Shown: positions 1-64,000, counted from the stretch's first letter. The stretch: 64,000 nt of DNA from Clostridia bacterium (GCA_017625915.1 JAGAJV010000038.1:5471-69470), one strand, 5' to 3'. Numbers and translations are program-made. Notes: generated from the letters alone by a model not told the origin.

Positions 1-2295
1 ACTAGCTTTTGCAACTGTAACAAGTGCGGTGTAAAGCGTCATATAAGCACTAATTTTATCGTCAGTTAAACCTTGTACCCAGTATCTTTCGCGTCCACGT
101 CTTACATACCAGTTAGAAAGCTCGTCAACAAAGCTATCAAGTGCTTTTGCTGCTTCTGGAATTTTGTAATTTTCAAGGCAAGAATCAACTTCCTTAATCA
201 TAGAGTTCATTCTGGAAAGAAGCCATTTATCCATTACGGAAAGCTTACAATCCTTTAATGAATACTTGCTTGGGTCAAATTTATCAATGTTTGCATATAG
301 AACATAGAACGCATATGTGTTCCAAAGAGTACCCATGAACTTTCTTTGTCCTTCAATAACCGCCTTACCGTGGAAACGGTTTGGAAGCCAAGGAGCAGAG
401 TTTGTGTAAAAGTACCATCTAATAGCATCAGCACCATATGATTCAAGTGCTTCAAATGGGTCAACTGCATTACCCTTTGACTTGGACATTTTTTGTCCAT
501 TTTCATCTTGAACATGTCCGAGGACAATTACATTCTTATATGGAGCCTTATCAAAAATGAGTGTTGAAATTGCAAGCAAAGAATAGAACCAGCCTCTTGT
601 TTGGTCTACAGCCTCGGAAATAAAGTCAGCGGGGAATTGACTATCAAATAAATCCTTGTTTTCAAATGGATAGTGATGCTGCGCAAAAGGCATAGCTCCA
701 GAGTCAAACCAACAGTCAATAACCTCGGGCACGCGCTTCATTTGACCGCCACATTTTTCACATTTGATAGTTACATTATCAACAAATGGTCTATGGAGCT
801 CAATATTGTCAGGACAATTATCAGACATTGACTTTAATTCTTCAATCGAACCAATAGAATGTCTGTGACCGCATTCGCATTCCCAGATATTAAGAGGAGT
901 ACCCCAATATCTGTTACGGCTAAGTCCCCAGTCCTGAACATTTGCAATCCAAGAGCCGAAGCGTCCTTTACCGATAGATTCTGGGATCCAGTTAATTGTA
1001 TTGTTATTTTTAATTAGATTGTCACGAACTGCGCTCATCTTGATAAACCAAGATTCTCTTGCATAGTAAATTAGTGGTGAATCACATCTCCAACAGAATG
1101 GGTAATCGTGCTCAAACTTAGGAGCATCAAATAGCTTTCCTTCCTTTGAAAGATCTTGTAAAATAACAGGATCGGCCTTTTTAACAAACATATCAGCATA
1201 AGGTGTTTCCTTAGTCATTTCACCCTTTGCATTTACAAACTGTACAAATGGTAAATCATAATTTCTACCTACACGAGAGTCATCCTCACCAAATGCAGGA
1301 GCAATATGAACGATACCTGTACCATCTTCCATAGTTACATAACCATCGCATGTGACAAAGTGAGCTTTTTTATTTTGCTTTTTAGCACTTTCGCCTGCGC
1401 AAGCAAATAATGGCTCGTATTCTTTATACTCTAATTCCTTGCCCTTATAGGTTTCAAAAATTTCATATGCCTTTTGTCCCTCTTCCTTAGCTAAAGGTGA
1501 GAGAACCTTATCAAGAAGAGCCTTAGCCATATAATAGGTGTAACCGTCAGCTGCCTTTACCTTGCAATAATCCTCGTCGGGGTTTACACAAAGCGCTACG
1601 TTAGAAGGTAAAGTCCATGGAGTTGTTGTCCAAACTAGGAAATATGCATCCTCGTTTACAATTTTAAATCTTGCAATAGCAGAGCGCTCCTTAACAGACT
1701 TATAGCCCTGTGCAACCTCATGAGAGGATAAAGGAGTACCACAGCGTGGGCAATAAGGAACAATCTTAAAGCCCTTATAAAGAAGTCCCTTATCCCAAAT
1801 TTGCTTTAGTGCCCACCATTCGGATTCAATAAAGTTGTTGCTATATGTTACATAAGGGTTATCCATATCAGCCCAGAAGCCAACAGTTGAGGAGAAGTCC
1901 TCCCACATTCCTTTATATTTCCAAACACTTTCCTTGCACTTTGCAATAAATGGGTCAAGACCATACTCTTCAATTTGCTCCTTGCCATCAAGACCAAGTA
2001 GCTTTTCAACTTCTAATTCAACCGGAAGACCATGTGTATCCCATCCAGCTTTTCTTGGCACCATATAGCCCTTCATCGTTCTATATCTTGGAATCATATC
2101 CTTAATAACACGAGTTAGAACGTGTCCAATATGAGGCTTACCGTTTGCAGTTGGAGGACCATCATAAAAAGTGTAAGAAGGACAGTTTTCACGCATTTTT
2201 ATACTTTTTTCAAAAATAGCATTATCCTTCCAAAATTGTTCAGTTGCTTTTTCTCTTTCAACAAAGTTTAGATTAGTAGAAACCTTATCGTACAT
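1..2295 (-). CDS. ileS: Isoleucyl-tRNA synthetase, type 2 (5' ~765 codons; 3' end runs off the window)
   Basis: Absent from the ORF track because its stop lies beyond position 1. Reverse translation from ATG 2295-2293 reads [25 protein letters not shown]...[13 protein letters not shown] (HIGH), CPRCGT zinc knuckle, KMSKSKGN (KMSKS). My spot translations of the 5' end and of roughly positions 1-530 were stop-free, but I did not translate the whole frame. SD AAAGGA lies upstream. Confidence 0.9.
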
Positions 2296-2322
2296 TTTTA
2301 AAAATCCTTTCTTGATTAAAAT

Positions 2323-2355
2323 GAAAAATCCCTTCTTGTATGTACAAGAAGGGAT
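2323..2355 (-). terminator. Intrinsic terminator ending the ileS leader
   Basis: On the minus strand ATCCCTTCTTGTA / TACAAGAAGGGAT forms a near-perfect hairpin followed by TTTTT. It lies about 30 nt upstream of the ileS SD. Confidence 0.75.
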
Positions 2356-2555
2356 AAAAATTAACTCATCACTTGTCAACATACATTACAATATGTGTCT
2401 CATATAACGGTGAGATGCCGTCAACGGCTACTAATTTCGCCGTGAAGCTCTGGAGTGATATTCACATATTGACTACTCGTATCGGTCTTACACCATCACC
2501 GACTCGCTAAAACCTTTTATCAATAGCTACTGTCTCCTTCGTAGCATTTATACAA
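2356..2555 (-). promoter_or_regulatory. T-box-like leader (Stem I recognisable, candidate Ile specifier ATC)
   Basis: Minus strand shows GAAGGAGACAGTAGC (AGAGA/AGTA-like box) and TTAGCGAGTCGGT-GATGGTGTAAG-ACCGATACGAGTAGTC (AGCGA, distal loop and AG-bulge pattern like glyQS Stem I). The stem TATTGA/TCAATA is followed by GTGAATATCAC, which contains ATC followed by A. The canonical GGGTGGTACCGCG T-box was not seen; only AAATTAGTAGCCGTTGACGG resembles it. Confidence 0.55.
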
Positions 2556-2560
2556 TATTG

Positions 2561-2589
2561 ATTTTAACACTAACTTTTTTATTTGTCAA
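2561..2589 (-). promoter_or_regulatory. Sigma-A type promoter for the ileS leader
   Basis: Minus strand TTGACA (2589-2584), 17-nt spacer, TAAAAT (2566-2561). Confidence 0.6.
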
Positions 2590-2591
2590 CC

Positions 2592-3983
2592 TTAAAATCT
2601 TAATTTTTCTTCAATATAATTCTTGAGCTCGCTAATTGGAAGTCTTACTTGCTCCATTGTATCTCTATCACGAACAGTTACGCAGCCATCAGTCTCAGAC
2701 TCAAAGTCGTAAGTGATGCAGAATGGCGTACCGATTTCGTCTTGTCTTCTATATCTTTTACCGATAGAGCCTGTTTCATCAAAGTCAACATTGAAATACT
2801 TTGAAAGATTTTCATATATTTCAGAAGCCTTATCGGAAAGCTTTTTAGAAAGTGGAAGAATAGCGGCCTTTACAGGAGCTAGGGCAGGGTGAAAGTGAAG
2901 AACTGTACGAACATCGTTTTCACCAACAACCTCTTCGTCGTAAGCCTCAACTAAGAATGCAAGAGTTACTCTATCAGCACCGAGTGATGGCTCAATAACA
3001 TATGGAACATATTTTTCGTTTGTTTCAGCATCAAAGTATTCCATGTTTTCACCTGAAAGATTAGCGTGCTGTGTTAAGTCGTAATCTGTACGGTCAGCAA
3101 TGCCCCAAAGCTCGCCCCAACCGAATGGAAATAGGTATTCAAAGTCAGTTGTAGCCTTAGAATAGAAGCAAAGCTCTTCGGGATCATGGTCACGAAGTCT
3201 AAGATTTTCCTTCTTCATACCAAGATTATATAGGAAGTTAGCACAATAGTCCTTCCAATAAGCAAACCATTCAAGGTCAGTTCCGGGCTTACAGAAGAAT
3301 TCAAGCTCCATTTGCTCAAACTCACGAATACGGAAAATAAAGTTACCTGGGGTAATTTCATTTCTAAAGGACTTACCAATTTGACCAACACCAAACGGAA
3401 GCTTCTTTCTTGTTGTTCTTGCAATATTTTTAAAGTTTACAAAAATACCTTGTGCAGTTTCTGGACGAAGATATAATTCAGATGAGGAATCCTCTGTTAC
3501 GCCTTGGAATGTCTTATACATAAGGTTAAACTTTCTAATGTCAGTAAAGTCACCACTACCGCAAGAAGGGCAAACAATCTTCTTATCCTTTATAAAAGAG
3601 AACATTTCCTCGTTGGACATTGTAGCTGGATTTGTGCTATCGTTATTTTCGGCAGCCCAATCCTCGATTAGCTTGTCTGCACGATGTCTTGTCTTACATT
3701 GCTTACAGTCCATAAGTGGGTCAGAGAAGCCGCCAACATGTCCTGATGCTACCCAAACCTGTGGATTCATTAAAATTGCGCTATCAAGACCTACATTGTA
3801 TTTTGATTCTCTTACAAACTTTTTCCACCAAGCTCTTTTAATGTTGTTTTTAAATTCAACGCCTAAAGGACCAAAATCCCAAGAGTTAGCAAGACCACCA
3901 TAAATTTCAGAGCCAGGATAAACGAAGCCTCTTGTTTTGCATAAAGCAACAACCTTTTCCATTGTCTTTTCAGTATTGTTCAT
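2592..3983 (-). CDS. glyQS: Glycyl-tRNA synthetase (alpha2 class II type)
   Basis: Track ORF 2592..4019. I prefer the start at Met13 ([41 protein letters not shown]), preceded by AAAGGA. Full-length GlyRS-like sequence. Short leader with TTGAAA/TATAAT promoter and no T-box visible. Confidence 0.9.
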
Positions 3984-4202
3984 ATCTAAAATCCTTTCAT
4001 AATGAAGAAAAATTAACAAAAATATTTATTTCATATATTATATATTAAAACTTGTATAATTTCAAGTATTATTTAGAAAAATATTAAATAATAAAAAGAA
4101 AATAAAAAAATTAAAAAAACTATTGATTTTTCAAAAAATGTTTGATATAATAACTTTCGATATTTATTTTTTATGCCAAACCGACTAAAAGGGGAGAGTT
4201 TT

Positions 4203-4466
4203 ATGTTATCACGCGATATTACAATTGTAAATGATGTTGGCTTGCACGCAAGACCTGCTACCTTCTTCATTCAAAAGGCAAATTCTTATAAGGCATCTAT
4301 TTGGATCGAAAAGGAAGATAGAAGAGTAAATGCTAAAAGCTTACTCGGTGTTCTTTCTATGGGGATTGTAAAGGGTACTGTTTTAACTGTTATAGCTGAT
4401 GGTGAAGACGAGGCTGAAGCTATTGATGGTCTTGAAAAGCTTATTACTTATGAGTTAAACGACTAA
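4203..4466 (+). CDS. ptsH: Phosphocarrier protein HPr
   Basis: MLSRDITIVNDVGLHARPA (His15 site) and NAKSLLGVLSMG (Ser46 site). SD AAAGGGGAGAG lies before ATG 4203, internal to track ORF 4173..4466. Confidence 0.88.
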   Translation: MLSRDITIVNDVGLHARPATFFIQKANSYKASIWIEKEDRRVNAKSLLGVLSMGIVKGTVLTVIADGEDEAEAIDGLEKLITYELND

Positions 4467-4534
4467 TTTTACATATGATTTGGCGATAGTCTTAGACTGT
4501 CGCCTATTTAATTATTTTGGGAAGGAGATATACG

Positions 4535-6379
4535 ATGACCAACGAAAAACTTGAGTATCTAAGAAAAAAAGCTTCACAGCTACCTCGTGCGCCTGGTGTT
4601 TACATGATGAAGGATAGAAATGGCAAAATAATATATGTTGGTAAATCTCGCTCCTTGAAGGATAGGGTATCACAATATTTTCATCTTTCAACCGATGCTA
4701 ATATGAAAACAAAAAGAATGGTATCCTTAGTTGATGATTTTGAAACTATTTTTTGCGATACTGAAATTGAAGCATTAGCTCTTGAAAATGTTAAAATAAA
4801 GCAATATACACCAAAATATAATATTCTTTTAAAGGATTCAAAATCTTATCCATATATTAAGCTTACCATGAATGAAGCATATCCTAGAATCAGCATGACT
4901 AGAAAAAGATTAAGCGATGGGGCAAAGTATTACGGACCTTATTCAGGAATGTCCGTTGTTTTTGGCGTAATTGGGACGCTTGAAAGGTCGTTAGGTATCC
5001 CTATGTGCAAAAGAAGCTTTCCCAGAGATATCGGCAAGGAAAGGCCTTGCATATATAAACAAATAGGAAGATGCGTCGCTCCTTGCGATAACACTATTTC
5101 ACAAGAAGACTATTATAAAGTAATGCAATGCGCTTCAAATGTACTTAGAGGTAACATAAAGGAAGCAGTTGACAATTTAACTAATCAAATGCTTGCTTAT
5201 GCCGAAAAAGAGAGATTTGAGGACGCAGCAAGATGTCGAGATAGCATTGAGGCATTAAAAAGATTAAGAGACGGTCAAAAGGTGGTTGGCTCACCTGATG
5301 ATGAGTTTGATATAATAGCTACCTACTCTGATGATCTTTCGACAAGTATATCTTTATTTTATATTCGTTCAGGTGTTATTTCCGACAGTGATACATATGT
5401 TTATGGTGCGTCTGAGATTGCAACAAGCGACGACTTTGAATATATGTCTCATTTTATAACAGACTTGTATTCAAAAAGAGAATATATACCGAGTGAAATA
5501 TTACTAGGCTTTGATTTTGATGATGGGGAACTATCTTTAGTTCAAGAATATTTAAGAAGCATTTCCAAAAGAGCTATAAAGATAAGAATACCTAAAAAAG
5601 GTGATACAAAAAAGCTTTGTGAAATGGTAACTAAAAATGCAGAAGAGCAAGCTAAGCAGTATAAGAACAAAATGGAGCAAGACAACAAGGTTTTAGTTAA
5701 GCTTTCAAGAATGCTATCACTTGACATTGTTCCTAATAGAATCGAGTCCTATGATATTTCCAATCTTGGAAATGAGCACATTACAGCGGGAATGATTGTT
5801 TATGAGGATGGAAAGCTTTTAAAAAGCGATTACAGAGTGTTCAAAATTAAAAATCAAAACGGAGCAGACGATTATTCTGCAATGCGAGAAACACTTAAAA
5901 GGCGAATCGAGCATTTGTCTGATAAAACAGGAAGCTTTTCAAAAATGCCTGACCTTATTTTACTTGACGGTGGAATGACGCATGTTAGTGCAGTTAAGGA
6001 CATATTCAAGGAAATGAATATAGATATTCCTGTATTTGGTATGGTAAAGGATGAACATCATAAAACAAGAACATTAGTGACAGAAAGCCAAGAAATAAGT
6101 ATAGCAAAGGAGCAATCAGTTTTTGTATTTGTTTATAAGCTACAGGAAGAAGTTCACCGTTTTTCTGTTTCTAAAATGGATAATGCAAAAAGAAAAACCT
6201 TAAGGCATTCGTCACTTGAAAACATAAAAGGAATAGGTAGCAAAAAAGCCAAAGTAGTTTTGTCACACTTTAAAACATTAAGTGCATTAAGAGAAGCAAG
6301 CATTGATGAGATTGCAAAGGTCAAAGGAATAAGCAAAACTGATGCTGAAAAAATATTAGAATATTTAAAGGGAAATTAA
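4535..6379 (+). CDS. uvrC: Excinuclease ABC subunit C
   Basis: GIY-YIG N-terminus (GVYMMKDRNGKIIYVGKS), UvrC length, C-terminal HhH. SD GGAAGGAGA before ATG 4535. Confidence 0.92.
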   Translation: MTNEKLEYLRKKASQLPRAPGVYMMKDRNGKIIYVGKSRSLKDRVSQYFHLSTDANMKTKRMVSLVDDFETIFCDTEIEALALENVKIKQYTPKYNILLKDSKSYPYIKLTMNEAYPRISMTRKRLSDGAKYYGPYSGMSVVFGVIGTLERSLGIPMCKRSFPRDIGKERPCIYKQIGRCVAPCDNTISQEDYYKVMQCASNVLRGNIKEAVDNLTNQMLAYAEKERFEDAARCRDSIEALKRLRDGQKVVGSPDDEFDIIATYSDDLSTSISLFYIRSGVISDSDTYVYGASEIATSDDFEYMSHFITDLYSKREYIPSEILLGFDFDDGELSLVQEYLRSISKRAIKIRIPKKGDTKKLCEMVTKNAEEQAKQYKNKMEQDNKVLVKLSRMLSLDIVPNRIESYDISNLGNEHITAGMIVYEDGKLLKSDYRVFKIKNQNGADDYSAMRETLKRRIEHLSDKTGSFSKMPDLILLDGGMTHVSAVKDIFKEMNIDIPVFGMVKDEHHKTRTLVTESQEISIAKEQSVFVFVYKLQEEVHRFSVSKMDNAKRKTLRHSSLENIKGIGSKKAKVVLSHFKTLSALREASIDEIAKVKGISKTDAEKILEYLKGN

Positions 6380-6380
6380 A

Positions 6381-6947
6381 ATGAGAATTATAACAGGCAG
6401 TGCAAAAGGAATGAATTTAGAAACTCTTGAGGGAGAAATTACAAGACCAACCTCACAAAGAGTAAAGGAAGCAGTATTTTCTATGCTCCAATTTGATATT
6501 GAGGGCGCTATGGTGCTAGACTTATTTGCCGGAAGTGGTCAATTGGGGCTTGAAGCATTAAGCAGAGGCGCAAAAAAAGCAACATTTTCTGATGTATCAC
6601 GTGATGCAACTGACATTGTAATTAGAAATGCTAAAAAAGCGAGATTGTTTGAAAAATGCAGAATTTCAACCTGTGATTATAAGCAAATGATACAAGGAAT
6701 TGCAGGTAAGGAAAAATATGATATAGTCTTTATTGACCCACCATATAAGGACGGAGTGATCGCCGATGTGCTTGAGCTTCTATGTAAGGCAAATGCGTTA
6801 AATAATGGCGCTTTTGTCGTTTGTGAGAGTGGCAAAGATGATATTTTTGAAAACAAAGAGGAGCTAAAGCGAAAATTTGAAATTCAAAAGCAATCAAGAT
6901 ATTCAATATCATATATCACAATATTAAGACCTATCTTGGAGGATTAA
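6381..6947 (+). CDS. rsmD: 16S rRNA (guanine966-N2)-methyltransferase
   Basis: LDLFAGSGQLGLEALSRGA SAM motif and DPPY motif; conserved position upstream of coaD. Confidence 0.85.
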   Translation: MRIITGSAKGMNLETLEGEITRPTSQRVKEAVFSMLQFDIEGAMVLDLFAGSGQLGLEALSRGAKKATFSDVSRDATDIVIRNAKKARLFEKCRISTCDYKQMIQGIAGKEKYDIVFIDPPYKDGVIADVLELLCKANALNNGAFVVCESGKDDIFENKEELKRKFEIQKQSRYSISYITILRPILED

Positions 6948-6948
6948 A

Positions 6949-7434
6949 ATGAACGCAATAGTAACAGGAAGCTTTGACCCAATGACAATTGGACATTGTG
7001 AGCTTGTAAGACAGGCTTCGGAAAAATTTGATATGGTTTATGTTGTTGCACTTGTAAATGCAAACAAAAAGCATATGTTTACCTTGGAGCAACGTAAGCA
7101 AATAATTGAATTGTCGGTTGGTGAATACGAAAATGTAGTAGCAGATGCATACGATGGATTAACTGTTGATTATATGCATAAAATGAATATTACACAAATT
7201 ATTCGAGGAATAAAAAATGAACAGGAAATAGAGTATGAAAAAAATCTCGCTAATATAATGAAGGAATACGACAGTGGCTTTGAAACAACATTTTTAGTGT
7301 GTGACGAGAAATTCAGCGAAATTAGCTCAACTCTAGTAAGAGATTTATTAAATAATGGCGAAAGCATAGAAAATTATGTGCACAAAAACGCATTAGAAAA
7401 AATCAACGAAATGTATATACAAAATCAAAATTAA
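6949..7434 (+). CDS. coaD: Phosphopantetheine adenylyltransferase
   Basis: TGSFDPMTIGH nucleotidyltransferase motif, ~160 aa, SD GGAGG. Confidence 0.9.
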   Translation: MNAIVTGSFDPMTIGHCELVRQASEKFDMVYVVALVNANKKHMFTLEQRKQIIELSVGEYENVVADAYDGLTVDYMHKMNITQIIRGIKNEQEIEYEKNLANIMKEYDSGFETTFLVCDEKFSEISSTLVRDLLNNGESIENYVHKNALEKINEMYIQNQN

Positions 7435-7453
7435 CGAAAAATTCATAATTCAA

Positions 7454-7486
7454 AGAGCCTATTATAAAAGATAGGTTCTTTTTTTG
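7454..7486 (+). terminator. Intrinsic terminator after coaD
   Basis: AGAGCCTAT...ATAGGTTCT hairpin followed by a T-run. Confidence 0.7.
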
Positions 7487-7555
7487 CAAAAAAATAAATA
7501 TATGTAACTATTTTGGAAAAAATTACAAAAATATAAAGAAATTTTAAAAAAGATA

Positions 7556-7584
7556 TTGATTTTTTTAAAAGCATAGTATATAAT
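7556..7584 (+). promoter_or_regulatory. dcw (mraZ) promoter
   Basis: TTGATT (7556-7561), 17-nt spacer, TATAAT (7579-7584). Confidence 0.6.
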
Positions 7585-7593
7585 AAAAACATC

Positions 7594-7631
7594 AAAGTGG
7601 TGAAAAGTGGTTAACTTGAACATTAAAGTGG
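7594..7631 (+). promoter_or_regulatory. Putative MraZ operator: three AAAGTGG direct repeats
   Basis: AAAGTGG at 7594-7600, 7604-7610 and 7625-7631 (offsets 10 and 21 nt), between the -10 element and the mraZ SD. Confidence 0.6.
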
Positions 7632-7650
7632 AGTTTAAAGGAGAAAATCA

Positions 7651-8076
7651 ATGCTTTACGGTCGTTATGAGCATACAATTGATGCAAAAAATAGAGTATT
7701 CATACCCGCAAAGTATAAGGATGCTCTTGGAAATAGCTTTAAAATCACATATAACAAGCTTATGAATCAATGTATTTTAGTATATTCTGACTTAGAATGG
7801 GAGGAATTACAAAAGAAGGTTTCTAAGCTCCCCACTTTACAATATCAATATTTTATCCGTGAAATATGTTCAAACACAGTCGATGTTCAGCTTGATTCAC
7901 AAGGACGAATTGTTTTACCACAGTTCTTAAAGGATAGAGCAGGACTTGAAAAAAATGCGCTGTTTTTAGGTGTAGGTAACCATCTTGAAATTTGGTCACC
8001 AGAAATCCTCGATGAAAAGAATAAGGAAGTTGATATCGAGGAACTAACTAGAATGATGATGGAAATAGGCTTCTAA
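7651..8076 (+). CDS. mraZ: Transcriptional regulator MraZ
   Basis: MLYGRYEHTIDAKNRVFIPAKY; duplicated DxxxR/SpoVT-AbrB-like halves; first gene of the dcw cluster. Confidence 0.92.
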   Translation: MLYGRYEHTIDAKNRVFIPAKYKDALGNSFKITYNKLMNQCILVYSDLEWEELQKKVSKLPTLQYQYFIREICSNTVDVQLDSQGRIVLPQFLKDRAGLEKNALFLGVGNHLEIWSPEILDEKNKEVDIEELTRMMMEIGF

Positions 8077-8086
8077 GGAGTATAAA

Positions 8087-9022
8087 ATGGAGTTTTCGCA
8101 TTTTCCTGTAATGCTAAATGAGTGCATTGAGGGCTTGAATATAAAAGAAGACGGAATATATGTAGATGGTACAGCAGGTGGTGGAAATCATTCTGAAGCT
8201 ATTTTGAAAAGACTCACAACAGGAAAGCTTATTTCAATCGATCAGGATGACGAAGCAATCGAAGCATGTACAAAAAGGTTTGAGAGCTATAAGGAGCGTT
8301 CAATTCTAGTGAAAAGCAATTTCTCTGAGCTTGGACGCATACTTGAAGATTTAAATATTGACCATATCGACGGTGTGTTATTAGATTTAGGTGTCTCCTC
8401 TCACCAGCTAGACACACCAGCGCGTGGGTTCTCGTATAATAGTGACGCAAAGCTTGATATGCGTATGAACCCACGCTCCCCTTTCTCTGCATATGAGCTA
8501 GTAAATACATATTCTGAATTTGATTTGAAGAGAGTAATAAGAGATTATGGCGAGGAAAAATTTGCTTCTCAAATCGCTCGAAAAATAATTAGTGCAAGAG
8601 AAAAAGAGCCAATTGAAACAACCTTTGAATTAGCAAGCATTATAAAAAGTGCAATTCCAGTAGCTGCAGCTAAAAAAGAGGCTCAGCATCCTGCCAAAAG
8701 AACCTTTCAAGCTTTAAGAATAGAAGTAAATAAAGAGCTTGATGTAATAAGACCCGCAATTGATTCAGCAGTTGCAAAAATGAACGAGGGAGGAAGAATA
8801 GTAATACTAACCTTCCATTCACTTGAGGACAGAATAGTAAAAACAGCATTTAATGAATTTTCACAAGGCTGTACCTGTCCAAAGGATTTCCCAATTTGTG
8901 TATGTGGAAATAAGCCTAAAATAAAGATAGTTAATAAAAAACCTATAATAGCCACTGAGGACGAGCTTAATATTAATTCTCGCTCCAAATGTGCAAAACT
9001 GAGAGTAGCAGAAAAAATCTGA
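8087..9022 (+). CDS. rsmH: 16S rRNA (cytosine1402-N4)-methyltransferase
   Basis: HFPVMLNE...YVDGTAGGGNHS...DLGVSSHQLD motifs; position after mraZ. Confidence 0.92.
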   Translation: MEFSHFPVMLNECIEGLNIKEDGIYVDGTAGGGNHSEAILKRLTTGKLISIDQDDEAIEACTKRFESYKERSILVKSNFSELGRILEDLNIDHIDGVLLDLGVSSHQLDTPARGFSYNSDAKLDMRMNPRSPFSAYELVNTYSEFDLKRVIRDYGEEKFASQIARKIISAREKEPIETTFELASIIKSAIPVAAAKKEAQHPAKRTFQALRIEVNKELDVIRPAIDSAVAKMNEGGRIVILTFHSLEDRIVKTAFNEFSQGCTCPKDFPICVCGNKPKIKIVNKKPIIATEDELNINSRSKCAKLRVAEKI

Positions 9023-9035
9023 AAGGAGTTTGGTT

Positions 9036-9332
9036 ATGTACGGTACAACAATGAAGAATTATAGTTCTTCTAAGTCCCATAAGAAAGATAGGACAAGCAT
9101 TTATCAAATGAAAAATGCAAAGAAAACTAAAGCAACACATAAAGATAATACACCTAAAACTAGATATATGAAAATCAACGAAAGAAGAGTTGAGCCTAAA
9201 ACTGAAACAACATCATCGTATGAAATTGTTAAGGAAGACTTTTCAAGAAAGGAATTCCCAATTGCATCAGTAATATTTACAGCAATTGCAACAATGGTTT
9301 TACTTCTATTAACTACAGGCGTGATAGGATAA
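9036..9332 (+). CDS. Small basic tail-anchored membrane protein in the ftsL position
   Basis: ATG 9036 after GAAAGGAG. Lys/Thr-rich N-terminal region, then a single C-terminal TM (IASVIFTAIATMVLLLLTTGVIG) ending at the stop. There is no extracytoplasmic coiled-coil domain. Confidence 0.6.
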   Translation: MYGTTMKNYSSSKSHKKDRTSIYQMKNAKKTKATHKDNTPKTRYMKINERRVEPKTETTSSYEIVKEDFSRKEFPIASVIFTAIATMVLLLLTTGVIG

Positions 9333-9346
9333 TACAATAACATAAA

Positions 9347-9378
9347 AGACCGCATTAAAAAATGCGAGTCTTTTTTTG
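9347..9378 (+). terminator. Hairpin plus T-run inside the dcw cluster (terminator or attenuator)
   Basis: AGACCGCAT...ATGCGAGTCT (one bulge) followed by TTTTTTT, between the ftsL-slot gene and the PBP gene. Confidence 0.55.
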
Positions 9379-9425
9379 TTTTATACTTAATATATTTAAT
9401 ATGTAAAGAACTAAAAGAGGTGAGT

Positions 9426-11657
9426 ATGAATATTAATAAAATTTCAACGAAAATGATGAAAAGAGCAATAATTCTTTTAATATCATTTTCTCTAGCTTGT
9501 ATTTTAATTGTAGTTGCATTATTCAAACTACAAATATTAGGATATGATGGTTATCAAAATGATGTTTTAGACCAGCTTACAGTCGAAACAAAGGTAAATC
9601 CCTTAAGAGGAAATATTATTGACAGAAACGGAACTGTTTTAGCAACCAATAAAACGGTATGGGTATTATATTTACTACCAAGAAATATAGAAAACCCTGA
9701 ATTTATAGCTAAAAATGTTTCAGAAATAACAGGCGTAAAATATGAAACGGTTTTAGATAAAGCTAAAAAAACTGGCTATAAATATCAAATTATACATAAA
9801 TCACTTGATAAGGACACTACAAACAAGATAAGAGAGTTTATTGATAAGAATAACTTAACGGAGCAAATTCAGCTTAACGCAAGTGCCAAGAGGTATTATC
9901 CATATACGAATTTAGCTGCACACACATTAGGGTTTGTAAATGCTGATGGGATAGGAATTTATGGGCTTGAAAGAGTATATAATAACATCTTAGAGGGAAC
10001 AAGCGGAAAATATATAACTGCACAAAACGCCCAAAGTGGAGAAATGCCGTTTCAATACGAAAAATATATCGAGTCTGAGGATGGCTATAATCTTGTTTCT
10101 ACAATAGATTTATATATACAGTATCAGCTAGAATCACAGTTAGAGCTTGCTGCAGTTGAGTCTGGTGCGCAAAATAGGGCTGCTGGCATTGTAATGAATC
10201 CGAAAACAGGCGAAATTTATGCAATGGCAGTTTATCCTGATTTTGATTTAAATGAGCCATATATACTTGATAAATTATCACAAGCAAAATTAGATAATTA
10301 TGAAAAAGGAACTAAGGAATATAAAAACGAATATTTAAATCTACTATTTACCATGTGGAACAATAAAGCGGTAACAGAGCTTTATGAGCCGGGCTCAACA
10401 TTTAAGCTAATTACAACATCGGTTTCTTTACAAGAAGGGGTAGCAAACTTAAGCAACAGTTTTCATTGCTCTGGTTCACTTAAAATAGATGGTTTTTATA
10501 GAGCAATAAGCTGTCATAAAAGAACAGGGCACGGAACAGTTACCTTTGCTGAGGCATTACAGCAATCATGTAATCCTTCAATGATGACACTAGCATCAAG
10601 AATAGGTAAGGATAAATTTTATGAATATTTTAAAAGATTTGGATATGCAGGGAAAACAGGAATAGATTTACCATCAGAATCAAGTGGTTATTATCATAGT
10701 TATAATGATTTTTCAAATGTTTCATTAGCTGTTTATTCTTTTGGCCAAACCTTTAAAACTACACCTATTCAGCAACTCCGGGCAATAAGCGCAGTAGCTA
10801 ACGGTGGCTATTTGGTAACGCCTCATTTACTTAAGGAAATCGTAGATAATGAGGGTAATACTATATATAAATATAAGGAAGAAAAGGGAGAGCAAGTAAT
10901 CAGCGATGAGGTAAGTAAAACAATATCGCAAATATTAAAGGAAGGTGTTGATGGTGCTGGTGGTGCTAAAAATGCTTATGTGGCAGGCTATAGCATAGCT
11001 GCTAAAACAGGTACATCTGAAAAAAAGGATAAGTATGATGCTAGTGGTAACACATCGTATAGAGTTTCTTCGTGCGTTGCTTATGCTCCGTCAGAGGATG
11101 CACAGGTCGCAGTGATTATAATAGTTGATGAACCAAGCGTAGGTAGTAAATACGGTAGCGTTGTTGCTGCTCCATATGTATCAAATCTTATGGAGCTTAT
11201 TTTACCGTATTTAGGGATTAAGGCGACCTTTAACGAAGCTGATAAGGAGCACGAGCAAATAAAAGTACCAAATATAGATAATATGAGTGTAAGTGAAGCG
11301 ATAGAGCTTTTAAAAAATCAAGAAATTGAATATGAAATAATAGGTGACGGTGAATTTGTGACTGGTCAAATGCCAAAATCAAATAGTATAATTTACAAAA
11401 AAACAGGTAAAATTTTAATTTATACAAATGATAGCGCAACAACTCATAATCAAGTCCCTAATGTGGTTGGCAAAACAGCTGAGGAGGCAAACAAGATTTT
11501 AGCAAGTTATGGCTTTAATGTTAAAATAGAGGGCGCAACTAATTTTGCAGTAGGGCAAGGCGCATTTGTGACATCACAATTTCCTATGGCTGACACATCT
11601 TATGAGAAGGGCGAAGTTGTTACGATAACCATACTATATACTGACGAGAAGGATTAA
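9426..11657 (+). CDS. Class B penicillin-binding protein (FtsI/SpoVD-like) with C-terminal PASTA domains
   Basis: N-terminal TM; STFK, SCN and KTGT active-site motifs; two PASTA-like C-terminal repeats (VPNIDNMSVSEA..., VPNVVGKTAEEA...). Confidence 0.9.
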   Translation: MNINKISTKMMKRAIILLISFSLACILIVVALFKLQILGYDGYQNDVLDQLTVETKVNPLRGNIIDRNGTVLATNKTVWVLYLLPRNIENPEFIAKNVSEITGVKYETVLDKAKKTGYKYQIIHKSLDKDTTNKIREFIDKNNLTEQIQLNASAKRYYPYTNLAAHTLGFVNADGIGIYGLERVYNNILEGTSGKYITAQNAQSGEMPFQYEKYIESEDGYNLVSTIDLYIQYQLESQLELAAVESGAQNRAAGIVMNPKTGEIYAMAVYPDFDLNEPYILDKLSQAKLDNYEKGTKEYKNEYLNLLFTMWNNKAVTELYEPGSTFKLITTSVSLQEGVANLSNSFHCSGSLKIDGFYRAISCHKRTGHGTVTFAEALQQSCNPSMMTLASRIGKDKFYEYFKRFGYAGKTGIDLPSESSGYYHSYNDFSNVSLAVYSFGQTFKTTPIQQLRAISAVANGGYLVTPHLLKEIVDNEGNTIYKYKEEKGEQVISDEVSKTISQILKEGVDGAGGAKNAYVAGYSIAAKTGTSEKKDKYDASGNTSYRVSSCVAYAPSEDAQVAVIIIVDEPSVGSKYGSVVAAPYVSNLMELILPYLGIKATFNEADKEHEQIKVPNIDNMSVSEAIELLKNQEIEYEIIGDGEFVTGQMPKSNSIIYKKTGKILIYTNDSATTHNQVPNVVGKTAEEANKILASYGFNVKIEGATNFAVGQGAFVTSQFPMADTSYEKGEVVTITILYTDEKD

Positions 11658-11658
11658 T

Positions 11659-13119
11659 ATGAAGCTTTATGAATTACTAAAGGATGTAAAAATAAAGTGC
11701 TTTAATGTTGATTTAAATATTGAAATAAACAAAATAGTATCAGATTCAAGATGTGTAAATAAAGGAGATATATTTGTTGCTATAAATGGAGAAAAAAGGG
11801 ACGGAAATAATTATATAAATGAAGCCATAAATAATGGCGCAACTATTATAATTTCAGATAAAAGCAATACCAACTTTAATATACCATATATATATGTGCA
11901 AAATGCCAGAGAAGCGTTGTCTAAAATGTGGAGTGCATATTACAATAATCCAACAAAGGACTTAAGGGTAATAGCTATTACAGGAACAAATGGAAAAACC
12001 TCTAGTGCTTATATTTTATATTCGATTTTACGAAAAGCTAATAAAAGCTGTGGATTGATTTCTACAATAGAATGTCTAATTAATGATAGTGTATGTGAAA
12101 CAAATGGCGGATCTGAGGTAAGTGATATTCCATCATCAATGACAACACCAGATCCGGCCGTACTATATAGCCTTTTTTATAAAATGAAAGTGAAGGGCGT
12201 TGAATATGTGGTAATGGAAGCATCCTCTCATGCATTAAATCAGTGTAAGCTATCTGGTGCCAATATTTATATAGGAGCATTTACCAATTTTTCGCCAGAG
12301 CATTTAGATTATCATAAAAATCTAAATCATTATTTTGAAAGTAAAAAAAATTTGTTTAAAATGTGTAAAAAAAGCATAATAAATATAGATGATGAATATG
12401 GTCAAAAAATTAAAAAAGAGTTTCCAAAGGCGTATACTGTTTCTTTAAAATCAAAAACTGACTTTTGTGCAGATTATATAGAATTCAAAGACACAGGTTG
12501 TAGTATTTCAGCTAACTTTCAAGGGGAAAATATAGAACTATCAACAAGCCTTTGTGGCAAATTTGTGCCAAACAATGTAATGCTTGCAGCATCATGTGCG
12601 AAATTATTAAACATCGGTAGCGAAGCTATAAAATTGGGCGTTTTATCGTGTGAAAATATATGTGGTCGACTAGAAAGAATAAAAAATAATATTTATATTG
12701 ATTATGCGCACACACCTGAGGCTATGAAAAATGTTATTTTATCAATAAAATCAATTTTTAGGAATAAACGAATAATAGCATTGTTTGGTTGCGGCGGTGA
12801 CAGGGATAAAAGCAAAAGAGCTATAATGGGAAAAATTGCATCAAAGCATTGTGATGAAATAATTATCACATCAGATAATGCAAGAACAGAGGAGCCAATT
12901 GATATCATAAAAGATATAATTGTTGGAGTAGATAAATATAAGCCTCACTATATAATACCAAATAGAAAAGAGGCTATAATATTCGCTACAAGAAAGCTTA
13001 ATGATAACGAAATTCTGCTATTACTTGGCAAAGGACACGAAAAATACGAAATTGATAAAACAGGTAAGCACTATTTTAATGAAAGAGAAATTGTTGAGGA
13101 AGCATTAAAAAATGTATAA
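11659..13119 (+). CDS. murE: UDP-N-acetylmuramoyl-tripeptide synthetase
   Basis: GTNGKTS P-loop, Mur ligase architecture, SDNARTEEP (variant of the DNPR motif with Arg retained). Confidence 0.9.
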   Translation: MKLYELLKDVKIKCFNVDLNIEINKIVSDSRCVNKGDIFVAINGEKRDGNNYINEAINNGATIIISDKSNTNFNIPYIYVQNAREALSKMWSAYYNNPTKDLRVIAITGTNGKTSSAYILYSILRKANKSCGLISTIECLINDSVCETNGGSEVSDIPSSMTTPDPAVLYSLFYKMKVKGVEYVVMEASSHALNQCKLSGANIYIGAFTNFSPEHLDYHKNLNHYFESKKNLFKMCKKSIINIDDEYGQKIKKEFPKAYTVSLKSKTDFCADYIEFKDTGCSISANFQGENIELSTSLCGKFVPNNVMLAASCAKLLNIGSEAIKLGVLSCENICGRLERIKNNIYIDYAHTPEAMKNVILSIKSIFRNKRIIALFGCGGDRDKSKRAIMGKIASKHCDEIIITSDNARTEEPIDIIKDIIVGVDKYKPHYIIPNRKEAIIFATRKLNDNEILLLLGKGHEKYEIDKTGKHYFNEREIVEEALKNV

Positions 13120-14449
13120 AATTCCAAATACTACTAGTAAGGAAATAGCAAAAATACTAAAAAATCGTCTATTTGGTAATAATGATGTTATAGAATACAT
13201 TTCTACTGACACAAGAGAGAATTTTTATAATAATACTTGTTATGTCGCGTTAAAGGGTAGTAGTTTTAACGGTAACGAATTTATAGATGATGCTATTAAG
13301 AAAAAATGTAGACTTGTAATCACCGATAAATATATAAATTCTAAAATACCAATAATTGTTGTTAATGACACTAAAAAAGCATTTGGCTTGCTTGCTAAAG
13401 CTTTTAGTCAAAAAACAAATGTAATAGGAATAACTGGTAGTGTTGGCAAAACTACGGTAAAGGAAATGCTAGCCTTAGTTTTAAAGGAAAAGTATAGTGT
13501 TTTAAGCACCTATAAAAATGAAAATAATGAAATAGGAGTTGCTAAAACTCTATTATCAGTAGAAAATAACGACTATTGCGTTGTTGAAATGGGAATGAGG
13601 TCTCAAGGAGAAATAGCTTGGTTATCGTATATAGCACAGCCAAATATTTCAATTATTACAAATTGTGGCACATCACATTTAGAAATGCTAGGAAGCGAAG
13701 AGAATATTTTTAAAGCAAAAACAGAGATAATTAATAACACTAAAAAATACGTAATAATACCATACGAAAAAAGATTTATAACATATAGCTATCAAAATGT
13801 TGAGCCTATTTTTATTGGAAGAGATATTGAATATTTTAATGTGTGCTACTATGAGAATGGGCTAAAATTTTCAATAAAATACAAGAATATTACAATAAAT
13901 GATATTGAGCTTTGCACTTTTAATATTAACAATGTGCATAATGCATTGTTTGCTATCGTAGTGGGAGTAATATGTGGTTTATCTAACGAGCAAATTAAGC
14001 AAGGACTACGGAAATATAAGGGGGAAAATATGCATGAGGAAACAACTCAAATAAAAGGCATTACAATAATTAAGGATTGTTACAATGCCTCATATGAAAG
14101 TGTAAAGGGTGCAATTTTCTCTCTAAAAAAATATGCAGAAATTAAAAATTTAACACCATATTTATTGCTTGGCGATATGCTTGAAATCGGGGAGACCTCA
14201 CAAGAATATCACTATAGAATAGGTGAGCTAGCTAAGGATTTAGGCATTAAAAATTTATTTGCAATTGGCAAATACGCAAAATATCTTACAGATGGATATT
14301 CTGGTGGAATAATTTGTAATGATAAAAAAGAAATGGCGAAAATTATAATGAACCGTCTTAATGAAAATGATGTAATTTTAGTTAAAGCTAGTAGAGCATT
14401 AAAGCTTGAAAAAATTGTTGAAGAAATGAAAGAGATAAAAAATGAATAA
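13112..14449 (+). CDS. murF: UDP-N-acetylmuramoyl-tripeptide--D-alanyl-D-alanine ligase
   Basis: GITGSVGKTT P-loop, Mur ligase length, position after murE (8-nt overlap). Confidence 0.88.
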   Translation: MYKIPNTTSKEIAKILKNRLFGNNDVIEYISTDTRENFYNNTCYVALKGSSFNGNEFIDDAIKKKCRLVITDKYINSKIPIIVVNDTKKAFGLLAKAFSQKTNVIGITGSVGKTTVKEMLALVLKEKYSVLSTYKNENNEIGVAKTLLSVENNDYCVVEMGMRSQGEIAWLSYIAQPNISIITNCGTSHLEMLGSEENIFKAKTEIINNTKKYVIIPYEKRFITYSYQNVEPIFIGRDIEYFNVCYYENGLKFSIKYKNITINDIELCTFNINNVHNALFAIVVGVICGLSNEQIKQGLRKYKGENMHEETTQIKGITIIKDCYNASYESVKGAIFSLKKYAEIKNLTPYLLLGDMLEIGETSQEYHYRIGELAKDLGIKNLFAIGKYAKYLTDGYSGGIICNDKKEMAKIIMNRLNENDVILVKASRALKLEKIVEEMKEIKNE

Positions 14450-15443
14450 GCTATATGTTTTTTTAACCTGCTTTTTAATAACAATAACATTAACTATTGT
14501 AATTTTAATAAAATTAATTCCTTATTTAAAATCTAAAAAAATTGGGCAAAAAATACTTGAAATAGGACCAAGGTGGCATAAAAACAAGGAGGGAACACCA
14601 ACTATGGGTGGACTTTCCTTTATAATAGCAAGCGTTTTGGCATTAGTTATTACGATTATTACGTTTTATAAGCATTTTGTAATTAAGGATCTTGTTTTGT
14701 TAATTAATATTTTTTGCTTCGCAATTTTAAACGCACTAATTGGCCTGATTGACGATATTGCAAAAATGCGTAAAGCTAAAAACGAAGGATTGACACCTAA
14801 AATGAAATTTTTATATCAATCTATTGTAGCAATCCTATTTTTATCATCATTAAATTTTACTTACGGAATTAACACAAGCTTATATATACCTTTTTTCAAT
14901 GTAAATATAGAATTAGGAATATTGTATTATGCATTAGCTTATTTATTACTTTGTGGTGTTGTAAATAGCGTTAATCTAACTGATGGATTAGATGGCTTAG
15001 CATCATCAGTTTCTTTAACCGTAGGCTTATTTATTGCCTTTGTATCATTTACGGCTACGGATAGCTTAACTGCCACTGTCATTGGGGCTGTATTATTAGG
15101 CTCAACTATAGGCTTTTTAACATTCAACTTGTATCCCGCAAGGATATTCATGGGTGATACCGGATCGCTGTTTTTAGGGGCTATAGTAGTTGCGTTTTCT
15201 TTTGTAATTAATAATCCGCTATTGGTTTTGATATATGGATTTGTGTTTATAATTGAAGCATTATCAGATATTCTACAGGTTGGATATTTTAAACTATCTC
15301 ACGGAAAGAGAATCTTTAAAATGGCCCCCTTGCATCATCATTTTGAAAAAAGTGGATTAAGCGAAATAAAAATTGTTGTTTTATTTACATTAGTTAATGC
15401 ATTCTTTTGCGTTATTGCATATTTAGGTTTAGGTAATTTATGA
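14442..15443 (+). CDS. mraY: Phospho-N-acetylmuramoyl-pentapeptide transferase
   Basis: Polytopic membrane protein with NSVNLTDGLDGLA, MGDTGSLFLG and PLHHHFE motifs. Confidence 0.92.
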   Translation: MNKLYVFLTCFLITITLTIVILIKLIPYLKSKKIGQKILEIGPRWHKNKEGTPTMGGLSFIIASVLALVITIITFYKHFVIKDLVLLINIFCFAILNALIGLIDDIAKMRKAKNEGLTPKMKFLYQSIVAILFLSSLNFTYGINTSLYIPFFNVNIELGILYYALAYLLLCGVVNSVNLTDGLDGLASSVSLTVGLFIAFVSFTATDSLTATVIGAVLLGSTIGFLTFNLYPARIFMGDTGSLFLGAIVVAFSFVINNPLLVLIYGFVFIIEALSDILQVGYFKLSHGKRIFKMAPLHHHFEKSGLSEIKIVVLFTLVNAFFCVIAYLGLGNL

Positions 15444-16582
15444 AAACTGAATTATATAATAAAAATGCAGAAAAAATAAAGAAAAAGCTGCCGCCTATTG
15501 ATTTTAAATTACTAATGCTTTTAAGTATAATTTTAACATTAGGAACACTAATGATTTTTAGTGCGAGCTATCCTTATGCACAATCACATTATAATGATGG
15601 TGCATATTACATAAAAAGACAGATTATATTTTTAATTATCGGATTAATTGTAATGCTTGTTACATCAAGATTGCCAATTAATCTATATAAAAAAACATCA
15701 GTAGGATTTTATGTTACTTGCTTTGTTTTACTTGTTATAGTTTTATTTGGTGGCTTTTCTGAGGGCGTTGCAAAAAGATGGTTGGGAATACCAGGCACAC
15801 CGCTATCCTTTCAGCCGTCTGAGCTTATGAAGCTTGGTATTATACTGATTTTAAGCTGGTATATAAGTAAAAATCAAGATTGTAAAAAAACACTTTTAAA
15901 GGAAATAGTATTTCCAGGGATATTTTTATTTGGTGCGTGTGGTCTGGTTTTGCTTGAAAAGCATTTGTCAGGTACAATTATTATAGCTTTAATAGGTTTA
16001 TGTGTTTTGTTTATTGGTGGTACGTCTATTAAAAAAATGTCGCTTGTATATGGCTTGACAGCTTTAGCAGGTGGTGTATTATTTTTACTTACAAATAGCT
16101 ATGCTATGAAGCTAATAGAGTCATTTTTAAACCCCAACGCTGATATGTTAAGTGATAAGTGGCAAACGACCCAGGGCTTATACGCTATAGGCTCGGGCGG
16201 ACTCTTTGGACTAGGCTATACTAATAGCAGGCAAAAATATAGTTATGTATCTGAACCACAAAACGATTTTATATTTACTATTTGGTGTGAAGAAATGGGC
16301 TTTATTGGCGCAGTTATATTAATTACACTATTTTTGCTTCTAATTAGAAGAGGCTATAAAATAGCATTTAATGCAAGCGATACCTTTTCTTCCTTGGTCG
16401 CTTTTGGAATTACAAGTCAAATAGCTATACAGGTTTTACTAAATATGGCTGTTGTAACTGATTTAATTCCTAATACAGGAATATCATTACCCTTTTTTTC
16501 TTATGGAGGTAGCTCTTTAGTTATTTTGTTAGCAGAAATGGGAATACTATTTTCAATTTCAAGATATTCTAGACAGATTTGA
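15440..16582 (+). CDS. ftsW: SEDS family peptidoglycan polymerase (FtsW/SpoVE)
   Basis: About 10 TM segments, QPSELMK and LPFFSYGGSS motifs. Its ATGA overlap with the mraY stop leaves no room for murD. Confidence 0.85.
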   Translation: MKTELYNKNAEKIKKKLPPIDFKLLMLLSIILTLGTLMIFSASYPYAQSHYNDGAYYIKRQIIFLIIGLIVMLVTSRLPINLYKKTSVGFYVTCFVLLVIVLFGGFSEGVAKRWLGIPGTPLSFQPSELMKLGIILILSWYISKNQDCKKTLLKEIVFPGIFLFGACGLVLLEKHLSGTIIIALIGLCVLFIGGTSIKKMSLVYGLTALAGGVLFLLTNSYAMKLIESFLNPNADMLSDKWQTTQGLYAIGSGGLFGLGYTNSRQKYSYVSEPQNDFIFTIWCEEMGFIGAVILITLFLLLIRRGYKIAFNASDTFSSLVAFGITSQIAIQVLLNMAVVTDLIPNTGISLPFFSYGGSSLVILLAEMGILFSISRYSRQI

Positions 16583-16589
16583 GGTTAAT

Positions 16590-17675
16590 ATGAGAATTTT
16601 ATTTTGTGGTGGTGGCACAGCAGGGCATGTATATCCTAATATAGCTATTGCCGAAACCTTTTTAAGAAATGAACCAAATACTAGACTTGCTTATGTAACA
16701 ACTGTAAACGGAATTGAAAATGAATTAATCACTTTTAAAAAGTATCAGATTGATGTAATAGGCTTGAAAAGAGCAATATCATTGAAAAACATAAAATGCT
16801 TAAGGCTTCTTTTAAAAGGAATAAATGAAAGCAAGAAAATAATCAAGGAGTATCAGCCGGATATTATAGTAGGGACAGGTGGATATGCGACATTCCCGGT
16901 AATTTATGCAGGGCATAAGCTAGGAATAAAAACTGTGATGCACGAATCCAATCTGATTCCTGGAAAAGCAATAAAAAGTCTTGAAAAAATGGTTAATAAA
17001 ATTTTCGTAAATTTTGAGGAAAGCAAGAATTACTTTAAATGTAAAGACAAGGTTATACGAACAGGTAATCCATTAAGACAAGGGTATTATACTATTGATA
17101 AAAATGAAGCACGAAATAATCTAAGTATTAAGGAAAAGTATGTCATTTTGTGCTTTGGTGGCTCTCTTGGCGCCACTAAAATTAATGAGTCTGTAATAGA
17201 ATTAATTGATAATTTTATAAAATATAGAGATGATATTTTACTAATTTGGGCAACAGGCAAAAAAGAATATAACGAAATGCAAAAAAGAGTAAAGAAAAAA
17301 GGCTTTGACAAAATTAAAAACATTAGAATTAATGATTATATAAGCAACATGCCAGAGGTTTTAGCATCTAGCGATATAGTAATATGTCGTGCAGGAGCTA
17401 TGTCAATATCCGAGGTTGCATTGTGTGGTAAATGTACTATATTTATTCCATCTCCTAATGTAACAAATAACCATCAGTACAAAAACGCAAAAGCGCTCTT
17501 TGATAAAGGATGTGCTAGCTTAATAACAGAGGATAAGCTATATAGGTTAACAGATGAGGTAAGGGAAATATTAGATAATGATACAAAAAGAGGTCAAATG
17601 GAAGAAGGAATAAGAAAATTTGCAAAAGACGATGCCAATAAAAAAATATATAAAGAGATTCTAAGTATAATATAA
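16590..17675 (+). CDS. murG: UDP-GlcNAc:lipid I N-acetylglucosaminyltransferase
   Basis: GGGTAGHVYP N-terminus, GT28 architecture, dcw position. Confidence 0.9.
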   Translation: MRILFCGGGTAGHVYPNIAIAETFLRNEPNTRLAYVTTVNGIENELITFKKYQIDVIGLKRAISLKNIKCLRLLLKGINESKKIIKEYQPDIIVGTGGYATFPVIYAGHKLGIKTVMHESNLIPGKAIKSLEKMVNKIFVNFEESKNYFKCKDKVIRTGNPLRQGYYTIDKNEARNNLSIKEKYVILCFGGSLGATKINESVIELIDNFIKYRDDILLIWATGKKEYNEMQKRVKKKGFDKIKNIRINDYISNMPEVLASSDIVICRAGAMSISEVALCGKCTIFIPSPNVTNNHQYKNAKALFDKGCASLITEDKLYRLTDEVREILDNDTKRGQMEEGIRKFAKDDANKKIYKEILSII

Positions 17676-17744
17676 ATAAAATATACTTGATTTTATACTT
17701 TTCTTATGTTACAATCAAATCGTATAAAAACAAAGGAGAAAAGT

Positions 17745-19982
17745 ATGAGAAATAGTTTAAAAATAATTTTATTTGCTGTAATTTTAGCAATAATTGCTAT
17801 TTTTGCAGTGTCCTGTGGTGATGATGGAGTTTATACATCGATAGAAACACCAAACCTTGAATATAGCGACGGAGCATATTCCCTAAAGGTTTCATCCGAT
17901 GTTTCTACATTTGATTTATCATCATTGTTTACGGTTTCTGAAAATGCAACTTTCGTTATTTCAGATAATGAGAGCTTTGACAAAACAGTAAATAGTGAGG
18001 TTGTTTTATCGAATGGAAGCAACAAATATTATGTAAAGGTAACTGACAAAAATAAAAACGAGGTAGTGTATAAATTTATTATTATCAGAAGCAAGCTTTA
18101 CAATGTTACCTTTAATACAAACGGCGGTAGCGAAGTGCCTGTAATCCAGTGCGAGGAGGGCAGAATTTTAGAGGCGCCTGTTTCACTAAAGCCAGGTTAT
18201 ACATTAAGCTGGGATTATGATTTTACAAAAGCAATTAATTCTGATGTTACTATAAATGCTATATGGACAGCAAATAAGTATAATATCACAATTGAAGGAA
18301 CTGATACCATAGTTGAGGTTGTGTTTGGCGAAAATCCAGTCCTAACCATTCCAAAAAAGGCTGGTTACAAATTTACTGAATGGCAATATAATGGTGCGAC
18401 CTTTGATGCTACACAAAGTTATAATATTGATAGCGATATTACAATTAAACCAGTATATGAGATCCAAAAGTATTCGATTAATTATATCACAATAGGTGGA
18501 GAAAACACCAACCCATTAACCTATACTGTTGAGGATGAGATTATTTTTAAAGAATTAACATGGGCTACAAGTGATACTGATACAGTAATTCATGAATTTG
18601 CAGGTTGGTTTAAGGATGCGGATTTCAAGGAGCCTTTTGAAAAAATAGAAAAGGGTACTACTGAAAGCATTGATGTATATGCAAAATGGATTATAACTGA
18701 TATCCCAGAAGAAAAAATAGAAACAACAATTACCTTTAATGCGCCTGACTATGATTGTAACAGTACAACTAAGGTGGTTGTAGTTGGCGACGAATATACT
18801 TTACCTAAGCTTGAAAAGAACGGATATATCTTTACCGGATGGCAAACCGAGGATGGTGCAATTGTAGTACAGTCAACAGGTGTGTGGGCTATTGAGTTTG
18901 ATACAATAACATTAATTCCATGCTGGACAAAAAGAGCATATTCCATCACTTATATTTTAAATGGTGGAGTAAATAATAGCGAGAATGTTGATACTTACTA
19001 TATTACGGATAATGTTACATTATTTAGCCCTGAAAAGCAATATTCTAGCTTTGGTGGTTGGTACACTGATGAAAAGCTAGAAAATGCTATCACAGAAATC
19101 ACTGAAGGAACATATGGAGATCTAATCTTATATGCGAAATGGGATGAAATTAAGGTAACTATTACTTATAATGCAAATGGTGGACAAATATCACAAGAAA
19201 CACAAACTGTAGTTTTAGGAAGCAATTATACATTGATTGCCCCTGTAAGGCTTGGTTATAAATTTGACGGTTGGTTTAATGAGGATGGATTATTATTTGA
19301 GTTTAGTGGAATACTTGAAAACGAAAGTGTTACCTCATTAACTGCAAAATGGAGTCTTGAAACATATACTGTTGAATATAATCTTAATGGTGGAAATGCA
19401 ACAGGATTAAAGGAAAGCTATACTATAAATGATACATTTGCACTACCAATTCCTACTAAAGATAATAAAATATTCCTCGGGTGGTCAGTAAATAATGGTC
19501 CAATCGTAAAGAATATGGTTTTAGTAAAGGGAAGTGTTGGTAATCGTGTTTATGTCGCGCATTGGTGTGATAAGGAAGCAGAAAATGGAGTAGTATATTC
19601 TATTTCTAATGGGGTTGCTACAGTTGTTGGATATAAGGGTGTTGTTGGTAAAAATGTTACTATTCCAGCAGAATACAATGGATGTACTGTAGTCGCTATT
19701 GGGAATAACGCATTTAGTGGCTATGGTATTGAGCTTGAAAAGGTTTCCTCAGGCTCTAACTTTACAACATTCGTAATTCCGAATACAATTACAAGAATTG
19801 GCGCAAATGCATTTACCGAATGTGATGATTTAAAGATTCAGCTTGCAAATGCAGATGAGGACGAAATTAATGCTTGGGCAGAAAAGGTAGTTGTTGAAAG
19901 TGGTAACGACCATGTTCTTGATGTTATTAGAGGCAAGCGTCCTGCAATTGGCTGGAAGGTTTACTATAAGCCTGAAGCATAA
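17745..19982 (+). CDS. Surface lipoprotein with seven Flg_new (Listeria-Bacteroides) repeats and a C-terminal BspA-type LRR region
   Basis: Start at Met14 of the track ORF after AAAGGAGAA. Lipobox FAVSC. Seven ~70-aa repeats of the Y.V.F..NGG....GY.F.GW type. C-terminus NAFSG...IPNTITRIGANAFTEC. Own promoter TTGATT-17-TGTTACAAT. Confidence 0.8.
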   Translation: MRNSLKIILFAVILAIIAIFAVSCGDDGVYTSIETPNLEYSDGAYSLKVSSDVSTFDLSSLFTVSENATFVISDNESFDKTVNSEVVLSNGSNKYYVKVTDKNKNEVVYKFIIIRSKLYNVTFNTNGGSEVPVIQCEEGRILEAPVSLKPGYTLSWDYDFTKAINSDVTINAIWTANKYNITIEGTDTIVEVVFGENPVLTIPKKAGYKFTEWQYNGATFDATQSYNIDSDITIKPVYEIQKYSINYITIGGENTNPLTYTVEDEIIFKELTWATSDTDTVIHEFAGWFKDADFKEPFEKIEKGTTESIDVYAKWIITDIPEEKIETTITFNAPDYDCNSTTKVVVVGDEYTLPKLEKNGYIFTGWQTEDGAIVVQSTGVWAIEFDTITLIPCWTKRAYSITYILNGGVNNSENVDTYYITDNVTLFSPEKQYSSFGGWYTDEKLENAITEITEGTYGDLILYAKWDEIKVTITYNANGGQISQETQTVVLGSNYTLIAPVRLGYKFDGWFNEDGLLFEFSGILENESVTSLTAKWSLETYTVEYNLNGGNATGLKESYTINDTFALPIPTKDNKIFLGWSVNNGPIVKNMVLVKGSVGNRVYVAHWCDKEAENGVVYSISNGVATVVGYKGVVGKNVTIPAEYNGCTVVAIGNNAFSGYGIELEKVSSGSNFTTFVIPNTITRIGANAFTECDDLKIQLANADEDEINAWAEKVVVESGNDHVLDVIRGKRPAIGWKVYYKPEA

Positions 19983-19989
19983 TAAATTA

Positions 19990-20019
19990 ATCGCTACTTA
20001 TTTGACAGTAGCGATTTTT
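19990..20019 (+). terminator. Intrinsic terminator
   Basis: ATCGCTACT...AGTAGCGAT hairpin followed by TTTTT. Confidence 0.75.
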
Positions 20020-20105
20020 GTTTATAAATAGTTTTCATTTAAGTTTTATCATATAATTGAAAAATATTATGGCTTATGGTAAAATATAATAAAGGAGATG
20101 ATTTT

Positions 20106-21242
20106 GTGTCTAATATAATTGATTATATTAAATGGCGCGGAGATATTAGCTTTGATGTCGATCCATTTAATGAAATAGATGCTCTGATTTTTTCTGAGCT
20201 AACATATATTCCTTTTGAATTAATATTGAACGATAGCGAAAAAGGAGAATCACTAAACAATTTAGCAACGAAATTTTTTTCAAAATTTGACAAAGATATT
20301 AAAATGGGTGCGATTATTCCAGAAGATAAAATAAAGGAAACGTTCAATTTGGTATCTACATCTAAAAGATTTAAAGATGTAACATTGAAGCACTATTTAA
20401 ATATCTTTTCCAAGGAAGAAGAAAAGCAATTTTGTGGAATGTGCTTTGTAATAAATAAGGATTATGCATGCATTTCCTATAGAGGAACGGACGACACACT
20501 AGTAGGCTGGAAGGAGGACTTTAATATGTCCTTCAATACACCTATACCAGCACAGCTTGAGGCAGTTAAGCATTTAAACACAATAGGAGCAAAGTCAAGA
20601 AAAAAACTATATGTATGTGGACATTCTAAGGGAGGAAATTTAGCCTCATATGCAGCTTTATTTGCAGATGCCAGGGTTAAGAAAAAAATAGTAAATGTTT
20701 TTAGTTTTGATGGCCCCGGCTTTAGAGCAGAATTTCTTGAAAGTATTAATGACGAAGAAACAAAGGCTAAAACTATTAAGTTTTTGCCACGGAGCTCGAT
20801 AATAGGTATGATTTATGATCCCGTTGGCACTTGCGTGTATTTAAAAAGCCTTGGAAAAGGTATGTATCAGCATGATGCATTTAATTGGCAGGTTTTAAGC
20901 AATAAATTCGAGCTAGTAGAGGGGCCTGATAAAACATCCTTAGATGTGCATAATTTATTAAATAAATGGACCGCTTCTATGTCCAAGGAGGAAAGAGTGG
21001 AGTTTGTCGAGGCACTTTATAAGCTAGTTACTGTAAACGACACAGCTACACTATCTGATATCGCATCTGATAAATTTAAATTTATACTAGGGATTATTAA
21101 GTCTGATGGAAGTACAAAAAAGGTCTTCTTATCAGCAATAAATAGATTAATAAAGGAAAAATATTTCAAAAAGGAAGAAAAAAAGAGTAAAGCCTCAAAG
21201 AAGGATACGTCTACGGTTAAAAATGAAACAAGCCACGATTAA
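20106..21242 (+). CDS. Mbeg1-like (DUF2974) alpha/beta hydrolase-fold protein
   Basis: IIDYIKWRGDISF...SELTYIPFE N-terminus, GHSKGGNLA nucleophile elbow. I prefer GTG 20106 after AAAGGAGA over track ATG 20076. Confidence 0.7.
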   Translation: MSNIIDYIKWRGDISFDVDPFNEIDALIFSELTYIPFELILNDSEKGESLNNLATKFFSKFDKDIKMGAIIPEDKIKETFNLVSTSKRFKDVTLKHYLNIFSKEEEKQFCGMCFVINKDYACISYRGTDDTLVGWKEDFNMSFNTPIPAQLEAVKHLNTIGAKSRKKLYVCGHSKGGNLASYAALFADARVKKKIVNVFSFDGPGFRAEFLESINDEETKAKTIKFLPRSSIIGMIYDPVGTCVYLKSLGKGMYQHDAFNWQVLSNKFELVEGPDKTSLDVHNLLNKWTASMSKEERVEFVEALYKLVTVNDTATLSDIASDKFKFILGIIKSDGSTKKVFLSAINRLIKEKYFKKEEKKSKASKKDTSTVKNETSHD

Positions 21243-21251
21243 TCGTGGCTT
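21230..21251. terminator. Perfect 22-nt palindrome spanning both stop codons of a convergent gene pair
   Basis: AAGCCACGATTAATCGTGGCTT; the central TTAA gives TAA on each strand; TTTT follows on the plus strand. Confidence 0.5.
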
Positions 21252-22066
21252 TTAATATGCTCATTTATATATGCAAGAGTTGATTCTAATTTTAAAATAT
21301 CCGGCTCATTTTCTGCAAAAACAGGGGACTCTAGAGTAAAAGATCTATTATATCCCATATTCTTAAGCTTTTTAAACACAAATTCGAAATCTATAACTCC
21401 CTCGCAAGGATGTAAAATTGGACGGATTTTTGAAAAATTTCTCGGATATGAGGAATAATCACTTATGTGAATATGTTTAATATGCTTCCAAATAGGCTCG
21501 ATGAATATTTCTGCCATTTCTCCATGAAATGCACCGAAGCGAGTATCAAAAACAAAGCCAATATCTGGCAAATAACCATAAAGCTTGCGCCAAACTGACA
21601 GCCCCGAGCTTACTGTGCAAGGAATATTTTCAATGAGTAATTCTATGTCGTATTTCTTAAAGGTATCTATAATTTTAGGCAAAAAGGATATGTTATATTC
21701 AATATGGCTATCACTTTTTATGCCACCCCATAAATGAAAAACGCCCTTTTTAGCGCCAATTCTTTTAGCAAAGCTACAGTTTATTTCTAATAGCTTCATT
21801 GCCTTTTTTGATATACTATCGTCACATTCAGAAAGCATAATACCAATTTCCTTGTCGAAATGCATTATATCAAACGGAATATGGCTTTTTGAAATTTCAT
21901 TATAAATATCGTCTAATTTATCATAAAATGAATGAGAAAACATAAATTCTACGCCATAAATTAAACCTTTATTTATAAGTGGTGGAAAATACTTAGTTAT
22001 TAATGTATAGTCATTATTATTTATTTTCCCTACCATAACCCCAGAAGAGCAATAGATTTTATTCAT
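21239..22066 (-). CDS. Xylose isomerase-like TIM-barrel protein (sugar phosphate isomerase/epimerase / AP-endonuclease-2 fold)
   Basis: FHLWGG, LLIENIP and HIHISD motifs typical of the AP_endonuc_2 TIM-barrel fold; SD GAGGTG. Confidence 0.65.
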   Translation of the reverse strand: MNKIYCSSGVMVGKINNNDYTLITKYFPPLINKGLIYGVEFMFSHSFYDKLDDIYNEISKSHIPFDIMHFDKEIGIMLSECDDSISKKAMKLLEINCSFAKRIGAKKGVFHLWGGIKSDSHIEYNISFLPKIIDTFKKYDIELLIENIPCTVSSGLSVWRKLYGYLPDIGFVFDTRFGAFHGEMAEIFIEPIWKHIKHIHISDYSSYPRNFSKIRPILHPCEGVIDFEFVFKKLKNMGYNRSFTLESPVFAENEPDILKLESTLAYINEHIKSHD

Positions 22067-22183
22067 AAAATCACCTCAGTAGGATTTTAACACAACATTT
22101 TAAATAAATCAATATAAAAAGTCTTTTCAAATATTAAAATTTATGTTAATATAATATAAATAACCTTTTTTAGGAGTATAAAA

Positions 22184-23779
22184 ATGGAAATTAGTTTAAT
22201 TTATCCTTCAAATGAGCACTATCTAAAGCATATTGAAGGGATTGACAATCCAAATATATCAAATGAGGTTTTAGATGAGCTTGGATTAAATTCAATTATC
22301 GACCTTCGTTCTAGCCGTCTTTGCGATTTCTTTACTATGGACAAGGATGTTATTGAATATCGTCAAGAGGTTTTTGGCGATATGATAAGCAATCCTGAGC
22401 TTAGTAATGTTTTAATAAAGCTCAATCCTATTTTGTCTGATATAGCTGAATTAAGAAGGCTATCAAACGATGCAGATGATAGTGATTCGTACTTATATAG
22501 TATTACAGAAATAGAGCTATATATGTCTTGTATGGAGCTTTTGTCAAATGAACTATCACCTCTTAAGCCAAAGTTAAGCAGTAAGGCTTTTATAGGGCTC
22601 GTCGACAAGGTTAAGGAACTTACAGAGAGCAAATATTATATCGACTTAAATAATCGCTTAAAGGAACTCACATCTCGTGTAAGAGAGGTGAAAAGTGTTA
22701 CCATCGGTGTAAATCTCGATGCTAGACTTCGCCCTGAAAATGCGGGGGTATTAAGTGTTAATAACGAGAAATTCAAATCTGGAGATTTATTACAAAAAAT
22801 CTTAAGACTTGATTTCAAAACTGATGAATATACATGCATAGCGAGTTTGCAACCATTCAATAAAAGCAATAACGAAAACCAACAGAATGCTTTAAATTAT
22901 GCATTTAACAACGCCCTAAATACAGTTTTTAAATCCTCTATGCGCTCTTGGAAAAGAGTAGTACAAGCATATGTTCTTGAGAATGCTGACTTTTTAATCA
23001 AGCTTCTTCCTGAAATAGAGTTTTTAGTAAAGGCAACTGAGCTTGTAAACAGCCTAAAGAATGCTGGAAACGCGTTGTGCTTTCCTAAAATATTGCCTAT
23101 GGAAAATAAAGGCTTTGATGTAAAGGGTATTTATAATCCTGTGGTTGCGGTAAAACTAAATGAGAAAATGATTGAAAACGATTTTTCATTTGATGAAAGC
23201 GGCACATTTTATGTTCTATCTGGGCCAAACAGAGGCGGTAAATCTGTTATATCTTGTGCAGTGGGATTAACCTTTGCTCTAGCACAATTAGGCATTGTTG
23301 TTCCGGCTAGAAAGGCGGTAATTAGTCCTGTTGATGCGATTTTTACTCATTTTCCAACAGGAAGCGAGGACACAATTGATAAAGGCCGACTTGGCGAGGA
23401 GTGCGCAAGATTAGACGAAATATTTGATAATATTACAGAGAATAGTCTAGTTATACTTGACGAAACACTATCCTCAACTGGCTCCTTTGAAGCATCTTAT
23501 ATTGCTTCTGAGGTTATTTGTGGTTTTTCTATGGTAAAATGTAGAGGAATTTTTTCAACTCACCTTCATGAGCTTACATCAATGTTAGATGAGATTAATG
23601 AAAAATGCATTTCAGATGGTGGTGCAAGAATTGACACGCTAGTCGCTGGAATGGAAGAGGGCGAAAGAAGCTTTAAAATTACTCGCAAAAAGCCTGATGG
23701 AAGAAGCTATGCTAGGGATATTGCAAGCAAATATGGCATATCTTTAGACAGTATTATGAAAAAAATTTCAAAAAAATAA
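22184..23779 (+). CDS. MutS-related ATPase (MutS domain V only; no mismatch-binding or Smr domain seen)
   Basis: GPNRGGKSV Walker A, VILDETLSSTG Walker B, STHLHEL motif, ~530 aa with a helical N-terminal region. Confidence 0.75.
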   Translation: MEISLIYPSNEHYLKHIEGIDNPNISNEVLDELGLNSIIDLRSSRLCDFFTMDKDVIEYRQEVFGDMISNPELSNVLIKLNPILSDIAELRRLSNDADDSDSYLYSITEIELYMSCMELLSNELSPLKPKLSSKAFIGLVDKVKELTESKYYIDLNNRLKELTSRVREVKSVTIGVNLDARLRPENAGVLSVNNEKFKSGDLLQKILRLDFKTDEYTCIASLQPFNKSNNENQQNALNYAFNNALNTVFKSSMRSWKRVVQAYVLENADFLIKLLPEIEFLVKATELVNSLKNAGNALCFPKILPMENKGFDVKGIYNPVVAVKLNEKMIENDFSFDESGTFYVLSGPNRGGKSVISCAVGLTFALAQLGIVVPARKAVISPVDAIFTHFPTGSEDTIDKGRLGEECARLDEIFDNITENSLVILDETLSSTGSFEASYIASEVICGFSMVKCRGIFSTHLHELTSMLDEINEKCISDGGARIDTLVAGMEEGERSFKITRKKPDGRSYARDIASKYGISLDSIMKKISKK

Positions 23780-23880
23780 AAATTTTTGAAATTTACTATT
23801 GCAATTAAAAAAAGTCTGTGTTATAATACATAGCGTGAATTTTAGTAGTTTAGTTTTTCTACTTAAACGGAGGTGTTAAA

Positions 23881-24066
23881 ATGGCTAAATGTTCAGTATG
23901 CGGAAAGGGCGTATCATTCGGACACAATGTATCCCACTCAAACCGTAAAACAAACAGAACTTGGAAACCAAACATCAGAAAAGTAAAAGCTGTTGTTGAT
24001 GGTTCTAATAAGACAGTTAACGTATGCTCACGTTGTCTTCGTTCTGGCAAGGTAGCTCGCGCTTAA
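23881..24066 (+). CDS. rpmB: 50S ribosomal protein L28
   Basis: MAKCSVCGKGVSFGHNVSHSNRKTNRTWKPNI...; 61 aa; SD GGAGGTG. Confidence 0.93.
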   Translation: MAKCSVCGKGVSFGHNVSHSNRKTNRTWKPNIRKVKAVVDGSNKTVNVCSRCLRSGKVARA

Positions 24067-24078
24067 TCAATCGAAAAT

Positions 24079-24106
24079 TAAACACCGTTTTTACGGTGTT
24101 TTTTTC
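24079..24106 (+). terminator. Intrinsic terminator after rpmB
   Basis: AACACCGT-tttt-ACGGTGTT followed by TTTTT. Confidence 0.8.
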
Positions 24107-24120
24107 ATTTTGGAGGAATT

Positions 24121-24816
24121 ATGATTGCTGTATTAAGTAGCTTGATTAGCAAAAAATTTGAACAATTTACAGGAATAAGAGCTTTACCTTTAAAGCCTTT
24201 CTCTAAGCTAGATTTACCCGTTTCAACTCATGCTGATATGTTATTGTGTGTTTTAGATAATAGAGTTTTTTGCTATAAAGATTATTTTTTTGATAATGTA
24301 AGCTTATTTGAGGGGCTAATGCAAAAAAATTATCAAATAACAATCATAGATAAGGATTGTAAGAAAAAATATCCAAACGACATTGCTCTAAATGTATTAG
24401 TTATTGGGAAAACGCTATTTTGTAACGAAAAATATACTGCCAATGAAATCCTTACTTATGCCAAAGATAGAGAATATAAGATTATAAATGTAAAGCAAGG
24501 ATATTCGGCTTGTTCAACATTTGTGATTGATAAAAAACATGCCATTACTGCTGATATGGGAATGAAAAGAGCATTAGAAAAAGAAAATATTGATGTAACT
24601 CTAATTTCAAATGAAGGAATAAAACTAGATGGCTATAATTATGGATTTATTGGTGGAAGTGGTGTAATTATTGATGATACAGCATATTTTTTTGGTAATA
24701 TAAAAACACATCCGGATTTTGAAAAAATCAGAAAAGCTCTTGACAATAAAAATATTAAAATTTTTAGCATATTACCAAATGATGTGTACGATTTTGGTGG
24801 CATAAAGTTGTTTTGA
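24121..24816 (+). CDS. Conserved-looking hypothetical protein (231 aa, soluble)
   Basis: Good SD (GGAGGAA). No motif I can assign with confidence (STHADM, GFIGGSG segments). Confidence 0.6.
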   Translation: MIAVLSSLISKKFEQFTGIRALPLKPFSKLDLPVSTHADMLLCVLDNRVFCYKDYFFDNVSLFEGLMQKNYQITIIDKDCKKKYPNDIALNVLVIGKTLFCNEKYTANEILTYAKDREYKIINVKQGYSACSTFVIDKKHAITADMGMKRALEKENIDVTLISNEGIKLDGYNYGFIGGSGVIIDDTAYFFGNIKTHPDFEKIRKALDNKNIKIFSILPNDVYDFGGIKLF

Positions 24817-24852
24817 ATGTATATTTGATAAGTAAAATACGAACAATATTTT

Positions 24853-24872
24853 AAACGAAATATATTTCGTTT
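24853..24872. promoter_or_regulatory. Perfect 20-nt palindrome AAACGAAATATATTTCGTTT
   Basis: All 10 pairs are complementary. It lies 37 nt after the stop of 24121..24816 and 17 nt before the micro-ORF start. It could be a weak terminator, a 5' stem-loop or an operator. Confidence 0.4.
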
Positions 24873-24888
24873 AGAAGGGAAATGTAAT

Positions 24889-25026
24889 ATGAATAATTAT
24901 CAAAACAAAAACCAAAACAATCAAAATAATCAAAATAATCAAAACCAAAATAAGCAAAATAATCAAAACCAAAATAAGCAAAATAATCAAAACCAAAATA
25001 ATCAAAACCAAAACAAAAATAGATAA
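24889..25026 (+). CDS. Micro-ORF encoding a 45-aa Asn/Gln-rich peptide (MNNYQNKNQNNQNNQNNQNQNKQNNQNQNKQNNQNQNNQNQNKNR)
   Basis: Not in the track (under 60 aa). SD GAAGGGA ends 8-9 nt before ATG 24889. TAA at 25024-25026. Composition 24 N, 14 Q, 4 K, plus M, Y, R. A strong terminator begins 14 nt after the stop. Confidence 0.5.
   Translation: MNNYQNKNQNNQNNQNNQNQNKQNNQNQNKQNNQNQNNQNQNKNR
24931..25002 (+). repeat. Three tandem copies of a 24-nt unit (CAAAATAATCAAAACCAAAATAAG), in frame
   Basis: Copies at 24931-24954 and 24955-24978 are identical; 24979-25002 has one G-to-T change. Each encodes QNNQNQN(K/N). A 9-nt CAAAATAAT sub-repeat precedes them. Confidence 0.9.
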
Positions 25027-25039
25027 AGGAAATCCTGAA

Positions 25040-25077
25040 AATACCCGTCGAGTATCTAAATTTGACGGGTATTTTTA
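25040..25077 (+). terminator. Intrinsic terminator after the N/Q micro-ORF
   Basis: AATACCCGTC...GACGGGTATT 10-bp stem followed by TTTT. Confidence 0.8.
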
Positions 25078-25097
25078 TTAAATATTTTAAAAAACAC

Positions 25098-25126
25098 TTG
25101 GCAAAGCCTAAAATATGTGCTATACT
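25098..25126 (+). promoter_or_regulatory. cdaA promoter
   Basis: TTGGCA (25098-25103), 17-nt spacer ending in TGC, TATACT (25121-25126). Confidence 0.55.
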
Positions 25127-25162
25127 ATTATATAATATTAAAATAATTATTAGGAGAATTAT

Positions 25163-26020
25163 ATGGAGTGGATAAGTGAAAGATTCAATCACTTTTTAAC
25201 ATACTTTACAATGATTAGTATAATCGATGTAATTGATATAATTTGCCTAGCTATAGTTTTATATATAGCATATCGCTTTGTAAAAGAAAGACGAGCTGGT
25301 AAGTTAGTGCTGGGTATTTTGTTTTTAGTAGTATTTTTATTTGTATGTCAACTTTTATCGCTAAAAGCTATGAAGTTTATTTTAACAAGCATTTTTGAGG
25401 TGGGAATAGTATTAATAGTAATTGTTTTCCAACCAGAATTAAGAGCTGCACTTGAAAAAATGGGTGATAATTCCATTAAAGGTGTTAAAAGCATAGGCGA
25501 GAGAAAAAATAATACACAAACTCTTGCAATGATAGATGAGGTTTCAAATGCAATTTTTGACCTTGCAAAATCAAAAACAGGTGCAATAATCGTGTTTGAA
25601 AGAAATACAAAGCTTGGCGATCTTATTTTGACAGGTACAGTTATTAATGCACAGGTTAGTACGTTTTTGATTAAAAACATATTCTTTAATAAAGCGCCTC
25701 TACACGACGGGGCTGTAATAGTTAGAGATAATAGATTATATTCAGCTGGTTGCCTATTGCCTCTTTCAGTAAATCCTGATATTATTAAGGATTTAGGTAC
25801 TAGACACCGCGCAGCAATTGGTGTTAGTGAAAACAGCGACTGCGTAGCAGTAGTTGTATCTGAGGAAACAGGTATAGTTTCCATAGCTCATGAGGGACAT
25901 ATCTATAGAAATTTTACAAGAGCAACGATGAAAAAGCGACTAGAAGAATTTTTAATAAACAATACATCTGAGCAAAAGAAGAAAAACAACTCAAAAATCA
26001 AAGTAAAGTCAAAGAATTAA
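25163..26020 (+). CDS. cdaA: Diadenylate cyclase CdaA
   Basis: Three N-terminal TM helices; DAC domain with LHDGAVIV (DGA) and GTRHRAAIG (RHR) motifs. Confidence 0.92.
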   Translation: MEWISERFNHFLTYFTMISIIDVIDIICLAIVLYIAYRFVKERRAGKLVLGILFLVVFLFVCQLLSLKAMKFILTSIFEVGIVLIVIVFQPELRAALEKMGDNSIKGVKSIGERKNNTQTLAMIDEVSNAIFDLAKSKTGAIIVFERNTKLGDLILTGTVINAQVSTFLIKNIFFNKAPLHDGAVIVRDNRLYSAGCLLPLSVNPDIIKDLGTRHRAAIGVSENSDCVAVVVSEETGIVSIAHEGHIYRNFTRATMKKRLEEFLINNTSEQKKKNNSKIKVKSKN

Positions 26021-26029
26021 GGAGATATT

Positions 26030-26485
26030 ATGGATAAGTTTACAAAAACTACCGAGATAGATATTTCCGCTATGACCGAAATGGAGGATGAAACTCCTAA
26101 GAAAAGCAATGTCGGAAATGTAATAGCGTTTATAAGCTGTCTTATCTTTGCAATAGTTATATGGCTTTTTGTAATGGAAATTGATACATCTTTACAAGAA
26201 AGAGAATATAACGATATTTCAGTTGAAAAAATTGGTGATGCAGGCTACACTGTATCAGGAAATTTAAATGTTGATGTAGTTCTTAAGGGGATTAATAAAG
26301 AACTTGCCGATATAGACAAGGATGATATTCGCGTTGTTCTTGATTTTTCTAAAATCAAGAATATAGATGAAGTTGAAGGTAGAGAACAAGAGTATTCTGT
26401 TGATGTTATTTTACCTGACAATGCAGGAGAAAGTGTTCAAAGCCAAACCACGAATGTCAAAATAACAATTAATAAGGCATCATGA
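26030..26485 (+). CDS. Short YbbR-domain protein (CdaR-like, single domain)
   Basis: N-terminal TM then one YbbR-like beta repeat (VDVVLKG...IRVVLDFS...YSVDVILP...VKITI). Position directly after cdaA. Only 151 aa. Confidence 0.65.
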   Translation: MDKFTKTTEIDISAMTEMEDETPKKSNVGNVIAFISCLIFAIVIWLFVMEIDTSLQEREYNDISVEKIGDAGYTVSGNLNVDVVLKGINKELADIDKDDIRVVLDFSKIKNIDEVEGREQEYSVDVILPDNAGESVQSQTTNVKITINKAS

Positions 26486-28056
26486 GAATTATAGTCGAAC
26501 AAATTAAAACATCCGTTGATGTAGCGGATAATGAAATATTCGAAATTGCAAAGGCACGTATAAAGAAAACGCGTGCCTTTGTGCTTTTAAATAAGATGTA
26601 CATCTATAAACGTTCGATTGATGCACGACATAATGATTCCATTAAGTTTGTTTCATCTGTGTGTGCCGAGGTTGAGGTTAAGAAAAATTTACCTACTGCA
26701 TGCGAGCTTGCTAAATACGGAATTAAATATTTAGCATCCTCAGAAATCAATATAGAATTAAATAGCGAAAAACCACAGAATCCACCATTAGTTGTAGGAT
26801 TCGGACCTGCTGGAATGTTTTGCGCACTTATTCTTGCTAGGGCTGGCTTAAATCCGGTTGTAATCGAGCGTGGCGCTGATGTCGATACAAGAGTATCAAT
26901 TGTTGAGAGCTTTTACAAGAACAAGGTTCTTGATGTTAAAACTAACATTCAATTTGGTGCAGGAGGCGCTGGTACATTTTCTGATGGTAAGCTCACAACA
27001 GGAATTAACGATCCTAAATGTGCTTATGTATTAAAAACACTTTGCGAGTTTGGTGCACCACAGGATATTATGTATAAGGCAAAGCCACATATCGGTACCG
27101 ACCTTTTAAGAGGGGTTGTAAAAAATATCGCCGTAGAAATAGAAAAATTTGGTGGGAAAATTTATTACAACACATGCTTAAAAGAATTTGATAACGGCAT
27201 TGCTGTTACCAACAGTGGTAGCTTTAGCTACTCATCAATAATTCTTGCAATAGGGCATAGTGCTAGGGATACTTATGCCTATTTGCTGAATAAGGGAGTT
27301 GCTATTGAACCAAAGCCCTTTTCTGTTGGTGTTCGTATTGAGCATTTACAGAGTGATATAAATGAAGCATTATATGGTAAATATGCAAATGATGAAAGGC
27401 TTGGAGCAGCAAGCTATAATGTTTCGCATAGAGAGAATAATAGGGGTGTTTATTCCTTCTGTATGTGCCCGGGCGGAGAGGTGGTTTCTGCTCAAAGTGA
27501 AGATAATACTGTAGTTGTAAACGGTATGAGCACATATGCAAGAAACGGCAGAAATGCCAATGCAGCAATAGCTGTTCAGGTTAATAGAGAGGACTACGGT
27601 TCAACCCCATATAAGGCAATAGAATTCCAAAGAGAGCTAGAAATAAAGGCTTTTTTAGCGGCTGGCTCAAATTATAGAGCACCAGTACAAACATTAGGCG
27701 ATTTTTATAGCGAAAAATCTATAAATGAGCCGAAAAGAATTTTACCAACATATATGAATGGCTACACACAGGTATCTGATATAAATCAAATTTTGCCAAA
27801 GTTTGTGTGTGATTACTTAAAGCTAGGAATAGAAAAATTTGGAAATAAAATTAAAGGATTCAATGCAAGCGATGTTCCAATTACTGGTGTTGAAACTAGA
27901 ACATCAGCACCTATTCGTATTATGAGAAATGATAAATACACGCTTTTAGGAAGCGATAATGTATATCCTTGTGGAGAAGGGGCAGGATACGCAGGCGGAA
28001 TTATGAGTGCTGCCGTTGATGGAATAAATGTCGCATTAGCAATAATTCAAAAATAA
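26482..28056 (+). CDS. FAD-dependent oxidoreductase-like protein (COG2509 type)
   Basis: VVGFGPAGMFCALILARAG dinucleotide-binding motif, ~520 aa. ATGA overlap with the upstream stop. Confidence 0.7.
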   Translation: MRIIVEQIKTSVDVADNEIFEIAKARIKKTRAFVLLNKMYIYKRSIDARHNDSIKFVSSVCAEVEVKKNLPTACELAKYGIKYLASSEINIELNSEKPQNPPLVVGFGPAGMFCALILARAGLNPVVIERGADVDTRVSIVESFYKNKVLDVKTNIQFGAGGAGTFSDGKLTTGINDPKCAYVLKTLCEFGAPQDIMYKAKPHIGTDLLRGVVKNIAVEIEKFGGKIYYNTCLKEFDNGIAVTNSGSFSYSSIILAIGHSARDTYAYLLNKGVAIEPKPFSVGVRIEHLQSDINEALYGKYANDERLGAASYNVSHRENNRGVYSFCMCPGGEVVSAQSEDNTVVVNGMSTYARNGRNANAAIAVQVNREDYGSTPYKAIEFQRELEIKAFLAAGSNYRAPVQTLGDFYSEKSINEPKRILPTYMNGYTQVSDINQILPKFVCDYLKLGIEKFGNKIKGFNASDVPITGVETRTSAPIRIMRNDKYTLLGSDNVYPCGEGAGYAGGIMSAAVDGINVALAIIQK

Positions 28057-28065
28057 GGAAAATTA

Positions 28066-30237
28066 ATGAGTGAAAGACAAAAAAGAAAATGGCATATAAA
28101 GAGAAGTGCCAAGGATAATGATATTATTCTTGACATTTCACAAGAATTAGGTTGCTCTGAAACACTGGCTACCTTGCTAGTAAACAGAGGCTATCGAGAT
28201 TACGAAAATGCCGAAAAGTTTTTAAAGAAAAGTCAAGAGATTTTACATAATCCGTTCTTGCTTAACGACATGGATAAAGCAGTTGAACGAATTTTGACAT
28301 CTGTCGAAAATAAAGAAAAAATTACAATATATGGTGACTATGATGTGGATGGAGTAACATCTGTTAGCATATTATATTTATACCTTGAAAAGTTAGGTGC
28401 AAATGTAAGCTACTATATTCCTTGCAGAAAGGGTGAGGGATATGGTGTATCAATTGATGCTTTGACCAAGCTAAAGGAAAATGGTACTAAGCTTGTTATA
28501 ACCGTTGATACAGGCGTTACAGCTATTGAAGAAATAAAATATGCTAAAAGCTGTGGTATTGATGTTGTAGTTACCGACCACCACGAATGTACAGATGTGC
28601 TACCCGAAGCTATAGCAGTAATCAATCCTAAAAGGCACGATACTACCTATCCGTTCTCACATCTTGCTGGTGTTGGTGTTGTGTTCAAGCTTTTATGCGC
28701 GCTTGAATCTACATACCAAAAAATTGATATGTACGAGTCAACAAAAAGAATTGCTATAGGGTATTCCGATCTAACAGCTATAGGCACAATTGCAGATGTT
28801 ATGCCAGTTACTGATGAAAATAGAATAATAATTGCTTATGGCTTAAATAGAGCGGAAAAAACTGATAAAATAGGCTTAGATGTTCTTATAAAGCTATGTC
28901 GTAATGGAGATGGCAAGGTTGTAAAAACAAAATCAAAGAAAAAGCTTTCCTCTGGCTTTGTTGGATTTACAATAGCGCCAAGAATTAATGCGGCGGGAAG
29001 AATTAGCTCTGCATCAACTGCGGTTGAGCTGTTTTTATCTAAAAATGAAGCAGTTGCGGAAAAATATGCTACCGAATTATGCGAAATAAATAGAGAAAGA
29101 CAATTTACTGAGAATAAAATAGCAGAAGAAGCATATGAAATTATCGAAGAAAACGGATATTTTATGAATAGTATGATTATTCTAGATAATCCATTATGGC
29201 ATCACGGAGTTATAGGAATTGTTTCATCAAGAGTATCAGATAAATATGGAGTTCCTTCAATTTTGATTTCCTTTGAGGGGAATGAAGATCCTAACGATCC
29301 TGAGGCAATTGGTAAGGGATCAGGAAGAAGTGTTTCTGGCATGAATCTTGTTGAAGCTTTGTCCTCTTGCTCTGATTTACTAGAAAAATTTGGTGGGCAT
29401 GAGTTAGCTGCTGGTTTAACTGTAAAAAGGAAAAATTTACCATTATTAAAAGAAAGACTTGAGGAATATGCCAAGGAATGCTTTAAGGATAGCGAGCCTG
29501 AAAGATTATTAGAAATAGATAGTGAGTTGAATTCAAACCAAATATCGTTATCATTAGCACAGGAATTAACTGTGCTAGAGCCATATGGTGTTTCAAACCC
29601 GGCGCCAATTTTTTCTTGCAAAAATATGGTTATTGAGGATATAGTACCGGTAGGTATGAATAGACATCTTCGCTTAATCTTGGCAAAGGATGGAAAGCAA
29701 TTTTCAGCAATGCTATTTTCTGTATCACCAGAGGAGTTTTGGCTAAATATTTCTGACGAGGTAGATATAGCATTCAATGTTGAAACTAACGAGTTCGCAG
29801 GTAATGTAAGCTTACAAATAAGTATTAAGGACATATGTGTAAGCGAAAGAGCTAGGTCTATAGAAGAGCAAAATGAAATAATGTATATGGAAGCAAAGGA
29901 AGGAAAAAGTAAGCTTAGCGCCGAGCATATCATTCCAGAAAGAGAAGACTTTGCTTTAGTATATAATCATCTTTTAGGATGTGCACGATGTGGTCAAAAC
30001 AGCTACTCATTTTACAGATTGACTATGGATTTATGCCGTACAAGAGGAAATAATAGCTTAAACTATGTGAAAATTAAGCTTATTATCAAAGTTTTTAGAG
30101 AATTAAATATAATTTCTATAAACGAAATAGATGATACTAGCTTTAATTTTAAGCTTTCTTTTACTAAAAATAAAACCAGTCTTGATAAATCAAATATTTT
30201 GAAAAAACTAAAGAGTATGTACCAAGCGAAGAAATAA
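28066..30237 (+). CDS. recJ: Single-stranded-DNA-specific exonuclease RecJ
   Basis: DHH family motifs DYDVDGV, VDTGV, VVTDHHE; DHHA1 region; conserved position upstream of relA. Confidence 0.88.
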   Translation: MSERQKRKWHIKRSAKDNDIILDISQELGCSETLATLLVNRGYRDYENAEKFLKKSQEILHNPFLLNDMDKAVERILTSVENKEKITIYGDYDVDGVTSVSILYLYLEKLGANVSYYIPCRKGEGYGVSIDALTKLKENGTKLVITVDTGVTAIEEIKYAKSCGIDVVVTDHHECTDVLPEAIAVINPKRHDTTYPFSHLAGVGVVFKLLCALESTYQKIDMYESTKRIAIGYSDLTAIGTIADVMPVTDENRIIIAYGLNRAEKTDKIGLDVLIKLCRNGDGKVVKTKSKKKLSSGFVGFTIAPRINAAGRISSASTAVELFLSKNEAVAEKYATELCEINRERQFTENKIAEEAYEIIEENGYFMNSMIILDNPLWHHGVIGIVSSRVSDKYGVPSILISFEGNEDPNDPEAIGKGSGRSVSGMNLVEALSSCSDLLEKFGGHELAAGLTVKRKNLPLLKERLEEYAKECFKDSEPERLLEIDSELNSNQISLSLAQELTVLEPYGVSNPAPIFSCKNMVIEDIVPVGMNRHLRLILAKDGKQFSAMLFSVSPEEFWLNISDEVDIAFNVETNEFAGNVSLQISIKDICVSERARSIEEQNEIMYMEAKEGKSKLSAEHIIPEREDFALVYNHLLGCARCGQNSYSFYRLTMDLCRTRGNNSLNYVKIKLIIKVFRELNIISINEIDDTSFNFKLSFTKNKTSLDKSNILKKLKSMYQAKK

Positions 30238-30249
30238 GGAGTAGGCAAA

Positions 30250-32472
30250 ATGATTGAAGATAAATATTTAGAAATTTCCAATTTATTAGAAATTATTAAT
30301 GGAAATGGCAGAAGCTATGATATAGAAAAAATCAAATTTGCCTATTCTTATGCAAAAGAGATGCATGAGGGGCAAATGCGCCTTAGTGGAGAGCCATATA
30401 TTTCTCATCCCATTTCTGTTGCAGAAATTGTAGCTAAGCTAGGACTAGACACTGACTCTATTTGTGCCGCGTTTTTACATGATACTGTAGAGGATTGTCC
30501 CGACAAAACTAATCTTGACGAAATAACAAGATTGTTTGGATGCGATGTTGCGCTTTTGGTTGATGGCGTTACTAAAATTAAATCAATTAATATTGAGGAC
30601 AAGGAAGAGGAGCATATAGAAAATGTAAGAAGAATGCTTCTTGCAATGTCTAAGGATATTAGAGTAATATTTATAAAGCTATGTGACAGAGTTCATAATA
30701 TGCGTACTTTGTATGTAAAAAAGGACGCCAAAAGACGGAAAACAGCTCTTGAAACAATGCATATTTACGCGCCACTAGCACACCGTCTTGGTATGCAAAA
30801 GGTAAAGCAGGAGCTCGAAAATTATGCCTTACAGTATCTTGACCCAATCGGATACGAGGAGGTAAAGAAGCATATAGAAAATAAATATGGTGAAAATGTT
30901 GATTTTATAGAGCATTTAAAATCCTTTGTAACCGAAAAACTGGAAAGCACAGGCATTAGCTTTAAACTGAAGGGCCGTGTAAAAACAGTATATAGTGTAT
31001 ATCGTAAAATGTACAATCAAAACAAATCCTTTGATGAAATTTACGACTTTTATGCACTTCGTATAATTGTTGATACAGAGCTTGAATGCTATACGGTGCT
31101 AGGCTTAATTCACGAAATGTTTAAATCCATTCCCGGTAGATTTAAGGACTATATTTCAACTCCAAAGCCAAATATGTATCAATCACTTCATACTACAGTT
31201 ATTGGTAAGGACGGTATTCCGTTTGAGGTTCAAATAAGAACAAGAGAGATGCATCAAATCGCCGAATATGGTATCGCTGCGCACTGGAAATATAAAAGTG
31301 GTGAAAAAGCTTCAGCTGATATTGATAAAAAGCTTGACTGGATATCTAAGCTTATTGATACAGAAAGTGATGTAATTGACCACGAGGACTTTTTACATGC
31401 CTTTAAAATTGATATTTTCCATGATGAAACATTTGTTTTTACTCCAAAGGGAGATGTTATTGCATTGCCCTTAGGGGCAACCCTTATTGACTTTGCCTAT
31501 ACTATCCATACGGGAGTTGGAAATAAAATGGTAGGAGCCAAAATCAATGGTAGAATAGCTCCTATTGATTCGGTTCCTAAAAATGGAGATATTGTAGAGG
31601 TTATTACATCTAATGCATCAAAAGGACCAAGCAGAGATTGGCTTAACATAGTAAAAACAAGTGAAGCCAGAAATAAGATAAGACAATGGTTCAAAAAGGA
31701 AAAAAGAGCTGAAAATATTGTTGTTGGTAAGTCAATAATTGACAGGGAAATAGCTCGCTTTAGAGGCTCTATTACCGAGGATGAAAAGAATGAAATTGTC
31801 ACATCAATCGGCAAGCGTTTCGGTATGATGGAGGCAGACGACCTTTACAACGCAATTGGATATGGCGGAGTTCCTGTATCTAAGGTAGAGCCTAAGCTAA
31901 AGGCAGAATACGAAAAGCTATATGCGGAAAAGCATAAGGACGATGCTCCTGTTGTAATTGAACCTACTATTTCTACAACAAATCGCAAGCGTAAATCAAC
32001 AGGTGGAGTGTTAATTGACGGCGAAGACGGTTGTGCTGTTAAATTTGCCAGATGCTGTAATCCTCTACCTGGCGAGCATATTATAGGCTTTATTACAAAG
32101 GGATATGGAATCTCTATTCATAAGGCAGATTGTCCTAATATAAAAAATGCTTATTCCTATGAGGAAAATGCAAACAGATTTGTAAAAGCTGAGTGGGATA
32201 TTCCTACTAATGGTTCATATAAATCCGCTTACGATTCTGCTATTCAAATACTTGTTAATAACAGAATGTCATTACTTGCTGAAATTACAGCAGCATTATC
32301 TGAAATGAAGGTAGATATTGTAGCTATAAGCACAAAAAACATCGAGGATACTACACTTATGAACATGACTATTTCTTGTAAGGATATAGGCCACTTTAAT
32401 GCGATTTTATCTCGTATAAGAAGCATAAAGGATGTAATAAGAGTTACAAGAGTAGTAAGCGCATCAAAATAA
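30250..32472 (+). CDS. relA: Bifunctional (p)ppGpp synthetase/hydrolase
   Basis: HD domain (HDTVED), synthetase motif (GRVKTVYSVYRKM), TGS and ACT regions, 740 aa. Confidence 0.92.
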   Translation: MIEDKYLEISNLLEIINGNGRSYDIEKIKFAYSYAKEMHEGQMRLSGEPYISHPISVAEIVAKLGLDTDSICAAFLHDTVEDCPDKTNLDEITRLFGCDVALLVDGVTKIKSINIEDKEEEHIENVRRMLLAMSKDIRVIFIKLCDRVHNMRTLYVKKDAKRRKTALETMHIYAPLAHRLGMQKVKQELENYALQYLDPIGYEEVKKHIENKYGENVDFIEHLKSFVTEKLESTGISFKLKGRVKTVYSVYRKMYNQNKSFDEIYDFYALRIIVDTELECYTVLGLIHEMFKSIPGRFKDYISTPKPNMYQSLHTTVIGKDGIPFEVQIRTREMHQIAEYGIAAHWKYKSGEKASADIDKKLDWISKLIDTESDVIDHEDFLHAFKIDIFHDETFVFTPKGDVIALPLGATLIDFAYTIHTGVGNKMVGAKINGRIAPIDSVPKNGDIVEVITSNASKGPSRDWLNIVKTSEARNKIRQWFKKEKRAENIVVGKSIIDREIARFRGSITEDEKNEIVTSIGKRFGMMEADDLYNAIGYGGVPVSKVEPKLKAEYEKLYAEKHKDDAPVVIEPTISTTNRKRKSTGGVLIDGEDGCAVKFARCCNPLPGEHIIGFITKGYGISIHKADCPNIKNAYSYEENANRFVKAEWDIPTNGSYKSAYDSAIQILVNNRMSLLAEITAALSEMKVDIVAISTKNIEDTTLMNMTISCKDIGHFNAILSRIRSIKDVIRVTRVVSASK

Positions 32473-32492
32473 ATTAAGGAGTGTCATACAAG

Positions 32493-33911
32493 GTGAAGCT
32501 GATATTAAATGGTAGAATCAATAGAACATATGTACAAACACTTTGTATGATGTTCTTTCGAGGCGAAAAATTTCCAGAGAATGAAGAAAATTCATCCAGA
32601 ATTTTAACGGTAACAACGATTGATACAGATGATGGTATTAATTGTGAGTGTGAGCTTTGCGTAAATAACAAAACTGTGAGGGAAAGCTCTTTCGTTCCAT
32701 TTTCTCAATCAGAAAAATATGAACGAAGCTCTAAATCGGCCGTCGGCATCGCTGTTTATAATGCTGGTGTAAAATTAACTGGAAGAAATATTCCATGGGG
32801 AATATTAACAGGTATAAGACCATCTAAGGTTGCCTACGAGCTTCTTAGTAAAAACACCGAGGAAAATGCAAAATTAATTTTACAAAATAGATACTTGCTA
32901 AGTGAGAATAAGGCTAATCTAGCTATTCGAGTGGCAAAAAATGAGGGCGAAATATTAAAAATTAGCGATAATAATACGTGCAGCTTATATATTTCGATCC
33001 CGTTTTGCCCATCTAGATGTAGCTATTGTTCATTTATTTCGTATGCTACTCCCAAGCTATTTGAGCTTATTCCTAGTTACATAGATAAGCTAGTAAAGGA
33101 AATCACTAGTACTCTAGAAAGCATTAAAAATCAAGGCTTAAAGCTACTGTCAATATATATCGGTGGAGGCACTCCAACCGTATTAAGTGAAGGCCAGCTT
33201 GAAGAAATTTTAAAAGCAATACATAATTCAATAGATGTTGACGAATTAATTGAGTTTACATTAGAGGGTGGACGACCTGATACTATTACTGACAAGAAGC
33301 TAGAAATTGCTAAAAAATATGGTGTTAATAGAATTAGTGTAAATCCACAAACATTAAATGATGATGTTTTAAAAGCCATAGGCAGACATCATACAGTAAA
33401 TGATTTTTTTGAAGCATATGAAAGAGTGCAAAATAGTGGCATTAATTTTATAAATACTGATTTAATTGCAGGGCTAGAAAACGATAGCTTTGATAGCTTT
33501 AAAAATACCATTGATAAAATAATTGCTTTAGCGCCCGACAATATTACAGTACATTCGTTTTCGGTAAAAAAGTCTGCTCAGATTTTAAGGGATAATGCAG
33601 AGATTTATGGAAATGAAGCAGATTATGCTGTAAAAAGCGTAGATTATGCATACAAGGCTTTAACCGAAAATGGTTATGAGCCGTATTATATGTACAGACA
33701 GAAAAATACAGTATGCGATCTTGAAAATGTAGGATATGCCAAAAAAGGCACATTTGGCATATACAATGTTTTAATGATGTCAGACTGTCACACTGTATTT
33801 GGTGTTGGTGCTGGAGCAACGACAAAAATAGTAAAAAACATAGATGGAAATTTAGAAATAAAAAGAATATTTTCACATAAATATCCATATGAATATTTGC
33901 AGGACAACTAA
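32493..33911 (+). CDS. HemZ/HemN-like radical SAM protein
   Basis: CPSRCSYCSF radical SAM cluster motif, HemN-like length. I prefer GTG 32493 (AAGGAG 11 nt upstream) over track 32481. Confidence 0.75.
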   Translation: MKLILNGRINRTYVQTLCMMFFRGEKFPENEENSSRILTVTTIDTDDGINCECELCVNNKTVRESSFVPFSQSEKYERSSKSAVGIAVYNAGVKLTGRNIPWGILTGIRPSKVAYELLSKNTEENAKLILQNRYLLSENKANLAIRVAKNEGEILKISDNNTCSLYISIPFCPSRCSYCSFISYATPKLFELIPSYIDKLVKEITSTLESIKNQGLKLLSIYIGGGTPTVLSEGQLEEILKAIHNSIDVDELIEFTLEGGRPDTITDKKLEIAKKYGVNRISVNPQTLNDDVLKAIGRHHTVNDFFEAYERVQNSGINFINTDLIAGLENDSFDSFKNTIDKIIALAPDNITVHSFSVKKSAQILRDNAEIYGNEADYAVKSVDYAYKALTENGYEPYYMYRQKNTVCDLENVGYAKKGTFGIYNVLMMSDCHTVFGVGAGATTKIVKNIDGNLEIKRIFSHKYPYEYLQDN

Positions 33912-33936
33912 TTTGTCTTGAGAAAGGAGGCATAGG

Positions 33937-34839
33937 TTGAAAACTTTAAATATAAAATTTAATAGCGAACAGGAGAAAATCGCTTTTGTAAATGAATGTG
34001 AAAGAGATTTTGAGCACAGACTAGATGAAGTAAGTAAAAAAGCTATTTCAAGTAATGTAACAATTTTACTTTTATCTGGACCGACCTGTGCTGGCAAAAC
34101 AACGACTGCGAATAAAATTATTCATGATTTCCACGAATGTGGTAAAAATGTCACAATTATCTCTCTTGATGATTTTTTTAAAGAAAGAACTGATGGCAGA
34201 GAGGTAAGAGAAGACGAGAAAATAGATTATGACTCTGTTGATGTGCTTGATTTGGAGCTTTTATCAGATTGTATTAAGCATTTAAGAACTGGAAATACTA
34301 TAAAAGTTCCAATTTTTGATTTTCTTTCACAAAAGAGAGTTGGCTTTAATGAGCACAAAATTGATAGTGATGAAATAATAATTTTTGAGGGAATACAGGC
34401 TGTATATCCTGAAATTACTTCACTATTTGATACTGAATATAAGGGAATTTTCATTAATGTTAATGAAGATATATGTATAAATGGTGAATATTTTACAAAA
34501 AATGAAATTAGATTAATTCGTCGTCTAGTAAGGGATAGAAAATTCAGAGGCGCAACTGCCGAGTTCACATTTTATTTATGGGAAACTGTAAGAGAAAATG
34601 AAGAAAAAAACATATTTCCTAATAAAGACATATGCGAAATACAAATCGACTCATTTATGGGATACGAGCTGTTTTTAATGAAAAACTATCTAATTAATAC
34701 GCTTTTTGAAATTGATAAAGAAAGTAAGTATTATGAAAAGGCTATGAAGCTTTTAAACAAGCTTAGCCATTTAGACGAAATAGATTATGAATATATTCCT
34801 AAGGGCTCATTATATACGGAGTTTTTAGGCAAAAAATAA
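33937..34839 (+). CDS. Uridine kinase/PRK-family nucleoside kinase-like protein
   Basis: LSGPTCAGKTT P-loop; TTG start after GAAAGGAGG. Confidence 0.65.
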   Translation: MKTLNIKFNSEQEKIAFVNECERDFEHRLDEVSKKAISSNVTILLLSGPTCAGKTTTANKIIHDFHECGKNVTIISLDDFFKERTDGREVREDEKIDYDSVDVLDLELLSDCIKHLRTGNTIKVPIFDFLSQKRVGFNEHKIDSDEIIIFEGIQAVYPEITSLFDTEYKGIFINVNEDICINGEYFTKNEIRLIRRLVRDRKFRGATAEFTFYLWETVRENEEKNIFPNKDICEIQIDSFMGYELFLMKNYLINTLFEIDKESKYYEKAMKLLNKLSHLDEIDYEYIPKGSLYTEFLGKK

Positions 34840-34853
34840 CGCGAGGAAGCATT

Positions 34854-36497
34854 TTGGATACAAACAAGCGAAAAGCATCACCTAAAAGTGCCATTGGTAT
34901 GTTTTTTTCTGGTGTATTTGTGTTAACGCTAGCGAATATACTTGTAAAAGCCGTTGGTCTAGTGTCAAAAATAGTTTTGAATCGTGTAGTTGGAAGCGTT
35001 GGCGCGGGATATTATAGCTCTGCATATGAAATATATGCATATTTATATGTAATTTCTACATCTGGCTTGCCTGTTGCACTTTCAATAATGGTTTCAAAAA
35101 GTCGTGCAAAAGGGCGTTTTAAGGAAGCAAAAAAAATATTTGAAGTTGCATTTATTGTACTTTTAATAATTGGCGTTGTGTTTTCTATACTGATGATTTT
35201 CTTTGCAAAACAAATAGCCAGCTTTATTGGTGCAGAACAAACAGCTTTATGCATTATATCTATTGCACCAACCATGTTATTTATATGCTTATCAAGCTGC
35301 ATTAGAGGATATTTTCAAGGATATCAGCTAATGAAACCAACGGCAGTGTCACAGTTAATTGAGGCTTGCGCAAAGGTTGGTGTGGGAGTTATATTTGCAC
35401 TTTGGGCAAAGGCTGAGGGCTATCCTGATTATATAGTAGCTGCATTTACTATTTTAGGTGTAACTGTAGGTGTTTTGCTTGGTATGGCTTATCTCTATAT
35501 TAAAAAGCTATTTTTTAAGGAAAAAAGCTATAATTTTGAGCATTTAGAGTTTGAAGTAGAAGAGACTAAAAGCACAAAGCAAATACTAAAAGAGCTTTTT
35601 GTTATTGCTATACCGATAACACTTAGTTCATCAGTTTTGTCACTAACGACTATAATTGATACAATTATGGTTCAAAATAGGCTCTTATCATATGGTATGA
35701 GCGAAATGTCTGTTAGAATATATTATGGTGACTATACATCGCTAGTTATATCGATGTTTAATATGCCTACGATTTTATTTTATCCGATTGCAAATGCGTT
35801 AGTGCCATTAATTTCTGCAACAAGAGAAAAGGGAGATAAGCAAAAAAGTGAGGAAATAAGGTCGCTGAGCCTAAGAATTATTACCTTAATTGCTGTACCT
35901 TGTGCGGTTGGTTTAGGGGTATTTTCATATCCTATACTTGACTTGCTTATGTTCAAGCAGGATTCTGTATCTAGAGCTGCGCCGTGGCTATCAATAGCGG
36001 CGGTATCAGTAGTGTTTTTAGGTATTATTGCGACAACAAACGCTTTTCTAAACACCGCAGGAAAACAAAGGCTACCGATAATATCGATGCTAATAGGTGC
36101 GACAGCTAAATTAACTACAAATTATTTTTTACTTGGGAAAATAGGCATATATGGTGCACCAATAAGTACAGTTATATGTTATTTGTTTGCTGCTTCATTT
36201 AATATCTATTTTACTGTAAAACATGTAGGAAAGCTGCCTAATATAAAGAAAATTTTTGGTTTGCCAATATTGTCTGCGACTCTTTCTATTGGCGCATCAG
36301 CTTTAGTATATTTATTACTTATTAATCTGTTACCAATAAAAATTTCTACAGTAATATCTATCGCTTTAGCAGTGATTTTATACCTAATAATATCTTTAAA
36401 GCTAAAAAGCATAAATTATGATGATATATCAATGTTGCCAAATAATGAGAAAATTTTTAAAATATTAAATAAAGTAGGATTTTTTGTAAGGAAATAG
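34854..36497 (+). CDS. MOP-superfamily flippase (MurJ/YabM/SpoVB-like)
   Basis: About 14 TM segments, 547 aa; TTG start after GAGGAA; synteny with yabO-yabP-yabQ as for B. subtilis yabM. Confidence 0.75.
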   Translation: MDTNKRKASPKSAIGMFFSGVFVLTLANILVKAVGLVSKIVLNRVVGSVGAGYYSSAYEIYAYLYVISTSGLPVALSIMVSKSRAKGRFKEAKKIFEVAFIVLLIIGVVFSILMIFFAKQIASFIGAEQTALCIISIAPTMLFICLSSCIRGYFQGYQLMKPTAVSQLIEACAKVGVGVIFALWAKAEGYPDYIVAAFTILGVTVGVLLGMAYLYIKKLFFKEKSYNFEHLEFEVEETKSTKQILKELFVIAIPITLSSSVLSLTTIIDTIMVQNRLLSYGMSEMSVRIYYGDYTSLVISMFNMPTILFYPIANALVPLISATREKGDKQKSEEIRSLSLRIITLIAVPCAVGLGVFSYPILDLLMFKQDSVSRAAPWLSIAAVSVVFLGIIATTNAFLNTAGKQRLPIISMLIGATAKLTTNYFLLGKIGIYGAPISTVICYLFAASFNIYFTVKHVGKLPNIKKIFGLPILSATLSIGASALVYLLLINLLPIKISTVISIALAVILYLIISLKLKSINYDDISMLPNNEKIFKILNKVGFFVRK

Positions 36498-36559
36498 TAC
36501 AAAATAGATAAAAATTTAAATATTAATACAAAAAAATTGTAAAAAAATTCAATAAATAC

Positions 36560-36588
36560 TTGCAATAAAGAGTATTTAATGATATAAT
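36560..36588 (+). promoter_or_regulatory. hup promoter
   Basis: TTGCAA (36560-36565), 17-nt spacer ending in TGA, TATAAT (36583-36588). Confidence 0.6.
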
Positions 36589-36642
36589 AAATTTACAGAA
36601 ACCGAATCTTATTTCGGAATAAAACTAAGGAGAACAAAACCA

Positions 36643-36918
36643 ATGAACAAGACAGAACTTATCGAAGTAGTTTCAAACGAAACAAATCTCAAGAAGAAGG
36701 ACGCTGAGGCAGCAGTAAACGCAGTTCTCGAAGCTTTTGAAAAAGCACTTGTTGAAGGAGATAAAATCCAACTAATCGGATTCGGTACATTCGATGTAAA
36801 AGAGAAGGCGGCTAGAGAAGGTCGTAACCCAGCTACAGGCGAAGTTATCCAAATCGAAGCTTCTAAGCAGGTTAGATTCACAGCTGGTAAGACTCTTAAG
36901 AACAAAGTTAACGCGTAA
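36643..36918 (+). CDS. hup: DNA-binding protein HU
   Basis: MNKTELIEVV...GFGTFDVKEKAAREGRNPATGE...; 91 aa. Confidence 0.93.
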   Translation: MNKTELIEVVSNETNLKKKDAEAAVNAVLEAFEKALVEGDKIQLIGFGTFDVKEKAAREGRNPATGEVIQIEASKQVRFTAGKTLKNKVNA

Positions 36919-36929
36919 ATTTTTGCAGG

Positions 36930-36958
36930 CCTGCGTATCGTAAGATGCGCAGGTTTTC
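36930..36958 (+). terminator. Intrinsic terminator after hup
   Basis: CCTGCGTATC-gtaa-GATGCGCAGG followed by TTTT. Confidence 0.75.
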
Positions 36959-36975
36959 AGTTTTAGTAGGTAAAT

Positions 36976-37221
36976 ATGAGAATTGATAAATTTTTAAAAA
37001 TATCCCGAATTATTAAAAGACGCACTGTAGCCAATGATGCTTGTGATGCGTCGCATGTTAGTGTAAACGGAAGAACCGTTAAAGCCTCATATGATGTAAA
37101 AGAAGGCGATATCGTTGAAATAACCTTTGGCGAAAAAAAGTTAAAGATAAAAGTGCTTGATGTGCGTGATATTGTAAGAAAAAATGATGCTACAAGCTTA
37201 TATGAGGTAGTGACCGAGTAA
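36976..37221 (+). CDS. rqcP: S4-domain RNA-binding protein (YabO/RqcP-like)
   Basis: MRIDKFLKISRIIKRRTVA...VNGRTVKASYDVKEGD; 81 aa; immediately upstream of yabP-yabQ as in B. subtilis. Confidence 0.7.
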   Translation: MRIDKFLKISRIIKRRTVANDACDASHVSVNGRTVKASYDVKEGDIVEITFGEKKLKIKVLDVRDIVRKNDATSLYEVVTE

Positions 37222-37239
37222 TATTTTCGGTCACTTTTT
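37210..37239 (+). terminator. Hairpin plus T-run overlapping the rqcP stop
   Basis: GTGACCGA...TCGGTCAC followed by TTTTT. Confidence 0.65.
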
Positions 37240-37274
37240 CATATTCTTATTTTAGTAGAAATAGGGGGGCATTT

Positions 37275-37553
37275 ATGATAGATAATATTAAAGAGTTTAA
37301 GCACGATGCAATAATCAAATCAAGAAAAAGATTAGAGATGAGTGGAATAAATGATGTTTCAAGCTTTGATGATACAGAAATATTAGTACAAACAGATGGC
37401 TCGGGAATTTCAATTGAGGGCGAGGGACTTAAAATTGAAAGATTTGATGCAGAAAATGGAGAGCTTATAGTAAATGGCTTGATAAATGGTATATTTTATT
37501 TTGTTAAGGATGTAACTAAAAAGAAAAAGTCTATAACTAATTTATTTAAATAA
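37275..37553 (+). CDS. yabP: Sporulation protein YabP
   Basis: YabP-like sequence (LEMSGINDVSSFDDTEILVQT...GEGLKIERFD), 92 aa, followed by yabQ. Confidence 0.85.
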   Translation: MIDNIKEFKHDAIIKSRKRLEMSGINDVSSFDDTEILVQTDGSGISIEGEGLKIERFDAENGELIVNGLINGIFYFVKDVTKKKKSITNLFK

Positions 37554-37562
37554 GAGGAATAA

Positions 37563-38150
37563 ATGGAGATTTCTATAAAATATCAGCTTATAACTGCATT
37601 ACTATCAGTATTTATTGGTGTATTTATTGGCTTGATATATGATGCTTTTAAAATTTTTAGAATTTTATCGGGATTAGAATTTTCAAGTAAGCTACAAAAA
37701 AGAATAGAGACAATAAAATTGCCCATTATTAAAGGCTTGAAAATAAAAAATACCAAATTTAGCAATATAAAAAGAAAAATTTTATATGTATTATGGGATT
37801 TACTATTTTTTGTGGTGATAACGCCGATAATGCAAGTTTTTATTTATGCAACATCAAGTGGTGTTGTACGGTGGTATATCATTTTAGGAGCATTTTTAGG
37901 GTTTATTATTTATTATTTCACTGTTAGCAAAATCGTATCAATAGTATATGAATATACTTTGTTGGTGCTTAAAATAATATTTTCATATATAACTTATTTC
38001 ATAAGATTACCATTTAATAAATTAATTTTAGTATTAAAAATAAAATTGAAAAAGCATAAGGAAAAGCTAGCAAACAAAAAAACATCAAAGGAAAAGAAAA
38101 CGAATACGGGTATGCGACAAAAAATAGTATCATATGGTAAATGCAAATAA
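37563..38150 (+). CDS. yabQ: Spore cortex biosynthesis protein YabQ
   Basis: Multi-TM protein directly after yabP, with a basic C-terminal tail. Confidence 0.75.
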   Translation: MEISIKYQLITALLSVFIGVFIGLIYDAFKIFRILSGLEFSSKLQKRIETIKLPIIKGLKIKNTKFSNIKRKILYVLWDLLFFVVITPIMQVFIYATSSGVVRWYIILGAFLGFIIYYFTVSKIVSIVYEYTLLVLKIIFSYITYFIRLPFNKLILVLKIKLKKHKEKLANKKTSKEKKTNTGMRQKIVSYGKCK

Positions 38151-38187
38151 AAAATCACCATTTATGCTTAGCAAAAATGGTGATTTT
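38151..38187. terminator. Bidirectional terminator between yabQ and the DUF1540 gene
   Basis: AAAATCACCATTT...AAATGGTGATTTT 13-bp stem flanked by A-run and T-run. Confidence 0.8.
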
Positions 38188-38245
38188 CTTCACGGACAAT
38201 TCATGAATAAACAAAAATTCATGATACCGCAGCAACAGAAAAGTC

Positions 38246-38437
38246 TTAGTGACAGCCTTTATCTGAGCAGTTACGACCTAGAACAAAAGATTCACAGTCC
38301 ACACACTGAGAAACAGTGGGATTACATTCATGAGTACCAATGCTAACAGTATCTAAAACACAATAGTTTGTGTCCTTTGCATGGTTAGCGCATGAAACAA
38401 CAGTACATTTAATACAATGGTTTGGTTGCTTATTCAT
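38246..38437 (-). CDS. DUF1540 Cys-rich protein
   Basis: Duplicated C.V..C..H......C motif (IKCTVVSCANHAKDTNYC / VSQCVDCESF); 63 aa; SD GGAG. Confidence 0.75.
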   Translation of the reverse strand: MNKQPNHCIKCTVVSCANHAKDTNYCVLDTVSIGTHECNPTVSQCVDCESFVLGRNCSDKGCH

Positions 38438-38527
38438 AAAACACTCCGAAAATGAATTTGAAATCTTTCGATTTCATAATATATAATGCCCATATAATTA
38501 AAAAATATTCAAAATTAAAAAATTAAT

Positions 38528-38556
38528 ATTGACTAAATTGATTATTTATGGTATAC
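38528..38556 (+). promoter_or_regulatory. Promoter of tRNA-Pro
   Basis: TTGACT (38528-38533), 17-nt spacer ending in TGG, TATACT (38551-38556); the tRNA 5' end is 15 nt downstream. Confidence 0.65.
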
Positions 38557-38570
38557 TTAATAGGCAAAAA

Positions 38571-38646
38571 TCTGGGTATAGCGCAGATGGTAGCGCGCTA
38601 CCTTGGGGTGGTAGAGGCCGTGGGTTCAAATCCCGCTACTCAGACC
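38571..38646 (+). tRNA. tRNA-Pro (anticodon GGG), CCA encoded
   Basis: Manual cloverleaf: acceptor CTGGGTA/TACTCAG (one G-T pair), D arm GCGC/GCGC, anticodon stem CTACC/GGTAG with loop TTGGGGT (U33, GGG, G37), T arm GTGGG-TTCAAAT-CCCGC, then A-CCA. Confidence 0.88.
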
Positions 38647-38654
38647 AAATATAG

Positions 38655-38688
38655 CAAAACACTATCTCAATTTTGAGATAGTGTTTTT
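38655..38688. terminator. Bidirectional terminator (tRNA-Pro / clpX)
   Basis: AACACTATCTCA...TGAGATAGTGTT 12-bp stem flanked by A-run and T-run. Confidence 0.8.
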
Positions 38689-38689
38689 A

Positions 38690-39943
38690 TTACTTCATAA
38701 TATATGTTGGCTTTGCGACCTTATTAATGCAATCTGCATTAATAATAACTTTTTTGATTTTTTTATTTGATGGGATTTCAAACATGATTTCAGTCATTGT
38801 TTCTTCCATAATTGAGCGTAGACCTCTTGCACCTGTTTTTCTTTCAATAGACTTTTTAGCTACTGCAAGCAGAGCATCCTCGGTAAATTCAAGCTCAACG
38901 TCATCAATTTCAAATAGCTTTGTGTACTGCTTAGTAATTGAATTTTTAGGCTTAGAAAGAATTTTAATTAATGCGTCCTCGTCAAGCTCCTCAAGTCCTA
39001 CAATTACAGGTAAACGGCCAACTAATTCGGGAATTAAGCCATATTTTACAATATCGTGCGCGGTTACATCCTCGTAAATTTTAGTGTCAAGAACAATTTG
39101 CTTACTTTTTACCTCGCCACCAAAGCCCATAAGCTGCTTGCCCTTACGACCTTGTATAATGCCCTGTAAGCCGTCGAAAGCGCCGCCACAGATAAATAGT
39201 ATATTCTTAGTATCAATGCGTAAAAACTCTTGATTTGGGTGTTTTCTGCCGCCTTGAGGTGGAACATTAGCAATAGTACCCTCAAGAATTTTCAAAAGAG
39301 CCTGTTGTACACCCTCGCCCGATACATCGCGAGTTATAGAGCGATTTTCGCTTTTTCTTGATATTTTATCAATTTCATCAATATAAATTATACCTTTTTC
39401 AGCCTTTGATAGATCAAACTCGGCAGCTTGGATAAGGCGGAGAAGAATGTTTTCAACATCCTCACCAACATAACCCGCTTCTGTAAGAGTAGTTGCATCT
39501 GCAATAGCAAAAGGTACATTTAATGTGCGCGCTAATGTTTGTGCAAGATAGGTTTTACCAACACCTGTAGGACCAATAAGTAAAATGTTGCTTTTTTGAA
39601 TATCAACATCCTCGCTTGCGCCCTCTTCCTTTTTCTTTTCATTGTAAATTAATCTTTTGTAATGATTATAAACAGCAACAGAAAGAGCAATTTTTGCTTT
39701 TTCTTGCCCTATAACATATTCATCAAGCTTTTCCTTCATTTCCTTAGGCGTAGGTAGAGAAGGAAGATCTAAATTGATTTCCTCCTTTGGAGGCTGCATG
39801 CTTAAATCGTATTCGTCTAGAACATTTTGACACAGCTCTATGCAAAAATCACAAATACAAGCACTACCATCCGGGGAAGGAATCATAAATTCAACATCTT
39901 TTTCCTGTCTGCCACAGAAAGAACATTTTTTCATTTCCTTCAT
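38690..39943 (-). CDS. clpX: ATP-dependent Clp protease ATP-binding subunit ClpX
   Basis: N-terminal zinc finger CSFCGR...[14 protein letters not shown] Walker [10 protein letters not shown] Walker B. Confidence 0.95.
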
Positions 39944-39945
39944 TA

Positions 39946-40530
39946 TTACGCTCTCTTATCAATTACTTTATCAACAAGACCATAAGCGGCGGCTTCATCA
40001 GCAGTTAAGAAATTATCACGCTCGGTATCTCTTTCGATTTCTTCTAAAGATTTACCTGTGTTAGCTGATAAAATAGTGTTTAATCTGCTTCTGGTTCTTA
40101 AAATATGATCTGCGTGAATCTTGATATCAGTAGCTTGACCACGCGCACCACCTAAAGGCTGGTGAATCATAATTTCGCTGTTTGGAAGGGCATATCTCTT
40201 TCCCTTAGCACCACTTGATAGAAGAAAAGCGCCCATGCTAGCGGCCATACCGATACATGTTGTTGATACATCGCATTTGATAAAATTCATTGTATCATAA
40301 ATTGCAAGACCAGCACTAACACTTCCACCAGGACTGTTAATGTATAGATTAATATCCTTATCTGGGTCTTGTGCCTCAAGGAAGAGAAGCTGTGCAACTA
40401 CTAAAGAGGCAGTTACATCGTTTACCTCATCGCAAAGAAATACAATTCTATCCTCTAAAAGTCTAGAATAAATATCGTATGAGCGTTCACCTCTATTGGT
40501 TTGCTCAACGACCATTGGAATGTATGCCAT
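39946..40530 (-). CDS. clpP: ATP-dependent Clp protease proteolytic subunit
   Basis: [29 protein letters not shown] (active Ser) and IMIHQP motifs. Confidence 0.95.
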
Positions 40531-40555
40531 AATAAACCTCCTAAATTTGTTCTAG

Positions 40556-40587
40556 TCAAAATTACCGCTACAGTGTTGTAGCGGTAA
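40556..40587 (-). terminator. Hairpin between tig and clpP
   Basis: TACCGCTACA...TGTAGCGGTA 10-bp stem; ATTTTGA follows on the minus strand. Confidence 0.6.
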
Positions 40588-40628
40588 AGATGAAATTATT
40601 TGTTATAATAAACTTACCGCTTTTATAA

Positions 40629-41912
40629 TTAAGCGTTTGTTACTTCAGCATTAGCCTTAACGAAATCAACGGCCTTCTTTACACAAAGGTCAGCTTTAAC
40701 CGCATCAGCCTCAACATACTTCTTAACCTCTTCAGCCTTCATGCCATAAGCAGTTGCAAGGTTTTCGTATTCAGCCTCAACCTCTTCATCAGAAGCTGTG
40801 ATAGCTTCAAGCTCAACAATCTTTTCAAGAGCAAGACGAGTCTTAACCTGTCTTTCAGCCATTGGCTTAAATTGCTCACGAAGAGTTTCAAGGGTTTGAC
40901 CTGTGTATTTGCAGTATGTTTGTAAATCAAGTCCTTGCATACGAAGTCTAGAATCGTAGTCACGAACAAAGTTCTCAGCTTCGCTTTCAAACATAGGAGC
41001 AGGAATTTCAGCCTCAAGATTTTCAATTAAAGCATTTATGATTTGTTCTTCAACTGCATTTTCAGCAGACTTTTCATTCTTGCTTACAAGTTTTGCCTTA
41101 ATGTCAGCCTTATATTCATCAAGAGTATCAAATTCACTTACATCCTTAGCAAATTCGTCGTCGAGCTCAGGTAGCTCGTTCTTCTTAATTCCGTGAAGAA
41201 CAATCTTAAAGATAGCATCCTTACCAGCAAGGCTTTCAGAATGATATTCCTCTGGGAACTTAACAGTGATATCAAAGCTTTCACCGATATTATGACCGAT
41301 AATTTGGTCCTCGAAGCCAGGAATAAAGCTGTTTGAGCCAATTGCAAGCTCATACTTTTCAGCCTTGCCACCATCAAAGGCAACGCCATCGCAGAAGCCC
41401 TCATAGTCGATAACTGCTAAATCACCATTTTCAACTGCGCGATCAGTAACATCAACAATTCTGCCGTTGCGAGCACGAACCATTTCGATTTCTTGATTAA
41501 TGTTTTCTTCAGTAACCTCGTCAACTGTCTTAGTTACCTTAAATCCCTTGTATTCTTTTAGTGAAACCTCAGGCTTTACATAGAATTTTGCCTTTAGAAC
41601 AACACCGTTGTCGTCAATTGTAACGATGTCAAATTCTGGACGGCTTACTACTGTTAGACCGGCTTCCTTAATAGCGCTTTCGTAAGCGTTAGGGATAATT
41701 TCATTGATTGCATCTTCATAGAAAACACCCTTACCATACATCTTTTCGATGATTGAACGAGGAGCCTTACCCTTTCTAAAGCCAGGAACGGTAATCTTCT
41801 TAACCTCCTTGCGGTAAACCTTTTCAACAGCAGCATCAAATGTTGCTTTGTCTGCATCAAACTCGATTTCGTAAAGGTTTGTTTCTACCTTATTTGTGTT
41901 TTTTAAAGACAT
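40629..41912 (-). CDS. tig: Trigger factor
   Basis: VPGFRKGKAPR ribosome-binding signature, central FKBP-type PPIase, 427 aa, upstream of clpP-clpX. Confidence 0.93.
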   Translation of the reverse strand: MSLKNTNKVETNLYEIEFDADKATFDAAVEKVYRKEVKKITVPGFRKGKAPRSIIEKMYGKGVFYEDAINEIIPNAYESAIKEAGLTVVSRPEFDIVTIDDNGVVLKAKFYVKPEVSLKEYKGFKVTKTVDEVTEENINQEIEMVRARNGRIVDVTDRAVENGDLAVIDYEGFCDGVAFDGGKAEKYELAIGSNSFIPGFEDQIIGHNIGESFDITVKFPEEYHSESLAGKDAIFKIVLHGIKKNELPELDDEFAKDVSEFDTLDEYKADIKAKLVSKNEKSAENAVEEQIINALIENLEAEIPAPMFESEAENFVRDYDSRLRMQGLDLQTYCKYTGQTLETLREQFKPMAERQVKTRLALEKIVELEAITASDEEVEAEYENLATAYGMKAEEVKKYVEADAVKADLCVKKAVDFVKANAEVTNA

Positions 41913-42022
41913 TTTTGTAATCCTCCAAATGCTTTTGGTAATTTATTCTTATCTATTATATATAAAACATTATAAAAAGTCAATATAAAAATTAAAATAA
42001 TTAAGAAATAATTAAGAAATTT

Positions 42023-42748
42023 TTAATATTCGTATGGCATAAGTATCATAGGAACAAAGTTCAAATAGTCTGCTGATACCATAGTAAAAGAAATTCCCTT
42101 GTATTCTGTTGTCTTAGGAACGCAGTACGACCCATGAATATGACCAAAATAGCAATTTTTTATTTTGTACTCAAGCAAAACATTTACGATTTCCTCGCAA
42201 ACAAAATTATTAAAAACAGGAGGGAAATGAAAGAAAACGAGAATTTGCTCATTATTTTCTTGCAATTTTTTTGCTTCCTCGAGGCTTATTTTTAGTCTCG
42301 ATGCTTCGCGATTTACAATTTTTTGATACTCAACATCATTAGTGGTGTTCTGTAGCTTTTCGTCTACATACCAGCCGCGGGTTCCACAAACAATAAAATT
42401 TTCAACCTTGAAGGCGTTATTAAATAAGAAATCTATTGTTTTTAAGCCTAATTCCTCGCAAAAGGCTTTGTTCTTTGACATTGTCCCCCACCAATAATCG
42501 TGATTTCCTTTACCAAGAAGCTTTTTTCCAGGTAAGGCTTCAATGAACTCGAAATCCTTTTTTGCCTCCTCATAGTCGATTGCCCAAGAAATATCACCAG
42601 GAACAATTACAGTGTCCTCGTCTGTTACAATGGCGCACCAATTTTTTCGTATTTTTTCCATATAATCGGTCCATCTAGCACCGAAAACATCCATAGGCTT
42701 ATTAACTGATAATGATAAGTGTAAATCAGCCATTGTATATATAGACAT
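42023..42748 (-). CDS. Calcineurin-like metallophosphoesterase
   Basis: MADLHLS, GDISWA and GNHDYWW motifs. Confidence 0.8.
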   Translation of the reverse strand: MSIYTMADLHLSLSVNKPMDVFGARWTDYMEKIRKNWCAIVTDEDTVIVPGDISWAIDYEEAKKDFEFIEALPGKKLLGKGNHDYWWGTMSKNKAFCEELGLKTIDFLFNNAFKVENFIVCGTRGWYVDEKLQNTTNDVEYQKIVNREASRLKISLEEAKKLQENNEQILVFFHFPPVFNNFVCEEIVNVLLEYKIKNCYFGHIHGSYCVPKTTEYKGISFTMVSADYLNFVPMILMPYEY

Positions 42749-42762
42749 AGTAACGCTCCTTC

Positions 42763-43656
42763 TTATAGATTTTTTTTAAAAAATGAATATGCGTTTTCGA
42801 AAAATATTTTTTTGGTAATACTTTCGCCAAATTCAATAATAAATAGCTCATAAAGCTCTTTTAAGCTTTCTATGGAACAAATTCCATATGGCAAAGAATT
42901 AACACCATCAAAATCACTACCTAAAGCGATATTACTTTCTCCACCAAGCTTCAAAAAGTGATTTATGTGCCTTAGAATTGTATAAATATCTGTATTGTTT
43001 CCTAGATGCTCTGGAACAAACGAAATGCCTATTAAAGAATTTAATTCGCATAATTTTTTAAATTGATTATCGGTTAAATTTCTTTTGTGTTCTAAAAGAG
43101 AATATGAATTAGAATGAGAGGCAATGGGAGTAAAATTAAGTTTTTTTGCAAGAGCTATAGCATCATCAAAAGCTTTACAGGAAGAATGAGATAAATCCAC
43201 TATAATTCCCAAGGATTTACAACGCTTAACTACTTCCTTGCCGAATTCCGTGAGAGGTGTGTTAGTATCCCATCCACCACCAATACAGTTTTCTCCTTTC
43301 CAATTCAGTGTTAAAACACGAACTCCGAGAGAATATAATGTGTCAAGTCTAGATAAATCATTATTTAATATTCTTGCATCCTCGATTGCTAAAAGAAAAT
43401 TGTTTTTGCTTAATTTTGATAAATTACCAACAAAGCTAATACCTTGACTTTTTATATATTCAATAATTCTTAGACAAGCATCATATGCCTCGTTGTTTGA
43501 AAGATGATAGTCGCTCCAAATAGCACAGACTTGAATATAAGGAGAGAAGGCAGATGCTTTTTTGAGTGAAATATGTAAAGAATTATTATTTATATCTTGT
43601 TTGCTTTTGTACAATTCCAAAAAAGTATCACAATGCAAATCAAATAAAGGAAGCAT
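42763..43656 (-). CDS. Membrane dipeptidase (peptidase family M19)
   Basis: FDLHCDT N-terminus, ~297 aa, DLSH and GSDFDG motifs. Confidence 0.8.
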   Translation of the reverse strand: MLPLFDLHCDTFLELYKSKQDINNNSLHISLKKASAFSPYIQVCAIWSDYHLSNNEAYDACLRIIEYIKSQGISFVGNLSKLSKNNFLLAIEDARILNNDLSRLDTLYSLGVRVLTLNWKGENCIGGGWDTNTPLTEFGKEVVKRCKSLGIIVDLSHSSCKAFDDAIALAKKLNFTPIASHSNSYSLLEHKRNLTDNQFKKLCELNSLIGISFVPEHLGNNTDIYTILRHINHFLKLGGESNIALGSDFDGVNSLPYGICSIESLKELYELFIIEFGESITKKIFFENAYSFFKKNL

Positions 43657-43657
43657 A

Positions 43658-44050
43658 TTACCTCGTAACTGCGTTTTCTATATAATTAATAGAGCAGAGC
43701 TTTAATTTTTTATCTGCCACGCATGTTATTTCACAAACATCAATGCGAAGAGCTTTGCTTTTGTGCTTTGGTGGCAAGGTTTTATAAAAAGCATATGCAA
43801 ACTTTATTAAATTTGTTCTTTTATCATTGTCAACAGCAGTGCCGGGACGGTTATAGTTATTTTTATCTTCTCGTCGAGTTTTTACCTCAACAATAATTAT
43901 GTGCTCCTTGTCGCAAGCAATTATATCAGCCTCTAGGTGACCTATAGTTACATTTTTACCTAATATTTTATATTTTTTAGTCTTTTTTAAATATTTCGCG
44001 CAGGCATTCTCGCCAAATTTACCTACATCATAAGAAGTAAAGTCTCTCAT
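43658..44050 (-). CDS. yraN: YraN family (UPF0102) endonuclease-like protein
   Basis: [11 protein letters not shown]...GHLEADIIA...IIIVEVKTR; position after rnhB. Confidence 0.8.
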
Positions 44051-44646
44051 TTGTTAAGAAATTTTAAAAACGAAGGACGGTGAATAGGTGTAATACCATG
44101 CTCTCTTAGCGCATCCATATGAAGCTTAGTGCCATAGCCCTTATGCTTGGCAAAACCATATTGTGGATATTCCTTATCAAAATCGTAGCACATACGGTCT
44201 CTTGTAACCTTAGCCAAAATGGACGCTGCCGCAATAGAAGGAGATTTTGCATCACCGCCAACTACGGTTTCGGTGGGTATGGTAAAGCCTCTCGATGTGT
44301 TGCCATCAATCAAAGCCAAATCGGGCTTTATTTCAAGTCCATCAACAGCTCTGTTCATTGCAAGCATGGCTGCATTTAAAATATTAATTTCCTCAATTTC
44401 CTCAACAGAAGCGGAAGCGATAGAGTAGCATATTGCGCTTTCAATAATTATATCAAAAAGCTTTTCTCGTTTTTTCTCTGTAAGCTTTTTAGAATCGTCT
44501 AGACCCTCAATTATAAAACCGTCGGGTAAAATACAAGCCGCCGCAACAACAGGTCCTGCAAGAGGACCTCTGCCCGCCTCGTCAACGCCACATATAACCT
44601 TTATTGCTTCATTTTTTCGAGTGATATCAAATGTATAATCTAGCAT
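44047..44646 (-). CDS. rnhB: Ribonuclease HII
   Basis: [23 protein letters not shown] and HKGYGT motifs. Confidence 0.93.
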
Positions 44647-44654
44647 AATTCACC

Positions 44655-45524
44655 TTATATTTTAGGAAGCTCAAGGGTGATAGCGCCAATTCTTGAACTT
44701 CTAAATTCCTCTAATAAAGTTGTGGCAGTTCTTTCGGTATTAATTTCGCCACCGGAAATTAAAAAGCCTCTTTTACGACCAACAAGCTCAAATAGCTCAT
44801 AATCCATTTCGCAAGCATCAATTTCTTCTTTAGTAATTTTATATCTTGCCATAAATTGCTCAGGTGCGATTTCCTTTAGTCTTTTGCAAAGCACCATGGC
44901 TATATATTCAATGTCTAAAATAGCATCTTTAATAGCACCTGTAATAGCAAGATTTTCTCCAACCTCTTTTTCCTCAAATTTAGGCCATAAAACACCAGGC
45001 ATGTCCATTAAGTCAAGCCCTATTGTAGTTGGTATCCATTGTTTATTTAAGGTAACACCAGGTCTATTTTCAACCTTTGCCTTTTTAGAACCACAAAGCT
45101 TATTAATAAGTGAGGATTTACCAACATTAGGGATACCCACAAACATAGCGCGAAGCTTTCTGCCACTCATGCCCTTGGCCTCATATCGCTCAAGCTTACT
45201 TGCTAAAATTCTTTTAATAGTTGGTGCCAAATTGGAGAAGCCCTCACCACTAACACAGTCAATAGAAATTGCATTTTTACCAACAGATGAATAGTATTCA
45301 ATCCATTTTTTAGTAGCATTTTTGTTAGCTAGCGATGCTTTATTTAAAATAGTTAGGCAAGGCTTGTCACCAATTAATTTTGTGATTTCTGGATTTTTAG
45401 AGCTGTATGGTATTCTGGCATCTAAAATTTCTATAATTATATCTACTTCTTTAAGATTTTCTGAAATCAAACGACGAGTTTTCGCCATGTGTCCAGGAAA
45501 CCATTGAATTACCTCTGATTGCAT
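44655..45524 (-). CDS. rbgA: Ribosome biogenesis GTPase A (YlqF)
   Basis: IQWFPGHMAKTRR, circularly permuted GTPase (LNKASL...GIPNVGKSS). Confidence 0.92.
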   Translation of the reverse strand: MQSEVIQWFPGHMAKTRRLISENLKEVDIIIEILDARIPYSSKNPEITKLIGDKPCLTILNKASLANKNATKKWIEYYSSVGKNAISIDCVSGEGFSNLAPTIKRILASKLERYEAKGMSGRKLRAMFVGIPNVGKSSLINKLCGSKKAKVENRPGVTLNKQWIPTTIGLDLMDMPGVLWPKFEEKEVGENLAITGAIKDAILDIEYIAMVLCKRLKEIAPEQFMARYKITKEEIDACEMDYELFELVGRKRGFLISGGEINTERTATTLLEEFRSSRIGAITLELPKI

Positions 45525-46186
45525 TAATAAAGTCCTCCCATTGAAGAAAATGGAAATAGTCTAAATACAGCCTTTCCAACTATATAGTCTTCGTGCACGA
45601 AACCAATTTGACTAACACGGCTATCAGCAGAATTTAAACGATTATCACCCATTACAAAGACGTGGTCCTGAGGGATTGTAACTGTGTAAATACCAGTTGC
45701 CTCGTCGTAATAACTATCTCTGCCAAAAAGCTCTAAATAATCGTTGTGGTATTTATATGTTGAAACATAGTTGCCAAAATAATCTATTCTTTCATATTTC
45801 GCATATGGTTCATCAATCAATATTCCATCGACATAAACACTTTCTTCTTTAAAATTGATAGTAAGTGTTTGTCCCTCTGTAGCAATAATTCTCTTAACTA
45901 TAGGTTCATCATAAGGATAAAAAGCTTCACCACCATCAATAACTACTATGTCGCCATTATATGGCTCGTATAGAAACAGAGGATTAGCTACAAATAAATA
46001 TTCGCCATGAGAAAGGGTGTCATCCATAGATTGACCGTCAACAACACTAAGTCTGCCAAAAAACAGAAAAACAATAACGACAGCAGCAATAGCATATATA
46101 AAAGATTCTAAAATGTCAAAAAAATTTGCAAAAGCACTATTTGTTTTTTCACGATTTATGGTATAATCAATATATTCCTCTTGCAT
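45524..46186 (-). CDS. lepB: Signal peptidase I
   Basis: GQSMDDTL (catalytic Ser box) and GDNRLNSADSR. I prefer the start at Met21 of the track ORF (MQEEY...), preceded by GGAGG. Confidence 0.88.
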   Translation of the reverse strand: MQEEYIDYTINREKTNSAFANFFDILESFIYAIAAVVIVFLFFGRLSVVDGQSMDDTLSHGEYLFVANPLFLYEPYNGDIVVIDGGEAFYPYDEPIVKRIIATEGQTLTINFKEESVYVDGILIDEPYAKYERIDYFGNYVSTYKYHNDYLELFGRDSYYDEATGIYTVTIPQDHVFVMGDNRLNSADSRVSQIGFVHEDYIVGKAVFRLFPFSSMGGLY

Positions 46187-46290
46187 AATATACCTCCGAA
46201 AAAAATTCACTCTATATATTATAGCATAAATATTATAATTTAACAATAGTTTTTGTTTACAAAAAATATTACATAATTTTAAAAAAACAC

Positions 46291-46319
46291 TTGCAAAAAG
46301 TAAATCTATATGCTATAAT
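46291..46319 (+). promoter_or_regulatory. rplS promoter
   Basis: TTGCAA (46291-46296), 17-nt spacer ending in TGC, TATAAT (46314-46319). Confidence 0.6.
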
Positions 46320-46405
46320 ATCAACGCGTACAAAATGTGCGTAATAAAAACGGGTGGTCCTCTGCGAAGCTCTGCATGAACGCCTAGGATTAATGGAGGC
46401 TTATT
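46320..46405 (+). promoter_or_regulatory. Structured rplS 5' leader (possible L19 autoregulatory leader)
   Basis: An ~85-nt leader with local pairings (ACGC..TACA/TGT..GCGT; GCCT pairing with AGGC of the SD GGAGGC). The family assignment is not verified. Confidence 0.3.
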
Positions 46406-46747
46406 ATGGATAAGATTCAAGCTTTTGTAAATGAGCAATTAAAGAAAGAAGTACCACAGTTCAATATTGGTGACACTGTAAAGGTACACAACCTTATTAA
46501 AGAAGGTACAAGAGAGAGAATTCAGATTTTCGAGGGTACAGTTATTGCAAAGCATAACGGTGGAATTTCTGAAACATTTACCGTGAGAAGAGTTGCTTAC
46601 GGTTGTGGTGTTGAAAAGACATTCCCACTTCACTCTCCATCAGTTGCTAATGTTGAGGTTGTTAGAAAGGGTAAGGTTAGAAGATCTAAGCTTTACTACC
46701 TTCGTGACAGAGTCGGCAAGGCATCAAAGGTTAAAGAACTTAACTAA
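46406..46747 (+). CDS. rplS: 50S ribosomal protein L19
   Basis: [44 protein letters not shown]... Confidence 0.95.
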
Positions 46748-46754
46748 TTTAATA

Positions 46755-46784
46755 AAAATCTCCACAATCGTGTGGAGATTTTTA
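46755..46784. terminator. Terminator after rplS
   Basis: AAATCTCCACA-atcg-TGTGGAGATTT followed by TTT. Confidence 0.8.
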
Positions 46785-46786
46785 TT

Positions 46787-47221
46787 TTATCTATGATGCT
46801 TTCTTTTTTTAGTCTCTCGCTTTATTCCTAAAGCACCGCCTAAAACACTAAATACAGGAATTAGCAAACGCCAAATTAAATTAGTTGCTTGAAATTCATT
46901 ATTTGGCACAACCAAGGAAAGGATAAAAGTAAAAGAAAAAATTAATATTCCTAAAATCGAACTACTAAAAAAGTAATATTGTTTATTCACCTTAGACTGT
47001 ATAAAGCTTGTTAAAAATACTGCAATAAATAGAGAAGCGATACCAGCTATTTGAGAAAGCGAGGTTGGATCTTTTGTTTTGTAAAGAAGGTACGAAGCTA
47101 TTAAAGTTATCAAAAATCCGATTATGCAAAACAATATTGTAAAAGCACCACATCTAATTAATACATTCTTAATGGTTAGTTCGTTGTTTTTTAATCGTTT
47201 TATTCTTTTCTTATTTTCCAT
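46787..47221 (-). CDS. Hypothetical four-TM membrane protein downstream of yajC
   Basis: Basic N- and C-termini with four hydrophobic segments. Its only plausible SD (GAGG) lies in the yajC terminator stem. Confidence 0.6.
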   Translation of the reverse strand: MENKKRIKRLKNNELTIKNVLIRCGAFTILFCIIGFLITLIASYLLYKTKDPTSLSQIAGIASLFIAVFLTSFIQSKVNKQYYFFSSSILGILIFSFTFILSLVVPNNEFQATNLIWRLLIPVFSVLGGALGIKRETKKRKHHR

Positions 47222-47226
47222 ATTAA

Positions 47227-47270
47227 AAACCTCATAAATATACTTGTACTAAAGTATATTTATGAGGTTT
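47227..47270 (-). terminator. Terminator after yajC (18-bp perfect stem)
   Basis: AAACCTCATAAATATACT / AGTATATTTATGAGGTTT with an 8-nt loop. On the minus strand the stem runs into TTTTT, then AAT, then the ATG of the next gene. Confidence 0.8.
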
Positions 47271-47284
47271 AAATTTTATGAAAA

Positions 47285-47692
47285 TTATTTGTTTTCCTCT
47301 ATAGTTGTTTTATCGTCAGCTTTATCGGACTTTAGATTAGCCTTTTCGAGCTTCGCTTTTTTTGTATTCTTGTCGCCAGAAGCATCATCAACCTTTTTAG
47401 CTTCGCCTCTTTTTTCTGCAGCGTATACATCTACAGAACGAACTGCAGAACGAAGAATTCTGATTTTTGTTCTGTCCTTACCTGTTTCGATAGTAACAGT
47501 TTCTTCCTTAATTCTAACAATTTCACCGATAATGCCGCCGATTGTAGTAATCTCGTCACCTACCTCAAGGGAATCACGCATATTTTGTGTTTCTTTTTCT
47601 TGCTTCTTGTTAGATCTCCACATTAGGTAGAATACAACTACAAGACCAACAACCATAAGTATTGTCATACCATATTGTTGAAAAAATTCCAT
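47285..47692 (-). CDS. yajC: Preprotein translocase subunit YajC (with a long Lys/Asp-rich C-terminal tail)
   Basis: TM followed by LEVGDEITTIGGIIGEIVRIKEETVTIETG core; 135 aa. Confidence 0.88.
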   Translation of the reverse strand: MEFFQQYGMTILMVVGLVVVFYLMWRSNKKQEKETQNMRDSLEVGDEITTIGGIIGEIVRIKEETVTIETGKDRTKIRILRSAVRSVDVYAAEKRGEAKKVDDASGDKNTKKAKLEKANLKSDKADDKTTIEENK

Positions 47693-47724
47693 TTCTATAC
47701 CTCCTGAAAAATTTCATCCTTGTA

Positions 47725-47753
47725 ATTATAGCCTAAATTTCCAAATTTATCAA
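47725..47753 (-). promoter_or_regulatory. yajC promoter
   Basis: Minus strand TTGATA (47753-47748), 17-nt spacer, TATAAT (47730-47725). Confidence 0.6.
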
Positions 47754-47815
47754 TAGGTAATTTGAAATTTAATAAAATATTTATTATTTGTATAAAATTC
47801 TTTATAACTTATTTA

Positions 47816-47844
47816 TTGAAAATACTTGTGTTTTATGATAAAAT
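47816..47844 (+). promoter_or_regulatory. Promoter of the rluA-family gene (predicts a leaderless mRNA)
   Basis: TTGAAA (47816-47821), 17-nt spacer ending in TGA, TAAAAT (47839-47844). ATG 47851 is the 7th nt after the -10 element. Confidence 0.5.
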
Positions 47845-47850
47845 AATTCT

Positions 47851-48741
47851 ATGAAATATATAATATCTGAAAAGCAGGCAGGACAAGAAATAAAGACTTT
47901 TCTTAAAGGCATCAAAATGTCTGCCTCATTAATAAAACAGCTTAAAAAAGCACCTGACGGAATTTTAGTCAATGGCACACATCAAAATGTTTTGTATATT
48001 CTAATGGAAAATGATATATTAGAGCTTAATTATGCAGATACTAAAGAGGATGAAAACGAATTTTTAGAGCCTGTCAATATTCCAATAGAAATAATATTTG
48101 AAGATGATAATATAACGGTGGTTAATAAACCATATAATATGCCAACTCATGAGTCAATTAATAATCGTGGAAATTCCCTTGCAAATGCTTTGGCATACAA
48201 ATATAAAAATAAACCATATGTATTTAGAGCAACAAATCGTTTGGATAAGGATACAAGTGGGGTTGTGATTACCGCCAATAATAAATTTTATTCTGCCATT
48301 TTATCAAATAAAATAAGAGATGGATTAATTCAAAAATCATATATTGCAGTTGTTGAGGGCAAGCTTGAAGGAAATGGCAAAATTGAAGCGCCAATTGATA
48401 GAGTAGGAGAAAGCATAATAAAAAGAGAAGTAAGAGAAGACGGAGAATATGCTTTAACGGAATATTCCTCACTTATTTCAAACGAAAATTACAGCGTTAT
48501 TTTAATAACTCCGAAAACAGGACGCACTCATCAAATAAGAGTACATATGGCATACATTGGACATTCATTAGCAGGTGATACACTTTATGGTGGACATACA
48601 AGTGATATATCAAGACAAGCATTACACTGCTTAAAAATGGATATTGACGGTATAGGAGGTTTTTATGCTCCTTTGGCAAACGACATGAAAGAATTAATAA
48701 GGAGAGTATTTGGCAATGAGAAATTTATACCGAAAATCTAG
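47851..48741 (+). CDS. RluA-family pseudouridine synthase with N-terminal S4-like domain
   Basis: RLDKDTSGVV and TGRTHQIRVH motifs. No SD upstream of ATG 47851. Confidence 0.85.
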   Translation: MKYIISEKQAGQEIKTFLKGIKMSASLIKQLKKAPDGILVNGTHQNVLYILMENDILELNYADTKEDENEFLEPVNIPIEIIFEDDNITVVNKPYNMPTHESINNRGNSLANALAYKYKNKPYVFRATNRLDKDTSGVVITANNKFYSAILSNKIRDGLIQKSYIAVVEGKLEGNGKIEAPIDRVGESIIKREVREDGEYALTEYSSLISNENYSVILITPKTGRTHQIRVHMAYIGHSLAGDTLYGGHTSDISRQALHCLKMDIDGIGGFYAPLANDMKELIRRVFGNEKFIPKI

Positions 48742-49828
48742 AGAATATATTCCTTTATTTTCGTTTATTATTTTTGTAATATCAATAATTAGCCTAATTT
48801 TATATATAATTGTGTTAAATTCCGTAGAGTTTGCTGATTTTTTTAACTATTATTTAACTACTCCAATAAGATTAGCTTTAGCAGGAATATCAAGTATTGT
48901 TCCATTTTCTATATCAGAAACTTTACTATTTGCTTCTCCCATTTGGGTAACCTTGTTGTTTGCTAGAGGAATTAAAAATGCAAAAATAAGCAATAAGGCC
49001 ACCATCCGATTTTTAATGAAGGTTTTAAGCATTTTGTTATTTGTTTTTATTACATTTGTTTGGACATATTCGAGTGGATTTCACAATTCAACTATAGATA
49101 AAAAATTAGGACTTGAAACAGAGAAGCTAAGTAAAGATGATTTGTATAATGCTTCTATTGTCATAACAAAAAATCTAAATGATCTATCAAATGAAATTTT
49201 ATATGATAATACAGGCGCATCGGTAATGCCGTATAATTATTATCAATTAAGTGATAAAATTTATGATGCTTATGAACTATACGAAGAAGAATATGGTGCT
49301 ATTATAAATTTTAGGTCAATTATAAAGCCTATAATATTAAGTGAGCCAATGACATATACTCATATATCTGGAATTTACACCTTTTTCACAGGTGAAAGTA
49401 ATGTAAATGTCAATTATCCTGATTTTATAGTTGCAAGCTCGTCAGCTCACGAAATGGCGCATCAAAGAGGCGTTGCAAGAGAAAATGAGGCTAATTTTAC
49501 ATCCTTTGTTGTGCTATCTAGCTCAGAGGATGGCTTTTTAAGATATAGCGCATATTTAAACATATATAGTGATATTACAAGCGCACTATACTCTGCCGAC
49601 AAGGAACTGTATTATGAGGTGTATTCGCTTCTTGATAATAAGGTAAAGGATGATTTAAAAAGCTATTCAAGCTTTTTTGATAAATATAGAGATTCTATAG
49701 CATCAGATGTAACAGAAAATATAAACGACTCATATTTACAGGCAAACGGACAAAAGGACGGGGTAAAAAGCTACGGAATGATAGTTGATTTGACCTGCGC
49801 ATATTTAAAAATCAAAGAAATGAACTAA
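48716..49828 (+). CDS. DUF3810-like membrane protein with HExxH motif
   Basis: N-terminal TM segments; SSAHEMAHQRG. ATG 48716 after GGAGAG; the track starts at TTG 48710. Confidence 0.7.
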   Translation: MRNLYRKSREYIPLFSFIIFVISIISLILYIIVLNSVEFADFFNYYLTTPIRLALAGISSIVPFSISETLLFASPIWVTLLFARGIKNAKISNKATIRFLMKVLSILLFVFITFVWTYSSGFHNSTIDKKLGLETEKLSKDDLYNASIVITKNLNDLSNEILYDNTGASVMPYNYYQLSDKIYDAYELYEEEYGAIINFRSIIKPIILSEPMTYTHISGIYTFFTGESNVNVNYPDFIVASSSAHEMAHQRGVARENEANFTSFVVLSSSEDGFLRYSAYLNIYSDITSALYSADKELYYEVYSLLDNKVKDDLKSYSSFFDKYRDSIASDVTENINDSYLQANGQKDGVKSYGMIVDLTCAYLKIKEMN

Positions 49829-49881
49829 AATATCCATAACCGAATAAAATAGTATTAAATGCTATTTTATTTGAGGTCGTT

Positions 49882-51138
49882 ATGGATAAAATCATAATAG
49901 AGGGTAAGGAAAGATTATTTGGCGAGATTTCAATAGGCGGAATGAAAAATTCTGCATTACCAATACTTTTTTCTTGCTTACTAATTGAGGGCGAATGTAT
50001 TATAGAGAATGTACCGAGAGTAAGCGACATATTTAACACGCTTGAAATACTAAAGGGTTTAGGTGCATATGCAGAGTTTGTTGATAAAAATACAGTAGTA
50101 ATTAATTCTAAAACTGCTACTAACATAATTAAAAATCAAAATTTAGTATCTAAAATGAGAGCGTCAAGCTATCTTATGGGTACACTTTTAGCTCGCTTTG
50201 GCTATGTTAGCTTAAATATGCCAGGAGGCTGTAATTTCGGCGTAAGACCTATTGAACAGCATTTAAAGGGATTTAATACTTTAGGTGCTATATGCTCTGA
50301 AAATAACGGAAAAATTGAAATAAAGACACGAAAAAGGCTAAAAAGCCAGAAAATAACTCTTGACAAAATTTCTGTAGGTGCTACAATAAATATGGTGCTT
50401 GCCTCAGTGTTGATAAGTGGCACGACAATTATTGAAAGTTGTGCAATTGAGCCACATATTGACGATTTAATTTGCTTTTTAAATAAATGTGGCGCGAAAA
50501 TTATTCGCAAGGGAAGAACTGTTTATATTCAAGGGGTTAAACGGCTAAATGGATGCAAATATAAGATTTCTCCCGATATGATAGAAGCATTAACCTATAT
50601 TTGCTTTGCTGGTATTTGTGGTGGTGATGTATTATTAAACAATATTGAAGCATCACATCTTAAATACTGCATAGAAATATTTAAAAATATGGGAATTAAA
50701 ATTGATACATATGAAAAAAGTCTAAGGGCAAATTGCGAAAGCGATATAGTCGGTCAAAATGTAGTAACTGCACCATACCCACTTTTTCCTACTGATTTGC
50801 ATCCACAATTTTCAGCATTATTGTGTTATACTATTAATGGTGGTAGTGTGCGAGACGATGTTTTTCCTACTCGCTTTGCTTATGTAAATGAACTAAGCAA
50901 AATGGGAGCAAAAATAAAATTAATAGAGAACACTGCTATTATAAACAAATCACATTTAATAGGTGCAAAGCTTGATGCTACGGACCTTCGTGCAGGCGCT
51001 GCCTTAGTTGCTGCAGCATTAGGGGCTGAAGGAATTAGTGAAATTAATAATGTAAACTACATCGTAAGAGGTTATGAAAACTTAGTAGATAAAATATCCT
51101 CCCTCGGTGGAAAAATAAAACTTTTAAAAGGAGAATAA
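49882..51138 (+). CDS. murA: UDP-N-acetylglucosamine 1-carboxyvinyltransferase
   Basis: GGMKNSALP N-terminus, PGGCNFGVRPIEQH (active-site Cys present), 418 aa. Confidence 0.93.
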   Translation: MDKIIIEGKERLFGEISIGGMKNSALPILFSCLLIEGECIIENVPRVSDIFNTLEILKGLGAYAEFVDKNTVVINSKTATNIIKNQNLVSKMRASSYLMGTLLARFGYVSLNMPGGCNFGVRPIEQHLKGFNTLGAICSENNGKIEIKTRKRLKSQKITLDKISVGATINMVLASVLISGTTIIESCAIEPHIDDLICFLNKCGAKIIRKGRTVYIQGVKRLNGCKYKISPDMIEALTYICFAGICGGDVLLNNIEASHLKYCIEIFKNMGIKIDTYEKSLRANCESDIVGQNVVTAPYPLFPTDLHPQFSALLCYTINGGSVRDDVFPTRFAYVNELSKMGAKIKLIENTAIINKSHLIGAKLDATDLRAGAALVAAALGAEGISEINNVNYIVRGYENLVDKISSLGGKIKLLKGE

Positions 51139-51142
51139 TAAA

Positions 51143-51340
51143 ATGGAAGTAACAAAGAAGACAATAATTGGTGATGTACTTGATTACAACCCAGAAACAG
51201 CACAGTTTTTCTTTGAAATTGGCATGCACTGCTTAGGATGCCCACACTCAAGAGGTGAAGCAATTGAGGATGCTTGCCGTGCGCACGGAACAGATGCCGA
51301 TGCTTTAATTGCAAAAATCAATGCATTCTTAAACAAATAA
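51143..51340 (+). CDS. DUF1858 domain protein
   Basis: IGDVLDYNPETAQFFFEIGMHCLGCP...; 65 aa. Confidence 0.75.
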   Translation: MEVTKKTIIGDVLDYNPETAQFFFEIGMHCLGCPHSRGEAIEDACRAHGTDADALIAKINAFLNK

Positions 51341-51341
51341 T

Positions 51342-52019
51342 ATGCTGAAAATCAGTAAAAGACTCTGCACCGCCGCATCTTATGTGCGTAACGGTGCAGT
51401 AGTTGCAGATATAGGAACAGACCATGCATATTTGCCTATTTACCTTGCTTTAGAAAATAGAATTACAAGAGGGGTAGCATCTGATATTAATGAAGGCCCT
51501 ATCTCAAAAGCAAGAGAGAATATACATAAATATGGTTTAGAAAACATTATTGATACCTGTGTATCAAATGGACTTGACGGCATCGAAAAATACGAGCCAA
51601 CAGATATTGTGATTTGTGGTATGGGTGGCGAGCTTATTGCACAAATAATCGAGAATTCTTCTTATGTGAAAAAACAGGGAGTAAGACTGATTTTACAGCC
51701 GATGACCACAATAAGAGAACTAAGAGAATACTTGCAAAGTGGATTTTCTACAATTGACGAAAATATTGTACATGAGGACAATAAGCTTTATCAGATAATT
51801 TATGTTGAATATGACGGCATAAGTAGAGAATATAGTGATGCAGAGCTTGAATTGGGTATTAAAAATATCGAAAATGGTGGAGAACTATTTGAAAAGCTAC
51901 TTTGCTCTTTGATTTCAAAAAAGCAAAAAAAACTCGATGGAATGAAGTTGGGTGGATATGATACCACCGAAATTGAAAAAGAAATTAACGAGTTTAAAAT
52001 GCTCAAAAGAGGTGAATAA
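51342..52019 (+). CDS. trmK: tRNA (adenine22-N1)-methyltransferase
   Basis: LSKRLCTAASYV...VADIGTDHAYLPIYL; followed by a NIF3 gene as in other Firmicutes. Confidence 0.85.
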   Translation: MLKISKRLCTAASYVRNGAVVADIGTDHAYLPIYLALENRITRGVASDINEGPISKARENIHKYGLENIIDTCVSNGLDGIEKYEPTDIVICGMGGELIAQIIENSSYVKKQGVRLILQPMTTIRELREYLQSGFSTIDENIVHEDNKLYQIIYVEYDGISREYSDAELELGIKNIENGGELFEKLLCSLISKKQKKLDGMKLGGYDTTEIEKEINEFKMLKRGE

Positions 52020-52020
52020 A

Positions 52021-52782
52021 ATGAAATTTATTGAGCTATATAATAAGCTATCGAACACCTTTTACCCAATCCAATTCAGATGTGATTGGGATAATGATGG
52101 AATAATGTGTGCTAGCAATTTAGACGGAGAGGTAAAAAGTGTACTTATAGCGCTTGATGTAACTATGGATACTATCAATTATGCAATAGAAAACGGCTTT
52201 GATACGATAATTTCGCACCATCCATTAGTATTTCGCTCTCAAAAATCCTTAATGCCATTAAATTATACCCAAGAAAAGCTTATTAAGCTTATTAAAAACG
52301 ATGTGCGTGTAATGTCATTTCATACTCGATTGGATGCTGTGGAATTAGGCGTAAATGACGAACTAATCAATGTTCTAAATTTAGGCTTGGTAAGAATTGA
52401 TGAGAGTAATGGAATTGGTAGATTAGCAGAATGTGGACAGGATATGGAGCTTGCCGAGTTTGCTAAAATGGTAAAAAAATCCTTAAATGCACCATTTGTT
52501 CTTTATAACGGCAAAAGACCTGTAAAACTAGTTTATGTTGTCGGAGGAGACGGTAAAGATATGATAGAGGACGCGATAAATATGCGCGCTGATACCATAC
52601 TTACAGGACGAGCAAGCTACAATACTATTATTGATGCAAATGATATGAATTTAAATATCGTTGAAGCAGGACATTTCTTTACAGAAAATCCTGTTTGTAG
52701 AGTTATTGAAAAGGATGTTTTAAGCATTTGCCCTAATATTAAAACTGAAATTTTTAATTCAAACAGCATAAAATTTGTTTAA
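52021..52782 (+). CDS. NIF3-family dinuclear metal centre protein
   Basis: ISHHPLVF motif. ATG 52021 (Met24 of the track ORF) immediately follows the trmK stop. Confidence 0.82.
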   Translation: MKFIELYNKLSNTFYPIQFRCDWDNDGIMCASNLDGEVKSVLIALDVTMDTINYAIENGFDTIISHHPLVFRSQKSLMPLNYTQEKLIKLIKNDVRVMSFHTRLDAVELGVNDELINVLNLGLVRIDESNGIGRLAECGQDMELAEFAKMVKKSLNAPFVLYNGKRPVKLVYVVGGDGKDMIEDAINMRADTILTGRASYNTIIDANDMNLNIVEAGHFFTENPVCRVIEKDVLSICPNIKTEIFNSNSIKFV

Positions 52783-52906
52783 TTTTTTTTAAAATCCTAT
52801 TACACTTTTTTGAAAAAATATGTTAAAATTAAATAACAATGTGTAGTTTTCAATGTGGGATTGCCAGTTGTAACTACACTTTAATTTTTATAAAGAGATG
52901 TTATGC

Positions 52907-53419
52907 ATGTTTGAAAAGGATACAATAGTGATATATGGCGTAGAGGGAATATGTAAAATTACTGATATTGCAAATATGACATTTGGTGGATTTAATGGAA
53001 GTAAAGACTACTATATTCTTGTACCAGTATCTAATCCAACTCATAAGGTATATGTACCTACGGACAGCGAATATTTAGCTGCTAAAATGCAAAAACTTTT
53101 ATCTTATGACGAAATTATTTCGTTAATTTCCTGCGAAAAAACAGACATTGAATGGATAAATGACAATAAGCAAAGAAACAGGTACTTTAAGGAAATTTTA
53201 AATTCATACGATAGAATTAATATTTTTATGCTTGCAAAGCTTTTATATAACATCAAGCAAGGTAAAAACGAAAATGTTAAAAAGCTTTATGCTTCCGACG
53301 AGGAAATTTTGAAAAAGCTAACAAAAATTTTATATTCTGAGCTTTCATGTGTTATTTCATTAGAAGAAAACGATGTGTTACCATTTATTAATGGCGAAAT
53401 TGAATGTTCAAAAAAATAA
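52907..53419 (+). CDS. CarD/CdnL-family RNA polymerase-binding protein-like
   Basis: N-terminal Tudor-like segment (FEKDTIVIYGVEGICKITDI...KDYYILVPV...KVYVP), ~170 aa. The start could be 52898 or 52907. Confidence 0.65.
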   Translation: MFEKDTIVIYGVEGICKITDIANMTFGGFNGSKDYYILVPVSNPTHKVYVPTDSEYLAAKMQKLLSYDEIISLISCEKTDIEWINDNKQRNRYFKEILNSYDRINIFMLAKLLYNIKQGKNENVKKLYASDEEILKKLTKILYSELSCVISLEENDVLPFINGEIECSKK

Positions 53420-53423
53420 TAGA

Positions 53424-53448
53424 AAAGAGCGAGATTCGCTCTTTTTTC
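53424..53448 (+). terminator. Intrinsic terminator
   Basis: AGAGCGA-gat-TCGCTCT followed by TTTTT. Confidence 0.7.
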
Positions 53449-53507
53449 TTGTTACATGATAAATTTTGTGATAAAATATAAAAAATCCCAACCTTTTTCA
53501 ATTTTAT

Positions 53508-53954
53508 GTGTCTATATGGGTGAATGCATTCAAGAAGAAAATTACAATGCTTAGACAACATTTGGAGGGTGAGAAACTCTCTAAGGATGAATATGCTCAA
53601 TTAGCAGAAAAGGGCTTTATTAAAATGTCAAATGGTAGAGCTAAGCTTCAAATAATTTATATTAAGGATTCAAAATTTAATAAAATACTTTTAGAAAAGG
53701 GAAAGGAAATAAAGAATAAGCATTTTATAACGATAAAAGAATTAAAGGATAATTATATAAATTTATACTTAAAGGAAACGCCAAAGCATTTAAGAAAAAT
53801 GCGTGAATATGAGTTGCAGCATATATTCTATTCTGATGGTTGGTTTTTGATATATTGTATCAAAGAGCTTCTTTCAAATGGTAAGCTAAAATTGCCTACA
53901 GAAAACGAAAAGAAATCTGTAACCACTCTTATTGCGCCTTTAACGACTAAATAA
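53508..53954 (+). CDS. Hypothetical protein (148 aa) without a recognisable SD
   Basis: The frame opens at 53475. Only GTG 53508 or ATG 53547 are usable starts. No family recognised. Confidence 0.4.
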   Translation: MSIWVNAFKKKITMLRQHLEGEKLSKDEYAQLAEKGFIKMSNGRAKLQIIYIKDSKFNKILLEKGKEIKNKHFITIKELKDNYINLYLKETPKHLRKMREYELQHIFYSDGWFLIYCIKELLSNGKLKLPTENEKKSVTTLIAPLTTK

Positions 53955-53961
53955 TAAAATG

Positions 53962-53986
53962 GCATCACCTGTAAATTAGGTGATGC
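53962..53986. terminator. Bidirectional hairpin between convergent genes
   Basis: GCATCACCT-gtaaatt-AGGTGATGC; it touches the FkbM-family gene's stop codon. Confidence 0.65.
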
Positions 53987-55077
53987 TATTTAATTGCATA
54001 TAAATTTAAGTCCCAAGCAGGGATATAGGGAAGTCGTCTTAAATAAAGCTTGTATGTATGATTTAACTCATTAACTAAAATTGGTAGCTTGTACATATCC
54101 TCGCTTTTATGGTACATAGACACAAGTAAGTCGGGCTGACATATACTGATAATTTGCTTACTACCAAGCAAAGCATCATATTCTAGCCCTTCAACATCAT
54201 ATTTTATAAAATCAACATTAGCTGTAACACTGTCGAGTGCTTTTCCTTGAATTTCTACAGTTTTATGTTGGAATGAACCACTTGAAGCGCCTGAAGAATT
54301 TCTGTTGCCTGATGAAGAGAATACGATCGTCTTATCACACTCACAAACGGCATTGTTATAAAGGAATATATTTTTATCAGTTAACTCCTCGCAACACTTA
54401 GAAAGCTTTTTAAAATTGCGTGTATCGGGCTCAAATGCGTATATGGTATCAATGTGTGGACAAAGCTTAGTATATTTTTTTATGGTGTCACCATTGTATG
54501 CACCTAAATCTGCATATGATTTATAATCATTTAATTTTAGTGTATTGTCAACATCATTTTCGTCAAAGGATGTTTCTCTTAGATAACAAGGCTTACCAGT
54601 AAGCTTAAATCTTATAATGTTATCAAAAACCTGTACTGAAATTTCGTCACTTAGCAGAGAACGAGCTTTATATAACTCGCTTTCGTGTAGATCAAAAAAT
54701 TCCTCATTAAACAAAGAACCGTCACAAACAGGAACATCTGGACAATATAACTTATGCTTTTCTTCAAGGGAATAAATTCTTTCAATTACATCAGGCAGCT
54801 TTGAACCAAAGGAAACTACAATTACAAAATTGTTTCCGTATTTTTCGCAAGCCTGTGTATATGAAAGAACAGTTTTTCCCCGATATGAATGTCCTCTTAC
54901 AAAACCGTCACTTGCAAAAACATCTTGATATTCAATTCCGTATTGATTAAATACATTTATAATTTTATCTGCGCCATTTCCCATTCCATAAATTAAAATA
55001 GGTAAGGTCTCATTTTTTAGTAATGTCCAAATATCACTCGAAAAGTCGTTAAAAATTATATTTTTATAATTACACAT
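53986..55077 (-). CDS. FkbM-family methyltransferase
   Basis: DLGAYNGDT and IYAFEPD motifs with an N-terminal Rossmann-like extension; 363 aa. Confidence 0.75.
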   Translation of the reverse strand: MCNYKNIIFNDFSSDIWTLLKNETLPILIYGMGNGADKIINVFNQYGIEYQDVFASDGFVRGHSYRGKTVLSYTQACEKYGNNFVIVVSFGSKLPDVIERIYSLEEKHKLYCPDVPVCDGSLFNEEFFDLHESELYKARSLLSDEISVQVFDNIIRFKLTGKPCYLRETSFDENDVDNTLKLNDYKSYADLGAYNGDTIKKYTKLCPHIDTIYAFEPDTRNFKKLSKCCEELTDKNIFLYNNAVCECDKTIVFSSSGNRNSSGASSGSFQHKTVEIQGKALDSVTANVDFIKYDVEGLEYDALLGSKQIISICQPDLLVSMYHKSEDMYKLPILVNELNHTYKLYLRRLPYIPAWDLNLYAIK

Positions 55078-55157
55078 ATCATTCCTTGATTTTTTATTAA
55101 ATATTTGATATAATCATATTATACAATAAATAATTTTATAGGTCAAGGAGAAAAATA

Positions 55158-55496
55158 ATGGACTGTATTTTTTGTAAAATAGCAAATGGAGAAATTCCAT
55201 CAAATAAGGTATATGAGGACGATAAAATTTTAGCATTTTATGATTTAAACCCACAAGCGAAGGTGCATGTGCTTGTAATTCCTAAGAATCATATTTCTTG
55301 TGCTGACGAAATAAACGAAGCAAACTGTAATGATATAGCACACATTTTTGTTAAAATACCTGGAATTGCAAGGCTTGCAGGCATCAAGAACGGCTATAGA
55401 GTAATTACAAACTGTGGAGAGGACGGATGTCAAAGCGTTAAGCATTTACACTACCATGTTTTAGGTGGTGAAAAGCTATCGGAGAAAATGGCATGA
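55158..55496 (+). CDS. HIT-family (histidine triad) protein
   Basis: CIFCKI N-terminus and HLHYHVLGG histidine triad. Confidence 0.9.
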   Translation: MDCIFCKIANGEIPSNKVYEDDKILAFYDLNPQAKVHVLVIPKNHISCADEINEANCNDIAHIFVKIPGIARLAGIKNGYRVITNCGEDGCQSVKHLHYHVLGGEKLSEKMA

Positions 55497-55972
55497 TAGA
55501 CTTAACCTTCAAAACAGAAGAGGGAAGATTTAATTATCGTGTTTGTGCAATTATAATACACGAAAACAAACTGTTAGTAATGAAGGATAGTCACGCAGAT
55601 TATTGTTTTATACCAGGAGGTAGGGTTCAATTTAATGAAACTGCTGAAAAAGCAATTTTGCGTGAATTAAAGGAGGAGCTTAACATAGATGCCTCTATTG
55701 TAAGACCTTTGTATTTTAGTCAAAACTTCTTTAATGAGGATGTTATAAAAACAGACTTTCATGAAATAGGTATTTATTTTTTGATTGATATTTCAAATAC
55801 CGACATTCTATCAAGAGGAGAAAGGTTTTATGGATGTGAAAGCGAAAAGCATCAATGCTTTGAATGGCTGGACTTTGATGAGGTAAAAAATGCATATTTA
55901 TATCCTGAATTCATAAAAGAAAAAATAGATAAATTACCAGAAACATTTGAAATTATAAACGAATTTAAGTAA
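55493..55972 (+). CDS. NUDIX hydrolase
   Basis: Nudix box GGRVQFNETAEKAILRELKEELNI. ATGA overlap with the HIT gene. Confidence 0.85.
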   Translation: MIDLTFKTEEGRFNYRVCAIIIHENKLLVMKDSHADYCFIPGGRVQFNETAEKAILRELKEELNIDASIVRPLYFSQNFFNEDVIKTDFHEIGIYFLIDISNTDILSRGERFYGCESEKHQCFEWLDFDEVKNAYLYPEFIKEKIDKLPETFEIINEFK

Positions 55973-55976
55973 AATT

Positions 55977-56004
55977 TTCCCAACAGTTGATTAGCTGTTG
56001 GGAA
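55977..56004. terminator. Bidirectional terminator (NUDIX gene / sigG)
   Basis: TTCCCAACAG...CTGTTGGGAA 10-bp stem flanked by AAAA and TTTT. Confidence 0.8.
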
Positions 56005-56006
56005 TT

Positions 56007-56780
56007 TTATATTTGCTTTTTCAACCTTTCAAGTGCGCATTTTTCAAGACGGGACACTTGTGCTTGTGATATGCCAATTTCTGAGGCGATTTCGCTTTGC
56101 GTCTTGCCTGCATAAAAACGCATGTCAATTATTTTCTTTTCTCGCTCGTTTAAGGTTTTCATAGCCTCTTTTAAAGCAATATCTTCAATCCATAATTCAT
56201 CATCCGAGCTTGTGTCTCGTATTTGGTCCATTATAAACAGAGAGTCCCCTGAATCGTTAAAAACTGGCTCGTAAAGCGATACAGGCTCACTTATTGCTTC
56301 AAGTGCAGAAACAACGGCCTCTTTCTTTTCGTTTAGTTTTTCTGCAATTTGCTCAACAGTGGGCTCTGAAAAGCTTTCTCTTGTAAGCTCCTCGCGTGTT
56401 TGTAAAGCTTTATAGGCCAAATCTCTTACCGACCTTGATACTCTTATTGAATTGTTATCGCGTAGATACCTTCTTACCTCTCCAATTATCATAGGTACCG
56501 CATAAGTGGAAAATTTCACCTCTAAATCAGTGTTAAAATTGTCAATTGCCTTTATTAGGCCAATACAACCAACCTGAAATAAATCATCCATATTTTCTTT
56601 TCTAGAGGAAAAACGTTGAATTATAGAGAGCACAAGCCTTAAATTGCCATCTATAAGTTTCTCACGTGATTTTAAATCCCCTTGTTTAGATTTTAATAGT
56701 AATTGCCTTTTTTCGTCTTCCTTTAATACCTTTAATTCGGCGGTATTAACTCCACATATTTCAACCTTATTATAATGCAT
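56007..56780 (-). CDS. sigG: Sporulation sigma factor SigG
   Basis: NKVEICGVNTAELKVLKEDE N-terminus, GNLRLVLSIIQRF, DDLFQVGCIGLIKAIDNF, KFSTYAVPMIIGEVRRYLRDNNSIRVSRS and ISQAQVSRLEK. It is closer to SigG than to SigF. Confidence 0.88.
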   Translation of the reverse strand: MHYNKVEICGVNTAELKVLKEDEKRQLLLKSKQGDLKSREKLIDGNLRLVLSIIQRFSSRKENMDDLFQVGCIGLIKAIDNFNTDLEVKFSTYAVPMIIGEVRRYLRDNNSIRVSRSVRDLAYKALQTREELTRESFSEPTVEQIAEKLNEKKEAVVSALEAISEPVSLYEPVFNDSGDSLFIMDQIRDTSSDDELWIEDIALKEAMKTLNEREKKIIDMRFYAGKTQSEIASEIGISQAQVSRLEKCALERLKKQI

Positions 56781-56859
56781 ATTTTGCTCCTAATCTTTAT
56801 CAAGATTATTGACAAAAAATATTAATTTTTATACAAATATAATATGGCAATTTATGCTA

Positions 56860-57903
56860 TTAAATCAATATTTCAGGCATTGCTGATAACATATTTTCAA
56901 TAAAAATTCCATAGCCTTCGGTAGGGTCGTTAATTAGTACGTGTGTGACTGCACCAACTAATTTTCCATTTTGAATTATAGGACTTCCGCTCATACCTTG
57001 TACAATGCCACCTGATCTTTCAAGAAGCCTTTTATCAGTAATTGTTACTTTAAAATTTTTTGTTGAGTTATTACTCAGATCAATATTGGAAATTTGCACA
57101 GAATATTTTTGTGGCTTTTCATCTCCAAGCGTACACCAAATATATGCATCTCCCTCTATTAATTCTTCCTTTAAGCATAGCTTCATTTTTTCTTCAGGAG
57201 ATTTTAGTACTGAGGAGAGAAGACCGAATACCCCACAAGAAGAATTTTCAGTGAGTGTACCTATTTTTTTAGTGTTAAATGTTCCTTTTAATTCTCCGGC
57301 TTGACCAATTTGGCCCTTTAAAACTCCATTTATCTTTACATCAAGTACTGTGCCATGTGATAATGGAATTACATTACCATTTATACTATCGCAAATGCCG
57401 TGTCCTAGCCCACCAAAGGCGTTATTTTCAGGATTAATAAATGTAACAGTTCCAATACCTGATGTAGAATCCTTTATCCAAATTCCGGTCTTATATTTAC
57501 CCTCATCCATAGAATATTTAGGAGTTACTTTAAAATTATATTCTTTATCATTTCTCAAAACTGTTACATTTACACCGTTTTTACCACATTTATCAATTTG
57601 TGTTGTAAAATCCTCAATTGTATTAATTTCTATATTGTTAGCCTTAATAATTATGTCGCCTAATCTTAATCCTGCGTTTTTGGCAGGTGAATTACTATCA
57701 ATAAATTTTACTATTTGCAGTCCCTTAGTTTGAATTTTTACACCGAATGGCATTCCACCGGGATATAATTCAATTTTTGTTAAATCTAAATCCTCTGTCT
57801 TATTTGAATTGTATAAATAATCCGTAGCATAGCTATTTATTGAAAATAAAACAACAATAATCAAAAAAGAGAGAAGACTTAGAATTTTATTTACTTTTCT
57901 CAT
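56860..57903 (-). CDS. spoIVB: SpoIVB peptidase (S55) with PDZ domain
   Basis: Signal/TM, PDZ (AGLRLGDIIIKANN), GIGTVTF and GMSGSPI catalytic motifs. I prefer Met8 (SD AAGGAAA) over track start 57924. Confidence 0.88.
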   Translation of the reverse strand: MRKVNKILSLLSFLIIVVLFSINSYATDYLYNSNKTEDLDLTKIELYPGGMPFGVKIQTKGLQIVKFIDSNSPAKNAGLRLGDIIIKANNIEINTIEDFTTQIDKCGKNGVNVTVLRNDKEYNFKVTPKYSMDEGKYKTGIWIKDSTSGIGTVTFINPENNAFGGLGHGICDSINGNVIPLSHGTVLDVKINGVLKGQIGQAGELKGTFNTKKIGTLTENSSCGVFGLLSSVLKSPEEKMKLCLKEELIEGDAYIWCTLGDEKPQKYSVQISNIDLSNNSTKNFKVTITDKRLLERSGGIVQGMSGSPIIQNGKLVGAVTHVLINDPTEGYGIFIENMLSAMPEILI

Positions 57904-58020
57904 AATTTTCCTTAGCCCTTTCATTTTTGTTCATAATTAATTTGTGTTTTTATTGATTAATTATGTTTAACAATTTTATAAGACTATGAAATTTAATTCC
58001 AAATAAAAAATTTAAATATA

Positions 58021-58060
58021 TTGACATATAAAATTAAATGTTTTATAATTAGTTAACTAA
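58021..58060 (+). promoter_or_regulatory. marR-family gene promoter with overlapping palindromic operator
   Basis: TTGACA (58021-58026), 17-nt spacer, TATAAT (58044-58049). The perfect palindrome TTAGTTAACTAA (58049-58060) abuts the -10 element. Confidence 0.55.
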
Positions 58061-58088
58061 CTAAATAATTAATTCAAAGGATATGAAT

Positions 58089-58544
58089 ATGGATGAGCTT
58101 AAGCTAGTTGAAATTGAATCGGTTTCTGAAACACCGATAATGGCATTAACAACATTACTTTCAAAAATTTATGAAGAGCAGGTTACAGAGCTTTCAGATG
58201 AACCGTTATTAAATCAAAAGGCTACTCGATTTATACTTGCGGTTTTATCAAAGCAAGAAGCTATTACTCAAAACGATCTTGTGCGAGTAACACACATGAA
58301 AGGCTCTACAATCAGTGTAACTATTGCTAAGCTTGAGGAAAAAGGAATGGTTTATCGTGAAGCAGATAGTTATGATATGCGTTGTGTAAGAGTATTTTTA
58401 ACAGAAAAAGGAAAAGCATTAAGCGAAAAGCGAAATGACATATTAAAGAAGATAGAAAACGAGGGCAAAAAGGACTTAACGCCAAGGGAAATAAAGGAAG
58501 CAATTTTTGTGCTTGAAACATATTTGAAAAATTTATTGAATTAA
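58089..58544 (+). CDS. MarR-family transcriptional regulator
   Basis: Winged-helix region (ITQNDLVRVTHMKGSTISVTIAKLEEKGMVYRE). ATG 58089, 8 nt after AAAGGA. Confidence 0.78.
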   Translation: MDELKLVEIESVSETPIMALTTLLSKIYEEQVTELSDEPLLNQKATRFILAVLSKQEAITQNDLVRVTHMKGSTISVTIAKLEEKGMVYREADSYDMRCVRVFLTEKGKALSEKRNDILKKIENEGKKDLTPREIKEAIFVLETYLKNLLN

Positions 58545-58547
58545 ATA

Positions 58548-58578
58548 AAAAGAGTTTGCAAAGCTATGCAAACTCTTT
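58548..58578. terminator. Bidirectional terminator
   Basis: AAAGAGTTTGCA...TGCAAACTCTTT 12-bp stem followed by TTTT. Confidence 0.8.
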
Positions 58579-58582
58579 TTTC

Positions 58583-58864
58583 TTATTTACCTTCTTTAAT
58601 AAGATGTTCAAGCCAAATGCTACCTAAATCAAGGGCTTCAAAAAGACCGTTTTTAAATGCCTGCTTACCTTTAACTAGCTTGCTTTTATCGTCAGTATGG
58701 CAAATTGATACCATAATCATATCAGGCTCGCCATTCTCCTTTTTGCTTAATATATTTAGCATAAGCATATACTTTTCATTAAGGTCACCGTAGCATATTG
58801 TGTCACCCTCACGAACAAGAGGAAGACCTTTGTACATTATATACTCGTTTTTATTTAATTCCAT
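58583..58864 (-). CDS. Hypothetical soluble protein (93 aa) just downstream of spoIIIAH
   Basis: SD AAAGGCGGAG. Own TTGACA-17-TAATAT promoter in the 74-nt gap. No family recognised. Confidence 0.55.
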   Translation of the reverse strand: MELNKNEYIMYKGLPLVREGDTICYGDLNEKYMLMLNILSKKENGEPDMIMVSICHTDDKSKLVKGKQAFKNGLFEALDLGSIWLEHLIKEGK

Positions 58865-58938
58865 TGTTGCTCCGCCTTTCTAAAATCTACTTATATATAT
58901 TACTATAATTTTTTAATTTTGTCAAGGCGATTAATAAT

Positions 58939-59499
58939 TTAATTTTTTTCTATAATTTTTAAATCTACAGGTAGAATGCCTGCTTGCTCGTAAACAATTT
59001 CATTAATCTGTGCCACTTGGCTGGCTAGTAAGCCCTCACTTTTAACTATAACAGTTGCCTTACCCTCACTAATTACTGTTATACATTCTTCAATTCCCTT
59101 AGCTTCAACTAAAGTCTCAATATTTGATTCATTTTCTATATCCTTTGCAATTTGTGCAATATCAGAAAGAGCAGATTCAACTGCTTCAGGTAAGGCAGCC
59201 TCGCTAGTTGCTACGCTTTGTAAAACCTCAAGAGCCTCATCTCTTGCTTGCTTACGGGAAAGAATTGTCTGTGCAAAATAATTTGATGTGTTAGGGTCAT
59301 TGTTTAGAGAATTATTAATATCTGTTCCATCTAAATCAATGTCAACATCCTTTGATGGCTCATTATCTTGATTATAAAGTATGTAGTTTACACCAACCGC
59401 TGTGCCAATTAATAAAACAGCACATATAATGATGAGATTTTTTGAGCCTAGCTTTTTTATAAAGCTTTTAAATTTGTTTGTTTTTTTCTCTGTGTTCAT
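58939..59499 (-). CDS. spoIIIAH: Stage III sporulation protein AH
   Basis: N-terminal TM, YFAQTILSRKQARDEALE segment, last gene of the operon. Confidence 0.85.
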   Translation of the reverse strand: MNTEKKTNKFKSFIKKLGSKNLIIICAVLLIGTAVGVNYILYNQDNEPSKDVDIDLDGTDINNSLNNDPNTSNYFAQTILSRKQARDEALEVLQSVATSEAALPEAVESALSDIAQIAKDIENESNIETLVEAKGIEECITVISEGKATVIVKSEGLLASQVAQINEIVYEQAGILPVDLKIIEKN

Positions 59500-59558
59500 A
59501 AATTTTCTCCTATTAAATTGATTACACTATAATTATATTTTTCTTTTGTGTGAATATG

Positions 59559-59993
59559 CTATCCAATGGAAACAATTTTAATTCTATTACTTGAAATTCC
59601 TAAATAGGCGCTGATAAGCTCTGTAATTTTCATTTTTGTTTCATCTTCATCGCCATTTGTGCAAGCAATAGCAACACCCCTTACTGTTGGGTAAATTTCA
59701 GTTATAGAAATAGGGGCGCCTTCGTTTGTTAATATATAATCTAGACCGCTTGAATTTTGTGCATATACCTTTTCCTCAGTTGTGTCTAAGGTAACAATTA
59801 CCTTTGCCTCATAAATACCATCTACCTTTTTTAAAAATTCTTCAATTTTCTTTTCTAAAGCCTCTGTATATAGATAGGATGAGGTATCCTTTTCATCTTT
59901 TTTTGAAAAATCAAATGAGCTTATTAATAACAGCAAAACTCCTATAATTACTAATGAGCATATTAAAATTTTATTTTTATATTTTTTAAACAT
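59559..59993 (-). CDS. spoIIIAG: Stage III sporulation protein AG
   Basis: N-terminal TM, VRGVAIAC and ISSNRIKIV C-terminal motifs, operon position. Confidence 0.85.
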   Translation of the reverse strand: MFKKYKNKILICSLVIIGVLLLLISSFDFSKKDEKDTSSYLYTEALEKKIEEFLKKVDGIYEAKVIVTLDTTEEKVYAQNSSGLDYILTNEGAPISITEIYPTVRGVAIACTNGDEDETKMKITELISAYLGISSNRIKIVSIG

Positions 59994-59997
59994 ATCT

Positions 59998-60480
59998 CTA
60001 CCGCCTTGTTACGGAGATATCACCTCCTATTATATTTTTAACATATTCTTTAACGGCATCGACATCAGTCCACGAGGCTTTGCCTGTTAAAATAATATTA
60101 ATTTTAGTAATTTTTATAGCCTCAATATAGCTTTTATCAATTTCTAAATCAATAATTATTTCTTTTTCATTAAATCCGAACTTGGTGATTAGTTCGTTTT
60201 TTATTCCCTTCGATATAGCATCTATACCTGTATTTATAATTATATCGTTTGAGCTATTGATTATGTCTTCAGTGGCAATTTTATCAAAAAGGTTCGATAT
60301 ATTGTTTTTTAATTCTGACATGTTTTTTACAATATTTGTTATGGGTGAAAGCATGCATATAACCATAAGAACACTAGTGAAATAGCTTACATATTTTTTT
60401 ATATTTCCAAATGAAGAAATATATGAATTTATTAATCCACCGACTACTGAAACAATTATTAATGTATATATGTAAATCAT
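59998..60480 (-). CDS. spoIIIAF: Stage III sporulation protein AF
   Basis: Start at MIYIYTLIIVS (TAATG overlap with the spoIIIAE stop); two TM segments plus a soluble domain; operon position. Confidence 0.8.
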   Translation of the reverse strand: MIYIYTLIIVSVVGGLINSYISSFGNIKKYVSYFTSVLMVICMLSPITNIVKNMSELKNNISNLFDKIATEDIINSSNDIIINTGIDAISKGIKNELITKFGFNEKEIIIDLEIDKSYIEAIKITKINIILTGKASWTDVDAVKEYVKNIIGGDISVTRR

Positions 60481-61625
60481 TATATTACCACCGATGTTTT
60501 TATCAAAATTGTTAATGCAAAAATGAATAAGATACAGGTACAAAGAACAAGAGCTAGTAAAAAACCGCAAATTGAACTAGCTTCGTCTAAAACACTATAC
60601 TCATTATTACAGCCTAATGCTTTTGCAATAGATGATGAAATACTATAAAGTAGTTTATTTAAAAGTAAAGAAATAATAACAGGTAGCATAATCAAAGCGA
60701 TCGCAATAATCGCAATTATTCCACAGGAATTTTTGATTATCGAAAGGCTTGAGGTTATTGTTCTTAGTGCATCATTAACTGTTGAGCCTACTATTGGTAT
60801 AAAGCTACTTATTGCAAATTTTGCGGTTTTAATTGACAGACTATCAGAGGCTTGTGAAATGATATTTTTACAGGATAACACAAACATAAAAATGGACATT
60901 ACAAAAACCGTTACACCTGTAAATGTATTTTTTAATGTTTTTGAAATTCCACTAAAGTCGTATTGCTTACTAAAAGATTTAATAATAGTTAAGCAAATGC
61001 AAATGTTTACAATCGGAAGCATAAATATCACTAAAAAATTTTCTATAATTGATATAAATAATACAAATGATGCATTCGCTATTCCACCACTTGTAATATT
61101 GCCAGTAATTATATATAATGTTGCCATTAAAGGTGCAAAGCTTTCCATTATATTGCATAGTGCAATTAGATAGTTACTTACAGTGCTTGCTAGGCTTGTA
61201 CATAGATTAAAAACTGTAATAGATATACATACTGAAGATGCTATAGTAAAAGATGATTTAACAGCATTTGACTTAAATGCTTCACTTAAAGTATTAAAAA
61301 TAGAGCATAATATAATTATTATTAAAATAGCACCAAAGCTTTTTGAAGCACTATTTAAGCCTAAAAACAGATAATCTAATATCAATTCTAACAAGGAAGC
61401 TTCATTAAAACTATCATTTATTATTTTATTAAATTCACCATTCCAAATTTCACTGGGTAAAAAATCAATAATTTCTTTAGGCAAGGCGCTTTTAAAGTCA
61501 TTTAGCTCATTTCTGATTTCGTTCATTATGTCATCACCAGGCTCAGTCGCTTGGCAATGCAATATAAATATAAATGGAACAATTAAAAAAATTATTACTC
61601 TTTTCATTTTAATAAACCTTGACAC
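60480..61625 (-). CDS. spoIIIAE: Stage III sporulation protein AE
   Basis: Signal sequence plus polytopic membrane protein, ~380 aa, operon position. The start could be 61625 or 61607. Confidence 0.85.
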   Translation of the reverse strand: MSRFIKMKRVIIFLIVPFIFILHCQATEPGDDIMNEIRNELNDFKSALPKEIIDFLPSEIWNGEFNKIINDSFNEASLLELILDYLFLGLNSASKSFGAILIIIILCSIFNTLSEAFKSNAVKSSFTIASSVCISITVFNLCTSLASTVSNYLIALCNIMESFAPLMATLYIITGNITSGGIANASFVLFISIIENFLVIFMLPIVNICICLTIIKSFSKQYDFSGISKTLKNTFTGVTVFVMSIFMFVLSCKNIISQASDSLSIKTAKFAISSFIPIVGSTVNDALRTITSSLSIIKNSCGIIAIIAIALIMLPVIISLLLNKLLYSISSSIAKALGCNNEYSVLDEASSICGFLLALVLCTCILFIFALTILIKTSVVI

Positions 61626-61987
61626 ATATCAAAAAGAGACTTTATAAGTGGTAATGTTAATACAAGTATTTCAGCCTTGGCAAAAAGAGAAACCTTATTA
61701 GCAATTCCGTTTTCGTTTGCATCTATACATATATCAGCAGTAAGCTCCGATATTATAGCGATTCCCAATATCTTGATTAGGGTTGGAACATAATTATGTA
61801 TTTCTGTGTTTTTTGTAATTTCGTCAATATACGAAAGCACAGGCAGAAATAATGCTAAAGAGATAATGGTTACTAAAACTGTAATACAAATTCTTACAAA
61901 TATAGAATATTCATTTCTAATACTTTTAAAAACAGAGCATAGAACAACACCACATAAAACAATTCCACAAAGCTTAAATTCACTCAT
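61604..61987 (-). CDS. spoIIIAD: Stage III sporulation protein AD
   Basis: 127-aa four-TM protein, operon position. Confidence 0.85.
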   Translation of the reverse strand: MSEFKLCGIVLCGVVLCSVFKSIRNEYSIFVRICITVLVTIISLALFLPVLSYIDEITKNTEIHNYVPTLIKILGIAIISELTADICIDANENGIANKVSLFAKAEILVLTLPLIKSLFDMCQGLLK

Positions 61988-62184
61988 AGCTGAAAACCAA
62001 AAACTCTTGAAAGGGTAGAAAACAAGCCTTCTAGCTCTGATATTATTAGTATCATTACGATTATAATACCAGCTATAGAAAGCATGGTTGCTTGCTCATC
62101 TCGTCCGCTCTTTGATAAAACCTGACAAGCTACAGAAATAAGCAAGCCTATTCCTGTAATTTTTAAAATAATTGAAACATCCAT
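61984..62184 (-). CDS. spoIIIAC: Stage III sporulation protein AC
   Basis: 66-aa two-TM protein (ILKITGIGLL...SKSGRDEQA...). Confidence 0.88.
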   Translation of the reverse strand: MDVSIILKITGIGLLISVACQVLSKSGRDEQATMLSIAGIIIVMILIISELEGLFSTLSRVFGFQL

Positions 62185-62193
62185 TAATTTCTC

Positions 62194-62643
62194 CTAAACA
62201 AGCAAAATAACGACTCCAAATCCAACAAAGAGTGATAGAGAGCGAAATATTTTTGCTTTTTTTGTAAATTCTATTTTCATTTTATCCCTTGATTTATCAA
62301 GTATCTTTAAAGTGTATTCGCATAAAGCTAGCTGTTCCTTTTTAAAGCCCTTTCCAATTCTTGCAAAAAAACACTTTATATCATTTGTAATTTCGTTTTC
62401 ACTTAAGTAAAGGTCGCATTGCTCCTTATTGGCAATCAAATCGTGCATAAATTTACTATTTGATTGATACCCCTTCAATATGTCATTAATAGGCAATGAA
62501 AAATACTCTATTTTAGTTTTTATATAACTTATTAAATCATAAAGCTCCTCTGTGACTTTTATGCGATTTTTTAAACTTTGTTCATAAAAAAAAGAGGAAG
62601 CAACTGATGCAAATATTATTAAAAGACTTCCAAACAGCTTCAT
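62194..62643 (-). CDS. spoIIIAB: Stage III sporulation protein AB
   Basis: N- and C-terminal TM segments with a helical cytoplasmic domain, operon position. Confidence 0.82.
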   Translation of the reverse strand: MKLFGSLLIIFASVASSFFYEQSLKNRIKVTEELYDLISYIKTKIEYFSLPINDILKGYQSNSKFMHDLIANKEQCDLYLSENEITNDIKCFFARIGKGFKKEQLALCEYTLKILDKSRDKMKIEFTKKAKIFRSLSLFVGFGVVILLV

Positions 62644-63545
62644 TTCAAGGAATTAAGAGTAAATTCATATTTTTTATCACCATACTCACGCGAAACACCT
62701 AAGGCATAATCAAACACACCATTATTTATGAGATTTTTAAAAATTTCCTTAGATAATAATTCTTTAAAATTATATGCGTGTGTAGTTGCAATTAGCTTAA
62801 CGCCTGCATTTGCAGAATGTAGTATTTCTTTAGCCTCTTCTATAGAAGAAATTTCATCGCAAATAATTAGTTGGGGAGTCATGCTTTTTGTCGCTAGTTC
62901 AATTGCCGTACCTTTTGGATATGAAACGAAAAAATCACCGTTTTCTGTGTGTTTAATGCAGGGGGTTATTTCCGCTCTTGTATCAATAACTGCATAACGA
63001 ATATTAGCGTTATTTGAAAGCTTATATATTAAATCTCTTAAAATTGTCGTTTTTCCAACCCCGGGTGGTGAATAAATAATAACCGACTTGTCAAAGTTGT
63101 TGTTTTTTAAAAAATTAAATAGGTATTTTGAAGCATTCTCAATATGTTGAGGTATTCTAAAATTAATCGACGAAATATCGCTTATGCCATTAATTTCCCC
63201 ATTTTCAATAATTGCTCGTCCACAAATTCCGGCACGAATACCACACCCTATGCTTATATATCCATGTTTTATAGTGTTTATATGCGCATATAAGGAATAG
63301 TCGCATATGCTTTCATAAACATCGTTTATATCATCCTCAGTTAGATAAATATCTGTTTTAACATTTTTGGAATCTGCAATAAGCATTATATAAGCATTTT
63401 TATGTAATCGGATTTCATTGATTGATTTATATGGATATTTTTCAAAATAATCAATTAGCTTGCTTTTTAATATGAAAGGTAATTTATTTAGGCAATACAC
63501 AAGAGCCTCATCAAATTTTTCCTTGTAACATATATCACATTTCAT
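62640..63545 (-). CDS. spoIIIAA: Stage III sporulation protein AA (secretion-type ATPase)
   Basis: SPPGVGKTT Walker A and LIICDEI Walker B; first gene of the operon; SD AAGGAGAG. Confidence 0.88.
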   Translation of the reverse strand: MKCDICYKEKFDEALVYCLNKLPFILKSKLIDYFEKYPYKSINEIRLHKNAYIMLIADSKNVKTDIYLTEDDINDVYESICDYSLYAHINTIKHGYISIGCGIRAGICGRAIIENGEINGISDISSINFRIPQHIENASKYLFNFLKNNNFDKSVIIYSPPGVGKTTILRDLIYKLSNNANIRYAVIDTRAEITPCIKHTENGDFFVSYPKGTAIELATKSMTPQLIICDEISSIEEAKEILHSANAGVKLIATTHAYNFKELLSKEIFKNLINNGVFDYALGVSREYGDKKYEFTLNSLK

Positions 63546-63634
63546 TTTTTCTCTCCTTAACTTGTCCTTTTACTAAAGTATATTCATAAAAAAGCATTAA
63601 AAGAACAAAAGCAAGGAAAAAATCCTTGCATTAA

Positions 63635-64000
63635 TTATTCGTTATTTTCTGGCATTGATAATGTATGTATAAAGCCCCTTGAATCAGCAGAGCATATGTC
63701 ACCTGCAATAACCTTATCACGGTATATAATTATATTTGCATAAACTGTTCCCTCATAATTGGGGTAATTTGTTACCTTGTAAGTATATCTTTTAGCTGTT
63801 TTCTTTTGATATTTTGTTAAATCTAACCCCTGTTGCTTTTGAATTTCGTTGTATGTAGTCAAAACCTTATCAAATTCCTTTGGAATAGTAATTTCACATT
63901 CTTCAATAGGCATTTCTTCAATTTCCCAACCATATTGAGATAAAAATTTAATTCCATCAGTAGCGTTTTTTATATTATCAAAAGAAATATTTTCATTCAT
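63635..64000 (-). CDS. DUF4830-like protein (possibly 5'-truncated by the window edge)
   Basis: LSQYGWEIEE...QQGLDL...YKV pattern. The Met at the very last window codon may not be the true start. A hairpin plus T-run follows its stop. Confidence 0.6.
   Translation of the reverse strand: MNENISFDNIKNATDGIKFLSQYGWEIEEMPIEECEITIPKEFDKVLTTYNEIQKQQGLDLTKYQKKTAKRYTYKVTNYPNYEGTVYANIIIYRDKVIAGDICSADSRGFIHTLSMPENNE

Follow-up and report, generated by a model that had tools for sequence, protein, structure and literature searches.

An Asn/Gln-rich micro-gene beside cdaA in Clostridia and its possible SASP-like role in the forespore

Gamma-type SASPs such as SspE are spore proteins rich in Gln and Asn, and their GPR cleavage motif reads E-[FIY]-[AG]-S-E. 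Q/N-rich sequence is also known from prion-like domains, which include yeast prion domains and bacterial examples such as Clostridium botulinum Rho. An amino-acid reservoir for outgrowth is the role ascribed to gamma-type SASPs, and no clostridial genome examined encodes one (PMC3533761, PMC8452069). Clostridioides difficile has GerG (CD0311), a protein with Asn-rich repeats whose number varies among strains and which drive gel formation in vitro (PMC5241399). Finally, the minor SASPs and other small forespore proteins have mostly unknown functions, and their genes are easily gained and lost (PMC3533761).

Here, we compare these systems with a micro-gene at positions 24817-25080 of a 64,000-nucleotide stretch of DNA from a Clostridia bacterium; this whole stretch is called the window below. 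Like gamma-type SASPs, the predicted product is small, very hydrophilic, and Gln/Asn-rich, with internal repeats, and the layout is that of a monocistronic gene with a strong Shine-Dalgarno sequence (SD), a terminator, and a forespore-type promoter, the latter being a prediction for the micro-gene. By contrast, there is no sequence similarity between the two and no Pfam match even at E = 10. The micro-proteins also have a much more extreme composition (67-89% N+Q, and hardly any Glu, Gly, Ala, or Phe), and they occur in Clostridia, where sspE is absent, with a patchy and narrow distribution. The GPR cleavage motif was found in none of the nine family peptides, six of which are devoid of Glu. 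Because the motif is missing and Glu is almost absent, any degradation would need another protease. Regarding the alpha/beta-type SASPs, whose profile represents a DNA-binding, helix-turn-helix-like fold, the micro-protein has no Pfam or NCBIfam match to them, and AlphaFold2 predicts no helices.

The likeness to GerG is that of a clostridial spore-associated protein with an Asn-rich, low-complexity sequence of variable repeat number. Nevertheless, GerG is ~30% Asn, its GMPNNMSNNMNSNM unit also containing Met, Pro, Ser, and Gly, and has functional non-repeat flanks, whereas the micro-protein is almost all N/Q over its 45-94 residues. In a motif comparison (PMC5241399), this GerG-type repeat was absent from the family, and all nine peptides lack Pro and have the initiator as their sole Met; homology to GerG was not detected. 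The minor SASPs (e.g., SspH, Tlp, SspN, SspO, and SspP) and the DUF1540 proteins are likewise short hydrophilic peptides with sigmaF/G promoters, but no family match to them was obtained and they are not low-complexity repeats. Prion-like domains are similar in composition; however, they are domains of large proteins, while here the N/Q-rich sequence is the whole product. The leader peptides of amino-acid operons also combine a short, codon-enriched ORF with a terminator that follows it, but the micro-gene has no antiterminator alternative, its terminator lies at a variable distance from the stop codon, and the downstream gene has a promoter of its own. With no profile match, no GPR cleavage site, and no GerG repeat motif, the peptide belongs to neither the gamma-type SASP nor the GerG family; by analogy, we infer that it may be a non-homologous representative of the small hydrophilic spore proteins.

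The micro-gene and its orthologues

The micro-gene is flanked upstream by a gene for a DUF6873 protein (24121-24816), whose product is identical to MBO5439309.1 from a 'Clostridia bacterium' MAG, and downstream by the CdaA gene (25163-26020). It is a small self-contained gene consisting of a promoter, a hairpin at the predicted 5′ end of the mRNA, a strong RBS, a 45-codon ORF, and an intrinsic terminator. A compact, self-contained unit for an N/Q-rich peptide had been proposed in the initial annotation of this DNA, and the comparative data agree. The ORF occupies 24889-25026 on the plus strand, runs from ATG through 45 codons to TAA, and translates into MNNYQNKNQNNQNNQNNQNQNKQNNQNQNKQNNQNQNNQNQNKNR (45 aa, MNNYQNKNQ...QNKNR), exactly the peptide given in that annotation; orthologues in the same slot have 49-94 aa. 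Its composition was confirmed by counting residues and codons: 24 N and 14 Q account for 38 of the 45 residues (84% Asn+Gln), the others being 4 K, 1 R, 1 Y, and 1 M, and all 14 Gln codons are CAA. Much of the ORF is an in-frame tandem repeat on the plus strand, for which Tandem Repeats Finder gives a 24-nt (8-codon) unit, 3.6 copies, and 96% matches at 24922-25007. This interval includes the three copies previously marked at 24931-25002 and contains nested 9- and 15-nt periodicities. When all six frames of the 64-kb window were scanned, the micro-ORF was the only N/Q-rich open frame.

The window peptide has a GRAVY of -3.4, a pI of 10.6, and 2.0 N atoms per residue. Similar values are found across the family, with a GRAVY of about -3, a pI of 10-11.6, 1.8-2.05 nitrogen atoms per residue, and no more than five hydrophobic residues in each peptide. 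Eight of the nine forms, that of the window included, carry a net charge of +5 despite a twofold range in length. AlphaFold2 (single sequence, low confidence) returned no secondary structure, with a mean pLDDT of 58; the peptide is thus extremely hydrophilic by composition and, on this prediction, apparently unstructured.

Other assemblies of the same species show how the length of the peptide changes. Two independent ones (L002 and L005) carry the identical 45-aa ORF, and another (L007) has a 61-aa form that is longer by exactly 48 nt, which corresponds to two repeat units. The earlier expectation that the repeat would allow length to change without loss of frame is thus borne out within one species, and peptide length drifts by in-frame slippage of the 8-codon repeat. 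Among the same-species assemblies, five contigs stop within the repeat and N-gaps interrupt two scaffolds at this place, so the repeat copy number is uncertain in any single assembly.

Other species keep the gene order around the locus (rpmB - DUF6873 - slot - cdaA - 150-aa membrane protein - FAD protein), and in seven further species-level lineages the slot between the DUF6873 gene and cdaA contains an N/Q-rich ORF. These ORFs encode 49-94 aa with 67-80% N+Q, and the accompanying DUF6873 proteins are 51-71% identical to that of the window. From the closest to the most distant by this measure, the peptides have 75 aa in L091 (71%), 55 aa in L092 (68%), 49 aa in L159 (63%), 70 aa in L154 (60%), 51 aa in L098 (59%), 94 aa in L155 (57%), and 61 aa in L018 (51%). 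The N-terminus follows the pattern M-x-(N/K)-N-(Q/I)-(N/Q) in all orthologues, and the C-terminus is N-R, R-R, or K-R in all but L018, where the peptide extends beyond paired arginines to an acidic end (...RREQNQEED).

The ORF is absent from the slot in L097, L156, L158, and L160. A scan of a genome collection with a DUF6873 profile yielded 80 loci, of which 79 lack the ORF and one, L018, carries it. In a DUF6873 tree, carriers are scattered among non-carriers; all carriers share a homologous 5′ region, which makes repeated loss the simplest account of this pattern. Easy gain and loss has also been described for SASP genes (PMC3533761). As the gene is missing from most relatives, it is either dispensable or located elsewhere in those genomes. 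The known carriers are a few uncultured spore-forming gut Clostridia. A search of JGI metagenome contigs with the pattern AAACGA-N5-13-TCGTTTRGAARGGA, which combines hairpin and SD, gave 55 loci, all of them chance matches and none with an N/Q ORF.

The micro-gene is mostly unannotated, and in the output of gene callers the ORF is missed, extended, or placed on the wrong strand. That the peptide belongs to no named family was upheld by the family searches. In Pfam, the window peptide and eight family members gave no match with E up to 10, and none to a SASP family; NCBIfam gave no match either; and the best overlapping matches in Rfam 15 reached 17-24 bits where the gathering thresholds are 47-60, at E >= 2 (for Thr_leader, 17.6 against 55). 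HMMER-type searches with the peptide, with an eight-member alignment, and exhaustively over a library of 1.84 billion proteins also returned no match, a result that is uninformative because composition correction removes the score. In exact look-ups, neither five short forms (45-75 aa) nor L155 in its 94-aa reading was present in a large protein collection, where L155 is represented by the gene caller's 137-aa version only. The family therefore lies in an annotation blind spot: compositional filters of HMMER and BLAST hide it, its short forms are missing from that collection, and assemblies break inside the repeat.

Promoter elements and the 5′ stem-loop

Alignment of the upstream regions reveals three conserved blocks, G-x-A-T (-35), A-x-A-A-T-A (-10), and TCGTTT-x-GAA-x-G (3′ arm of the hairpin plus SD), with variable sequence between them. 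In the window, the first corresponds to a -35-like GTATA of sigmaF/sigmaG (forespore) type at 24819-24823 on the plus strand, which has the form G[TCA]AT[ATG] in all orthologues. The second is a -10-like ACGAACAATA at 24839-24848 on the same strand, separated from the -35 by an N15 spacer and found in the same register in seven orthologues.

Promoters were scored against the consensus sequences of B. subtilis (PMC3416734 Table 4), where the -35 element is GTATA for sigmaF and GNATA for sigmaG. The window promoter (GTATA-N15-ACGAACAATA) matches the sigmaF consensus GTATA-N14-16-GGNAANAMTR at 11 of 13 positions, with a background P of 0.008 per 52-nt segment, and the seven orthologues scored all reach 10-11/13 in a single register; the chance of such sigmaF-form scores in random 52-nt pieces of the window is 0.008-0.05. 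An overlapping sigmaG form scores 8-10/11 across the orthologues, also in a conserved register, by B. subtilis consensus matching alone. Neither the GG of the sigmaF consensus nor the leading C of the sigmaG consensus is present in the -10 element of the window, and this AT-rich window has ~13 occurrences of a relaxed motif in 128 kb. Controls from the same genome gave the expected results and included sigG, whose upstream region scores 11/13 for sigmaF, equal to the micro-gene; a DUF1540 gene with 10/11 for sigmaG (GAATA-N17-CATTATA); and cdaA with 10/12 for sigmaA. In C. difficile, sigG is listed as sigmaF-transcribed, and the sigmaF and sigmaG motifs overlap there (PMC7438776). Judged from these motifs, transcription of the micro-gene in the forespore is a reasoned prediction, with the balance somewhat in its favour. 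We likewise infer, by sequence comparison and analogy, when and in which compartment the micro-gene is expressed, which sigma factor is used, and what its product does.

A different promoter, TTGATA-16-TATTTT at 24825-24852, had been suggested initially. It is indeed found by a promoter scan, at 9 of 12 positions, but its -35 element is not conserved (TTGGGC in L092 and TTAAAA in L091). A sigma-70 promoter was therefore rejected, the conserved blocks fitting the sigmaF/G type instead. This element is also relevant to the foremost alternative, in which the micro-gene encodes a genuine small protein that has nothing to do with sporulation, made in growing cells or under some stress and transcribed from a weak sigmaA-type or other promoter. 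Such a disordered polar/basic peptide might bind nucleic acid or the envelope and is possibly tied to the c-di-AMP genes nearby. Besides the sigma-70-like match, the gene always adjoins cdaA, a charge fixed at +5 is suggestive of a binding partner, and consensus-based promoter calls are error-prone in AT-rich DNA. Nevertheless, in the orthologues sigmaA matches reach only 7-8/12, out of register and at background level, whereas GTAT(A/T) and AAxAATA are conserved as blocks at sigmaF/G spacing. In addition, the DUF6873-cdaA backbone is kept with or without the ORF, so that adjacency is little informative. We consider a role unrelated to sporulation rather unlikely.

Promoter scores bear in the same way on a peptide of the mother cell or of the coat or matrix, which would be cross-linked by spore transglutaminase or form a gel like that of GerG. 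A composition of Gln plus Lys would agree with this, GerG provides an example of an Asn-rich, gel-forming spore protein with variable repeat number (PMC5241399), and GTATATTT matches the sigmaE -35 consensus TYATATTT at seven of eight positions. However, the CATA-type -10 that sigmaE and sigmaK promoters need is absent, scores for sigmaE and sigmaK do not exceed background and share no register across the orthologues, and the repeat motif of GerG, GMPNNMSNNMNSNM, is lacking. A location in the coat or matrix is thus improbable.

Downstream of the predicted promoter, folding and covariation define a stem-loop at 24851-24874 on the plus strand. It includes the perfect 20-nt palindrome AAACGAAATATATTTCGTTT at 24853-24872, which the initial annotation had pointed out and which is now better read as a hairpin whose stem covaries and whose loop is variable. 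The predicted -10 element ends 2-5 nt upstream of the hairpin in the orthologues; given its position, transcription is expected to start in the first bases of the stem, which would place the hairpin at the extreme 5′ end of the mRNA. The window hairpin has a folding energy of -7.3 kcal/mol (z = -2.9) and leaves the SD unpaired, and a hairpin is present at the same position in every orthologue folded (-6.6 to -12.4 kcal/mol). In an alignment of seven sequences, pairing extends to 95.7% of cells, compensatory changes (e.g., C-G to U-A) are seen at 4 of 10 pairs, and the covariation score was reached by none of 500 shuffles. The spacing from the conserved ACGA core to the TCGT core is 7-13 nt across orthologues. 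Two other readings of the palindrome were rejected: a dimeric operator, because this core spacing varies and the outer stem pairs covary, and a terminator of the DUF6873 gene, because a U-tract is absent and the structure is weak (-7 kcal/mol).

In Bacillus, a stem-loop at the 5′ terminus protects mRNA from 5′-end-dependent decay, and the stem-loop described here is a probable mRNA 5′ stabiliser. The DUF1540 gene of the window has the same layout, namely a sigmaG-type promoter followed by a 5′ hairpin, an SD, and a small ORF. The SD of the micro-gene is AGAAGGGA at 24873-24880 on the plus strand, 8 nt before the ATG and part of the invariant block TCGTTT-GAA-G; the GAAGGGA originally proposed is found within it at 24874-24880.

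Terminator, cdaA, and the coding frame

At the other end of the unit, repeat search and folding identified an intrinsic terminator at 25037-25080 on the plus strand, with a 17-bp stem, a GC core (CCCGTC/GACGGG), and a U-rich tail. Its arms are perfect over 12 bases (25038-25049 and 25064-25075) and begin 11 nt past the stop codon, and the stem has a folding energy of -24.2 kcal/mol (z = -6.6). A terminator of 10 bp containing GC, 14 nt after the stop, had been reported; there is a terminator there, but it is stronger than that description. A simple terminator scan missed it. A strong terminator is located 3′ of the ORF in every orthologue folded, and reading of the sequence shows the same for the other ORFs, at a distance from the stop codon that ranges from ~5 nt (L098) to ~50 nt (L018). 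In L156, which is without the micro-ORF, a homologous terminator directly follows the stop codon of the DUF6873 gene. In effect, the micro-gene is a ~210-nt unit that separates the DUF6873 gene from its own terminator. A fusion to DUF6873 by read-through was considered, as the two are in the same frame in the window, and was rejected, since a second stop is present at 24829-24831 and the frames differ in L091.

The cdaA gene has a sigmaA promoter, TTGGCA-17-TATACT with an extended -10 (TG-n), that lies downstream of the micro-ORF terminator. This promoter is also present in L097, L156, and L160, which lack the ORF; none was found in the 38-nt gap of L158. Judging from these signals, transcription of the micro-gene appears to be independent of cdaA. 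Because cdaA keeps its own conserved promoter past the terminator, also in most loci without the ORF, it is unlikely that the ORF encodes a leader peptide on which ribosomes stall to sense the charging of Asn-/Gln-tRNA and thereby control read-through of the terminator into cdaA. A short ORF made of two codon families, a close terminator, and then cdaA would be compatible with such a control, and in Bacillus c-di-AMP is linked to glutamine and glutamate status. By contrast, the wide variation in stop-to-terminator spacing and the twofold variation in ORF length argue against it, no antiterminator pairing was found (repeat search gives A-rich/T-rich pairings of 70-75% only), and the Rfam matches are at chance level. 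The probability of a leader peptide is consequently very low.

Several features of the orthologues support translation of the ORF. The indels between them are all multiples of 3 (57; 48; 15, 21, 15, 9; and 3, 18, 9 nt), and mismatches at codon positions 1/2/3 number 1/6/13, 8/8/20, and 7/5/18, with an excess at position 3. N+Q remains at 67-89% across the family even though the repeat unit, codon choice, and GC content of the ORF (18-41%) all vary. For instance, in the L018 ORF (41% GC), CAG outnumbers CAA by 20 to 8 and AAC outnumbers AAT by 12 to 8, and the peptide is still 79% N+Q, which implies that the amino-acid composition is conserved and not the nucleotide repeat. A conserved SD, start, and stop occur together in the N/Q frame only. 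The first ATG of L154 is out of the N/Q frame and is in-frame in its sister L098, and the N/Q frame is the only one with a usable start in both. A conserved frame, translation signals, 3n indels, and a third-position excess are the general marks of protein-coding sequence, and all of them were found. When the orthologous loci were checked for frame breaks, the SD, start, and frame were kept and frame-breaking indels were not found; the minus-strand frame, checked as an alternative conserved frame, is without a conserved start. It is thus well supported, and highly probable, that the micro-ORF is a conserved protein-coding gene.

The initial annotation had left a purely RNA-level element among its options, and frame conservation together with the conserved SD, start, and stop now makes this unlikely. 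An untranslated A-rich microsatellite or RNA element, or else a hydrophobic Leu/Ile/Val-rich peptide from the opposite strand, has hardly any probability left. Base composition does leave a second plus-strand and two minus-strand frames open across the repeat, the gene caller picked a minus-strand ORF in L154, and an exchange between CAA and CAG is silent (Leu) in the in-phase antisense frame as well. However, where L154 has its antisense ATG, the sister L098 has ACG, the longest antisense ORF of the window starts inside cdaA and would cross both the terminator and the cdaA promoter, and it is the N/Q frame whose signals and composition persist.

A putative forespore peptide

The window (33% GC) carries sigG, spoIVB, yabP, yabQ, and spoIIIAA, and the organism therefore has core sporulation genes; in the ORF list, the sporulation genes adjoin a cell-division and cell-wall gene cluster. 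Among the options left open initially, a spore component is the one favoured by the evidence. The best explanation, to which we assign a probability of about 0.45, is that this self-contained gene encodes a forespore-made, disordered, basic, N-rich peptide similar in kind to a SASP. The micro-gene would be transcribed in the developing spore by RNA polymerase with sigmaF and/or sigmaG, and the 5′ stem-loop would give a long-lived mRNA. The peptide would build up in the spore core, where it would serve as a depot or protectant in the manner of a SASP, and would be degraded at germination, supplying Asn and Gln. Under this scheme, it may be the functional counterpart of the gamma-type SASP of the Bacillales, unrelated to it in sequence.

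A purely storage-related role leaves the fixed +5 charge unexplained. A more specific and speculative version, which we regard as doubtful, is that the peptide is a substitute for the gamma-type SASP that evolved in some uncultured spore-forming Clostridia, with near-pure N/Q of prion-like composition and a +5 charge. It might fill the dehydrated core as a reversible, hydrogen-bonded gel, possibly on nucleic acid, and might serve as a concentrated nitrogen store that is broken down at germination, its length being tuned among strains by slippage.

Few bacterial peptides consist almost purely of Asn/Gln and also conserve their net charge, and this micro-protein family would provide a simple natural model of polar low-complexity sequence in a dehydrated cell. 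As Clostridia are reported to be without gamma-type SASPs, an N/Q-rich forespore peptide would be a concrete and testable candidate for that role.

Charge, assembly and annotation of the Asn/Gln-rich peptides

The Asn/Gln-rich peptides vary in length from 45 to 94 aa and draw on differing mixes of Lys, Arg, Asp and Glu, and across this range their net charge, calculated as K+R-D-E, is kept in all but one. Exactly +5 is obtained for eight of the nine versions compared (the peptide of the window, the same-species 61-aa form L007, and those of the other species-level lineages L091, L092, L159, L098, L154, L155 and L018), the exception being L018, with +2.

The number of repeats at this locus is uncertain in any one assembly. 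Among short-read assemblies of the same species, the contig ends inside the repeat locus in L003, L004, L008, L009 and L010: L004 breaks off at the first codon of the ORF, the other four at its codon 21. L001 and L006 carry N-gaps inside the repeat. Because short-read assemblies break or leave gaps here repeatedly, published copy numbers for the locus are unreliable. Gene calling also varies among assemblies and lineages. For instance, the ORF called in L154 is antisense (2205-2492, minus strand, 95 aa), that in L155 gives an N-terminally extended product of 137 aa (2218-2631, plus strand), and no gene is called at the locus in L001, L006 and L098.

Proteins encoded on either side

Upstream of the micro-gene, the DUF6873 gene (24121-24816, plus strand) is found in loci with and without it. 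In homologue alignment A1, which covers 31 homologues, His37, Asp39 and Cys131 are invariant, as are several Gly/Asp motifs, and one homologue has been named 'N-dimethylarginine dimethylaminohydrolase' by one source. Together, the invariant His, Asp and Cys and this name hint at a Cys-His-Asp hydrolase that would act on guanidino or amide groups.

On the other side, cdaA is always followed by a gene (26030-26485, plus strand) whose product is 151 aa long, has a single predicted membrane segment and is conserved throughout the related loci. It occupies the slot expected for CdaR (YbbR), and no Pfam or NCBIfam family was matched by the protein.

Promoters of sigG and the DUF1540 gene

Upstream of sigG (56007-56780, minus strand), the region examined (56781-56834) contains GTATA-N16-GTCAATAATC, which matches the B. 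subtilis sigmaF consensus (PMC3416734 Table 4) at 11 of 13 positions. On the same strand, spoIVB (56860-57924) lies just upstream of sigG, and the spoIIIA operon lies further upstream, at about 58.9-63.5 kb.

A 63-aa, Cys-rich ORF that matches DUF1540 (38246-38437, minus strand) is separated from clpX by a tRNA-Pro (GGG) gene (38572-38647, plus strand); a longer plus-strand ORF that overlaps it (38134-38346) is probably spurious. The DUF1540 gene has a predicted sigmaG-type promoter of textbook form, GAATA-N17-CATTATA (38510-38482, minus strand), followed by a short hairpin, GAAATC-gaaa-GATTTC, and then by an SD, the layout also seen in the Asn/Gln-rich micro-gene.
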